Of a stretch of 64,000 bases of DNA, positions 1 through 64,000 are shown piece after piece (positions within the stretch are counted from its first letter, which is position 1; each line of letters starts with the position of its first letter). The stretch is from Eledone cirrhosa (taxonomy: Eukaryota): the NCBI GenBank assembly GCA_964016885.1, contig OZ024741.1:333994001-334058000 (forward strand), written 5' to 3'. The notes beneath the pieces are model-generated. The model had not been told where the DNA came from. It did no database searches and saw nothing but the letters and a program-made list of their open reading frames with translations. Both the position numbers and the translations under genes were made by a program.

Positions 1-135
1 CTTATTCTCTCTCCTACAAACACTTACTCTCTCTCTCCCCATCTAAAATTAGACATTAAATCACATTAGAAAAAAAAAAGAAGAAATTTCAAGAGACTTG
101 TAAAATGAGTGTATTATAGAATTGGTTGATTGGTT

Positions 136-440
136 TAGTGTGTGTGTTCATGTGTGTGTGTGTGTTCATGTGTGTGTGTGTGTTCATGTGTGTGTGAGAG
201 AGTGGTCATATGAATGCATGTGTTAAATATATGTGTGTGCACATATGGACGCACATACATATATGAGTGTGTGGTGTTTGTATATGGGTGTACATATGCA
301 CACACACACACACACACACACAAACATACAAACATACATACATACATACATACATACATACATACATACATACATTACATACATACATTGCACACATACA
401 TATATTGCATACACACGTTACATATATATATATATAATTA
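136..440. repeat. Compound microsatellite (TG)n/(CA)n/(CATA)n
   Basis: Visible di- and tetranucleotide runs; the overlapping ORFs are VC/HT/YI artefacts. Confidence 0.95.
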
Positions 441-1510
441 TGGCTTAGTTGCCCAATGAGATGTAACTTCATTGGAAGCCAGCTAAACCTTCATATGTTA
501 GAGCTGAACATTTTTTTTTTTCTTTTAACTTTAATTTAACTTTAAATACCAGTTTTTGAATGGTATTTAAGTAAGTGCCAAGACATGAGAGTAGTGGACA
601 ATAAATAAAATTTGAAAAAATAAAATGAATTTTATCACGAAAATCTACACCTTTGAAAATATCTCAGCAATGTGGGGAGGGTCACTATATCACAAAACCC
701 TACTGTATGAAAAAAAATGCTAGAAACAGCCGCCAAACATTTTATCAAACACGTACATCAAAATTTTGACAAAATTCAAAAATATTTCTCTGTCAACATC
801 AATTTGGGATTCTATGTAGATTTTAAACTTTCTTATTTCTCATTTTTGGAGTTTACACCTTTTCATCATCCTGAGCATTCCAAGACAAATCAATATCAAC
901 TGAGACAAATTAATATATCGGACAGGACATTGCGACAGACAAATCCTGGCCAAACTGGGACATGTGATAAGCATATGTAATGGTGGCAAATTGGCAGATT
1001 CACTAGATAGGCTGCTTTGCGGTATTCGTCTTTGCTCACTGAGTTCAAATCCTGGGGAGGTCAACTTTAGTACTTTTTTTATCAACCTTAAAAGGATGAA
1101 AGGCAGTCTAGTACTGCAGGTCGATTCTTCCTCTATACCTATTCCTCACTTCCATTCTCTCACTTTTTATCCTTCTTGAGAAGAAATCTGTAGTATTCAA
1201 ACCTGGAGAGATTTGGGCTCTGCCAGATTAAAAAAATGCCCTAGATACACCATATGTCATTATGGCACCCCTAGAACTCCCTCAGGAGTTACGGGTTCCT
1301 ACACACATACATATATAGAACACCAGTTTGTTGCAACTCTATAGGAACACCAAGAACTAATTCACTTCAGTTAATTGAACTCAGGCAATGTGAAATGAAG
1401 TGTTTCAGGCAATAAAAACACCTGTATCAAATTTATCCCCTAGTTGGTACTATAATCCTTTATTTAATCAACCATTTCTATCTCTACCCTCAACCTAGGC
1501 CAAATAATTT

Positions 1511-2155
1511 AATGGCTTCTGATTTAGGCACACAAGGCTAAACATTTTTTGGGGTAGGGGAAAGTCGATTAAATTGACCCCAGTACATTACTAGTATTTT
1601 ATTTGATCAACCCTGCAAGGATGAAAGGCAAAGCTAAACCGCAGCAGGATTTGAACTCAGAACATAAAGGGACATAACTATGCTGCAAAGAATGTTGTCT
1701 GATGTTCTACAGATTCCAGACCAAATAATGATTTCTGATTTATGCATAAGACCAACTATTCTAGGGAGTGGATGGGGGGAAAAGTCGATTAAATCGACTC
1801 CAGGGTGTTATTTTATCGAACCTGTAAGGATGAAAGGCAAAGCTAATTTCGGCAGGATTTGAACTCAAAGGAATGTAACTATATGCTGTAAAACATATCT
1901 GATGATCTACCAATTACTGCTAATCCAGCACCCAAAGAAATAGCTGATGATGGTTTCTGATTTAGGTACAAGGTCAACAATTTTGAGGAGAGTGGAAAGT
2001 CGATTAAATCAAACCAAGTGCATTGATGGTACTTTATTTTAACAACCCCATAAGGATGAAGGGCAAACTAATCTCGGAGTAATGGGAACTCAGAACATAA
2101 AGGGACGCAACTCTATGATGCAAAGAATGTCCAACGCTCTACCGATCCTAGGCCA
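1511..2155 (-). mobile_element. Three head-to-tail copies of tRNA-derived SINE family A (octopus-type)
   Basis: Each ~210-bp copy reads on + as ...tttctgatttaggcac...aaagtcgattaaat...aaggatgaaaggcaaagcta...ggatttgaactcagaa. On - this gives a B-box-like GAGTTCAAATCC. Copies at ~1511-1720, 1726-1935 and 1948-2155. Confidence 0.8.
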
Positions 2156-2743
2156 AATACAATAATGACATTTAAAAAGCTTGGCTCACAGGCAACTCAA
2201 CTGGCTCAGGTTTGATGGACAACAACTAAAATTTGGTTACTTTAAGTATGTAACAGTTATTTAGAGGGTTTTAATTCTTTGGCTAGGAGGATGTTTTGTG
2301 TAAGAGGGAAGGGAGAAAAAAAAAGGAGAAGGATGATGAGGAAATCTTGCTGTAAGCTGACAACATAGTGAATGCCTGGTTAAAGACTTGTTTGTTTAGT
2401 GTCAGGAAAATACAGACATCAATTAAGTTGGAGTGTTACCAGCAATAAATTTGTTAAGTCACGTGTGTGTATCTGTGTGCATATTAGTGTGTGCGTGTTA
2501 GTGTGTATGTTAGCATGTGTGTGTTTTTTGTATTGATATTTGTATGTTTGTATGTGCGTATGTTGATGATTACATACTTCAAGTAATGTGGTGTTTGTGT
2601 GGTTGTATGCATGAGTATATAAGTATAATACTGTGGTGTTTGTGAGTCAATGTTTGAGTGTTTATATATGTGTTTGTGTGTACATATATATGTACAGTGG
2701 TATATGGAGTTCAGATATTGCAGAGGTGTTTGTGTGTATCAAC

Positions 2744-2783
<40 letters not shown>

Positions 2784-2819
2784 TTCTGTGTGTGCATTAT
2801 ATATATATATATATATATA

Positions 2820-3119
2820 GGAAAAAGTATGACCCCGACGGCAGATCTCCAGCCGTTTAAAAACAGGATGGCATAGAACAGAACAAAGGAGAGGCACAAA
2901 ACAAAGAAAAGAATCCCCGGTCACTGATGAGGTCACAGAATGTGCGACGAAAGAACTTTGACAATATATGAACAACCGTCTGGTTGTGGAACCAACCAAC
3001 CAACCAACCGGAAATTTATAATTTTTTTTTTTTTAAATTTATATTTAATTTATAATATATTGGAGTGAAAGCAACTGGTGCGTGTGTTTCTTATTGGCAA
3101 CATGACCCTCCCAAAGTAT

Positions 3120-3120
<1 letters not shown>
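2820..3120 (+). mobile_element. Short non-coding hammerhead-bearing element (Penelope pLTR-like or retrozyme-like) between (TA)n runs
   Basis: ~300 bp of CpG-containing sequence bounded by (TA)n, containing CTGATGA...GAAA and ending ATGACCCTCCC. Homologous to 23952-24325 (-). Confidence 0.65.
2920..2962 (+). ncRNA. Minimal type-I hammerhead ribozyme motif
   Basis: GTCA-CTGATGA-G-GTCACA-GAATG-TGCGAC-GAAA-G-AA-C-T-T-TGAC. Stem I is GTCA/TGAC, stem II is GTC(A)CA/TGCGAC, stem III is 2 bp, and the UH site follows CTT. Confidence 0.65.
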
Positions 3121-3200
<80 letters not shown>

Positions 3201-3266
3201 GTGTACATATATATGTACAGTGGTATATAGAGTTCAGATATTGCAGAGGTGTTTGTGTGTATCAAC

Positions 3267-3306
<40 letters not shown>

Positions 3307-3410
3307 TGTCTCTCCTTTGTTCTGTCCTACACCATCTTGTTTTTGTGTGTTGAAGTGAAAACCAACAGGTGCATATATATATATGAATACATATATATAT
3401 ATATATATAT

Positions 3411-3706
3411 ATACAGACACATAAATATACAAACACACACTTAAACAAATTTACCATACATACGGATTTATCATATATATTATCACATATTATCATCATA
3501 CTCATCACTGTTCAACGTCCATTTTCCATGCTTGCATGAGTTAGCGGGATTGTCTACATCATTGCTCAGATGGAACTAAATTTGGGTGGGATTTTTACAG
3601 CTGGATGCCCTTCCTCACACCAACCACGTTTACAGTGTGGAACAGGCCAGTTGGCTGCACCACTCCCTGCCCACAGGGGAACCATAGTTAGGAACCCAGG
3701 TGATCC

Positions 3707-3792
<86 letters not shown>

Positions 3793-4044
3793 GGATCACC
3801 TGGGTCCAACTGGCCTGTCCCAAAACGTGGTTGGTGTGAGGAAGGGCATCCAGCTGTAAAAATCCCACCCAAATTTAGTTCCATCTGAGCAATGATGTAG
3901 ACAATCCCGCTAACTCATGCAAGCATGGAAAATGGACGTTGAACAGTGATGAGTATGATGATAATATATGTGATAATATATATGATAAATCCGTATGTAT
4001 GGTAAATTTGTTTAAGTGTGTGTTTGTATATTTATGTGTCTGTA
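3411..4044. repeat. ~630-bp inverted duplication (palindrome) centred on (TA)n; the arms include an RTE-tailed SINE fragment
   Basis: 3790-4044 is the reverse complement of 3411-3710 (e.g. cccaggtgatcccacta / tagtgggatcacctggg). The right arm lacks about 39 and about 6 nt. Confidence 0.95.
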
Positions 4045-4269
4045 CGTAAAGGCATAAGCGAAATTATTATTCCTTTATGTGTGCGTATGAATTTGTTTAA
4101 GTTTGTGTGTATACATGTATAAAGGGGATTATCATATGTGATGTGTATCTATGTGTAATGGCGCCGGTTAAGTCTGTATGAAGGTAAGTATATGAGTAAA
4201 AGATATGATATGCATGTATATATGTATTTGTATGTACATGTGTATGTGTATATATATATATGTATAACA

Positions 4270-4485
4270 TGATAGTGTTGATGCCATAATAAAACACACC
4301 CAGCCCATTCTGTAACGTGATAGAACAGGTCCCATGATAAAATACATCCAGTCCACTCTTTAGCGTAGTAGTTCTGGTGCCATGATAATACACATCCAGT
4401 CCACTCTGTGAAATGGTAACATTGGTGTCATGATAAAATACACCCAGTCCACTCTGTGACGTGGTAATGTTGGTGCCATGGTAAC
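4270..4485 (+). repeat. Degenerate ~59-bp tandem repeat (SINE-internal unit)
   Basis: About 4 copies of gtgccatgataaaatacacccagtccactctgt; the same unit family occurs at 37210-37760. Confidence 0.7.
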
Positions 4486-4785
4486 ATGCAGAAAAGGTAA
4501 AAGAGTAGAGAATATAAATAAGATAGTGATGTGAAGGGAGGTAACTCATTGATGCTTACATAACATTAGAAAGGCTCAGCACACAATGTCACATCACACT
4601 TATTTATAATAAGTAGCTCACCCTGTGGAAATTCCATTGTTCTATGAGAAACAACCACCAATTCCCTTTACACATACAAACACTTAAACAATATGGTATT
4701 TTAATTGCTTTAGTTATAAGTTTATATATTTCTGATGACATGGAATTTTCAGTGGATCAGCTAGTTTTTAGTTAAAGTAATTCTG

Positions 4786-4817
<32 letters not shown>

Positions 4818-5554
4818 TCTCTCCCACTCTCTCTCTTTCCATACATTCATGAGGTCACCACAACCACCTCTCAGACACACATACCCACTCTAATCCCTTT
4901 TACATAAATAAAGATATGAGATCACAACAACTACCTCTCACAGACAGACACACACACACTTACCATCACATTTCCTGTGTGACATACAATTTACACTACA
5001 GATACACCAACTTAAATAATATAATAGATTATTATCCCGCCGAGGTTAACTTTGCCTTTCATCCTTACGGGGTCGATAAAATAAAGTACCAGTAATGTAC
5101 TATATGATTGCTGGCCTTGTGCCTAAAGTAGAAACAATTATAAACAAATAGCGTGAAGAAAACTGAAAATAGAGAGGGTAATCTCCCTTGTAATTGATAA
5201 ATGAGACTTATTTCTAGATTAGTTGTCTGTGTCTGTGTGTTTGTCATTAGGAAATAAAACTTCAACATTTAATCAATTAATCAATGTGATGTTTAATTTG
5301 TATGGACTTAATCCATCACAATGATTAACATCACCATATAACCCTTGGGTGCCTTTAATCAAGCTTACATTGTCTCCTGTTTGTGGATACCTTATTCCCC
5401 CCTTTCCAACAGTATTGGAGGCCGTGAAGTTGATTATTGGCACTGAACTTTCTCTTTTGACTAAGTGACTCACACACACACACACAAATGTATAACTGAG
5501 TCTGTGTTTGTATATATATGTATATGTATATAGGTATATATATATATATATACC

Positions 5555-6373
5555 TATTATAAGGTATCTATTTTTGAAGTTCTAGTTAACTTTATTTAGT
5601 TACCTACCTAGCTATCTGTGCTTACACACTTGTAAAAATTATCCCCTGTGATTGTTTCATATGTTTATTTATATGTTAATCAATTTCTAGTTGTTATAAG
5701 ATGCTCGGACCTATTCATTAGAATCTTGGAGCTTATTTTACAGGTGATATGGCGCATGCCTTTCTGGCCTGACACCCATAATTTTGATTTAGATTAAATT
5801 CATTTTGATTTATCTTAATTTTGGATATAGATATATAAATACGTCTCCTTAATTGTAGAGCTAACTCTGTTGTCGATAACCCTGTTCACGCCACTGGGAC
5901 GAAGCTGGTATGATGTGTGTATTTTTAGTAGATACAGCACGTGTTACTGGCCAGTCGCTGATTTGAACTTAATGCGTAAACACAGATGGCTGGACTTCTT
6001 CCTTGTTGAAAATCCAAGCTTCGGCCTCTGTGGTTTACCATTCGATTAATTGGTGAAATATATTTCTTTAATGGAATATATACGAGGAAAATTAATCATA
6101 TTATAAGGTATCTATTTTTGAAGTTCTAGTTAACTTTATTTAGTTACCTACCTAGCTATGTGTGCTTACACACTTGTAAAAATTATCCCCTGTGATTGTT
6201 TCATATGTTTATTTATATGTTAATCAATTTCTAGTTGTTATAAAATGCTCGGACCTATTCATTAGAATCTTGGAGCTTATTTTACAGGTGATATGGCGCA
6301 TGCCTTTCTGGCCTGACACCCATAATTTTGATTTAGATTAAATTCACTTTGATTTATCTTAACTTTGGATATA
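5555..6373. repeat. A-B-A partial tandem: ~275-bp direct repeats around a ~270-bp spacer, flanked by (TA)n
   Basis: 5555-5829 and 6099-6373 are near-identical (offset 544, a few substitutions). Confidence 0.9.
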
Positions 6374-8009
6374 TATATATATACACACACACACATACAC
6401 ATATATATATACAGATACACGTACATATATATATATATATACGCATACATACATACACACATGCATACACACACGCACACATATATGCATACACACACAT
6501 ACATACATACATAGTTTATATTAAAGTTTATACACTTAACATGTGTGCATGACCTTAGGTTTTGGGATCCCGTTATAGCCACCACTGTATATTAGAGGAG
6601 CTGTTCTAAAACTAGCCTCCCTCATCATCAGACACAAGGACAAATTATATATATATATACTCCCACTCACTCAGTCCCTGTTTCTCCCCTTCTTTCTTCC
6701 TCCCGTTCGCTGTGAAAACGGTTTTCCTTCTTTCTAACACCTGATTCACTAGCGAAAGGTCTGTTCCTGACTCGCGCATATATTCACACAGCTTATGCTG
6801 AAAGAATAACTATGTTGCTTGTGTTTATTTCCATCTTCGGTTAGCTTCCCCCTGTGTTGTTTACTTGTCTCACTTGCTTTACGCGTTTCTATTGTCCTAA
6901 TAACTTATTTTAGTTATTATCGCTCCAACGTGAGGTATATGATTTTTAATGCGATGAAATACCCATGATCGTTTGGTAAATCACTGATGAGCGATTCATT
7001 TTATAACATGTTATCCATGTGCAACCAGCAGTATTCTTCTCACCCATATTTTTCATATATATATATGTAAACCCATGCTAGCATAGAAAAATGGACGTTA
7101 AATGGTGATGATGATGATACCAATAGATTTACAAAAATTACACTACCACAAGATGCTTTGTGGATCTAAAGCAGTTTAACCACGTACCACACACTATCTT
7201 ACTCGATGATAACTGAAATAAATTCCAGAAATAGAGTATACTCTTACAGATTTAGTGGTGTGGTAACAATATTTATAATTGAACAAATTAATTAGGCTTA
7301 TGAATAAGATTAATACAACTAATATTAACCAATTAATAAATCAATTAATAAAAAATATATAAAAAATATTGCTAAATACTTAAAGACACGCTGTAATGTA
7401 GTAGAGCTTGTATCATAATAAAATGCTCAGAGTATATGTTGTAAACTGGTTGGCATGAGGAAGGGCATCCAGCCATAGAAATCAAGCCCAAAAAACAGAG
7501 CATGTGACCTGTCTAGCCGCAGTACGTGACAGCAAATCTCACCCATGCAAAAACATAGAAAACATAGCTCAGATCTATTTTTAAATTTTGGTACATGCTT
7601 GCGTCTAAGAAGAGTCTTGTTTATCCACAAATTACCCATGTTTCTCTGACAGTTGTGATTGGTCTGTGCCATTCTACATGGCCAAAAGAAAATCATAGGA
7701 ACAAGATGCTCTGATTTTTCTTCATCATTTGAAATATCATGAAATGTGTAAGATAAAAATATGTTGTCTTCCTTTGTCCACTTATCCCTGGGATGGTCAT
7801 GGGAGCGGAGTCCCTAAATACTCCTTCTAGCAGATCCAATCAGAAGCAACTGTCTCCAACTAATTTGGCTGCCAAGAGAGATCATGGATGTTATTTAAGC
7901 AACTTGCTTGGAGTCAACTCCTGGGTCTCCTGTCAGTTGATTTTGTTCATAAAATCTATCCAGCAATTCTTTCCTTAGACATTCTAACCATATGCCTGTA
8001 GTATCACCT

Positions 8010-11000
8010 TAAGCAAGCTTTACAATATACACCTGGGTTTTTAGCATCCCAGGCAAGCTCTACAATGTGTACCTGGGTATTTAGCACTCTAGGCTAGCTC
8101 TAAAATGTACACTTGGTTATTTAGTAGCCTAGGAAAGCTCTAAAATGTACAACAGGTATTTAGCACCCTTGGCTAGCTCTACAATGTTCACGAATGTATT
8201 TAACACCCGAGGCAAGCTCTACAATGCTCACCAAGGTATTTAACACACTAGGCAAGCTCTACAATGTTCACGAATGTATTTAACACCCGAGGCAAGCTCT
8301 ACAATGTTCACCAAGGTATTTAACACCCGAGGCAAGCTCTACAATGTTCACGAATGTATTTAACACCCGAGGCAAGCTCTACAATGTTCACCATTGTCGT
8401 TAACACCCGAGGCAAGCTCTACAATGCTCACCAAGGTATTTAACACACTAGGCAAGCTCTACAATGTTCACGAATGTATTTAACACCCGAGGCAAGCTCT
8501 ACAATGTTCACAAATGTATTTAACACCCGAGGCAAGCTCTACAATGTTCACCAAGGTATTTAACACACTAGGCAAGCTCTACAATGTTCACCAAAGTATT
8601 TAACACACTAGGCAAGCTCTACAATGCTCACCAAGGTATTTAACACACTAGGCAAGCTCTACAATGTTCACCAAAGTATTTAACACACTAGGCAAGCTCT
8701 ACAATGTTCACGAATGTATTTAACACCCGAGGCAAGCTCTACAATGTTCACCAAAGTATTTAACACACTAGGCAAGCTCTACAATGCTCAACAAGGTATT
8801 TAACACACTAGGCAAGCTCTACAATGCTCACCAAGGTATTTAACACACTAGGCAAGCTCTACAATGTTCACGAATGTATTTAACACCCGAGGCAAGCTCT
8901 ACAATGTTCACCAAAGTATTTAACACACTAGGCAAGCTCTACAATGCTCACCAAGGTATGTATTTAACACACTAGGCAAGCTCTACAATGCTCACCAAGG
9001 TATTTAACACACTAGGCAAGCTCTACAATGTTCACCAAAGTATTTAACACACTAGGCAAGCTCTACAATGTTCACCAAGGTATTTAACACACTAGGCAAG
9101 CTCTACAATGTTCACCAAGGTATTTAACACACTAGGCAAGCTCTACAATGCTCACCAAAGTATTTAACACACTAGGCAAGCTCTACAATGTTCACCAAAG
9201 TATTTAACACACTAGGCAAGCTCTACAATGCTCACCAAAGTACTTAACACACTAGGCAAGCTCTACAATGCTCACCAAGGTATTTAACACCCGAGGCTAG
9301 CTCTACAATGTTCACGAATGTATTTAACACCCGAGGCAAGCTCTACAATGTTCACCATTGTCGTTAACACCCGAGGCAAGCTCTACAATGCTCACAAAGG
9401 TATTTAACACACTAGGCAAGCTCTACAATGTTCACGAATGTATTTAACACCCGAGGCAAGCTCTACAATGTTCACGAATGTATTTAACACCCGAGGCAAG
9501 CTCTACAATGTTCACCAAGGTATTTAACACCCGAGGCTAGCTCTAAAATGTTCACGAATGTATTTAACACCCGAGGCAAGCTCTACAATGTTCACCATTG
9601 TCGTTAACACCCGAGGCAAGCTCTACAATGCTCACCAAGGTATTTAACACACTAGGCAAGCTCTACAATGTTCACGAATGTATTTAACACCCGAGGCAAG
9701 CTCTACAATGTTCACAAATGTATTTAACACCCGAGGCAAGCTCTACAATGTTCACCAAAGTATTTAACACACTAGGCAAGCTCTACAATGTTCACCAAAG
9801 TATTTAACACACTAGGCAAGCTCTACAATGCTCACCAAGGTATTTAACACACTAGGCAAGCTCTACAATGTTCACCAAAGTATTTAACACACTAGGCAAG
9901 CTCTACAATGCTCACCAAGGTATTTAACACACTAGGCAAGCTCTACAATGCTCACCAAGGTATTTAACACACTAGGCAAGCTCTACAATGTTCACGAATG
10001 TATTTAACACCCGAGGCAAGCTCTACAATGTTCACCAAAGTATTTAACACACTAGGCAAGCTCTACAATGCTCACCAAGGTATTTAACACACTAGGCAAG
10101 CTCTACAATGCTCACCAAGGTATTTAACACACTAGGCAAGCTCTACAATGTTCACCAAAGTATTTAACACACTAGGCAAGCTCTACAATGTTCACCAAGG
10201 TATTTAACACACTAGGCAAGCTCTACAATGCTCACCAAAGTATTTAACACACTAGGCAAGCTCTACAATGTTCACCAAAGTATTTAACACACTAGGCAAG
10301 CTCTACAATGCTCACCAAAGTATTTAACACACTAGGCAAGCTCTACAATGCTCACCAAGGTATTTAACACACTAGGCAAGCTCTACAATGCTCACCAAGG
10401 TATTTAACACACTAGGCAAGCTCTACAATGTTCACCATGGTATTTAACACACTAGGCAAGCTCTACAATGCTCACCAAGGTATTTAACACACTAGGCAAG
10501 CTCTACAATGTTCACCAAGGTATTTAACACACTAGGCAAGCTCTACAATGCTCACCAAGGTATTTAACACACTAGGCAAGCTCTACAATGTTCACCAAGG
10601 TATTTAACACACTAGGCAAGCTCTACAATGTTCACCAAAGTATTTAACACACTAGGCAAGCTCTACAATGTTCACCAAGGTATTTAACACACTAGGCAAG
10701 CTCTACAATGCTCACCAAGGTATTTAACACACTAGGCAAGCTCTACAATGCTCACCAAGGTATTTAACACACTAGGCAAGCTCTACAATGTTCACCAAGG
10801 TATTTAACACACTAGGCAAGCTCTACAATGTTCACCAAAGTATATTTAACACACTAGGCAAGCTCTACAATGTTCACCAAGGTATTTAACACACTAGGCA
10901 AGCTCTACAATGTTCACCAAAGTATTTAACACACTAGGCAAGCTCTACAATGTTCACCAAGGTATTTAACACACTAGGCAAGCTCTACAATGTTCACCAA

Positions 11001-12069
11001 AGTATTTAACACACTAGGCAAGCTCTACAATGTTCACCAAAGTATTTAACACACTAGGCAAGCTCTACAATGTTCACCAAGGTATTTAACACACTAGGCA
11101 AGCTCTACAATGTTCACCAAGGTATTTAACACACTAGGCAAGCTCTACAATGCTCACCAAGGTATTTAACACACTAGGCAAGCTCTACAATGCTCACCAA
11201 AGTATTTAACACACTAGGCAAGCTCTACAATGCTCACCAAAGTATTTAACACACTAGGCAAGCTCTACAATGTTCACCAAAGTATTTAACACACTAGGCA
11301 AGCTCTACAATGCTCACCAAAGTATTTAACACACTAGGCAAGCTCTACAATGCTCACCAAGGTATTTAACACACTAGGCAAGCTCTACAATGCTCACCAA
11401 GGTATTTAACACACTAGGCAAGCTCTACAATGTTCACCATGGTATTTAACACACTAGGCAAGCTCTACAATGCTCACCAAGGTATTTAACACACTAGGCA
11501 AGCTCTACAATGTTCACCAAGGTATTTAACACACTAGGCAAGCTCTACAATGCTCACCAAGGTATTTAACACACTAGGCAAGCTCTACAATGTTCACCAA
11601 GGTATTTAACACCCGAGGCAAGCTCTACAATGTTCACCAAAGTATTTAACACCCGAGGCAAGCTCTACAATGTTCACCAAGGTATTTAACACACTAGGCA
11701 AGCTCTACAATGCTCACCAAGGTATTTAACACACTAGGCAAGCTCTACAATGCTCACCAAGGTATTTAACACCCGAGGCAAGCTCTACAATGTTCACCAA
11801 GGTATTTAACACACTAGGCAATTCTACAATGCTCACCAAGGTATTTAACACACTAGGCAAGCTCTACAATGTTCACCAAGGTATTTAACACCCGAGGCAA
11901 GCTCTACAATGTTCACCAAAGTATTTAACACCCGAGGCAAGCTCTACAATGCTCACCAAGGTATTTAACACCCGAGGCAAGCTCTACAATGCTCACCAAG
12001 GTATTTAACACACTAGGCAAGCTCTACAATGTAAACCAGTATATTTAGCACCGTAGGTTAGCTCTACAA
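8010..12069. repeat. 40-bp minisatellite, ~100 copies
   Basis: Unit TATTTAACAC(ACT/CCG)AGGCAAGCTCTACAATG(T/C)TCACCAA(G/A)G, with degenerate units at both edges. Confidence 0.98.
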
Positions 12070-12414
12070 AGACCCCTTTCTTCCAGTAATGTGAACCTTT
12101 CTTCCAAATAAAATAATTTCAATTTATTGTTTGGTAAGCTGATAAACCTGATTTTTAGCACTTCTTGCCCTGACAACACTAAGAAAATTACTAAGCTTAC
12201 ATTTTCCACTACACAGTTCACATTGACCCATGCCAAATCATACAACCCTCTCTACAGTGATGATATTTATTAAAGATATTTACTGATTTATTTATTGCTC
12301 ATAGCAAATTATTATGTTTAAATTCTACAAATTTGTATAAAGCTGAGTCTTTTTAGGTTCAGGATTTGTCTGAGAGGTGTGATTTGGGTGGCTTTAATGG
12401 TAGTACCAGTCATG

Positions 12415-12850
12415 AATATGAGTGAGTGAGTGTGTATGTATGTATGTATGAGAGAGAGGGGGAGGGGGAAGAGAGAGAGAAGAGGGGGAGTGTGTGCAAG
12501 TGTGTGAATGTGTGTGTGTGTGGGGGGGGGAAGAGAAAGTGTGTGTGTGTGTGTGGATGTGAATGAGAGAAGGTGTGTGTATGAGAGTGCATGTGAGAGT
12601 GAGGGAGAGAGAGTGTGTGTGTGTGTGAATGTGGGGAGAAGAGGGAGTGAAAGAGAAAGAGTGTGAGTGTTTGTGGATGTGAATGAGAGAGAGTGTGTGT
12701 GTATGAGAGTGCATGTGAGAGTGTGTGTGTATGAGAGAGAGAGTGTGAGTGTGTGAGCATGTGAGAAAGTGTGTATGTGAGTGTATGTGTATATGAATGT
12801 GAGTGTGTATATATATATATATGTGTGTGTATGTATGAGTAAGTGTGTGT
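12415..12850. repeat. (GT)/(GA) compound low-complexity tract
   Basis: Visible dinucleotide mosaic. Confidence 0.9.
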
Positions 12851-13202
12851 TTTGTTTTCTGTGGGTCAATAATTATACAAGACCCATAGTTCCAATCTGC
12901 GAAACAGTCAGATCATAATCCAATACAAATCACATTAATCCAATGTGGATCTCTCTTCACCTGGACAACAACCAATATGAAACATTGCAAGGACTTTATA
13001 TCACGGTTACTAAACTATAAATAGATGTATACCTGTCTCAGCACATTCAAAACCAAGTGCATACTGTGCCTGCACTTGGTTATTCATTTATATGCACATA
13101 TTCAGCCGTAGGGAGAGCTGTATGGTTAAGAAGCTCACTTGGCAACCATGAGTTTCTTTAGCTATAAGGAAATAATCCTGTTTATCCACATACAATTTTA
13201 TA

Positions 13203-13234
13203 TGTCAGGAATATTCAACTGTGGTCGCAGTGCT

Positions 13235-13272
<38 letters not shown>

Positions 13273-13303
13273 AGCACTGCGACCACAGTTGAATATTCCT
13301 GAC
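13203..13303. repeat. Perfect palindrome centred on (TA)n
   Basis: tgtcaggaatattcaactgtggtcgcagtgcttatg-(TA)n-cataagcactgcgaccacagttgaatattcctgaca. The right arm continues into an RTE-type 3' end on -, similar to 53400-53480. Confidence 0.95.
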
Positions 13304-13615
13304 AAAGTCTCTCCACAATACACAATTTTCCATTGCTCCTGGCAACTACTTCTTACTGGGGTTTTTATCATCTGAGAATTGATCAATGAAAGTTTGAGCA
13401 GTTCTTCCTCTACAATGTCCCCTATATAAAACTTCATTTGTAATATGTTGATGCTAGTTTATGTTTTGTGTGTGTATGTATATATAAAGACATTGCACAA
13501 TATGGCAACTAAACATTAACATATTTTCTCTACCCCAAATTTTATTCTTTTATTTTTTTCCTCTTACTCTCGTCTATCTTTCTAATTCTTTCTTTACCTC
13601 TCATTCTATCTTAAA

Positions 13616-16388
13616 ATAATAATAATAATAATAATAATGAAATTATTGTGTACAGTGGTCAGGTGCACTACAACTCGTCAAAGGTGCATGTATAGTACAT
13701 AGAATAATATACAAATGTCAAGGAAGTGAATAGTGTATGAGTCATGATATACATGTGTGCGTGTGTATGGAGGGGGATATCAGGTGTAGTGCTGGCGAAT
13801 CTCAGGAAGCATGGAGGTTTTAAAGGATGCAGTGTCTCGGCAGCTAACAACTGATGCAGGTAGTTTGTTCCATGCTTCAGCAACTCTGAGCATGAAAAAA
13901 TGTTTCCAAAAGTCATGGGAGCTGTGCTGTTTTCTGACTTTGTGGGCATGTCCACATGGTGTTAGACACATGGAAAACAAAAAGGTACTCAGGGTTGGCA
14001 AGATGGCTAATAATTTTGTGGCTGTTTACCAAGTCAGTTGCCAGAGCTTCAAAGTATCCATGTCCAAGGAAGCAGGGTGTTCAGCGTATGGTAGATGCCT
14101 GATGGAGGGTATTTGCTTGGTTGCACGTCCCTGAACAGTTTCCAGGCAGTCAATGTTCTGAGCAAGATAGGGGTTCCAGACTGGTGATGCAAATTCTAAG
14201 TGTGGCCGCACCATAGCCATGTACAGCCTTAACTAGATAGCTGGAGAGCAGCTGACAAAGGTCTTGCTGAGTGATGCTAAGACAACCTTGGCCCTCTTGA
14301 CAATTTTAGAGACGTGCTTCATTCAATGCAAATCACTGCTGACCGTAATGCCCAGGTCACTCTCACAAGAAGACTTCTTAATATTAGTGTTGTGGAGGGA
14401 GTATGTGGACGCTGGGTTTTTACTTCCAAAATGCATGGTGGAACACTTGTCCACAGCTAGCTTGAGTTGCCAGTCTATGATCCATTGCTGCATTGTGTCC
14501 AGGTCAGATTGCAGGCAAGATCTATAGTGTTCAGGATCTGTCCTTTTTATCTTGATGTCATCTGCATATTTCAGTACTGTGGCATTCTTTAAGTTGGCAT
14601 CTATGTCATTAATATATGCCACAAACAAAAGAGGGCCAGGAACAGATCCCTGTGGTACCCCAGATGACATCTCATATGGTGAGGAATGCTGTCCTAGAAA
14701 TGTGACTACCTCTCTTCGACTGAGAATGAAGGACTTCAACCAGTTAAAAAGATCATCCTTCACACCCATTGCAGAGAGTTTTGCCATAAGTCTTTTGTGT
14801 GGTACAGAATTGAAAGCTTTAGCAAAGTCAAGGTAAACAACATCCACCCATGAGCCGCCATCAGTGATCCGGGTGATGTCTTCAAGAAACTCGATAAGTT
14901 GATCACAACAGCTGGAGTTGGGGATAAATCCAAATTGCGAGGGCCAGATAAGACTGTGAGAGTTCCAGAAGTTCCAAAGCATTTCTCTGACACAGGATTC
15001 CATGAGTTTGGCTGGCAATGCAGCTAGTAAGACTGACTGGACGATAGTTCACAGGTGATGTGCGGTCACGCTTTTTGAACAGAGGAATGATACAGGCAGT
15101 TTTCCACTGTTCTGGAGTAGCACCGTTGTTCAGACAGAATTGGAAGAAGCGTGATAGCTGGTGCAGAAGGAAGTACCCACCACGTTTGAGAAGCAGGTAC
15201 GTAACACCATCAAGACCAGGAGAGGCATGGTTGCATTTAATTTTAAGGTGACGTCGCAGCATTGCAGGTGTAAATTCCATAGTTGTAATAGAATCTGATG
15301 TTGGAGGTGGTGGAGACGGTACACTCTGGTCTTCAATAGTGAAAATGCCTGAATAGCATTCAGTAATGAGTTCTGCCCATTCCTTGGGGTCATCAGTAAC
15401 CTGCTTGTGTGGGGATTGCGAAGAGGACCAACTGGAGAGTGAGGCCTCTGCTTTGAGTGAACATACTTCCAGAACACCTTACTGCCAGGGCTGGTTGCTA
15501 TGCGCTGCTCAAATTGAAGCACTGCCTTTTTTGTCACCTGTTTGAGATGGTTGGATGATTTATTTCGCTTCTTCCTATTGATATCTAATTTATGCAATTT
15601 GTACTCATGTTCAGCATTACAACGTTCTTTTCTGGCAAGACGGACTGCTGCAGTCTCCCAAATTGCACTTTTGGGGTGTTTTTTTCTGCTTACGTGGCAC
15701 CAATGCTGCACATGCTGTCCATATTGAGCTCAGGATGTTCTGGAGTACAGTGTTGACATCTCCAGAGTCGTAGAACTCAAGCCAGTTTGGACGTTGCTAC
15801 TCGGTGCAGTAACAGTTCCAGTCTGCTTTATTCCAGTCAAAGTGAGCAGTTAGGAGATGGTTGTGGTTCTTGTTACTGCCCATGTTGGATAGATTGGCAA
15901 TGATCAGAGTCACCTGAAGGTTCCTCAGTAGTAACACTAATAACCATTTCAGGAGTAGTGGTGAAGAGTAGGTCCAAAGTGTTGCCACCTCTTGTTGGGG
16001 AGGTGACTACTTGGGACCAGTTCAAGTCCAGCACTAGCTCAAGGAAGTCATTTGCACTTTGCGGCCAATGAAAGGTTTCCCTGTCAATCTCAGGGTGATT
16101 GAAGTCCCCTGCAATAAAAACATAAGTGGCTGTTTTCCTGGCAGCTAACTCTGAGGATATCACAAAGTTGAGTGTCCTGAGGGTAATTTGGGGGACAGTA
16201 AACGACTCCAAGTAGCAGTGTTGACATGGTCATACATATATCGCAGAAAAATACCTCTTGCTGCGATTGGTTCAAATCAACACAAGGAATTACTTAAAAA
16301 TTTGACCAAACATAGACCATTACATCACCACCACAACGATTAATGTGGTCTTTATGAAACAAGTTGTAGCCAGTTATGCTGAAAACTA
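13616..16388 (-). mobile_element. CR1-clade LINE, 5'-truncated, with ORF2 (APE endonuclease + RT) broken by stops and frameshifts
   Basis: EN motifs IAGDFNHP, PTRGGNTLDLLFT, SDH. RT motifs NYRPVSLTS, VYLDFAKAF, SGVPQGSV.GPLLF, YADD. C-terminal VRPHLEFASPVWNP and FF..RV..AWNKLP. (ATT)n tail at 13616-13640. Confidence 0.92.
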
Positions 16389-18838
16389 GAGTGAGAATAA
16401 AGGAAGAAGAAAATAAATGAGAAGAAAGTAAAAAGGAAAAAAGGGTTTAGGTTGGTAACGTGTTGAAAGTTTGTTTTACATTAGAGTATGATTTGATGGA
16501 AATTTTGCTGTTATTCCCAGAAGTTTCAACAACTATAGAGGGAATTCTTGATCATTTATAAGTTCTGGTAAATACATGTAAGGGTCAACTGATATATCAC
16601 AATTTAGACCTAATTTTACTTCAACTCTTTTTTTCTCAACCTCAGTGTTACCAGAAACATACATACTCTTTTCAATCTGACTATATATATATTTACATAT
16701 ATATATATATATCAGGGTTTAGATCAATATACAATGATTTCAATCTCATCGCTAAATATACATATATATATATGTAGGTATGTATATATATATATATATA
16801 TATATATGTAGGTATGTATATATATGCACAGAATAACTCATTTGTTCTTATAGATTTGGAAATTACTGTATGAAGTAAAATATGTTATCCCCAAGTGGCT
16901 CTGTATGAATTAAATAATTATATTTAATAATAGATTATTTCTAGCTTTATTATGGAAACATGTGTAGTTGTTAAACCCTTATGTTCTCTCCAGGGGGTTA
17001 TAAACCCCTAATGGTTATTTTAGTGTCACACTAGAAATATTTCCATGTAGAGAATTAATAAAACTGAATAAATGATATGCTCTATTGTGCTTTATGTGTG
17101 TATGTATATATGTATATGTGTGTGTGTATGTATGCACTTGTGAGCATATATAAATGTGTGTGTGTGTGTGATTGTATGCACTTTTCTGCATATATATATA
17201 TGTATATGTGTGTGTGTGTATGTATGAGTATGTATGTGTGTGTGTGTATGTATGTATATATGCATGTGTGTGTGTGTATGTATGTATATATGCATGTGTG
17301 CGTGTGTGTGTATTTGGTTTGGTTGAATTGTAAGAGCACTGAAATATTTGTTTCAGGTTTCTGTGTTCTAAGTTCAAATCCCTTCAACGTCCACTTTGGG
17401 TTTCATTCATTTGAGGTTTGATAAAAACAAGTACCAGCCCAGTGCTATGTGCAGGCTTCTTCCCTTCCAGGGTCACATCCTGGATATTACACAGCATTAC
17501 AAAAGGGATGGCCGAGAGTGTGTGTGTGTGTGACTGCTGAGGTCGATTTTGCCTATAAACCCTTCAGAGTAGATAAAGGGGACTGCACCAACAGTGAACG
17601 AGGGCAACCCTCTTTTCTTCCTGCTACCATATTCTTGATGTTTCACTGGAAGGTGGATCGGCAGAGTGTCCATTCCGGTTCACCGCCTCACAGGCACCTA
17701 TAACTGTTAACGAAAGGCATATACTACCAAGTTTTACTCAATGTAAATAATTCTATCAGTATGTATGTATCTATGTATAGTCAGGAAACTCTTGAGTGTT
17801 ACTGGTAACATGTAACCTAGTACAACCTGTCTCATGGAGGAGGGTGATATTTGGACACCCTGTGGGATGAAATACAAGACCCAGCAAAGGGCAATGGAAC
17901 TTAGCAGAGTCAACGGCCATCCAAATAGTAGTTTTGTTTTTGTTGTTGTTTTGCTTTTTTCACCTGGGAGTGAAAGGCCCCCAGATTTTGTCACAACACC
18001 TTTCTAGAAGATGGAAACGCTGAAAAAAAAACCTGCGGCTTTGGAAGCATCCGATGATGTTGACCAGTTCTCCTTTTCAGAGAGTGGGATTGGTCGAGTG
18101 CAAGACCTTTCTCCACTTGAAAAACCTTCAATGCACAGACATTGCTTGTTCAGGATCTGTTACAAGTTTGTGTGGCTGACTGTAGCCTAAAAGTACACCA
18201 TTTTCTGTAATCTGACAAGCGATTGCAATACTCTTAGCAGAGTTTGCAGCCATCATGTATGTATCGGTATATGTATGTATCTATATATGTATGTGTGTAT
18301 CTATATATATGTATGTGTATATCTATATATGTATGTGTCTATCCATATATGTATGTGTGTATGTATGTATATATGTATGTATGCATGTATGCATGTAAGC
18401 ATGTATGTATGCATGCATACATACATGTATGTACGCATGCATTATGTACATATGCATGTATGTATGTATGCCTGCATGTATGTATATATGTATGCATGTA
18501 TGTATGTAAGTATACCAGCAAGCATACACACATACATAAATATGCATAATACTTATCTTGTGTTGTTGTATTGAGTCCTTTAACATCTTTGATACCAACC
18601 TAGCCAAAACCAGCTTTCATTCTATGAAACAAACTCTCCCATTTAAAATAATTGAAATAGAATGTAATGTCATAAAATACATAGTCTCAAATGTGTTAAT
18701 GTAGGACTTGTCTACTTAATCCTAGACTTAAAACAATTTATGAGCTGTGTGTGTCATATTATATCCACTTTTCTATGCTTGCACACACACACACACATAG
18801 ACACACATATATATATGCATGTATATGAATATATATGC

Positions 18839-19140
18839 ACTAGAAGAGGTACCAGGCAATGCCGAGGTATTTTATGAAAGTAACAATACAGTTTTGCACA
18901 TATAACAAAATATTCAACCAATGAAAAATGATTGCTGTATTTTAACTAAAGTAGAAATTATAGCAGAATATTGTCGCTTGTTCAGAGCAAATCATTTAGA
19001 TAAAGATATTATTAGTTTTGTCCAGTGGTGTTGTTTTGAATACTACTCCCTTTTACAGTCAGCATATATAATGCTTCACCCATAGATGAATCATTAGGTA
19101 TGTTGTCAGTGAAAAGGGCATGAGCAAAAAATACATTTGC
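18839..19140 (-). mobile_element. Possible Helitron 3'-end remnant
   Basis: The minus strand ends cctcGGCAtTGCCtggtacctcttCTAG|T (subterminal hairpin plus CTAG/T). Upstream sequence loosely resembles a helicase C-terminus (VFFAH...KTNNIF). Confidence 0.4.
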
Positions 19141-19262
19141 CAATGTTTCTATGGATGGATGCCCTTCCTATCATCAACCACTTTACAGCGTGTACTGGAT
19201 GTGTTTATCATGTAAATCACCAACATTAGGGTGGTTGTCGTGTCCTTGACACAACTGGAGGG

Positions 19263-19297
<35 letters not shown>

Positions 19298-20479
19298 ATG
19301 TATATTCACATACATGCACACTGCTGGACATTTACAGAATTTCTATTTACTTATATATGATAAAATCTCTTCCTTCAATTCATTTATTATGGTTCTTGCC
19401 ACTTGACACCAAACTCTGGTTCTACAATACAAAACTGTTTATTTTAAAGTGCTTATAATCATTTAATGTCCTCTTTCCCTGATAGCAAGAGTTGGACAGG
19501 TCTATATAGACCATGTCAGTACTGAAGCAGGGCTATTGACTCCAAGACAAGCTGAGGGTCTGCTTTACTAAATCCTTTAAAAGATTTTATTTGACTTTCC
19601 AAAATTAATTGAAAATTATAGGAAGGTTATTTCATTAGAAATATAGCAATGAAAAGGTTAAATAAACTACCTTCTCTAAGTCTGAAGTAAATCCTCATGG
19701 CTGCAACAACTTGCATGGTGTTGTGATTCCTAAGATTAACTCAGAGTTTGAGTAGAAAGTTTATCAAATTCCATGAAACTATCAGGTATAAAATGTACAA
19801 ATATTGATTTTGTCTAGCAATTAGAATATCTACAAGTTTGATTCATGATAATTGCCCTCAGCTATAGCATGTCTTCTGATATCATTAACTTTAGTACCAT
19901 GTTACTTCAAACATTTTGATACTAACCTGGCCAAAATAAGCTCCTGTATTATAAAACAAAGTCAACCATTTTAAAGGGTCCCTATTTAAATTAAAATCTT
20001 TCAATACATTTTTTATATAAGAATCGTACGTTAAGTTACTATCTAAGTGTAATAAAATAATAATGTTAGTAAATATTTCATAATTCTTCAAAATTAATTA
20101 AAATACGTCACCCAAGAAAAGATTCTCAACATTTTCTACTGGGGTCACATGAATGCAGTAACATTACATTAAAAGGTTTCTACTATTATTACTACTAATA
20201 CTACTAACATTACCTTTTTTATGATATTGAATATGACTAGCTGACATCATATCAATATTTCACATCATTTTCCTTTAATTTTTTTCTTTTACATTAAAGA
20301 AAACGAGAATAAAATAGAAAATAAAAATTGCTAAATGATGGCGATATTTTTTTGATTGATACAGTATATGTTCCATATTAATTTCTTAACAATTATTTCT
20401 TTCTGTTACGAGTAAAACACATTTCTTTCTTGATGAGCAAGACACTGTAAGATGGGGTTTTTGAAAGTGATGTGCGAGA

Positions 20480-20750
20480 GAGAAGACTACATTGCTATGG
20501 GCATGAGATACACATGGATGATGATCACTGATTGAAACAGTGCCAAGAAATCCTAGTGGAAAGAAGTCACAATAGAGGTAGACCAAGGAAGAGATGGGCA
20601 GAAGTAATGAGAGCTGATCCCAAATCACTGAGACTCATGGAAGAGATGACAAAGTTACACAAAGAGTGGAGAGGTGTTTTGCTGAAAAGGATCTCTCCCA
20701 CCTATGTAAGTGGAAAAACGGACATGATGATGATGATGATGATGATGATT
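20480..20750 (+). mobile_element. RTE-clade LINE 3' fragment
   Basis: KQCQEILVERSHNRGRPRKRWAEVMRAD followed by an (ATG)n tail. Confidence 0.8.
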
Positions 20751-21499
20751 ATAATAAATCTCCATGGTACACTGTCACGTGACAAAACAACACCAAAAAT
20801 TAGAGGCCTCTATAATTGTGGTAAGTCAAAACATTCAAGTAAAAATGACTCAGGGGTGTTTAAGTGGATGGAAGAGATACTGTCATGAGACCATACAGCT
20901 TCAAAAATCAGAGCTTGTTGTGATAGGGGAATCCTAAGACAAAGACATGCACAAACGTTTCATTAAAACTATCTCAATTCTTTTCTATTGGTTGTATTGT
21001 ATTTCTAAAAGTAACACAATATTAATGTCAATAATAATGGCTACAATCTCAGTGCAGCTCTCTGCCTGACATGTTAACCTAAACTGACAGTGGTGCAATT
21101 GAAATCTGGACACCAGAAATGAAACAATCAGTTTACTTCAAATGACACTTGGATACTGTTTATATATATATATATATACACACACATATATATACATACA
21201 TGCACACAGATATACATACACATGTGTGTGTATATATATATATGTGTAAGCACACACACATGTAAATGCAAGAACAAACTTAAAATAATGATATGTGTGC
21301 ATACACATATACACATAGATAAAAATACATACATACATACATACATATGCATAAATATACACACATATATATTCATAAATATACATATATATTCAAAAAT
21401 GTACATACATGTATTATACATACACATATACACAATACATACACACATGCACACACATACACATATATATATGTGAAAGGTAAACAGAAATAACAAAGC

Positions 21500-22845
21500 A
21501 AATGACACAGTACAATGTAGAAATATATTATTAGTTTTACACTTGATATAGTAGGAAAAGAGTCTTAACGTTTTGGATGCTAGTCCTTCATCAGAAAATA
21601 GAATGATAAATTAAAGAAGAAATAGAGAGATTTAGGAAAAGCGCAGAAGTAGAAGCAGAAACAAAAAAAAAAAATTTAGAAATAAACACAGGTCTATTCA
21701 CGTCACCAGCTCAAGGAAAACTGTTGATGCTAGCAATTTGTGTAAGTTTAGTATTGTTTTAAAAGGTGTTGATCAAGCATGTCTTGCTGAAAAGAAAAAA
21801 AAATCGTTTTGTATCTAGAGCTGTACATTTGCATATATATGAGTGTGTGTGTTTTTGTTATTCACCTATACGAAGCTAAGAGGATATGTGTGTGTATATG
21901 TAAGTATAAGAGAGTGTGTATTTGTATGTACGAAGCTGTGAGCATATGTGTGTGTATGTGTTAGTTGATGGTTTGTACAGAGCAGTGAAGGTATGTGTAG
22001 AGGTGTGTATGTTTGTTGGTCTGTATCAGTTGTAAGAGTGTGTGTTTCTCACCATAACAGAGCCTCAGGAACCTAAGTGGTGAATGTATGCATGCAAGTG
22101 TGGCAGCGGATGAGGTAAGGATGACAGTGGCTTGGGGTAGAGAAGTTAACACAAGCGTATGTGGGCAAAATAAAGAAATTGTGGAGGAGAGTTGAGTCCA
22201 GTGGGGAAACTGGACCCAAGGTGGAAAATCAGTCCTGGTCCATGAGGCCAGTGATTGGTGATGTAAAAGGACACCAAAGACAGAAATGTAGGGAAGAGTG
22301 GCCAGGGGATCAGAAATCATGAGTGACAGGGCTATTCATGCCAAGGAGTATGGCCCTCAACTGTTCAGTGAAATGGTCTGCCAAATGGCAGCTTATTCAT
22401 CCAATGTATATGGACCTGCAAAGGGAACACCAAAGACCATAGACTACTTGAGTGGATGTGCAGCTGAAGGTGTGGTGGATACAGAATGAGCCATTAGTGA
22501 CTGTGAGAGTGCTGAGGTTAGAAATGAAGGGACAGGTGTTACAGCAGGGAAGAGAACAGGGTTGGGGTGGTGGGGGGGTCACATGGAGTCTTAGGACAGG
22601 AAGGGAAGGAACTACATACCAGGAAGTCATGGAGAATACGGGTGTGCTTAAAGGTGGTGATGGGTGGGTTTGGAAAAAAGTGAGAGGGTGTGGAAGCAAA
22701 GAAGGATATGTTGCCTAAGTGGTTGAGTCATGGAGTGGTAGGTGACATGCTGGGGTAAGACAGCTGTGACACGGTCAGTTTCATAATTTGGAATAGGGTA
22801 TGCAGAGTTTGGTGTTAGTGCAATGGGAGGAGGTGAAGTTGATAT
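21500..22845 (-). mobile_element. Penelope-like element 3' fragment (linker, GIY-YIG endonuclease pseudogene, pLTR)
   Basis: Translated pieces VTYHSMTQPLRQHIL, PCSLPCCNTCPFI, FSCTSTQVVYGLWCSLCRSIYIG*..HLADHFTEQLR, then PVTHDF.SPGHS. A hammerhead motif lies downstream at 21562-21599. Confidence 0.85.
21562..21599 (-). ncRNA. Degenerate minimal hammerhead ribozyme in the Penelope pLTR
   Basis: TTTT-CTGATGA-A-GGA-CTAGCA-TCC-AAAA-CG-TT-AAGA. GAAA is mutated to AAAA (CpG-type change); palindromic ACGT stem III. Confidence 0.6.
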
Positions 22846-22970
22846 ACCTATATATGCATATATATACATATACAGATATCTATATATACACATATATATA
22901 CATATATACATATACACATATACGATATATACATACATATACATATATACATATATACACACACATATAC

Positions 22971-23055
22971 ATATTCTATTCTAAGGCGGGTAAAATTCCT
23001 GAGATCCATGGACGAGTTCTCTCCAGCGGTCTCTGTCCCTCATTATCGCTGCCAT
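22971..23055 (-). mobile_element. Short RTE-like LINE 3' end inserted in microsatellite
   Basis: [17 protein letters not shown]... stop, then a (TAGAA)2 tail. Confidence 0.55.
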
Positions 23056-23308
23056 ATATACATACATATATACATACATATATACACATATACATACACA
23101 TATATACACATACGCACACACACACACACATATATATACACACACACATATATATACACACACACATGTATATACACACACACATACACACACCCATACA
23201 CACACATACACACATATACACACACATACACACATATACACACACATATACACACACACATACACGCATATACACACACACACATACACACACACACACA
23301 CACATATA

Positions 23309-23408
<100 letters not shown>

Positions 23409-23560
23409 TAATTAGAGATTCCCTATGAATTTACATTTTATTTGATGGTCTGTGAGATGGTAGGACATGACATTTGAAAGTCAATATTAACTGATAACTC
23501 CTCCACATTCAAACAGATTTTGTCATGGATAATTCACAGAGTTATTAAAAAAAGATGTAA

Positions 23561-23915
23561 ATCATCATCATCATCATCGTTTAACGTCCATCTTCCACGC
23601 TAGCATTGGTTTGGATGGGAATTTTCCCACTTGAGGCAAGATTGGTTGTCTTGCTCGTATAGGACTGTCTGACGGGTTTTCTACGGCTGGATGCCCTTTC
23701 TAACACCAACCACATTTACAGTGTGAACTGGGAGGTTTTTACCGTGTTACCTACATGGCCACATTACAGCGTGGACTGTGTGTTTTTGTCGTGACACCTA
23801 AACGACCTCATTTATTTCGGACTGGATGTTGTGGTACCAACATAACTTTACATCGAAAGGGGTGGTGTGGATGGAGTGGGGCTAGTGGGACGGGGGTGTA
23901 TTTTGGTAAGAGGTG
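23561..23915 (-). mobile_element. RTE LINE 3'-UTR fragment
   Basis: Reverse-complement homologue of 55905-56300 with a (GAT)n tail. Confidence 0.8.
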
Positions 23916-23951
23916 CCTACTGACTGTAAATATTAACTATATATATATATA

Positions 23952-24325
23952 GGGGAGGGTCATATTTGTGTAATAATATTGCCAGAATTAATAAGAGAAC
24001 CCACTCACTGTTTGGTTGGTTTTCGCTTCTGTGTCTTTTATGTCGGTTAATTTAATTTATTCGGTCCTCAATGTTACCATTGACTGACCAACTGTCAAAA
24101 ATACAGATACAATATAGACACAAACACATATATATAGTCTAAGAAAGTTCTTTCGTTGCACATCTGCAACATCGTCAGTGGTGCTATTATGTTTCCTCCC
24201 ATTGTATTGTATGCCTACGCCATCTTTATTTAGTCTATTTATTTATTTATTTATACTTCTCTTAGGTCAGTGTTGTTTGTTTGGGTGTTGTTGTTCCATT
24301 CATTTTTTCTGTTATATATCGCGGT
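23952..24325 (-). mobile_element. Second member of the hammerhead-bearing ATGACCCTCCC-terminated element family
   Basis: Shares gatggc.tag..., the hammerhead core, aaccaaccaa and the ATGACCCTCCC terminus with 2820-3120; bounded by (TA)n. Confidence 0.65.
24141..24182 (-). ncRNA. Hammerhead ribozyme motif (stem I degenerate)
   Basis: CTGACGA-T-GTTGCA-GATG-TGCAAC-GAAA-GAACTTT, with a perfect 6-bp stem II. Confidence 0.55.
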
Positions 24326-24331
24326 TATATA

Positions 24332-24398
<67 letters not shown>

Positions 24399-24659
24399 CA
24401 TATATAGATAGATAGATAGATAGATTTCTTTATTAGCCACAAGGGCGCAACAAGAAAAGGGGACAATACAAAGACATGCCGGGGATTTTACATACAGTCG
24501 TGTAAAAAATATAAAAACAAACAATTTCAACAATCGAAATCCCCAATTGGGGAGAGGCGCCACAAATGGGTTGTTTAATACCCCGTCGATAGAACAACCC
24601 TCAACTCCAGGAGCGTGTTGTGCAAGTGCTCCTTTCTTCCTTTTGCTCTCTTCCTCAAC

Positions 24660-27600
24660 CTACAGGCTTATAAACAGAGAAGGCCCAATCACTCGGGCCA
24701 TTTTCGCTTCATTCACCCACCTTTCAGTAAATTTACTGGGGTGCAGTGCCTCTCTCTCCACCCTGATTCTCCTTCTAAAGTGATACTTAAAGAAGGGAAT
24801 CAATTGTTGTCCGGAGAGAAAGGCATCTGTCCTCAGTCCTCTCAACCTCGTCCACCATATAACTTATTTCACCATAGCCACCGTACAGAGGAAAACCGCC
24901 TCTCTTTCGTTTTTGAAAGAGGCTGGCGGTTTGATCCTTACTATGGACTCAGCAGTCAACTGGATTTGTCCCATACGCGACAGCAGTTGTTCTGCATAGT
25001 TCCACAGGTCGCTTACGCCCGGGCAGTGTACAATTGCGTGCAGAACTGTTTCAATGTCCTGCGCACATCTTGGACACGTCCTCTTGGAAGGATCCCTGCC
25101 AGGGCGTCCGTGCCTGTAGATATTGTCACGAACCGGTAGAGCTCCTCGGTAGCACTGCCAGGCCAGGGACCTCTGGAAGTTGTCCATAGGTCCCGGGCGG
25201 AAAGTCCTACACAACAGGCTGGTGAGCTCATCGTCTTCAACGCCCAGAGTCTCTCCGAGCACGTCGTCGCCCTTGTAACGTACAATCCCTCTATAGAATG
25301 TCGATTGCTGCGCCCGCTTGCCAGAGGACTGTGAGCCTGAGCGCATTCAATGTGCCAGGCGCCGATCCTTTTCGGTCTTTTCTTCACCCAGGACTGCAGC
25401 TCCGTTAGCGAGACGAGCTGTGGAAAAGCCAGTCTCACAAACGGTGCCCACACCGGTTGGGGGTCGGTGAGGAATACCTGGAGATGCCGCAGCCTCAGCG
25501 CATGTTTGCGCATCATCAGCCACGGCATTCCCAGCCCTCCGTTGGAAGGGTGCTGACAGCAGACGGATCTCCTCACCAGCGGAGCCTGCTTCTTCCACAG
25601 AAATTGGAAGAGCATGCGTTCCATCTTGGCGAGGTGTTCACGGGGACAAGGCACGACAGTCAAGCGGTAGTAGATGACGGACGCTATGAAAGTGTTCGCC
25701 ACCTCCGCTCGACCTTTCAAGGACAGTTTGCACTCTGCCCACTTCTGAGTGCAAACACCTTGGCCGTGACCTCTTTCCAGTTTTTCTCCACCTGGAGGTC
25801 TGGACCGAATCAGACCCCGAGCAATTTCACCGGTCCGTCCGTCCAGCGTCCAACGACGCTGTCGGATGTCATCGGTTTGCCTCTCCACGTACCGAGTTGC
25901 AAACCGACAGACTTGTCTGGGTTTAGTTTTGCTCCCGTCAGCGTTTCGTATTCTTTCAGTAAGTTGCCGATCACCCCGATTTCCGAGGTGCTCGACACCA
26001 TTACCGTTACGTCGTCGGCATAAGCCGACGCCGCTTTGCGCAGTCCCGGTTCTAGGGGGATGCCCTGCAACAGCTCCAATTTCCGCAGTAGTGGCTCTAG
26101 AGTCAATACATACAGAATGGAGGAGAGAGGGCATCCCTGTCGAATGGAACGCGTGATTGCGGACGGCTCCGGTAGGTAGCCGTTCACCTTGACCCTCGAG
26201 CATATGTTGGTGTGCATCGCCTCGATCCATCCTCTGAACACGGGACCGAAACCGGCCGCCTTGAGAACCGCTTCCAAGTATCGACGGTCGACCCTATCGA
26301 ATGCCTTAGACTGATCCAAGTTGATCAGAGCTCCACCGAAGCCGGGTTTACTACCCACCCTCTCTATGATGTATCGCATGAGGTGGAGGTTGTCGTGTAT
26401 GGACCTGGTCGGGATTGCACACGTTTGCGCTTTCCCTACCAGGTTCTCGACGACAAGCGCCAACCTCGTCGCTAGCACCTTGGCCAAAATCTTTAACTCT
26501 GTGTTGAGCAGAGTTATGGGCCTGAAGTTGTTAATTTCGTCCCCCTTGTTCTCGTCTTTCCTGATCAGCGTTACTACGCCCTTGCCTTCAGAACTGGGAA
26601 TTCTCCCGTTCTGCTGCCAATTGCAGTAGACGGCTTCGAGGACGCCAGAGAAAAAGTCCGGCATGCCTATGTAAAATTCGTAGGGTAGACCATCTAGATC
26701 GGGTGACTTGCGTTTCCCGCAGCGGCCCAGAGCGTCCCGTATCTCAGTGTCCGTGATCGGTCTTTCGCAGAACTCGGCGTCCGTGTTCGAGAGACGCGGC
26801 AGGCCGTCGATGTATGAACTAAAGTCCATTGCCCCCGTTCGGCTCACCGTCGTTCTGCTCAAACAGTCGCGCAAAGTGCCGCTGAGAGGCCGCGCACATT
26901 TGCTTGGGGTCAAGTAGCACGCGTCCGTTTTGGTCTTTCAAAGACCAAATCATGGACTTGTTGCCACTTTTTGCCTCCGCCACTCGGGCCCAGCTGACAG
27001 CTTTCGCTCCTTCGTTTCTTAGAGCACGTGTTTTGCTTCTGACCATGCAGCCTTCGTGTTTCGCATCGAAGAACTGGTCCAGTGCCGTTCTCGACGCTAA
27101 CACTCTAGCCGCGTTGCCACTTCTAAGTGCCCCCTCTACCTTGGCTACTAGTTCTCTTTCTATTCTGTTTTTCTCTAAGGCTAACTCTCTGCTATACCCT
27201 ATCGATTCTATTCTAATTGCTTTCTTGAGAGAGTACCACCATCTATTGTTGACGATGGCTCCCGTTAACTGTTGCTTGACTAGTCTACTTATCCGTTCAC
27301 TGTAAGCTTTACGTGCCGGCAACGACACGTTCACCTTCCAGTATCCGGGACCCTGTCTATGTATTCTATCACGGTTGACTAAGCAGACAACTAACTTGTG
27401 ATCTGAATAGGCAACCATGTGCATTCGTGAACAGCTTAACATCTCCTTGTCCCTTTCTCTAATGAAGAACCTATCTAAATACTATCTAGATGTCCCACTG
27501 CGGTTTACCCACGTCCACTGTGGTGCAGTCGGGAAATCCAGTCGATACCTATCGGCCAGTTGGAATTGGCCGATTAAAGTTTTGAGGCTGTTGCACCCCG

Positions 27601-28084
27601 CTCTACTGGGACATGCTCCCACATAGTCCCATCGTGCATCTAGGATACCATTCCAGTCCCCCACTAAAAGTAAGCAGCGAGACGTTCCCAGAAAAGACTC
27701 TAGACGCTTAAAGAAGTCTGGCCGTGATTGCGATTGCCCGGTCGGGGCATAAACGGCCACCAGTCTGAAGGCTCCACCTCCGATACTGTTCACGTCTAGG
27801 ACTACCAGTCTACCCTCCGGGTCCAAGTGTACTTGCTGTACTCCGACGTCCAGGTTCTTCCGAAACATAACAGCCACTCCACCTCCACCTCCTGGCCGAC
27901 AGAGAGATGCGTAGATCTCAAAGTCATCGAAGATGGGGGTTAGTTGCTGCCTGTTGTGGATCCTGGACTCGGTGATGGCTATCACATCCATACTGTGTGA
28001 CCTAAGGTCGTTTAAAAGTTGGCCCTGTTTCCAGGGCATCCCTAGGCCACGCACATTCACGGTACCAACTCGTAAACCAGCCAT
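24660..28084 (-). pseudogene. Tx1-type ORF2 (APE endonuclease, reverse transcriptase, C-terminal CCHC), several frameshifts and stops
   Basis: VGTVNVRGL, DVIAITES, LVAVYAP, VGDWN, YLDRF, SDH; NFRPITLLNTELKILAK, LDQSKAFDRV, IRQGCPLS, AYADDV, KLLGV. Stops at 27482-84 and 25810-12. Confidence 0.93.
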
Positions 28085-28125
28085 GTTGGTGAAGAAAAGT
28101 TGGAGAAAAAGGACGAAAGGTGCAC

Positions 28126-29542
28126 TTAACTTTTCGTTTCCTGGAGATCGGGTTGTTCAATCTCCATTTGGGTGCTGGATGGGGTGTTGGGTGGGGTGGG
28201 GAAACATTTCAACAGGACGCGGTTGATGGGTTTGTGGCAGGGGTTGCCCACGTCATGTGAAAATTTAATTTTTAGGTCTTCATAGGTTTCCATAGAAACC
28301 CTTATAAGTTTAAGGTGTGGAGACGATTCTGCCTTGACGAAAGTTTTGCCCTCCGTCTCCACCTTGGGGTTTTGGGACATGACCTCCATCATACTCTTGT
28401 TGTTTGTGTTGATGTATGCGTATTGTTGTTTGTGTTGTTGTTTGTGTCTGTGGTTGTGTGTTGGTGTTGGTGATTGGAGTTTTGTGGGTTTTGTGGTGTC
28501 TCTTGTTTTGTTTTTTAGATTTCCGCGATTCTCCCTCTTCTTCACTTAAAGAAGGAGAAGCAGCTTCATCCGTCGATGAATAATCATCGTCAGGTGTGTG
28601 GGGTAAGGGTATGCTGTGTGGTGGTGGTGGTGTTTCGGTATGTGTGTTTGTGGACAAGAGGCTTTCGTCCTTCTACCGAAATGTTTATTTTGTTGTTATT
28701 ATCAATAACGACTCTTTCGGGTATTTTGGAGATTCTCTCCGGTTTCATTTGCAACAGAATCTCCAAATCTGTACCCGCCCACCTTTGTCGAATAGATTTT
28801 CGTATCGAAAGTATTATGTCTGTTTCTGGCTCTACGAAGCCAGCCAAGATCCACCAGATGTTAATGCTTGGAGGTATGTTTTTTATTTTTATTTTTTGTG
28901 TCCTTTTCCCCATGTATGTAGGGAAAAAGGTGTATGCTTTTGACACTATTGGTGTCATAGAGTTTTTTTGGGCGAGTGCCTCGCTTTTAAACAGTACGGA
29001 AACACTTCCGTACTGTTTTCCTCGTTGGAGAAAATCGACATTTGCTAGAATTTCCTTGAAAGAATCTTCTATCTCTGCTTGATTAACAAATGTCGGCTTT
29101 CTTGACGAATTTGACACAGTCCTAAAAGTGACTGATCGGCGGTTTGTGTCTTCCTTTATTTCAAGGGGTGAGTTAATTCTAAACCCACCTCTTTCTTCGA
29201 AAGTTACAAATTTTCTCCCTTGCTGGAGCATATCTCTTGCGTTGGAGATATCAAGATTTATAAAATCTTGTTTCTTGCTCACTGTGTCAGCGAAAGACAT
29301 TTTCTTTTTTTGTTGATGATGTTGTTATCGTTGTTGGAAATCTCAGTTCCTTGTCGAGGTGAAACTTTATGTGTAGATGTATCTGTAGAGTTGTTGATGT
29401 CTTTTTCATGTGTATGTATGTCAATGGCTTTTTTTGCTGTGTTTTCCTCTGTGTTATTGTTATTTTTTTCCGATTCGGCGGTAGAAATTGTAAAATTTTC
29501 AAATGTTAATATATTTTTTTCTTTTGTGACACAACTGTCCAA
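28126..29542 (-). pseudogene. Tx1-type ORF1 (nucleic-acid-binding protein), frameshifted
   Basis: Overlapping minus-strand ORF pieces 29542-29279, 29300-28590, 28657-28310 and 28545-28126 lie directly upstream of ORF2; RRM-like segment FFPTYMGKRTQKIKIKNIPP. Confidence 0.75.
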
Positions 29543-29864
29543 TCTATGGTGACGTCCATAGTAGCAGAAGCAGATATAACGTTAATATCTGCCTCTTTCT
29601 CTCTCTTTTCTCTATTAACGTTCTCCAGCGTTCTAGTGTTGCTCACGTTATTTACTTTGTAAAATCTGATATTTTAAAACAAATTTTAAAAATAAAATTT
29701 TCGCCCCTACAGGGGCGAAAAATGGGATTACCACCCAGCTGACAATTCAGCTTGGGGGTTAATCTACAAAGTGTTGTGTTTTTTTCAAACAATTAGATCG
29801 GTTTTTTGCATAGAAATTAACAAAAAAGCTTACCGGCGATGTTCCACACGTCAGACAGAAAGAG

Positions 29865-29865
<1 letters not shown>

Positions 29866-29929
<64 letters not shown>
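29866..29929. repeat. (GATA)n microsatellite at the LINE 5' junction
   Basis: About 16 GATA units. Confidence 0.95.
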
Positions 29930-30010
29930 CAGAAACGAAAAACCAACCAAACAGTGAGTGTGTTCTGTTATTAATTCTGGCAATATTACTACAACAATAT
30001 GACCCTCCCC
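29927..30010 (+). repeat. Inverted copy of the terminal ~85 bp of the 23952 element
   Basis: The reverse complement ggggagggtcatattgttgtagtaatattgccagaattaataacagaacacactcactgtttggttgg matches 23952-24035 with scattered mismatches. Confidence 0.9.
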
Positions 30011-30013
30011 AAG

Positions 30014-30044
<31 letters not shown>

Positions 30045-30215
30045 TTGTACACACACATATTTTTGTATGTGTGTATGTATGTATATATTATATATATATA
30101 TATACATACAGAGATGTACATATATTTGTGTATACCTATCTCTGTCACGATATATATACACACATATACATATGCATATACATATATATATATACATATA
30201 CACACATATATATGC

Positions 30216-30246
<31 letters not shown>

Positions 30247-30367
30247 TACATATGCATATACATATATACATACACATATATATATATATATATTGTTGCT
30301 TTATGTTATGGACATGACATGGAACTATGGTGAAGAGTGTATGTTCACACACGCAAACTATATGTAT

Positions 30368-30642
30368 ATCATCATCATCATCATCATTTTACGTCCGCTT
30401 TTCCCTACTTGCAAGGGTTGGACGGGTCCTATTCAGCACAGCATCTCTCCACTTGTCATGGTCCTTCGTCATCTCCTCGGTGAGTTTCAGTGACCTGAGG
30501 TCTGCTCTCACCACCTCCGCCCATGTTTTTCGTGGTCTACCTCTACTGCGTCTTCCTTCTACTGGGATTTCTTGGCACTTCTTTACCCAGCGGTCATCCT
30601 CCATGTGCATACCATCTCGGCCTTCTCTCCTGCACACCACAA
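30368..30642 (-). mobile_element. RTE-clade LINE 3' fragment
   Basis: MHMEDDRWVKKCQEIPVEGRRSRGRPRKTWAEVVRADL, with a (GAT)n tail. Confidence 0.85.
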
Positions 30643-31254
30643 CTTATATATGCATATGCATATATATATATATATACATAGAATTTGCTTGTGTGAACAT
30701 ACACTTTTCATCATATTTCCATGTCGTGCCCATAACATAAAGCAACAAAACTCAATGTGTTATAATTGACATCCTAAATTTATGTATGTTATGCAAATAC
30801 GAAAAATTAGAGTTTTTTAAAGATTAAAACTAAGTGAATATCCATTTATAACATAACCAAACAACGTAACACACAGTGTAACATATATATACAAAGATAT
30901 GTGTATGTAAGAAAATATGTATGATTGTACACACACACACACAGCTATATACAAACATATACACACACACCCATATACACATGCAGACATACACACACTA
31001 ACACACACACCGATATACATACACAGACATACACACACTAAGATCCCCCCCCCATATACACACGCAGACATATACACACTAACACACACACACACATACA
31101 CACATGCATATATACACACACTAACACACATACACACATATACACACAGACATACACACTAACACACACACATATATATAAACACACGCATACACACATA
31201 CATCTATCTATATATATGTGTGTGTGTGTGTGTGTGTATAACCATAAGAAAAAT

Positions 31255-31445
31255 AATTGTTTCCACTTTTGGCACAAGGCCATCAATTACTCAGTACGTT
31301 ACTGGTACTTTATTTTATCGACCCCTTAAGGATGAAAAGCAAAGTTGACCTCTGTGGGATTTGAACTCAGAATGGCAAGGACCGTAACTCTATGCGTCAA
31401 AGCATGGCATCCGACCCTCTACCGATACTGCCAATCCACCAACAA
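31255..31445 (-). mobile_element. SINE family A copy
   Basis: ggtactttattttatcgacccc..aaggatgaaaagcaaagttgacc..ggatttgaactcag. Confidence 0.8.
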
Positions 31446-31662
31446 AAATAATATGACATTAATAGATATATGTGACTGCAAATTGCTGGTTTTTGGGTGG
31501 GCGATATTTTCATGTTATTAATCAGAATATAAATTTTTTCGTTATGCTAATAGGTAAGTGTTCTATGAGTGCTAGCCAAAATCTTGAGCAAACTTTCAAT
31601 TTTTCAATAAATCTATATTGAAATATGAATCGTAAGACCAAACAGATTACATATCAATATGT

Positions 31663-33495
31663 CAGAGGATGGATCGAGGCGATGCACACCAGCATCTGCT
31701 CGAGGGTCAAGGTGAACGGCTACCTATCGGAGCCGTTCGCAATCACGCGTTCCATTCGACAGGGATGCCCCCTCTCCTCCATTCTGTATGTATTGACTCT
31801 AGAGCCACTACTGCGGAAATTGGAGCTGTTGCAGGGCACCCCCCTAGAACCGGGACTGCGCAAAGCGGCGTCGGCTTATGCCGACGACGTGACAGTAATG
31901 GTGTCGAGCACCTCGGAAATCGGGGTGATCGGCAACATACTGAAAGAATACGAAACGCTGACGGGAGCAAAACTAAACCCAGACAAGTCTGTCGGTTTGC
32001 AACTCGGTACGTGGAGAGGCAAACCGATGACATCCGACAGCGTCGTTGGACGCTGGACGGACGGACCGGTGAAATTGCTCGGGGTCTGATTCGGTCCAGA
32101 CCTCCAGGTGGAGAAAAACTGGAACGAGGTCACGACCAAGGTGTTTGCACTCACTCAGAAGTGGGCAGAGTGCAAACTGTCCTTGAAAGGTCGAGCGGAG
32201 GTGGCGAACACTTTCATAGCGTCCGTCATCTACTACCGCTTGACTGTCATGCCTTGTCCCCGTGAACACCTCGCCAAGATGGAACGCATGCTCTTCCAGT
32301 TTCTGTGGAAGAAGCAGGCTCCGCTGGTGAGGAGATCCGTCTGCTGTCAGCACCCTTCCAACGGAGGGCTGGGAATGCCGTGGCTGATGATGCGCAAACA
32401 TGCGCTGAGGCTGCGGCATCTCCAGGTATTCCTCACCGACCCCCAACCGGTGTGGGCACCGTTTGTGAGACAGGCTTTCCCACAGCTCGTCTCGCTAACG
32501 GAGCTGCAGTCCTGGGTGAAGAAAAGACCGAAAACGATGGGCGCCTGGCACATTGAATGCGCTCAGGCGCTCACAGTCCTCTGGCAAGCGGGCGCAGCAA
32601 TCAGTGGATACTCCACTTCGACATTCTATAGAGGGATTGTACGTTACAAGGGCGACGACGTGCTTGGAGAGACTCTGGGCGTCGAAGACGATGAGCTCAC
32701 CAGTATGTTTGGTAGGACTTTCCGCCCGGGACCTATGGACAACTTCCAGAGGTCCCTGGCCTGGCAGTGCTACCGAGGAGCTCTACCGGTTCGTGACAAG
32801 ATCTACAGGCACGGACGCCCTGGCAGGGATCCTTCCAAGAGGACGTGTCCAAGATGTGCGCAGGACATTGAAACAGTTCTGCACGCAATTGTACACTGCC
32901 CGGGCGTAAGCGACCTGTGGAACTATGCAGAACAACTGCTGTCGCGTATGGGACAAATACAGTTGACTGCCGAATCCATAGTAAGGATCAAACCGCCAGA
33001 CTCTTTCAAAAATGAAAGAGAGGCGGTTTTCCTCTGTACGGTGGCTATGGTGAAAGAAGTTATATGGTGGACGAGGTTGAGAGGACTGAGGACAGATGCC
33101 TTTCTCTCCGGACAACAATTGATTCCATTCTTTAAGTATCACTTTAGAAGGAGAATCAGGGTGGAGAGAGAGGCACTGCACCCCAGTAAATTTACTGAAA
33201 GGTGGGTGAATGAAGCGAAAATGGCCCGAGTGATTGGGCCTTCTCTGTTTATAAGCCTGTAGGTTGAGGAAGAGAGCAAAAGGAAGAAAGGAGCACTTGC
33301 ACAACACGCTCCTTGAGTTGAGGGTTGTTCTATCGACGGGGTATTAAACAACCCATTTGTGGCGCCTCCCCCCTATTGGGGATTTCGATTGTTGAAATTG
33401 TTTGTTTTTATATTTTTTACACGACTGTATGTAAAATCCCCGGCATGTCTTTGTATTGTCCCCTTTCTTGTTGCGCCCTTGTGGCTAATAAAGAA
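31663..33495 (+). mobile_element. 5'-truncated Tx1/L1-clade LINE copy with 10-bp TSD
   Basis: Near-identical to 24426-26237 in opposite orientation. TSD ATCAATATGT at 31653-62 and 33496-505. The ORF is open to 33262 apart from one TGA at 32087-89. Motifs AYADDV and CPRCAQDIETVLHAIVHC. Confidence 0.96.
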
Positions 33496-33529
33496 ATCAA
33501 TATGTAATTTCAATATTTCAATATTTCTG

Positions 33530-34100
33530 AGCGATTGGCAGAATTGGTAGAACATTGGATAAAATATCATTGTGATATTTGTTCTGGCTCTTTACATTCT
33601 GAGTTCAAATCCTACCACTTTGCCTTTCATTCTTCTGGGAATGATAAAATGAAGTGCCAGTCAAGTACTGGGATTGATTTAATCAACCAGTATTTCTAAT
33701 GTAGTAGCCTTTATCTTTTATCCACCCACTAAATATAATTGTTTCTACTTTAGGCACAAGGCCAGCAATTACCCAGTTCATTACTGGTACTTTATTTTAT
33801 CGACCCTGTAAGGATGAATGGCAAAGTCAACCTCGGCGGGATTTGAACTCAGATCGTAAAGGGATGTAACTATGCCAATCCACCGCCTAAATATAATGGT
33901 TTCTAATTTAGACACAAGGCTAAAGATTTTGAGGGAGGGAGAAAGTCAAATCAACCCCAGCGCATTACTGGTACTTTATTTTATTGAATACCATAAGGAT
34001 GAAAGGCAAAGCTAACCTCTCTGGGATTTGAACTCAGGAGGTAAATATATGCCACAAAGCATGTCTGACGTTCTACCAATTTTGCCAATCCACCCACTAA
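33530..34100. mobile_element. Cluster of three SINE family A copies (one +, two -)
   Basis: Same diagnostic motifs at ~33530-33690 (+), 33737-33890 (-) and 33895-34100 (-). Confidence 0.75.
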
Positions 34101-35074
34101 ATATAATAAAAGCCTTTCCTCTTAGTTCTGCTCCACAGATATTCTATAACTATGGTTGGTTTTTGTAGATTACCCCTGATTGAGCACACCTAAAATAGAA
34201 GAGTATGATTTAAGGGAGATTTTAGCAGCTGTTTCTAGCAGATCTAGTGAATACATATGACATTCCTTCATTAGCTCAACTGTTTCAAGGTATTTTATGA
34301 TTATTTCTATGAAATTATCTAATCAGATACAATTAATATCACATTGTCAATACAACTGATATAATCAATAAAACTAACAGACATAAAATATTTTAAGAAA
34401 TGAAGAAAGAAAGAAAAAACAAGGGGGCCAATAAGGAAGAAAATAAAAGAGTAAGAAGGTTGGAACACTCAGTTCCACACCATAACAAACGATGCTGGGG
34501 CTTCTTTCTGAAAAACAATATTTCATTTGCTTACTCTAGCATTTTTATCTTCAAGTCATGGCACTGATACACACACATAAGCATCTAGAATCTTTGTAGT
34601 AAAATGTGTGTCCACTGTGATAACTTAAATAGATTTAAGACTTTAAATAGACTTTAAGAAGGGCTTCACCTTGTAGAAACTACACCAAAAAGAGTTGAGA
34701 GAACTCTTTAGTTGTATCAACAGCATATCAACCACTTTAGTGTTGGTGATCTACATGATAAAACAGACCCAGTTCACTCTATTAAGTGATTAATGTATTG
34801 TCTCAAGTTCTACCAAGTGAACAGGAATGGTTGTCATGTCTTTAGACCAATTAAGTATAGAAAATGGATGTAAAAATGATGATGATACAATGGACTTCTT
34901 TTACAGTTTCCGCCTATGAAAATCATAGACATTGGTTGATTCAAAGCTATAACATAGAAGACACTTGTCTAAGTTGCTATAATAGTGAAATAGAGTCTGA
35001 GGCCATATGGTTGCCATGCTTACATCATCTAACATCTTGACTGCACAAAAAGAAATTACATACATATATATATC

Positions 35075-35325
35075 ACCTTGACCGACCAGTCTGTCGGGCG
35101 CCAATCGGTGCCGCTGGTCACAGCACATCGTGCTGTTTTAGCCATAAGATAACGCCATCCTGGCTGGGTGGGCAGGCCGGTACTCATTTCTACAGCTGAG
35201 TAAACTGGAGCAATGTGAAATAAAGTGTCTTGCTCAAGGAAACAACACATCACCTGGTCCGAGAATTGAACTCACAACTTTTCGATTACAAGCCCGATGC
35301 TCTAACCACTAAGCCATGCACCTTC
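35075..35325 (-). mobile_element. tRNA-derived SINE family B with CORE-like domain
   Basis: Minus strand: A box TGGCTTAGTGG, B box GAGTTCAATTC, then ccttgagcaagacactttatttcacattgctccagtttactcagctgtagaaatg. Confidence 0.8.
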
Positions 35326-35784
35326 ACACATATATATATATACATATATATATATATCTGTTGGTTATTTTGCTCTTTACACTTCAATAGTAATTTCAAC
35401 AAGAATTATAAGTTGTCCAAAAGTGGCATTTTTAAAGTTTTTTAACCAAATACTTTTAAACTATTTTGACAAGTGATAGTGTGCCTAAAGTTATTTTAAA
35501 AAAAAAATCAATGACTTTGTCATTTTAATCAGTAATAGAATATTTATTATATATTATAGACCTAGATGGCCAACAACGATAAATAAAAAGAAGATAAATT
35601 GACAGGCATATATTTTTCTATAAATAAACTCTATCTTCAGTTTTCCAAGAAAAAATTATTTTGCTCCGAAAAATTTGAATATTTTAAAATTCAAATTTGA
35701 CACAAAAATAAAACAAAAAAAAAATCATAGTACCCAACAGCTGATTTTTAATCAATCAGGGAATCAATTCTTATATTTGGTATA

Positions 35785-36100
35785 GTATTGGTGATGATTG
35801 TGGTCATACTGATGCTGATAATGATAGTGAAGTTACAAATGATGACAGTGATGGTGATAATGTTAGTGATGATGGTGGTAATAGTGATGCAGATAATAAT
35901 GATGGTGGTGTGGATGATGATGTTAGTAGCTGTGGTGGTGGTGTTGATGATGTTAGTAGTAGTAGTGGTGGTGGTGGTGGTGTTGATGATGATGATGATA
36001 ATAGTGAAGTTAGGAATGATGACAGTGATGGTGATAATACTAGTGGTGATGATGGTGATAATCATGGTGGTGGCAGTGGTGGTGGTGATGATGATGATAT
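35785..36100. repeat. Degenerate (GAT/GGT)n trinucleotide tract
   Basis: Low complexity; produces spurious V/M/D/G ORFs. Confidence 0.9.
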
Positions 36101-36524
36101 TTTAATATCTCCTAATGATTTTCACTAATTAAATCAACAACATCAAGTGTAATTACTTTCGATTAGTACCTTACTAGAAGTATTTCTACTTTTAGCATGT
36201 GAATGTAGAAAAATGTTTTGTTCTTTCTTTTTTTCCTATTTCCCAGCAGTTCATTTTTAACATTTTTAAAACATTGATTTTTCTGCAAAAATATCTCAAG
36301 GAAAACAAGAAAAATATCTGTGAATTGTGAATTGTTTCAGGAGTAATGACAATATATTCTCAAGTATCTTCCATAGAGTTAAATTATTTCAATATTCTCT
36401 TCATTTAAATTTAGATAGAATAGAATTGGTAATTTTATTAAAGCCATTATCAAGATATTTCAAGAAAGCTCAGGTGAAGGAGAGCCATTCCCATTCAGTT
36501 CAGCTTCAACACTCTCTCTCTCTC

Positions 36525-36596
<72 letters not shown>

Positions 36597-36854
36597 GTGC
36601 ATCCATAGCAAATTCTGAATCTCTGAATTAACATTAGAAAGATGTTTAATTAAAACTATTAATCTCATCAACTGGCTACCTCAATCTAATTACTGGCAAT
36701 CCAGTAATGCGTAAATTTACACATTATTTGACTAGAAATTAGCCTTGTTGATAGATAGAATTAATTAAATTATGTCATTTCATAGAGTTTTCAGCTAGCA
36801 TAGGCATAATCATAATGTTTTTCTCAAGTAAAAGTGGTTCATCAGTCTCAGCTT

Positions 36855-37200
36855 CATCACCACCATCACCACCACTGCCATTATTACCACCAAATCCACC
36901 ACTACCAGCAACACCAATACTAACACCACCATTACTATCACTAAAACCACTACTAGCACTACTACCACCACTAACAAAGATAACACCACCACAAACACTA
37001 CCACCAACAGCAACATCAATACTAACACTACCACCAACAGCAACATCAATACTAACACTACCACCAACAGCAACATCAATACTAACACTACCACCACCAC
37101 CACCATCAATATCAACACCACCACCATCAATACTACCACTAAAACCACTACCAACATTACTATCACCAGCAACACCAATACAAACACCAACAGCAACATC
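36855..37200. repeat. Degenerate (CCA/CTA)n tract with a 30-bp unit x3
   Basis: aacactaccaccaacagcaacatcaatact repeated at ~36993-37090. Confidence 0.85.
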
Positions 37201-37209
37201 ATATAATAT

Positions 37210-37925
37210 GGTCATGCTGGTAACTCAAGAAAAAGCACCCAGTCCACTCTGTAAGGTGGTCATGCTGGTAACTCAAGAAAAAGCACCCAGTCCACTCTGT
37301 AAGGTGGTCATGCTGGTAACTCAAGAAAAAGCACCCAGTCCACTCTGTAAGGTGGTCATGCTGGTAACTCAAGAAAAAGCACCCAGTCCACTCTGTAAGG
37401 TGGTCATGCTGGTAACTCAAGAAAAAGCACCCAGTCCACTCTGTAAGGTGGTCATGCTGGTAACTCAAGAAAAAGCACCCAGTCCACTCTATAAGGTGGT
37501 CATGCTGGTGACAACAAAAAGCGTCCAGTCCATCCTGAAAAGTGATTGTCTGGGTGCCATAATAAAAAGCACCCAATCCACCCTGTAAGGTCATCATGCT
37601 GGTGACAGCAAAAAGTGTCCAGTTCATCCTGTAAAGTGGTTGTGTGGGTGCCACAATAAAAAGCACCCAGGGGTCACACCATAAGGTGGTCATACTGGTG
37701 ACAACAAAAAGTGCCCAATTCATCCTGTAAAGTGGTTTTGTTGGTCCCATGATAAAAAGCAGCCAGTGTACACTATAACGTGGTTAGTATTAAGAAGAGC
37801 ATCCAGCTGTAGAAACCAAGCCAAAATACAGATCCATGGTCTCCAAACCAAACTTGTCTCATAATATGACAACCTCTCTAACCCATGCAAGCATGGAAAA
37901 ATGGACATTAAATGATGATGATGAT
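37210..37925 (+). repeat. 48-bp tandem repeat (6 near-perfect copies plus degenerate ones) running into an RTE-tailed SINE 3' end
   Basis: Unit GGTCATGCTGGTAACTCAAGAAAAAGCACCCAGTCCACTCTGTAAGGT; the region ends aacccatgcaagcatggaaaaatggacattaaatgatgatg. Confidence 0.9.
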
Positions 37926-38031
37926 GAACACACATGCATGTCCCGTAGACATTAGAAACATTGGGGAAATTTAAATTTGGAATGTAGTTATCCTAATGGA
38001 AATGACTATAACAATAGTCAATCACAATAAA

Positions 38032-38195
38032 TAATTGTTTCTACTTTTTGGTATAAGGCCAGCAATTACCCAGTGCATTACTGGTACTTTATTTTATCAA
38101 CCCCCATAAGGATGAAAGGCAAAGTTAACCTCGGCGGGATTTGAACTCAGAATGGCAAGGGCCGTAACTCTATGCGTCAAAGCATGGCGTCCAAT
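38032..38195 (-). mobile_element. SINE family A copy
   Basis: Diagnostic motifs as in the other family A copies. Confidence 0.8.
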
Positions 38196-38547
38196 CACAA
38201 TAAATAATATTGATTCCTCATAGGTGCCTCAGTCCATTTTTCCTGTCTCCAGGTGTACTTTACCTGACTTTCTATATTATTTATATTGATCAACTATTAA
38301 TATAGTTATTTACATTGGGATCAACTGCATTTGAAATACACACAAACACATGCACTTTAATAAGCGTTTTAAGGTCATTATCCATGCTAAAGCAGGAGCT
38401 AGCCTTCCAAGGTCCATGACAAACTTCATACACAACATGGGGTCTTTTTAGAGGCAATGTTTTACAGCCAGAACTGCTTCCTGGTGACAACCCTTTTTGT
38501 CACCTCTTACGAGAGAGAAATGGTGCACCTATTCCAATCCAGATACA

Positions 38548-41500
38548 CTCATATATGTCCATGCCTGAGACTCATACATGTCCATGTCTGAGACTCACAC
38601 ATGTCCATGTCTGAGACTCATACATGTCCATGCCTGAGACTCATACATGTCCATGTCTGAGACTCACACATGTCCATGTCTGAGACTCATACATGTCCAT
38701 GTCTGAGACTCACACATGTCCATGTCTGAGACTCATACATGTCCATGCCTGAGACTCATACATGTCCATGTCTGATACTCACACATGTCCATGTCTGAGA
38801 CTCACATATGTCCATGTCTGAGACTCATACATGTCCATGTCTGAGACTCACATATGTCCATGCCTGAGACTCACACATGTCCATGTCTGAGACTCATACA
38901 TGTCCATGCCTGAGACTCACACATGTCCATGTCTGAGACTCATACATGTCCATGCCTGAGACTCACACATGTCCATGTCTGAGACTCATACATGTCCATG
39001 TCTGAGACTCATACATGTCCATGTCTGAGACTCACACATGTCCATGTCTGAGACTCATACATGTCCATGTCTGAGACTCATACATGTCCATGTCTGAGAC
39101 TCACACATGTCCATGTCTGAGACTCACACATGTCCATGTCTGAGACTCACATATGTCCATGCCTGAGACTCACACATGTCCATGTCTGAGACTCATACAT
39201 GTCCATGTCTGAGACTCATACATGTCCATGTCTGAGACTCATACATGTCCATGTCTGAGACTCACACATGTCCATGTCTGAGACTCATACATGTCCATGT
39301 CTGAGACTCATACATGTCCATGTCTGAGACTCATACATGTCCATGTCTGAGACTCATACATGTCCATGTCTGAGACTCATACATGTCCATGTCTGAGACT
39401 CATACATGTCCATGTCTGAGACTCACACATGTCCATGTCTGAGACTCATACATGTCCATGTCTGAGACTCACACATGTCCATGTCTGAGACTCACACATG
39501 TCCATGTCTGAGACTCACACATGTCCATGTCTGAGACTCACACATGTCCATGTCTGAGACTCACATATGTCCATGTCTGAGACTCATACATGTCCATGTC
39601 TGAGACTCATACATGTCCATGTCTGAGACTCACACATGTCCATGTCTGAGACTCATACATGTCCATGTCTGAGACTCACATATGTCCATGTCTGAGACTC
39701 ACACATGTCCATGTCTGAGACTCATACATGTCCATGTCTGAGACTCACACATGTCCATGTCTGAGACTCACACATGTCCACCTCTGAGACTCATACATGT
39801 CCATGTCTGAGACTCATACATGTCCATGTCTGAGACTCACACATGTCCATGTCTGAGACTCACACATGTCCACCTCTGAGACTCATACATGTCCATGTCT
39901 GAGACTCACACATGTCCATGTCTGAGACTCATACATGTCCATGTATGAGACTCATACATGTCCATGTCTGAGACTCACACATGTCCATGTCTGAGACTCA
40001 CACATGTCCATGTCTGAGACTCATACATGTCCATGTCTGAGACTCACACATGTCCATGTCTGAGACTCACACATGTCCATGTCTGAGACTCACACATGTC
40101 CATTTCTGAGACTCACATATGTCCATGTCTGAGACTCACACATGTCCATGTCTGAGACTCACACATGTCCATGTCTGATACTCATACATGTCCATGTCTG
40201 AGACTCACACATGTCCATGTCTGAGACTCACACATGTCCATGTCTGAGACTCACACATGTCCATGTCTGAGACTCATACATGTCCATGTCTGAGACTCAC
40301 ATATGTCCATGTCTGAGACTCATACATGTCCATGTCTGAGACTCACACATGTCCATGTCTGAGACTCACACATGTCCATGTCTGAGACTCACACATGTCC
40401 ATGTCTGAGACTCACATATGTCCATGTCTGAGACTCACACATGTCCATGTCTGAGACTCACACATGTCCATGTCTGAGACTCACACATGTCCATGCCTGA
40501 GACTCACACATGTCCATGTCTGAGACTCATACATGTCCATGTCTGAGACTCACACATGTCCATGTCTGAGACTCACACATGTCCATGTCTGAGACTCACA
40601 CATGTCCATGTCTGATACTCATACATGTCCATGTCTGAGACTCACACATGTCCATGCCTGAGACTCACACATGTCCATGTCTGAGACTCATACATGTCCA
40701 TGTCTGAGACTCACACATGTCCATGTCTGAGACTCACACATGTCCATGTCTGAGACTCACACATGTCCATGTCTGAGACTCACACATGTCCATGCCTGAG
40801 ACTCACACATGTCCATGTCTGAGACTCATACATGTCCATGTCTGAGACTCACACATGTCCATGTCTGAGACTCACACATGTCCATGTCTGAGACTCACAC
40901 ATGTCCATGTCTGATACTCATACATGTCCATGTCTGAGACTCACACATGTCCATGCCTGAGACTCACACATGTCCATGTCTGAGACTCATACATGTCCAT
41001 GTCTGAGACTCACACATGTCCATGTCTGAGACTCACACATGTCCATGTCTGAGACTCACACATGTCCATGTCTGAGACTCACACATGTCCATGCCTGAGA
41101 CTCACACATGTCTATGTCTGAGACTCATACATGTCCATGTCTGAGACTCACACATGTCCATGTCTGAGACTCACACATGTCCATGTCTGAGACTCACACA
41201 TGTCCAGGTCTGAGACTCACACATGTCCATGTCTGAGACTCACACATGTCCATGCCTGAGACTCACACATGTCCATGTCTGATACTCATACATGTCCATG
41301 TCTGAGACTCACACATGTCCATGTCTGAGACTCACACATGTCCATGCCTGAGACTCACACATGTCCATGTCTGAGACTCATACATGTCCATGTCTGAGAC
41401 TCACACATGTCCATGTCTGAGACTCACACATGTCCATGTCTGAGACTCACACATGTCCATGCCTGAGACTCACACATGTCCATGTCTGATACTCATACAT

Positions 41501-44069
41501 GTCCATGTCTGAGACTCACACATGTCCATGTCTGAGACTCACACATGTCCATGTCTGAGACTCACACATGTCCATGTCTGATACTCATACATGTCCATGT
41601 CTGAGACTCACACATGTCCATGTCTGAGACTCACACATGTCCATGCCTGAGACTCACACATGTCCATGTCTGAGACTCACACATGTCCATGTCTGAGACT
41701 CACATATGTCCATGTCTGAGACTCACATATGTCCATGTCTGATACTCATACATGTCCATGTCTGAGACTCACACATGTCCATGTCTGAGACTCACACATG
41801 TCCATGTCTGAGACTCACACATGTCCATGTCTGATACTCATACATGTCCATGTCTGAGACTCACACATGTCCATGTCTGAGACTCACACATGTCCATGTC
41901 TGAGACTCACACATGTCCATGTCTGAGACTCATACATGTCCATGTCTGAGACTCATACATGTCCATGTCTGAGACTCATACATGTCCATGTCTGAGACTC
42001 ACACATGTCCATGTCTGAGACTCATACATGTCCATGTCTGAGACTCATACATGTCCATGTCTGAGACTCACACATGTCCATGTCTGAGACTCACACATGT
42101 CCATGTCTGAGACTCATACATGTCCATGTCTGAGACTCACACATGTCCATGTCTGAGACTCACATATGTCCATGTCTGAGACTCACACATGTCCATGTCT
42201 GATACTCATACATGTCCATGTCTGAGACTCACACATGTCCATGTCTGAGACTCATACATGTCCATGTCTGAGACTCACACATGTCCATGTCTGAGACTCA
42301 CACATGTCCATGTCTGAGACTCACACATGTCCATGTCTGAGACTCACATATGTCCATGTCTGAGACTCATACATGTCCATGTCTGAGACTCACATATGTC
42401 CATGTCTGAGACTCACATATGTCCATGCCTGAGACTCACACATGTCCATGTCTGAGACTCATACATGTCCATGTCTGAGACTCACACATGTCCATGTCTG
42501 AGACTCACACATGTCCATGTCTGAGACTCACATATGTCCATGTCTGAGACTCACACATGTCCATGTCTGAGACTCACATATGTCCATGTCTGAGACTCAT
42601 ACATGTCCATGTCTGAGACTCACATATGTCCATGCCTGAGACTCACACATGTCCATGTCTGAGACTCACACATGTCCATGTCTGAGACTCATACATGTCC
42701 ATGTCTGAGACTCATACATGTCCATGTCTGAGACTCATACATGTCCATGTCTGAGACTCACATATGTCCATGTCTGAGACTCACACATGTCCATGTCTGA
42801 GACTCATACATGTCCATGTCTGAGACTCACACATGTCCATGTCTGAGACTCACATATGTCCATGTCTGAGACTCATACATGTCCATGTCTGAGACTCACA
42901 CATGTCCATGTCTGAGACTCACACATGTCCATGTCTGATACTCACACATGTCCATGTCTGAGACTCACACATGTCCATGTCTGAGACTCACATATGTCCA
43001 TGTCTGAGACTCACACATGTCCATGTCTGAGACTCATACATGTCCATGTCTGAGACTCACACATGTCCATGTCTGAGACTCACATATGTCCATGTCTGAG
43101 ACTCATACATGTCCATGTCTGAGACTCACACATGTCCATGTCTGAGACTCACACATGTCCATGTCTGATACTCACACATGTCCATGTCTGAGACTCACAC
43201 ATGTCCATGTCTGATACTCACACATGTCCATGTCTGAGACTCATACATGTCCATGTCTGAGACTCACATATGTCCATGTCTGAGACTCACACATGTCCAT
43301 GTCTGAGACTCACACATGTCCATGTCTGAGACTCACATATGTCCATGTCTGAGACTCACACATGTCCATGTCTGAGACTCACATATGTCCATGCCTGAGA
43401 CTCACACATGTCCATGTCTGAGACTCATACATGTCCATGTCTGAGACTCACATATGTCCATGCCTGAGACTCACACATGTCCATGTCTGAGACTCATACA
43501 TGTCCATGTCTGAGACTCACACATGTCCATGTCTGAGACTCACATATGTCCATGTCTGAGACTCACACATGTCCATGTCTGAGACTCACATATGTCCATG
43601 TCTGAGACTCACACATGTCCATGTCTGAGACTCACACATGTCCATGTCTGAGACTCATACATGTCCATGTCTGAGACTCACACATGTCCATGTCTGAGAC
43701 TCACACATGTCCATGTCTGAGACTCATACATGTCCATGTCTGAGACTCACATATGTCCATGTCTGAGACTCATACATGTCCATGTCTGAGACTCACACAT
43801 GTCCATGTCTGAGACTCACATATGTCCATGTCTGAGACTCATACATGTCCATGTCTGAGACTCACATATGTCCATGCCTGAGACTCACACATGTCCATGT
43901 CTGAGACTCATACATGTCCATGTCTGAGACTCATACATGTCCATGTCTGAGACTCACACATGTCCATGTCTGAGACTCACATATGTCCATGTCTGAGACT
44001 CACACATGTCCATGTCTGAGACTCACATATGTCCATGTCTGAGACTCACACATGTCCATGTCTGAGACT
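38548..44069. repeat. 23-bp minisatellite, ~240 copies
   Basis: Unit CATGTCTGAGACTCA(C/T)A(C/T)ATGTC with recurrent variants (GCC, GAT). Confidence 0.98.
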
Positions 44070-44672
44070 AAAACCAGTGTAACATTTATGATATATTCCT
44101 TTATCAATCTCTATTTGTCAAACAGCAGAGAAATACAGATCAATAAAATAATTTATAAAACTGAAATTAGGTAGCATGATTGACTAAAAATCCAGAACAC
44201 TGGGTTGCCTTTTGAATGAAATTTAGTAGATGGAAACTGCTCACACCTCATGTGTGTATATATACATACACACGTCAATACTCATCTTTTTCCATTTCTC
44301 CGAGGGTTCTTAACCCCACTATCAGGTTAAATAATTTTCTTTAATTTCTTTAGTCAAAATATGGCGATGGCTTATATTTATAATTTCAAACTCGCTCGCT
44401 GTTTCGAAAATATTCTTACTTGATATATATATATCTGTGTCTGTCTGCCTGTCTGTGTCTATGTGTGGGCCTATGTGTATGTACGTGTCTGTGTGTGTGT
44501 ATGTGTACGTGTTTATGTCTAGTAACTTAGTTATTTGATAAAAAGAGATTGATAAAATAGGTGCCATACTTAAAAAAAAACATATTGAGGTCTATATAAT
44601 CAAATAAATCATGGTGGTGCCCTATCATGGTCACAGTCTAATTGCCTTGTACACAGAAAAATGTGAGAGAGT

Positions 44673-44714
44673 ATTTTATACATTTCAGAGATTATTGTCC
44701 CCTCATCAGAAAAT
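44673..44714 (-). ncRNA. Hammerhead ribozyme motif
   Basis: TTT-CTGATGA-GGGGA-CAATAA-TCTCT-GAAA-TGTA-TA-AAA. The core is intact but the stems are weak. Confidence 0.45.
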
Positions 44715-44810
44715 CATTGTGATCTAAAATATAGCTATATTCTACCTCATGCTAGACGTATATAGTATTGCTATAATAAGATTCCTTTGCACACTGAATC
44801 ATATAGATAG

Positions 44811-44857
44811 TTACCTTCTGATGAAGAGATAATAATCTCTAAAATGCATAAAGTTAA
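44811..44857 (+). ncRNA. Degenerate hammerhead ribozyme motif
   Basis: TTACCTT-CTGATGA-AGAGAT-AATA-ATCTCT-AAAA-TGCA-TA-AAGTTAA. Stem I 6/7 bp, stem II 6 bp, palindromic ATGCAT stem III, G12 changed to A. Confidence 0.55.
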
Positions 44858-44960
44858 TCTATTATGTTTATCTTTGTACAGGGGATTAATGGAAGATGTT
44901 TGCACTTCATTGACAGCAATAGCTAATTCAATAACTATTATATTTACATTAAATTTTTGC

Positions 44961-44996
<36 letters not shown>

Positions 44997-45265
44997 GTGT
45001 GTATGTGTGTATACACACACTGACATATTTGTTTGTACATGTGCATGTGTGGGTGTCAGTGAATCTATGCATGTATTTGGGCATACTCATATATTTGCAT
45101 AAACAATTTCACATTCTTTCTAAAATATAAACATGAGCATTGTCATATGTACATAATTCTACATGACTTATCAACCTATCTCTCTAGCTACTTCTATCTC
45201 TCTGCCTTCCTGCCACTATGTGACTCTCTCTCTCTTTCTCTCTCCCTCCCTCTCTCTCTCTCACT

Positions 45266-45302
<37 letters not shown>

Positions 45303-45313
45303 TCTCTCTCTCA

Positions 45314-45387
<74 letters not shown>

Positions 45388-45879
45388 GCATCTCTGTCTT
45401 TCTCTCCCTCTCTCTGAATCTATGTGTATGTGTGTCTGTCTCTCTCTCTCCCTCTCTCTGAATCTATGTGTACATGCGTCTGTCCCTCTCTCTCTCTCTG
45501 AATCTAAGTGTATGTTTGTGTGTCTGTCTCTCTCTCTCTCTCCCCCTCTCTATGTGTATGTGTGTGTGTCTATCTTTCTCTCCCTCTCTCTGAATCTATG
45601 TGTACGTGTGTCTCTGTCTCTCCCTCTCTCTGAATCTATGTGTACGTGTGTCTCTGTCTCTCCCTCTCTCTGAATCTATGTGTACGTGTGTCTGTCTCTC
45701 TCTCATTTCTTGAGAGATGCACACACACTTTCACGTGTGTATATGCCTACATAATATCTCTGTTTTTATATCACTCTCATACATACACACATTTATATAT
45801 ATATATATTATTAAAATATAGATATGTACATATATATGTGTATGTATATATGTGTATGTATATATATATATATATCAGT

Positions 45880-46300
45880 ATCATCATCATTTTACGTCCA
45901 CTTCTCCCAGCTTGCAAGGATGTGACGGGAACTGATTCTGGCTTGATTTCTACAGCTGGATGCCCTTCTTAACACCAACCTCATTTACAGTGAGTGCTGG
46001 GTGCTTTTTACCGTGGCACCTGCACGTCCACTTTACAGCGTGGGCTGGGTGCTTTTTACCGTGGCACCTGCACGTCCACTTTACAGCGTGGGCTGGGTGC
46101 TTTTTTGCCGTGGCACCTCCACGACCACTTTGCAGTGGAATAATAGGGACCCCAGTCCTATCATCTTATTTCTATAGCTGAGTAAACTGTAGCAATGTGA
46201 AATAAAGTGTCTTGCTCAAGGAAACAACACATCACCTGGTCTGAGAATTGAACTCACAACCTTTCGATTGCAAGTCAAATGCTCTAACCACAAAGCCATA
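45880..46300 (-). mobile_element. SINE family B, full copy with internal 48-bp repeats and RTE-like tail
   Basis: tRNA head at ~46200-46300, internal gtggcacctgcacgtccactttacagcgtgggctgggtgc repeats, tail ggacgtaaaatgatgatg. Confidence 0.85.
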
Positions 46301-46702
46301 CAAATACATATATATATATATGTGTATGTGTGTGTGTGTGTGTATACATCTGTGTATTTATATATAGTGTGATTTTAATCTCATCCTGTTTTTGTGTTGC
46401 TATTTCCATGTCAGTTGTTCAATATGTTATACGCACACACATACGTACATACATATACATACATACACACACAGCTACTTACACCTACATATTTCTACAT
46501 CTAAGCACAGAGATACAAACACATAGCTACCCACACATGCATATATCTACATAAATGCACATATACAGACACTCACAGATAACTACCTACACATGTATAT
46601 ATCAACACCTATGCACAAACACACACACATACAGCTACCTACACATACATATATGAATAAATGAATTTATGTATATGAAATTCTGAAGAAATGCCACGAC
46701 TG

Positions 46703-46733
<31 letters not shown>

Positions 46734-46961
46734 AAATAACCAATGTGTTAGAGAAGAAAGGGATTATAAAAAGCAAGGAAATATGGTATTTGAATAATAT
46801 TTCTAGATTATATATCTATTCCAGATCTTGAGAATTATAAAACACATCCATATATTCATGTAGCTGTAATTGTTGTCCACTTAAGACAGACAGACAGACA
46901 TATATATATATATGTATATAATACATATTTTAAACATATATATATCATCATCATCACCGTT

Positions 46962-47020
<59 letters not shown>

Positions 47021-47837
47021 GTATATGCTTATATATTTCAATTATAAATGTATGTATGTATGCATGCATACCTATGCATATATGCATATACATATCCCAA
47101 TATATGGATATATCCATATACATACAAATCCCAACACATACATATATATATACACACACATATGTATGCATATGCATATACTAAAATATGAATATTTGTA
47201 CATGTATGTGCAATTGTATCTATATGTTTAATTCATATTTACATGAGTGAGTGTGCTTTTATGTGTATGTGTGTGAGTGTGGGTTTATGTGTGTGAGTGT
47301 GCATTTATGTGTATGTGTGTCAGTGTGCGTTTATATGTACGTGTGTCAGTGTGCATTTATGTGCATGTGTGTAGGAGTGGGTTTATGTGTATATGTGTGG
47401 GAGTGGGTTTATGAGTATGTGTGTGTTTATGTGTCTGTGTGAGTGTGTATTTATGTGCATATGCATTTATGTGTGAGTGTGTGTATGTGTGTAAGTGTGT
47501 ATTTATGTGAATGTGCCAAGTGTGGGTGTGTATGTGTGTGAGTATAAAAAAGTTCATGTGTAGAATTTTTAGAAGATATATATCATGCATAATCATATTA
47601 TTATTTCATAACAAAACTTTAATCTGTTTAAGCATACATAGACAAGAAAAGCATATGGAGCCAGCAATAGACCCTCAACGTGGCAGGTTGACCTCCTAGA
47701 AATAACAGCTATATCACCACCAAATTATGCCCTAATGTCTTTAAAAGAAATAGTCACATGAGATAAGGTAGCTAAAGATACTTCTTGCATGAGATAAATG
47801 ATAGCTATGTTGGTCATGGGTAAAAGGGCTTTGATAA

Positions 47838-48200
47838 TGCACATGGCCTAGTGGTAATTGTGTTGGACTTATAATCATAATGTTGTGACTTCGATTCCTG
47901 GCCTGGGCTGTGTTGCGTTCTTGAGCAAAAACACTTCATTTCATGTTACTCCAGTATACTCAGCTGAAAATATGTACAAGCAATAGCTGGAGTTTAACAC
48001 TGTGAAAGACTGGCATACTGTGCAGGGGAAGTCTTGTACTTTCAGTCCCTTCATGCTACAGAAACCAGGATAAGCACTGGTTTGATGAGCCTCACTGCTA
48101 GTGATAGACATTGACCTTGAGATGGACTGGTGTCCTGTCTAGTGGGGAGTCTTGTACTCTCAGTTGCTTCACGTCATAGAAACCAGGATAAGCCCCGGCC
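47838..48200 (+). mobile_element. tRNA/CORE-like SINE (diverged)
   Basis: tggcctagtgg..ttcgattcc..ttcttgagcaaaaacacttcatttcatgttactccag. Confidence 0.65.
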
Positions 48201-48519
48201 TGAAGAGACTGTGTCTGAGCTAGTCTAGTATTTCAGTATTCTTCACTGATATTTATATCCTTGGTTGTTATATATTAGGGAAAGATACACACACACATGT
48301 AAGATGTGGTCCCTGGCCAATCTGAGAAGACAGTTTCTCCAATTAAATACTCACTTGGTCAGTGACAATCCATCCAACAAACAACACCTGGAAAAACGAA
48401 TGCATGCTGGTGATTATATATATACTAGCATAATACCCATCAAAATCGAGAGGATATATACATATATATAGTAAATCAGCATGCACTTGAATTCATCAAC
48501 CAATGAGCACCTGTACACA

Positions 48520-49060
48520 TCAAATGGCTCAGATATCGAACTTGTATGTAATTTCAAGTATCAGGGTGGTTACACTAACTCTGACCATGACATGGATGCC
48601 AGGGCTGCTCAATCATTGAGTGTGCTTCACTCTTTGCAGAGGGTGTGAAAGGTGACCATCCTCAAGGACACAAAAACAAGTGTGTTTCTGGTCAGTATAA
48701 AAATTCTTCTTCTACACAGTTTGGAGTAATGGGTGTTGAATGCTGTTCACTGCTAGACACTTAATGGTACATACACTACAATGTTATGCTCAGCATACAA
48801 CATCTCCTAGAGACGTCATCCAACAAACAAGTCTCTGCATGGATCCCTGCTTCACATCACAGATGTTGAGAACCATCATCATCTGGCCCTTGCTGGCCAT
48901 GTCATTTGCCATGATAAAGCTGCTGGAAGATTGCTCCTCTGGATTCCGGATGCAAAGAGACATGTTGGCCAGCCATATATCACTTTGAAATTGATCATCA
49001 AGGTGGACACAGACATAATGGGAGCAGATCTGTGTGCTGCAATGGTTGATTGAGGACTCT
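48520..49060 (+). mobile_element. Highly decayed RTE-like RT C-terminal remnant
   Basis: NFKYQG (cf. FKYLG), AQSLSVLHSLQRV*K, and an LLLHSLE*W-like segment; many stops. Confidence 0.45.
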
Positions 49061-49210
49061 GGAGCTTAAACTTTCTCAAAGCCTCACCACCATCTCAAGG
49101 AATTGGATGACTCAAGAAAAAGAAGATATACTAAAAAAATATTTAATCTTATAATTTCTTGATAACATCCTAAGTTTTCCTTCACCTTCTTGATTTTCAG
49201 TCTTGCACTG

Positions 49211-49265
<55 letters not shown>

Positions 49266-49539
49266 CACACCCTCTGATTATACTATCAGTATCAGTCACC
49301 ACCACTAAATGATCAGAGATCATTCGTAAAATTTTAGGGATAGGTCAGCAGTAAAAAAGGTCAGATGATTTGCTCCTAAGATATATAACTCTCACTCCAG
49401 TCACCACCACAATCATCAATAATTCTAACACAATCTGTTTTTCACACATCTACATTCCATTTTCTTACAAATGTCTGCCTCAGCCATCCCCTTTTTTCCT
49501 CTTTCTCTTCTATTTATAATTATTCTCCACTCGGAAGAC

Positions 49540-49880
49540 CAGTGGATTGGCAGTATCGGTAGAGTGTCACACAACATGCTTTGCAGCATAGAGTTACAGC
49601 TCCTTACGTTCTGAGGTTAACTTTGCCTTTCACCCTTATGAGGTTGATAAAATAAAGTACCAGTAAAGCACTGGAGTTGATTTAATTAACTTTCCCCTCC
49701 CCCAAAATTGTTGGCTTTGTGCCTAAATCAGAAACCATTATTATTCTCCCCTTTACGATCTGAGTTCAATTCCTGCCGAGGTTAACTTTGCCTTTCATCC
49801 TTACGGGGTCGATAAAATAAAGTACCAGTAATGTACTGGGATAATTGCTGGCCTTTTGCCAAAAAGTAGAAACAATTATT
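49540..49880 (+). mobile_element. Two tandem SINE family A copies
   Basis: ggattggcagtatcggtagag..ctttgcctttca..ataaaataaagtaccag..tgtgcctaaatcagaaaccattatt. Confidence 0.8.
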
Positions 49881-50889
49881 ATTCTCCCCACCTCCTAATT
49901 TTTATCTTCTGGGTGGTGGTAGTAGTAAATGCTCTTTATTAAGGGAGAAAACTTCCTAGAGAGACAGATTTCTTGTTTATTTTGTGTGTGTGTGAATATA
50001 TATATATATTGATGTTAAACAAAAATCTTAACAATGCCACTATGACTTCTACCACTTATTCCTAGGAGGGGAAGAGTTCTCAAGTATTTCTTCCAGTGGG
50101 TCATGTCAGAAGCAACCATCTCTAATTGATCCTGCTGGAACCCCCAAGCGAGACCAGCTGTACTCATGGATGTTATCTAACCATCTTGCTCAGGGTCTAC
50201 TCCTGGATCTCCTGCCTGATATCAGAATGAAATTTCTTTAAAGCAGTGTTTCATTCCCAATATAATACATGGCATGGTAATGGGAGTCATATATTCCCAT
50301 TTAAATTAAGTTAAGGTGAGTGAATTTATTGTACAATGTCTAATAAGAGAGTATCAATGTTTCTTTCTTTCTTGCAGGTTTTGAACTAATGATCTGTGGG
50401 GCAAGTCTCCGTAAATCTTAATCACTCGGTTACTACAGCAGTTGTGTAGATGTATACAAAGAGATATACTTTTCTACAAATGATACAAGAATATCTGTTT
50501 AACAAGCCAGAAAAACTGCTTTTGTCCATAATGGGTGTCGTTTTCTTCTCTCTATTCTTCAGCCAACAATTCACTGTTGACTGACCTGCTGAAATTGTGC
50601 TTTGCAATGTTTTTATTACAAATGGCTTCTGCTTGATGTTGCATTCATTGAGCTTCTTCATTAATACATATTGTATTTTTATTTACTGACATGCTATGTT
50701 CATTGTTGCTCACACCTTTATTAATATCTCACAGCTACATTTCATGTCACTGCATAATTCACAAGTTAATACTTTCTCTTGCCTCTGATCTCAATCTTTT
50801 ATGTTATCAATAACAGCTATCATTATCATCATCATCTTCGTTGTCTGTCATTTGTTAGATCTCATAAAAAGTTGTTGGAGTAGTAGGAT

Positions 50890-50983
50890 TTTCTTCTTCT
50901 TCTTCTTCTTCTTCTTCTTCTTCTTCTTCTTCTTCTTCTTCTTCTTCTTCTTCTTCTTCTTCTTCTTCTTCTTCTTCTTCTTC
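50890..50983. repeat. (TTC)n microsatellite
   Basis: About 31 perfect units. Confidence 0.97.
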
Positions 50984-51509
50984 TAAGCTCTGGAAAACCA
51001 TAACATTAATTCATAAATCCATAGACACATCATAAATAGTTGCATCTTAGTTCTTTTGAAGAGGATTTAAATATCTTTCCAGCATCAGAGTCAACATTTT
51101 AAATTGTCACCCACAAATAAATAAATGCATTTGCATATAAGAGTTACATGGTGGGAGAATAACTCTAAATACAGATTTTTTTTTATCAACAAATACTAAA
51201 ATACTAAGAATTATCGACAAACTATTTTGTTTTCAGTCTGTGATCTTCAAAACCTTTGTGGGGAGCTGGGTCACTGATATCAAAGTTCTTGTCACTATTG
51301 GTACATTGTTCCATTTGTCTATCAGATGATGCCGTAAGGGTGCTTGATTATTCTTGCACCTTAGCCTCGCTATCACCCAAGGCAATGTTTTGAGTGTGTT
51401 GACTTGTCTAAAACCTTAAAGGGAAACTCCAGCACCTCTGGTTGTAGTGTGTGATTGACTGTGCAGGTCTTTTCTCCCCCATTTTTTCTTTTATTATCTT
51501 CCCCAAATT

Positions 51510-51720
51510 TGGATTGGCACTATCGGTAGAGCATCAGACAACATGCTTTGCAGCATATAGTTACATCTGTCCCTTTACATTCTGAGATCAAATCCTGCCA
51601 GGTTTAGCTTTGCCTTTCATCCTTTTGAGAGTCAATAAAATAAAGTACCAGTAACATACTGGGGTTGATTTAGTCAACTTCTCCCTCACCTTTAGACTTG
51701 TGCCTAAATCAAAAACCACT
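51510..51720 (+). mobile_element. SINE family A copy
   Basis: Diagnostic motifs as in the other family A copies. Confidence 0.75.
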
Positions 51721-51799
51721 ATTTTCTCCATATTTTTTTGAGGGGGGGGGGGGGGGGGGGGTTTACTGAATATCTATGTCAAAAAATTTATTATAAATT

Positions 51800-52030
51800 A
51801 CATAATGTCACATCTTTAATTTTGATTGCATCTCTATTTCTTTTCACATAATGTCACATCTTTAATTTTGATTGCATCTCTATTTCTTTTCACATAATGT
51901 CACATCTTTAATTTTGATTGCATCTCTATTTCTTTTCACATAATGTCACATCTTTAATTTTGATTGCATCTCTATTTCTTTTCACATAATGTCGCATCTT
52001 TAATTTTGATTGCATCTCTATTTCTTTTCA
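51800..52030. repeat. 46-bp tandem repeat x5
   Basis: Unit ACATAATGTCACATCTTTAATTTTGATTGCATCTCTATTTCTTTTC. Confidence 0.95.
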
Positions 52031-52614
52031 TGGAGGCGGGTTGAAATTTGATGAGGCACACTTGTATTGTATCCAAATTAGCTGAAGTATTGACGGAACA
52101 AATTGTAGACTAGCATTTGATTTTCAACAGAATCAAAAAAGTTTTCTAAAATCCAAACAAGTTGTCGTCTTAATTATTATTACCAGCCCCTTGTTCCAGT
52201 AATTGCAGAATTAGGAGTAGATTTAAGATTTAAAAAAAAATTGTATACATCATTAGTAAACATATGAGTATGGTATAGGCAAGGCAAAGCAAGTCTGATT
52301 TATGTGTATACAACAATAATTTCAAATATAGTTGAATATATCAGTTTGATTTCACGTCTGTCAGGTTAGTAATTTATCATTTCTCAAGTTGTATCAAAAT
52401 ATGCCAATGAATTGCAATAGTTTTATTTTTTGGTGATATTTTATAGTTTATATCTAATATATTCAAGAAATATAATATATCATCATCATGTATGTACATA
52501 TATATATATATATGTGTATGTATATATATATATATATGTATGTATATATATATAAATGTATATACATATACGTGTGTATATATATTTATATATATATGTA
52601 TATATACATGCACT

Positions 52615-52662
<48 letters not shown>

Positions 52663-52833
52663 AGTGCATGTATATATGCATATATATATAAATATATACA
52701 CACACACACGCACACACAAGTGCATGTATATATACATATATATATAAATATATATACACACACACGCACACACAAGTGCATGTATATATACATATATATA
52801 TAAATATATATACACACACGTATATGTATATAC

Positions 52834-52893
<60 letters not shown>

Positions 52894-53324
52894 GTGTAAA
52901 TATATATATATGTACTTTTTTTAATGTCATCAATACAACTCTAATTAGAGAATACTTCTCTACAGATGATTCAACATAAAAAAAACATAGTTTTATTGAA
53001 TCAAACTGAAAGCATTTAATTCTATTCTAAAATTCATTGAAAATTTTGAATCTATTTCTAAGAAGCAAAATGAATCACTATAAAAGACATTAATTTTCTA
53101 TAAATTTAAAATTTATTATATAACCAACTCCTTTAGAATTGAAATAATTGAGCTGGTTGAAAAATATATAAATGTTATCTAGTTATCTTCATATATGGTT
53201 TACATGACTTCAGCTTGTCTGTGAACATTTGTTAATTAAAGAAGTTAGTTTGGCTAAATAAATGAAGTCTGTAATGGACTTGTGAGAGACTAGACTGGAA
53301 GTTATACACAAGCTACAATTGTGG

Positions 53325-53640
53325 GAACCAACTCACGGGAGACGCAGTAGAGGAAGACTCACTCGAACATTCATTGATCAACTCTCAAATGATACTGAGT
53401 AAGGAGCAGTTGCCAGGAGTAATGGAAAATTGTGAATTGTGGGGAGACTTTGTCAGGAATATTTGACTGGTTGCAGTGATGATGATGATGATATATATGT
53501 GTGTATATTGTGGGAACCAATAGAGGAAAACATACTTGAATCTTCATCAGTTAACTCTCATTATACAAACCACAGTGGGGAGCAGTTGCCAGGAGCAATA
53601 GACAGGAATATTTGACTGTGGTCGCAATGATTATGATGAT
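53325..53640 (+). mobile_element. Two tandem RTE-like 3' end remnants
   Basis: LWEPTHGRRSRGRLTRTFIDQL..., with (GAT)n tails at ~53480 and ~53635. Confidence 0.6.
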
Positions 53641-53879
53641 CAGTTAGAGATAGTATTAGTATTAGGCAGACTCATTAGTTCATAAGACAGAATATCATTT
53701 GGTATATGTTCAAGCACTCTGCACACTGAATTCAAATGTCACCAAAGTCAACTTTGCTTATCTTTTTGGGAGTCAACCTACCTATGTCAGTGGATTAGCA
53801 GAATTGCTAGAACACTTTGCATTCTGAGTCAAAATCTGCCTTCAGATTCCACCCAGCAATGACCAGGGCTCCTCTCTCA

Positions 53880-54235
53880 CAACTGATTATTATGAAAGGT
53901 GCAATGAGTAGAGGAGGATTGGAGCTATCTACTACTGCAATCAAATGATGATGATGATACAGGGCTAATCACCTACAGTGGGTGTAATGGGAGGATTGGA
54001 GTTATCTGCTACCATAGTCAAATGACGATGATGATACAGGGCTAACCACCTACAATGGGTGTAGTAGAATTGGAGCTGTCTGTTACTGTAGTCAATGATA
54101 ATGATGATACAGGGCTAATCACCCATCTGCAGGAACAATTGATTATGAAAGCTGCAATGAATGGAAGGATAGTGAACATCTGCTATTACGGTTGAACAAC
54201 AATGATGACGGTGATGATGATAGAGCACTAATCAT
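53880..54235. repeat. Degenerate ~75-bp tandem repeat
   Basis: Recurring ggattggagctatct...atgatgatacagggctaatcacc. Confidence 0.7.
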
Positions 54236-55459
54236 CAATTGGGTAGAGGAAAAGTATTGTGGTTGGCCATCAACTACTGTAGTTAAATGAAGATAATGAG
54301 TTACTTAGGATAAATTATGACAATCACTCATTCAGAAGAGAATAGGAATAATGGAATCAATAAGGTAATAGACAAACAAAGAAAGAATCACTAGCCTTCG
54401 AGGTCACAATTAGGCCATTTTATATATACATATAAAAATAAAAATCAGAAAAATCAGATTCTGCACTTTGAAGTATATTTTATGATAAAAACTCCATTTT
54501 CAAATCTATTTATTTTTAATTTAACGAAAATAAAATAAAATAAAGAGGAAATAAAAAATTACCACTTTCATGGTCAGAATGATGTTATCCCATGATGCAT
54601 TACAAAATAAATTGCCTGAAAATGATGAGAAAGGAATTGATAATTCAGTTTTAATGAAATATTTCTAGAGAAGACAAATGCTGGCAATTTGTAATAAACC
54701 TAATTTTAAGCTTAACTGATCAAAGGCCATTGTTATCTTTTTAAAAAGGTTAGTTAGATTATTATCATTTATCTGTGAATTTCGAAAAGGAAAAAACAAA
54801 ACAAACAGACCCAGGCATAGTTATGTGGTTACAAAAATTTGCTTTGCAACCATGTGAGGTTGTGTGCTCAATTTCCCTGACCGAGCAATGTGTTATGTCC
54901 TTGAGAAAGACACTTTATTTCTCATTGCTCTTTCTGCCAATAGTTGTGACCGGTAGATATTATCAGCAATGGAAAGACCAATGGAAACTTCTTTCCTTGG
55001 TCAGTGGTCTGATTTGACGAGTTCCACTCCACTCAGTAAGTGGATGAGGTCTGGGATCTTATCAATTGATTCGATTGATTCGATTGATTGATTGATCAAG
55101 TTTGTTCCCAATGTCTTCTACTATAACCTAGGACTGACTTATGACTTGAGAGAAATTTAGTAGACTGGTGTTTATTTATGTCCTGTAACTTAACAGTTCA
55201 GCAAACAGATCAATGAAATAAGTACCAGCACTAAATATTATGTACTCAGGTCAATATGTTCAGCAAAACTCTTGAAGGCTGTGGCTTTAACATAGCAGAA
55301 GTTCAGCGACAACTGCCTACACTACCAGCACAATGACTGAAACCAGTAAAAGAAAACAAAACTAAACAAAAATTTAATATTTATATTATACATCAATGTT
55401 TGTTGGGATGAGGAATAGTTTAACCCTTTTAGCAACCTCCATAGGTACAAATATGGCTA

Positions 55460-56300
55460 TTCATCCCTTTTGTTTGCTACATGGCAGTGAGACATGGGCA
55501 TTGCATGCAGAGGACCTGCACAGACTAGAAAGGAACAAAGCATGCATGCTCCGTTGGATGTGTAATAGTAATATACGTGAACGCCAAAACATAAATGAAC
55601 TAAGTGAGAAATTAGTAATAAGAGGGATCAGATGCTGTTTACTTGAGAGAAGACTACGTTGGTATGGCCATGTGAGGCGCATGAAAGACGACAGCTGTAT
55701 AAAAAAGTGCAGGGCGATCCAAATTGATGGTAGTTACAGAGTAAGTAGACCCAGAAAAACCTGGGACGATCTGATAAATTCCGACCTTACACATTTGCAC
55801 CTCTCTAAGACAGTGTCACTGGACCGAGATCTTTGGCGCTATGCAGTAATACAGAAGACCCTCCTTGCCTATGTACAAAGCAAAACCTACAGTCAGTAGG
55901 CACCTCTTAACCAAATATACACCCCAATCCACTACCCCTACCCTATCCTCCCACTCCCACCAACACCACCCTCTCTCTGTAAAGTTGGTACCACAACATC
56001 CAGTCCAAATAAATGAGATAATGAGATCGAGATCGTGTAGGTGTCACAACAAAAAAAACACAGTCCACGCTGTAATGTGGCCGTGTAGGTAACACGGTAA
56101 AAAGTTCCCAGTTCCACACTGTAAATGTGGTTGGTGAAAGGAAGGGCATCCAGCCATAGAAAACCTGCCAGATAGTCCTATATGAGCGAGACACTGTCAC
56201 CCGACCGACCTTGCCTCAAGTGGGACAATTCCCGTCTAACCCATGTTAGCGTGGAAGATGGACGTTAAACAACGATGATGATGATGATGATGATGATGAT
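55460..56300 (+). mobile_element. RTE-clade LINE 3' portion (ORF C-terminus, 3'UTR, (GAT)n tail)
   Basis: LLHGSETWAL..LERNKACMLRWMC..RRLRWYGHVRRM..RPRKTWDDLI, stop at 55899. Confidence 0.88.
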
Positions 56301-56906
56301 TTCTCATGAATAACACTATTATGATCTACAAATCATTTTGAAACTAATTAAGAATTTGGAGGGATTTGGTAAAATAACTTTCATTATCAACCTGTTGTTT
56401 GGAGCATAACTTAAAAGTTCTTACATAATGCGAGAGTAAATACCTGCCGGTGTGTATACATGCAAGTGTATATACATTGAGTGTAATATACATGTGGGTG
56501 AAATATACATGCAAGTGTATATACATGTGAGTGTATATACATGTGTATGAGGGTTATACACATGTATATGCACTCATAGGCTGACTATAAAGGAATAATG
56601 CTAGAGTTGTGAAATCATGAATACATAAATTTCAACTTTTCTTAGCTGCATTGTTTCTTTCCAGGGAATATGTTGAAAAATAAACCTCATTTGGTAATTC
56701 CATGTGAGTATCTTAGTTCGCTTATGAACTTTCCAATCGTCCCTCATATATACATGTGTGTGTATATACATGCATGTGTGGGTATACTGGTCAATAATTC
56801 CACATGACATTTCAAAAGATAAACAAATATTTAAAGTAATCTAATAAAATAACTTTCTTGTTATGAAGTTGGTGTTTAAAGTATAACTTAAGATTTCTTC
56901 CATATA

Positions 56907-57086
56907 TTGTATATACTCGAATATAAGCTAAGGAATATGTGACAAAAAAATTCAAGGGTAGAAGGTGGTGGGTGTTGGTTATATTTAATTTTCACCAACT
57001 TCAAATTCTACATAAATAAGGTTCAGATTTTTGCACAATTCTCAAACATAAAATAGTCGGATCAGCTTATATTCGAGTATATATGG
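56907..57086. mobile_element. Tc1/mariner-pogo-type MITE
   Basis: TIRs ttgtatatactcgaatataagct / agcttatattcgagtatatatgg with flanking TA dinucleotides. Confidence 0.75.
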
Positions 57087-57902
57087 TAATTAAAACTGAA
57101 GATTTTTAGAAAAATATAAATATGTTAAAATAAACAGTTTTGTATCATAACCAAGGCTGGCTTCAGGAGATTTAGTAATAAAAAGGTTAGAAAATTTGGC
57201 ATTCTTAGATTTCAAAAAATATCATTGTCTTCATTTCCTTATCTATTCATATAATGATAATTAATAAGTAATTTCCAATAATCTCTCTGGATTTGTTTAG
57301 TCATCAGAAATGTCCACATTCCCCAAAGAATGCTGTGAATAAATGAATGGCTGATAGCCAGGAATTTTGGTTCCCCTTGGTTTCATTCCTCCCAGAGGTG
57401 ATGTTAGAGTGGATGATTGTTTAATAAAAACAAATGCTGTTTGTTTTGGATACATTATATTGTTCAGTAGTTGACATTCAGTGAAATTATCACACCACAA
57501 AAATAATTAGCATAATGTCAACTATATCAGAAGAGACAGAAAATATCTTTTGAAATTTCATATGGAACTGTGTGTGTGCGCGTGTGTGTGTGTGTGTGTG
57601 TGTGCGCGTGCGTGTGTGTGTGCATTTATATATAGAGAGAAAAAGAGAGAGGAGGGGTATGAGGGAGGGTTGTTACAGACCAAGTTAACAACCCATCCAA
57701 CCCATGATAGCAGGAAAATGGATGTTAAATGATGATGACCATATACACACTTGTGTGTGTGTTATGCATAAACACATTATAAGCATCTCACTCTCAGTAT
57801 ATATATAATCACTTCTGTGTCTACATATGCATACATTTACACACATCACATACAATAATGTAAATAAAAGACAAAACATGCACAGACAAAAAACATATAT
57901 GT

Positions 57903-57943
<41 letters not shown>

Positions 57944-58359
57944 CATACATACGCTTGACAGTTATTACATTTGGGAAAGAAAACTGGGGGGCAGGGACAA
58001 AAATTGGAAACTGTAAATTCCTCTGAGAGAAGATTTATAGATGAACAATTCAACAATACGGTGAAATGAGACCAAACATCAACATGACAATTTTAGATTT
58101 TCGTGTATTTTATTTGCTTATATTCTGCATAAATAATTCAATATGTAAAATGGAACTCTGATCTTTTGTCATGGATCAGCCTGCTATATACTGACAGTTT
58201 GCAACACTGCAAAATGTAAAGTTTTAGCATAAATGACAATGAGATTCATTAAACATCCTTAATAACCCCATAATCATTGACAGGTCATTGGCATTTTGAC
58301 TGATTGCTGACCCAAATCAGATTGATCTCTTTTAATATGAGGGACTTGAGTGTTAAGGT

Positions 58360-58700
58360 TCATCATCATCATCATTTCATTTTATGTCCGCTTTTACCCT
58401 GCTTGCAAGGGTGGGACGGGAAGTGATTCTGGCTTGATTTCTACAGCTGGATGCCCTTCCTAACACCAACCTCATTTACAGTGAGTGCTGGGTGCTTTTT
58501 TGCCGTGGCACCTCCACGACCACTTTGCAGTGGAATGATAGGGACCCAAGTCCCTATCATCTCATTTCTACAGCTGAGTAAACTGGAGCAATGTGAAATA
58601 AAGTGTCTTACTCAAGGAAACAACACATCACCTGGTCTGAGAATTGAACTCACAACCTTTCGATTGCAAAGCCAATGCTCTAGCCACTAAGCCATGTTCC
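58360..58700 (-). mobile_element. SINE family B copy
   Basis: Near-identical to 45880-46300 but with fewer internal repeats. Confidence 0.85.
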
Positions 58701-59939
58701 CTGTTGGTGATAATTGGAAAAATATTGAAAAAATTGTATCCATTAACTTCAATCCTTTCGGTACCAACTAGCTCCAAACTGGCTTTGGTTCTATGAATGG
58801 ATCCAACCATTTTAAAAGGGTTCCTATTTGATTTTATAACATCCAACATAATCTTACGTAAGAACAATTCCATGTGCAAAACACAGCCAAAAGCAGATCA
58901 GATTCTATGAAGAGAGCCAACACTTTTAAAAAGGTTCCTATTTGAATTTTAAACTTCCATTATAATCTTATGTAAGAACAATCCTATGTGCAACACAGAC
59001 TTTCCCTGTCATTCATCATTCAACCCTTTTTATACTAACTCACAAAATCTTGCTCTAGTTCTATGAGGAGAGCCAACCATTTTGAATGGTACTATTTAAA
59101 TTCAACTCTTCCAACATGATTTTATACAAGAATCATATGTTATATGAGAACCATATGTTAAGTTAATATCTTCTTTTTCTTCTTCTTTGCCCACTTATTC
59201 CTCGTTTGTTTTAAAGTATACATATTTATCTAAAAATCTTTTAACAGGATTATATGTAACAAACCTTGTTAAGTTATGTTCCCAATACCAACTTCATGTA
59301 AAAGTTAGTTAAATTACTAAATTCTTGATTATTTTCAAAATTATTTAGAAATCGTTGACAGTATCTTTCATTAGAAATATATTGAAAGAGTTAACCAAAC
59401 GTATTAATAGGGATGGGGACTGTGACAAAGGTGATACCAAGGACTTATTCCTTGAGGAACACACTATATTAGTTTTTAATCTCAGGGTGTCACCAGTTTA
59501 AAATAGGTACACTGTATCCCTGTGTCATCAGCACCATATTAGACATTGGTGGTCTAGGGTAGTTCAAGCTTGGGGGGCCCAGGGCAGTTCAGGTTTAGAA
59601 GGCATGGGAAAGTTCAGGTTTGGAGAGAGCCCAGGGCTATTCCTAGAGGATGCCTGTTTGAAAAGGGATGCTCAGGGTATTCACCCCTCCACTCCTCATA
59701 AATCTGGCCCTGTGTGTCACAAGAAGTGACTAAAAGGGTTGGTGTCATGAAGGACATCTGGCTGTAAAAAAATCCCATCGAACCCATGCCAGCATGGACA
59801 AGTTGATGTAAAAACAATGATGACGATCCTGTAAAAAAGTTAGCAGAAAATATCCTTTAAAAAATAATTGGTTTCATATTTGAAATAAGATTAATGTGTT
59901 TGCTAGTGGAAAAATCATTGTGAAAACTTACAGTATTAA

Positions 59940-60158
59940 CCCTTTACGATTTACATTACTCTATATTTACTATTGTATTTTCACGGTAAACACTTTTTCT
60001 CATAATTATCTCGCATAATATAGAATCTACAAGATTTTGATATTATTTATTTTGAGAACAATACCTTAACATCAGTATGAGTAGCCAGTTACAGCCGGTT
60101 TGAACAGGAAGAGGTGAGGGAATTATGGTTGGATATGGCCGGTTTAAATGCTAAAGGG
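59940..60158. mobile_element. piggyBac-type MITE
   Basis: TTAA|CCCTTTAcgATTTA ... TAAATGCTAAAGGG|TTAA. Confidence 0.85.
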
Positions 60159-60274
60159 TTAAAGTAAAGATTTTGTTTTCAATATAATGCAGTCATTGTG
60201 CTGTTTTGTACTTTTAAAGAATGACTGGGTAATATGGTTTCATGTGTTGGAGAACATTAAGAGTTAATAATAAT

Positions 60275-60490
60275 GTTTTCCGATTTTCTGAGGCACATGC
60301 AAACAATTTTGGAGGAGAGGAAAGTAGATTAAATCAAACCCCGGGGAGTTTCTAGAAATTTATTTTATCAACCATTTAAAAGATGAAAGGCAAAGCTATA
60401 ACATGAGCAGGATTTGAACTCAGAACATAAAGGGCCATAACTGTATGCTGCAAAGCATATTGTTCGATGCTATACTGATACTGCTGCCAA
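60275..60490 (-). mobile_element. SINE family A copy
   Basis: gatgaaaggcaaagcta..ggatttgaactcagaacataaaggg. Confidence 0.75.
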
Positions 60491-60926
60491 TAATAATAAT
60501 AAGAGACTTTGTTTATTTTCTCATACAAATAGATATTTTAATTGAATGTTTTAATGGATCTTTCTATTAAAAGAGCTACATAATTGTTGCAGAAGATTTA
60601 AAATTTCCTCATCGTAACATTATATTTAAAAGGCACACTGACATTTCTCTCTTACAAAACACATCATCCATAGATTTATTTCAAAAACAAACCAGCTAAA
60701 TTTATCGGGGGAAAATACATATAAATAGGAACTGACAAATAAGAACTTAGAATAGCTTCCTGTATAGTAATTACGTAACAGAATAAAATGTTATTCTGAA
60801 AACATGACAAACATTTCAGAATGTTTTAAAACCATTTTTGTCCATTATATTATTCCCTGATAACTGACAGAAAATAACATTAGGTTTTTCATGTGAAAGA
60901 AATTAACACAAAATAAAAAAAAGAAG

Positions 60927-60996
<70 letters not shown>

Positions 60997-61224
60997 AATA
61001 AAAAAACAACAACAAAGTGAATTTGAATCAAATTCAATCTAAAAGATATATTTCAACTGCAACATAGAGGCACCTCATCTGAATACTTGGCTTAGATTTA
61101 AATTATGGCATGTTTTTTTTTTACAAAATTCACATAAAATATTTATATATTATATAATATATAATAATATAATGTTCAAAAATGCTTATATACATACCTA
61201 TATATATATATACACACATATATG

Positions 61225-61255
<31 letters not shown>

Positions 61256-61256
61256 G

Positions 61257-61287
<31 letters not shown>

Positions 61288-61288
61288 G

Positions 61289-61339
<51 letters not shown>

Positions 61340-61908
61340 ATATATATGTGTCCATGTCCATGAAAGTGTTCATGTGTATGTGCATATGTATTTTAGTAAA
61401 ATAATATTTTTAAAAAGAAAACAAAAGAGAAGAATTGTTTTCTGTAATATTGCTATGAATAAAATAGCTAAATGGTATTTCTTGAAGCATTCAATGGTTA
61501 AATGGCTTTGTAGGCTGCAGTTATCTGCCACATTTAAGTATTTAAATGGAATTAAAAAAGAATTGTTTCTTGGAAGATTTCCAAATCATTGACTTGTATT
61601 CCAAATATAATCCTCTATTAGATAGGTTTTTACTATGGAAATCACAGACACCATTGCCACTTATTACTGAACAATTTCTTCACAATACACAAAATCCCAA
61701 TAAAATTATTCTTTGAAGGTATAAAATCACTTTTATTATTCTCTTTTTTTTTTTGTTTTCCACAAGTTCAGTCCACCCCCTGCCCACCCAACCTATTTAT
61801 ATTCGAAAAAATATAGATAAATAAATGAATAAATATATTAAATTAAACAGATGAATATATGTTTATGTAAATATATCTTATACATGTACACACATGTGTG
61901 TGTGTGTG

Positions 61909-61940
<32 letters not shown>

Positions 61941-62538
61941 AATATATAGAGGGAAAGAGACAGAGTTTCATGTTAACATATATATATATTTATATATACA
62001 TGCACATATGAATGTGTGCATGTGTAAGATATATTTACATAAATGTATTTGATTGAATATATTCAACAACATATACATACACATATATATATATAGACAC
62101 ACACACACCTGTGTGTGTGTGTGTGTGCGTGTGTGAGTGTGTGTGTGTGTTTCTGTGCATCTGTGAATGTCAGGTCATTCTTCATTGTTATGTGTAATAT
62201 GTAACCCAGGCCAAGCTGTTGCATGGTTGGGTCATTAGTGACTTAACCAACAAACCTAACAAACCCACCAGTCCTGGCTGGTTAGGAGGAAGAATTTTTG
62301 ATACTTTCAGAGATAAAAAACAAAACCATATCAAAGTATGGAGGATCTTATAAGAGTCAACAGTCATCCAATAGGGTGTATATATATATATACATGCGTA
62401 TATATGCTTGTGTGTATATATATATATGTATATTTACATATTTATATAAATACATAAGACAATGATACTCTTCTTTAAAATCTGCAGTGTTTGTAGTCTA
62501 TGGCCATCTTGCTTTGATGTTGCTTGTTGTGAGCTTAA

Positions 62539-62770
62539 CCCTTTAGCATTTGCATTACTTTCTATATATACTATGGTATTTTTGTGATAAAGGCTTTATC
62601 TTGCATAAGTATCTCACATCATATCGAATCTCACATAATATCGAGATTTTGATGTTATTTATTCTGAGAACAATACCTTAACGTCAGTATGAGTGGCCAG
62701 TTATGGCCAGTTTGAAAAGAAAGAGGTAAGGGAATTCTGTCTGCATACGGTTAGTTTAAATGTTAAAAGG
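62539..62770. mobile_element. piggyBac-type MITE, same family as 59940-60158
   Basis: TTAA|CCCTTTAGCATTT ... AAATGTTAAAAGG|TTAA; shared interior gagaacaataccttaac.tcagtatgagt. Confidence 0.85.
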
Positions 62771-63239
62771 TTAACAGCTCAAAACTATCAGAGAGTTGCT
62801 TTTGTGACACACAAGCATTTATCACTATAAAATCCAATGTGTAACAACCATCTATATCTAAATTTTCATTAACTGTCCACCCCATCCAGTGCAAAGTATC
62901 CCGATCACGGATATCTTAGAGCCACATGCAATTCATAGACCTTTTATTGTAGTGATCTGATTATCATGTGCACCGTTGACAATGAAACATCACCACTTCT
63001 ATAGTCGTATCACTTAAAAAATATGGTATAGGTAAAACAAAAAAAGCAGCAACAATTCTTCAGTTGCTGTGTCTTGTAGACATGGTCCAGTAACTACTGA
63101 TGGAGTCATTTGGGTGCCATTCTATGGCATTTTAAAGCCTGGTGGAGTCCATCCTTCTCTAGGCCCGAGTACAGCAGATTTCTTCCAGAGAAGAATAGAA
63201 AGTGAGATAGAGAGAGGAAGTGAGAAACAGATATATAAG

Positions 63240-63400
63240 AAGAATCAACCCCAGTACTAGACTAATACTTTTTTTTATCGACCCCGAATGGGTGAAAGGT
63301 AAATTTGACCTTGGCAGGATTTGAACTCAGAAAGTAGAGTGTTGGAACAAATACGACCACACACTCCATCCAACGTTTTAATGATAGCCAATTCGCCACC
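63240..63400 (-). mobile_element. SINE family A-related copy
   Basis: ttatcgaccccgaatgggtgaaagg..ggatttgaactcag..gccaattcgccacc. Confidence 0.75.
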
Positions 63401-63787
63401 TTGCTGTGTCTTACATTGTGGAGAAACTTGGTTATTATTTCTAGTAGGGTGTTCCCAACTGTTTTTACTACAAAGGAGTGCTAATACTAAAGTGGAGCAT
63501 CAATCTTGAACCCACCCATCTCTGAGGGTCAACAAAGACCTGAAGCACAAACCAAACCATTAATAAAAAGTATTGAATTTGTAAATCAAATACGAAAGAG
63601 TATTTTCTTTACACACCAGCTAAATAACATTAATGAGTAAAATGTTTTCAAAAAGATCTTTTTTTTTAACCATGTATATTCTAAAGCAGAGATCAGCAAT
63701 AGTGGGACTGCTGTCCTCCGGCAAGTCTTTGCAGGCCTTGGATATTTCAAATTTATATATGAAAAATATGATATAATAGAATATAAC

Positions 63788-64000
63788 AATGATTTCTGAT
63801 TTAGGAACAAAGCCTGTAAATTGAGGGAGGGGAAAGTCGATTGAATCGACCCCAGTGTGTGACTGGTACTTTATTTTATTGACCTGCATAAGGATGAATG
63901 GCAAAGCTAACCTTGGCGGGATTTTGAATTCAGAATGTAAAGGGCCATAATTATGTTGCAAAGCATGGTGTCCAACACTCTACTGATACTGCCAACACCA
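63788..64000 (-). mobile_element. SINE family A copy
   Basis: Diagnostic motifs; runs to the window end. Confidence 0.8.

What the first reader, a model, noticed from the sequence alone, without database searches (positions are those of the whole stretch)
2820..3120. Short non-coding, (TA)n-associated element family carrying a hammerhead ribozyme (retrozyme or solo-pLTR-like)
Seen: two diverged 300-375-bp elements (2820-3120 +, 23952-24325 -) sit between (TA)n runs. They align only in islands: GATGGC.TAG, the core CTGA(T/C)GA-N-stemII-GAAAGAACTTT, AACCAACCAA, and an ATGACCCTCCC terminus. Stem II differs as GTC(A)CA/TGCGAC versus GTTGCA/TGCAAC, and both copies have one extra nucleotide between A9 and stem II. 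Fragments recur inverted at 3306-3345 and 29927-30010. Established: Penelope-like elements carry minimal type-I hammerheads in their pLTRs, and small non-autonomous hammerhead retroelements (retrozymes) make circular RNAs in metazoans. Inference: this is a cephalopod microsatellite-targeting ribozyme retroelement family, mobilised by a Penelope-type RT and possibly not yet catalogued. The stem II difference could also reflect CpG decay.
Basis: partly seen in the sequence, partly recalled or inferred. Interest (0 to 1): 0.75.

Follow-up and report, generated by a model that had tools for sequence, protein, structure and literature searches.

The report
Truncated Penelope retrotransposon ends with hammerheads
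These short stretches are broken-off tail ends of two related, very abundant protein-coding jumping genes (Penelope-like retrotransposons) whose end repeat carries a small hammerhead RNA motif predicted to cut itself; this is a known kind of element, not a separate non-coding family.

Summary
The hammerhead motif is real, but the elements are not a non-coding retrozyme family. Copy 1 (2859-3127, +) and copy 2 (24313-23952, -) are 5'-truncated 3' ends of two autonomous Penelope-like elements (families A and B, about 59% protein identity). Other genomic copies extend into a telomerase-like RT plus C-terminal GIY-YIG ORF. Ten complete family-B ORFs (1208-1210 aa) are 99.4-100% identical. The shared 'terminus' ATGACCCTCCC is the ORF start codon (MTLPKYNNI), and copy 2 begins with the ORF's last 20 codons. 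The core pattern occurs 32,330 times (control 0). The same minimal hammerhead follows the ORF in 8 of 16 distant relatives, with covarying stems. 5' ends are continuous, often inverted, and no short tandem arrays were seen. Both window ribozymes carry a stem mismatch; cleavage is untested. The A/B RT has an insertion of about 70 aa and fits no named clade cleanly. The scan noted that insertion and these element ends before, on other DNA of this genome.

The parts
2820..2858 (-). 3' end of a third Penelope-like element (family C, Hydra-type): stem III, GUC cut site and 3' strand of stem I of a different hammerhead; joined 5'-to-5' to copy 1
2859..3127 (+). Copy 1: 5'-truncated 3' end (pLTR) of family A, ending at +26 of the ORF start, followed by (TA)n
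2864..2876 (+). GATGGC.TAG island; resembles a YY1-type promoter motif (label recalled; function inferred)
2920..2962 (+). Minimal type I hammerhead: stem I 2920-2923/2959-2962, core 2924-2930, extra G 2931, stem II 2932-2937/2943-2948 (one A-C mismatch), GAAA 2949-2952, predicted cut after 2958
3102..3127 (+). ORF start (MTLPKYNNI) of the next tandem unit; the commonest 3' end of insertions
2663..2785 (+). About 110-bp direct duplication, left copy (right copy 3185-3302), flanking the C+A composite; possibly a long target-site duplication
3185..3302 (+). Right copy of the direct duplication
3303..3375 (.). Older family-A remnant: inverted piece 3303-3350 (-) joined to a short forward piece of about 3346-3375 (the forward piece read by eye)
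23952..24313 (-). Copy 2: 5'-truncated 3' end of family B, with a deletion of about 150-170 nt between two (AAAT)n tracts of the UTR; ends at +12 of the ORF start
24251..24313 (-). Last 20 codons and stop of the family-B RT/GIY-YIG ORF
24143..24180 (-). Minimal hammerhead of family B: core 24178-24172, stem II GTTGCA/TGCAAC, predicted cut after 24145; a G-to-C change at 24143 leaves only one stem I pair
29925..30017 (+). Short family-B 3' end without the ribozyme; ORF start codon at 29999

Best explanation
The two copies are 5'-truncated 3' ends of two autonomous Penelope-like retrotransposons, likely made when the elements' own GIY-YIG endonuclease nicked a (TA)n run and their own reverse transcriptase started copying just inside the ORF start of a tandem transcript and stopped after a few hundred bases. 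Shown: the full unit is about 4.1 kb (ORF, 3' UTR with the hammerhead, start of the next ORF) and occurs in partial tandems and inverted pairs. 3' ends cluster at +26 and at +69 to +86 of the ORF, next to TA runs. 5' ends are scattered and often joined to an inverted copy. Inferred: the UTR is the pseudo-LTR and holds the promoter, the ribozyme and the RT start signal. The hammerhead is a minimal type I form predicted to cut only as a dimer or with protein help; the two hammerheads of one tandem transcript would pair through their stem III segments. The two window copies are probably dead, and each has a stem mismatch. The C+A junction at 2858/2859 likely joins two cDNAs from different elements that were primed on opposite strands.
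For: Upstream of other copies lie GIY-YIG and RT coding sequence. Ten complete B ORFs are 99.4-100% identical. The model's best structural matches are telomerase RT (Z 15.3, rmsd 3.7, 360 aligned) and, for the C-terminal domain, I-TevI (Z 10.3, rmsd 2.1, 88 aligned). 3' ends: family A 39 of 92 at +26 and 34 at +86; family B 55 of 120 at +26, 13 at +69 and 15 at +84; 184 of 203 ends touch a TA run. 5' extents run from 254 to over 1800 nt, and 26 of 57 other copies have an inverted same-family piece at the junction. A full hammerhead descriptor is met in 8 of 16 distant relatives, against 0 of 16 antisense, a shuffle mean of 0.014 and 0 in 41 kb upstream. Covariation: 36 cells changed on both sides, 0 of 500 shuffles as high. 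The anatomy matches PMC8557442, PMC4209133 and PMC11167929.
Against: No cleavage or expression data. Rfam finds no hammerhead in 2830-3110. Neither window copy passes the strict descriptor, and neither folds better than shuffles (z 1.12 and -1.08). In A and older B the stem III segment AGAACU is not a full palindrome, and stem I of B has only 2 contiguous pairs, so these ribozymes may be weak. Among 27 A copies the core is barely better kept than the rest (0.024 vs 0.037 divergence). About 95 of the first 100 A copies read through the predicted cut. No fully intact family-A ORF was verified: L148 is frameshifted near its end and L147 is 5'-truncated. Pfam gives no family for the full 1210-aa protein.
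Confidence: 0.9

Rival explanations
1. The short copies are an independent non-autonomous retrozyme or SINE-like family that spreads through small circular RNAs using a Penelope RT in trans.
For: 3' ends greatly outnumber ORF 5' parts: contig depth in run X2 drops about 100-fold past the tail (not a copy number). Several B copies, including copy 2, share a UTR deletion. Retrozymes derive from pLTRs (bioRxiv 10.64898/2026.07.22.740005).
Against: No fixed 5' end. Deletion-bearing copies still run into the ORF by different lengths. Of 20 same-strand hammerhead pairs in fetched loci (not de-duplicated), 18 are 3.7-4.15 kb apart, and the two short ones (301 and 632 nt) are A next to B. In the first 100 genome matches, the only same-strand pair under 1 kb is also B next to A.
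Confidence: 0.05
2. The element identity is as described, but in families A and B the hammerhead is vestigial or works only as a protein-binding or structural signal, and uncut RNA is the template.
For: Imperfect stem III palindrome and short stem I. Read-through at the cut site in about 95 of 100 copies. In the anole element, hammerhead mutants still insert in vitro (PMC11167929).
Against: The core, the extra base and U16.1 are kept between A and B, while N7, H17 and loop bases vary as the hammerhead rules allow. The youngest B subfamily has a self-complementary AGAUUU segment (with G-U pairs). Relatives keep perfect palindromes and a U3-A8 swap. Read-through is also expected from ligated circles.
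Confidence: 0.3
3. The motif is a chance look-alike in low-complexity DNA, with the stem II difference produced by CpG decay.
For: No Rfam hit. A and B stems can both derive from one CpG-containing stem.
Against: 32,330 matches against 0. The same architecture sits at the same place in relatives at 33-49% protein identity, with different paired stems.
Confidence: 0.01

Closest known systems
Canonical EN+ Penelope-like elements with minimal hammerheads in the pLTR (Cervera and De la Pena 2014, PMC4209133; read: parts 1-2 of 4)
   Same: Short stem I, 6-bp stem II, one extra base between A9 and 10.1, G10.1-C11.1, near-absent stem III. Most motifs are lone remnants of truncated elements, and some are close pairs on opposite strands.
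   Different: In A and older B the stem III loop is not palindromic. No cephalopod family appears in the text read; its supplements were not seen.
Nematis and Neptune clades of C-terminal EN+ PLEs (Craig et al. 2021, PMC8557442; read: passages, sections 11-12, supplement searches, supplement part 54)
   Same: Single ORF with RT then GIY-YIG, a CX4CxxC linker, cysteines and histidines consistent with CCHH, partial tandems, 5' inversions, an optional tail, (TA)n targets. The short spacer after CxxC resembles Nematis.
   Different: About 125 aa between RT motifs 3 and 4 (about 55 in the Penelope row of their Fig. S1), motif 4 reads GAAIG/GGPIG, a long Asn-rich N-terminal tract, ORF of 1210 aa, tail of 43-60 nt. 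Clade not settled by a tree.
Poseidon element of Anolis, PAc (Frangieh et al. 2024, PMC11167929; read: parts 1-2 of 4)
   Same: RT starts at sites inside the ORF start, and their spacing defines the tail; AT-rich target; hammerhead in the pLTR.
   Different: In PAc the hammerhead overlaps the start codon and RT starts at +111-118 without target homology. Here the hammerhead lies about 140-190 nt before the ATG, and ends fall at +26 and +69 to +86 on short AT/TA words.
Metazoan non-LTR retrozymes (PMC7229834, passages; bioRxiv 10.64898/2026.07.22.740005, part 1 of 5 and passages)
   Same: Type I hammerhead, about 300 nt, PLE-related.
   Different: Retrozymes are non-coding tandem arrays of fixed units; these copies are single, variable in length and colinear with coding elements.
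Hydra clade PLEs, including Hydra-1_Obim (PMC8557442)
   Same: Family C has RWR (RWK in the paper), DKT, CxCX5C, CxxC and CxH motifs, a hammerhead with a true stem III, and (TA)n insertion.
   Different: Its hammerhead has a U3-A8 core, a long stem II and a GUC site, unlike the listed Hydra-1_Obim motif, so it is a different family.

Membership tests
EN+ Penelope-like element | Telomerase-like RT | tested here: met
   Top structural matches are TERT; YVDD motif; weak Pfam RVT_1 at E 8e-4, below cutoff
EN+ Penelope-like element | C-terminal GIY-YIG endonuclease in the same ORF | tested here: met
   I-TevI match at model residues 677-774; PF01541 above cutoff in 2 of 3 relatives scanned; not detected by Pfam in the element itself
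EN+ Penelope-like element | Partial tandems forming pLTRs, 5' inversions, optional tail | tested here: met
EN+ Penelope-like element | Hammerhead motif in the pLTR | tested here: met
Minimal type I hammerhead of PLEs | Conserved core, extra base 9.1, G10.1-C11.1, covarying stems | tested here: met
   Family level. The two window copies each carry one stem mismatch
Minimal type I hammerhead of PLEs | Palindromic 15.2-16.2 and loop 3 for dimer pairing | tested here: inconclusive
   Perfect in 8 of 8 relatives with a full motif; self-complementary with G-U in young B; two central A-A mismatches in A and older B
Minimal type I hammerhead of PLEs | Self-cleavage | not testable with these tools
   No assay; the genomic break-point test was not significant
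Non-LTR retrozyme | Short (150-450 bp) head-to-tail tandem repeats, each with a hammerhead | tested here: not met
   No same-family short pair among 20 same-strand pairs in loci, or among 99 neighbouring pairs of the first 100 genome matches; a sample, not the whole genome
Non-LTR retrozyme | Non-coding, fixed unit independent of an ORF | tested here: not met
Non-LTR retrozyme | Abundant small circular RNA | not testable with these tools
   No RNA holder listed
Nematis / Neptune clade | CX2-5CxxC linker before the endonuclease | tested here: met
   CTNRKCIIC (B), CIDKKCITC (A); spacing compared by eye with Fig. S2
Nematis / Neptune clade | RT groups with the clade in a tree | not testable with these tools
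   Labelled reference proteins were not available to the alignment and tree tools
Nematis / Neptune clade | No long insertion between RT motifs 3 and 4 | tested here: not met
   Spacer 113-137 aa (median 125) in all 51 of 150 representatives where both motifs were found; reference rows are much shorter
Telomerase-type IFD | Insertion folds like the TERT IFD | tested here: inconclusive
   163-aa model, pLDDT 87; best Z 4.8, yeast TERT Z 4.5 with 81 aligned, about the same length as RTs lacking an IFD
Hydra clade (family C, 2820-2858) | DKT, RWK-like motif, CxCX5C linker, CxxC and CxH near the end, hammerhead, (TA)n target | tested here: met
   compared by motif, no tree

The most novel reading that the evidence does not exclude
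Families A and B belong to an unnamed branch of C-terminal-endonuclease Penelope-like elements. It is defined by a conserved insertion of about 70 aa at the telomerase IFD position, a GAAIG/GGPIG motif 4 and a palindromic minimal hammerhead 120-180 nt after the ORF. It is widespread (330 representatives at E<1e-30) and is expanding now in this genome (over 32,000 ribozyme cores, ORFs 99.7% identical). Its insertions can join cDNAs of unrelated PLE clades back to back, as at 2858/2859.
Probability: 0.45. Interest if true: 0.55.

Novelty: new member of a known kind. Interest (0 to 1): 0.3.

Why it matters
As flagged, the feature is ordinary: hammerhead-bearing ends of truncated Penelope-like elements were described in 2014. 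It still gives a tractable system. Very young, intact copies and sharply defined RT start sites make two open questions testable: what PLE hammerheads do in vivo, and how tandem and inverted insertions arise. Rfam did not detect the motif at this locus, although the genome holds tens of thousands of them. If the parent lineage is an unnamed PLE clade with an insertion where telomerase has its IFD, it bears on the PLE-telomerase relationship.

Tried and rejected
Rfam: no hammerhead family in 2830-3110 at E up to 10, and none in the top 150 of 326 whole-window rows (176 rows not shown). Pfam and PDB sequence search with the full 1210-aa protein: nothing; a profile gave only weak RT hits. Two protein searches for more distant families in this genome appeared to return family B again (judged from shared coordinates and frame lengths). 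A pattern for a third stem II type gave 2 matches against 1 control. A DNA search with the stretch 3' of the B cut site came back empty, which shows nothing. Expression: no RNA holder listed; the contigs laid cannot show RNA ends or circles. Pile-up of 5' ends at the cut site, read by eye from the first 100 matches: 4 clear breaks plus 1 unclear within 0-3 nt, against about 7 per 18 nt at a control site. Hand-calculated Poisson P is about 0.07, and microhomology can explain them, so not claimed. The RT insertion has no clear structural match. A 5' splice site before the ATG (GTGAGT in B, GTGCGT in A) was considered and dropped, because two relatives keep TGCGTGT without the GT donor. tblastn of the B protein found no ORF remnant in the window. 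The paper id recalled for a study of dimeric PLE hammerheads was wrong, so that study is known to me only from memory and is not used. Literature searches for these families in cephalopods found no description of them. PMC13282606 reports 31 recently active Penelope-like families in O. vulgaris without mentioning ribozymes (passages). PMC8967140 and PMC6962438 (passages) mention Penelope elements and 235 Rfam hammerheads in squid. Repbase, Dfam and the O. vulgaris repeat library could not be searched, so these families may already be catalogued.

Full report
Observation. Both elements are present between (TA)n runs, with the hammerhead core at 2924 (+) and 24178 (-). The window lies in a 3.0-Gb genome. 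A search with copy 1 gave 2,326 first-look candidates; the 40 scored were itself and 39 places at 91-93% identity, all starting near query base 40. Copy 2 gave 3,079 candidates and 39 other places at 91-97%. A pattern for the shared core and stem II matched 32,330 times against 0 for the reversed control; 18,587 places carry a perfect family-A stem II. Rfam does not recognise the motif here. The nearest named relatives of the protein are Octopus vulgaris predictions at 63-67% identity, so an octopod host is an inference.

What the copies are part of. Walking upstream from other copies led in both families into coding sequence for a GIY-YIG endonuclease and an RT. An RT query gave 20,669 candidates, with the 150 scored at 94-100% identity. 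In 12 stretches chosen for long open frames, 10 complete family-B ORFs of 1208-1210 aa were found, 99.4-100% identical in DNA. They sit in partial tandems of about 4.1 kb and in inverted pairs. Family A has the same layout and about 59% protein identity to B over 594 aa. The two longest A frames fetched were each incomplete. An AlphaFold model of the C-terminal 791 aa (pLDDT 92) matches telomerase RT best and has an I-TevI-like C-terminal domain. This is the architecture of an EN+ Penelope-like element (PMC8557442).

The islands explained. ATGACCCTCCC is the start codon of the ORF in both families. Copy 2 opens with the last 20 codons of the ORF and lacks about 150-170 nt of UTR between two (AAAT)n tracts, a deletion shared with several other copies. 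GATGGC.TAG, and a GCATGCGC motif further upstream in full-length UTRs, resemble YY1 and NRF1 sites. Those labels are recalled and a promoter role is inferred; a young A copy varies at the first motif. AACCAACCAA sits at different places in A and B and is probably not homologous.

Ends. 3' ends cluster: in A, 39 of 92 distinct contexts at +26 of the ORF and 34 at +86; in B, 55 of 120 at +26, 13 at +69 and 15 at +84. Of 203 ends that do not continue into the ORF, 184 touch a TA run. This is the optional 'tail' that in the anole element marks two internal RT start sites (PMC11167929). 5' extents are continuous from 254 to over 1800 nt (the sample was chosen by similarity to the window copies, hence the lower bound). 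Among 57 other copies, 26 have an inverted same-family piece at the 5' junction, 8 a TA run, 20 something else, and 3 run past the locus. No short same-family tandem was seen. The retrozyme definition (PMC7229834) is therefore not met.

The ribozyme. Family A reads GTCA-CTGAWGA-G-GTCACA-GAATG-TGTGAC-GAAA-GAAC-T-W-TGAC. Family B has CTGACGA-T-GTTGCA-GATG-TGCAAC-GAAA followed by GAACTT or GATTTA and TG. The variable positions are those the hammerhead leaves free. A versus B alone cannot exclude CpG decay, so relatives were fetched from metagenome contigs (44 loci). Sixteen distinct loci had 200 nt or more after the ORF match; the others ended too early, were duplicates, or had a match ending inside the ORF. 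Eight of the 16 carry a complete minimal hammerhead 118-182 nt after the match, all with the extra base and a perfect 4-6 nt palindrome in place of stem III. Controls: 0 of 16 antisense, 0.014 in shuffles, 0 in 41 kb upstream. Some of the eight are related to each other. On a 12-row alignment, 90% of cells pair, 36 cells change on both sides (0 of 500 shuffles), stem II is 97% paired, and C3-G8 becomes U3-A8 in 2 rows. The structure was drawn from these sequences, and two rows are misaligned in stems I and III. This is the motif of PMC4209133.

Against activity. Each window copy has a stem mismatch and fails the strict descriptor. Folding is no better than shuffles. The A and older-B stem III segment is an imperfect palindrome. 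The core decays almost like its flanks among inserted copies. About 95 of 100 copies read through the cut site, with no significant pile-up. No RNA data were available.

A third element. 2820-2858 on the minus strand is the 3' end of family C, found in more than 20 other fetched loci. Its parent has an RT and C-terminal endonuclease with Hydra-clade motifs. It also has a complete hammerhead with a U3-A8 core, a bulged stem I, a 5-6 bp stem III and a GUC site. In the window it is joined 5'-to-5' to copy 1, the only cross-family junction among the 59 copies typed. The composite is flanked by a direct duplication of about 110 bp. Priming from two staggered nicks on two different RNAs is the likely cause; a later insertion or deletion is not excluded.

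The parent lineage. The library search found 330 representatives at E<1e-30. The distance between RT motifs 3 and 4 is 113-137 aa in all 51 of the top 150 where both motifs were found, against about 55 aa in the Penelope row of Craig et al. Fig. S1. The linker spacing resembles Nematis. The motif-4 words GAAIG, GGAIG and GGPIG do not occur in the text held for that paper's supplement, in which long runs are cut. The insertion folds confidently but matches nothing clearly, TERT included. A tree with labelled references was not possible, so clade status is open.

Verdict. A real feature of a known kind: truncated ends of two young, abundant Penelope-like elements with minimal hammerheads, plus a fragment of a Hydra-type element. 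Interest 0.3. The possible unnamed clade is the more interesting lead.

Noticed in passing
window 2820-2858 (-): End of a Hydra-type PLE carrying half of a monomer-type hammerhead (U3-A8 core in full copies), fused head-to-head with the family-A piece.
   Followed up: yes
L099:2043-5672 (G000:C1): Intact 1210-aa PLE ORF with an Asn-rich tract of about 170 aa and an insertion of about 70 aa between RT motifs 3 and 4 that is shared by many distant relatives.
   Followed up: partly
window about 24430-29320 (-) and 31620-33350 (+): A non-LTR element with an APE-type endonuclease and RT (Pfam Exo_endo_phos and RVT_1), with an inverted partial copy and (TATC)n/(GATA)n runs close to the family-B pieces; looks Tx1/L1-like (label recalled).
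   Followed up: partly
G000:C1:14381872-14395558: Four family-B hammerheads about 4.15 kb apart on one strand plus an inverted one: an array of at least three full units.
   Followed up: no
rows, e.g. G000:C1:970083-970118: A family-A subfamily has AGAGCU in place of AGAACU at stem III, which would give tandem A-G pairs in a dimer.
   Followed up: no
L238:2560-2600 and L245:1738-1775: Distant relatives (42% protein identity) also end shortly after a TGCGTGT motif and an ATG, running into (TA)n, so the RT start geometry may be conserved across the lineage.
   Followed up: partly
window 13210-13297 and 52580-52697: Long inverted repeats centred on (TA)n runs; they give spurious miRNA matches in Rfam.
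   Followed up: no
window 14326-15729 (-): Degenerate LINE RT fragments of another clade (CR1/L2-like by eye).
   Followed up: no
L050:1117-1510: A family-A insertion directly against the (TA)n at the 3' end of a family-B copy; the families share the same targets.
   Followed up: no
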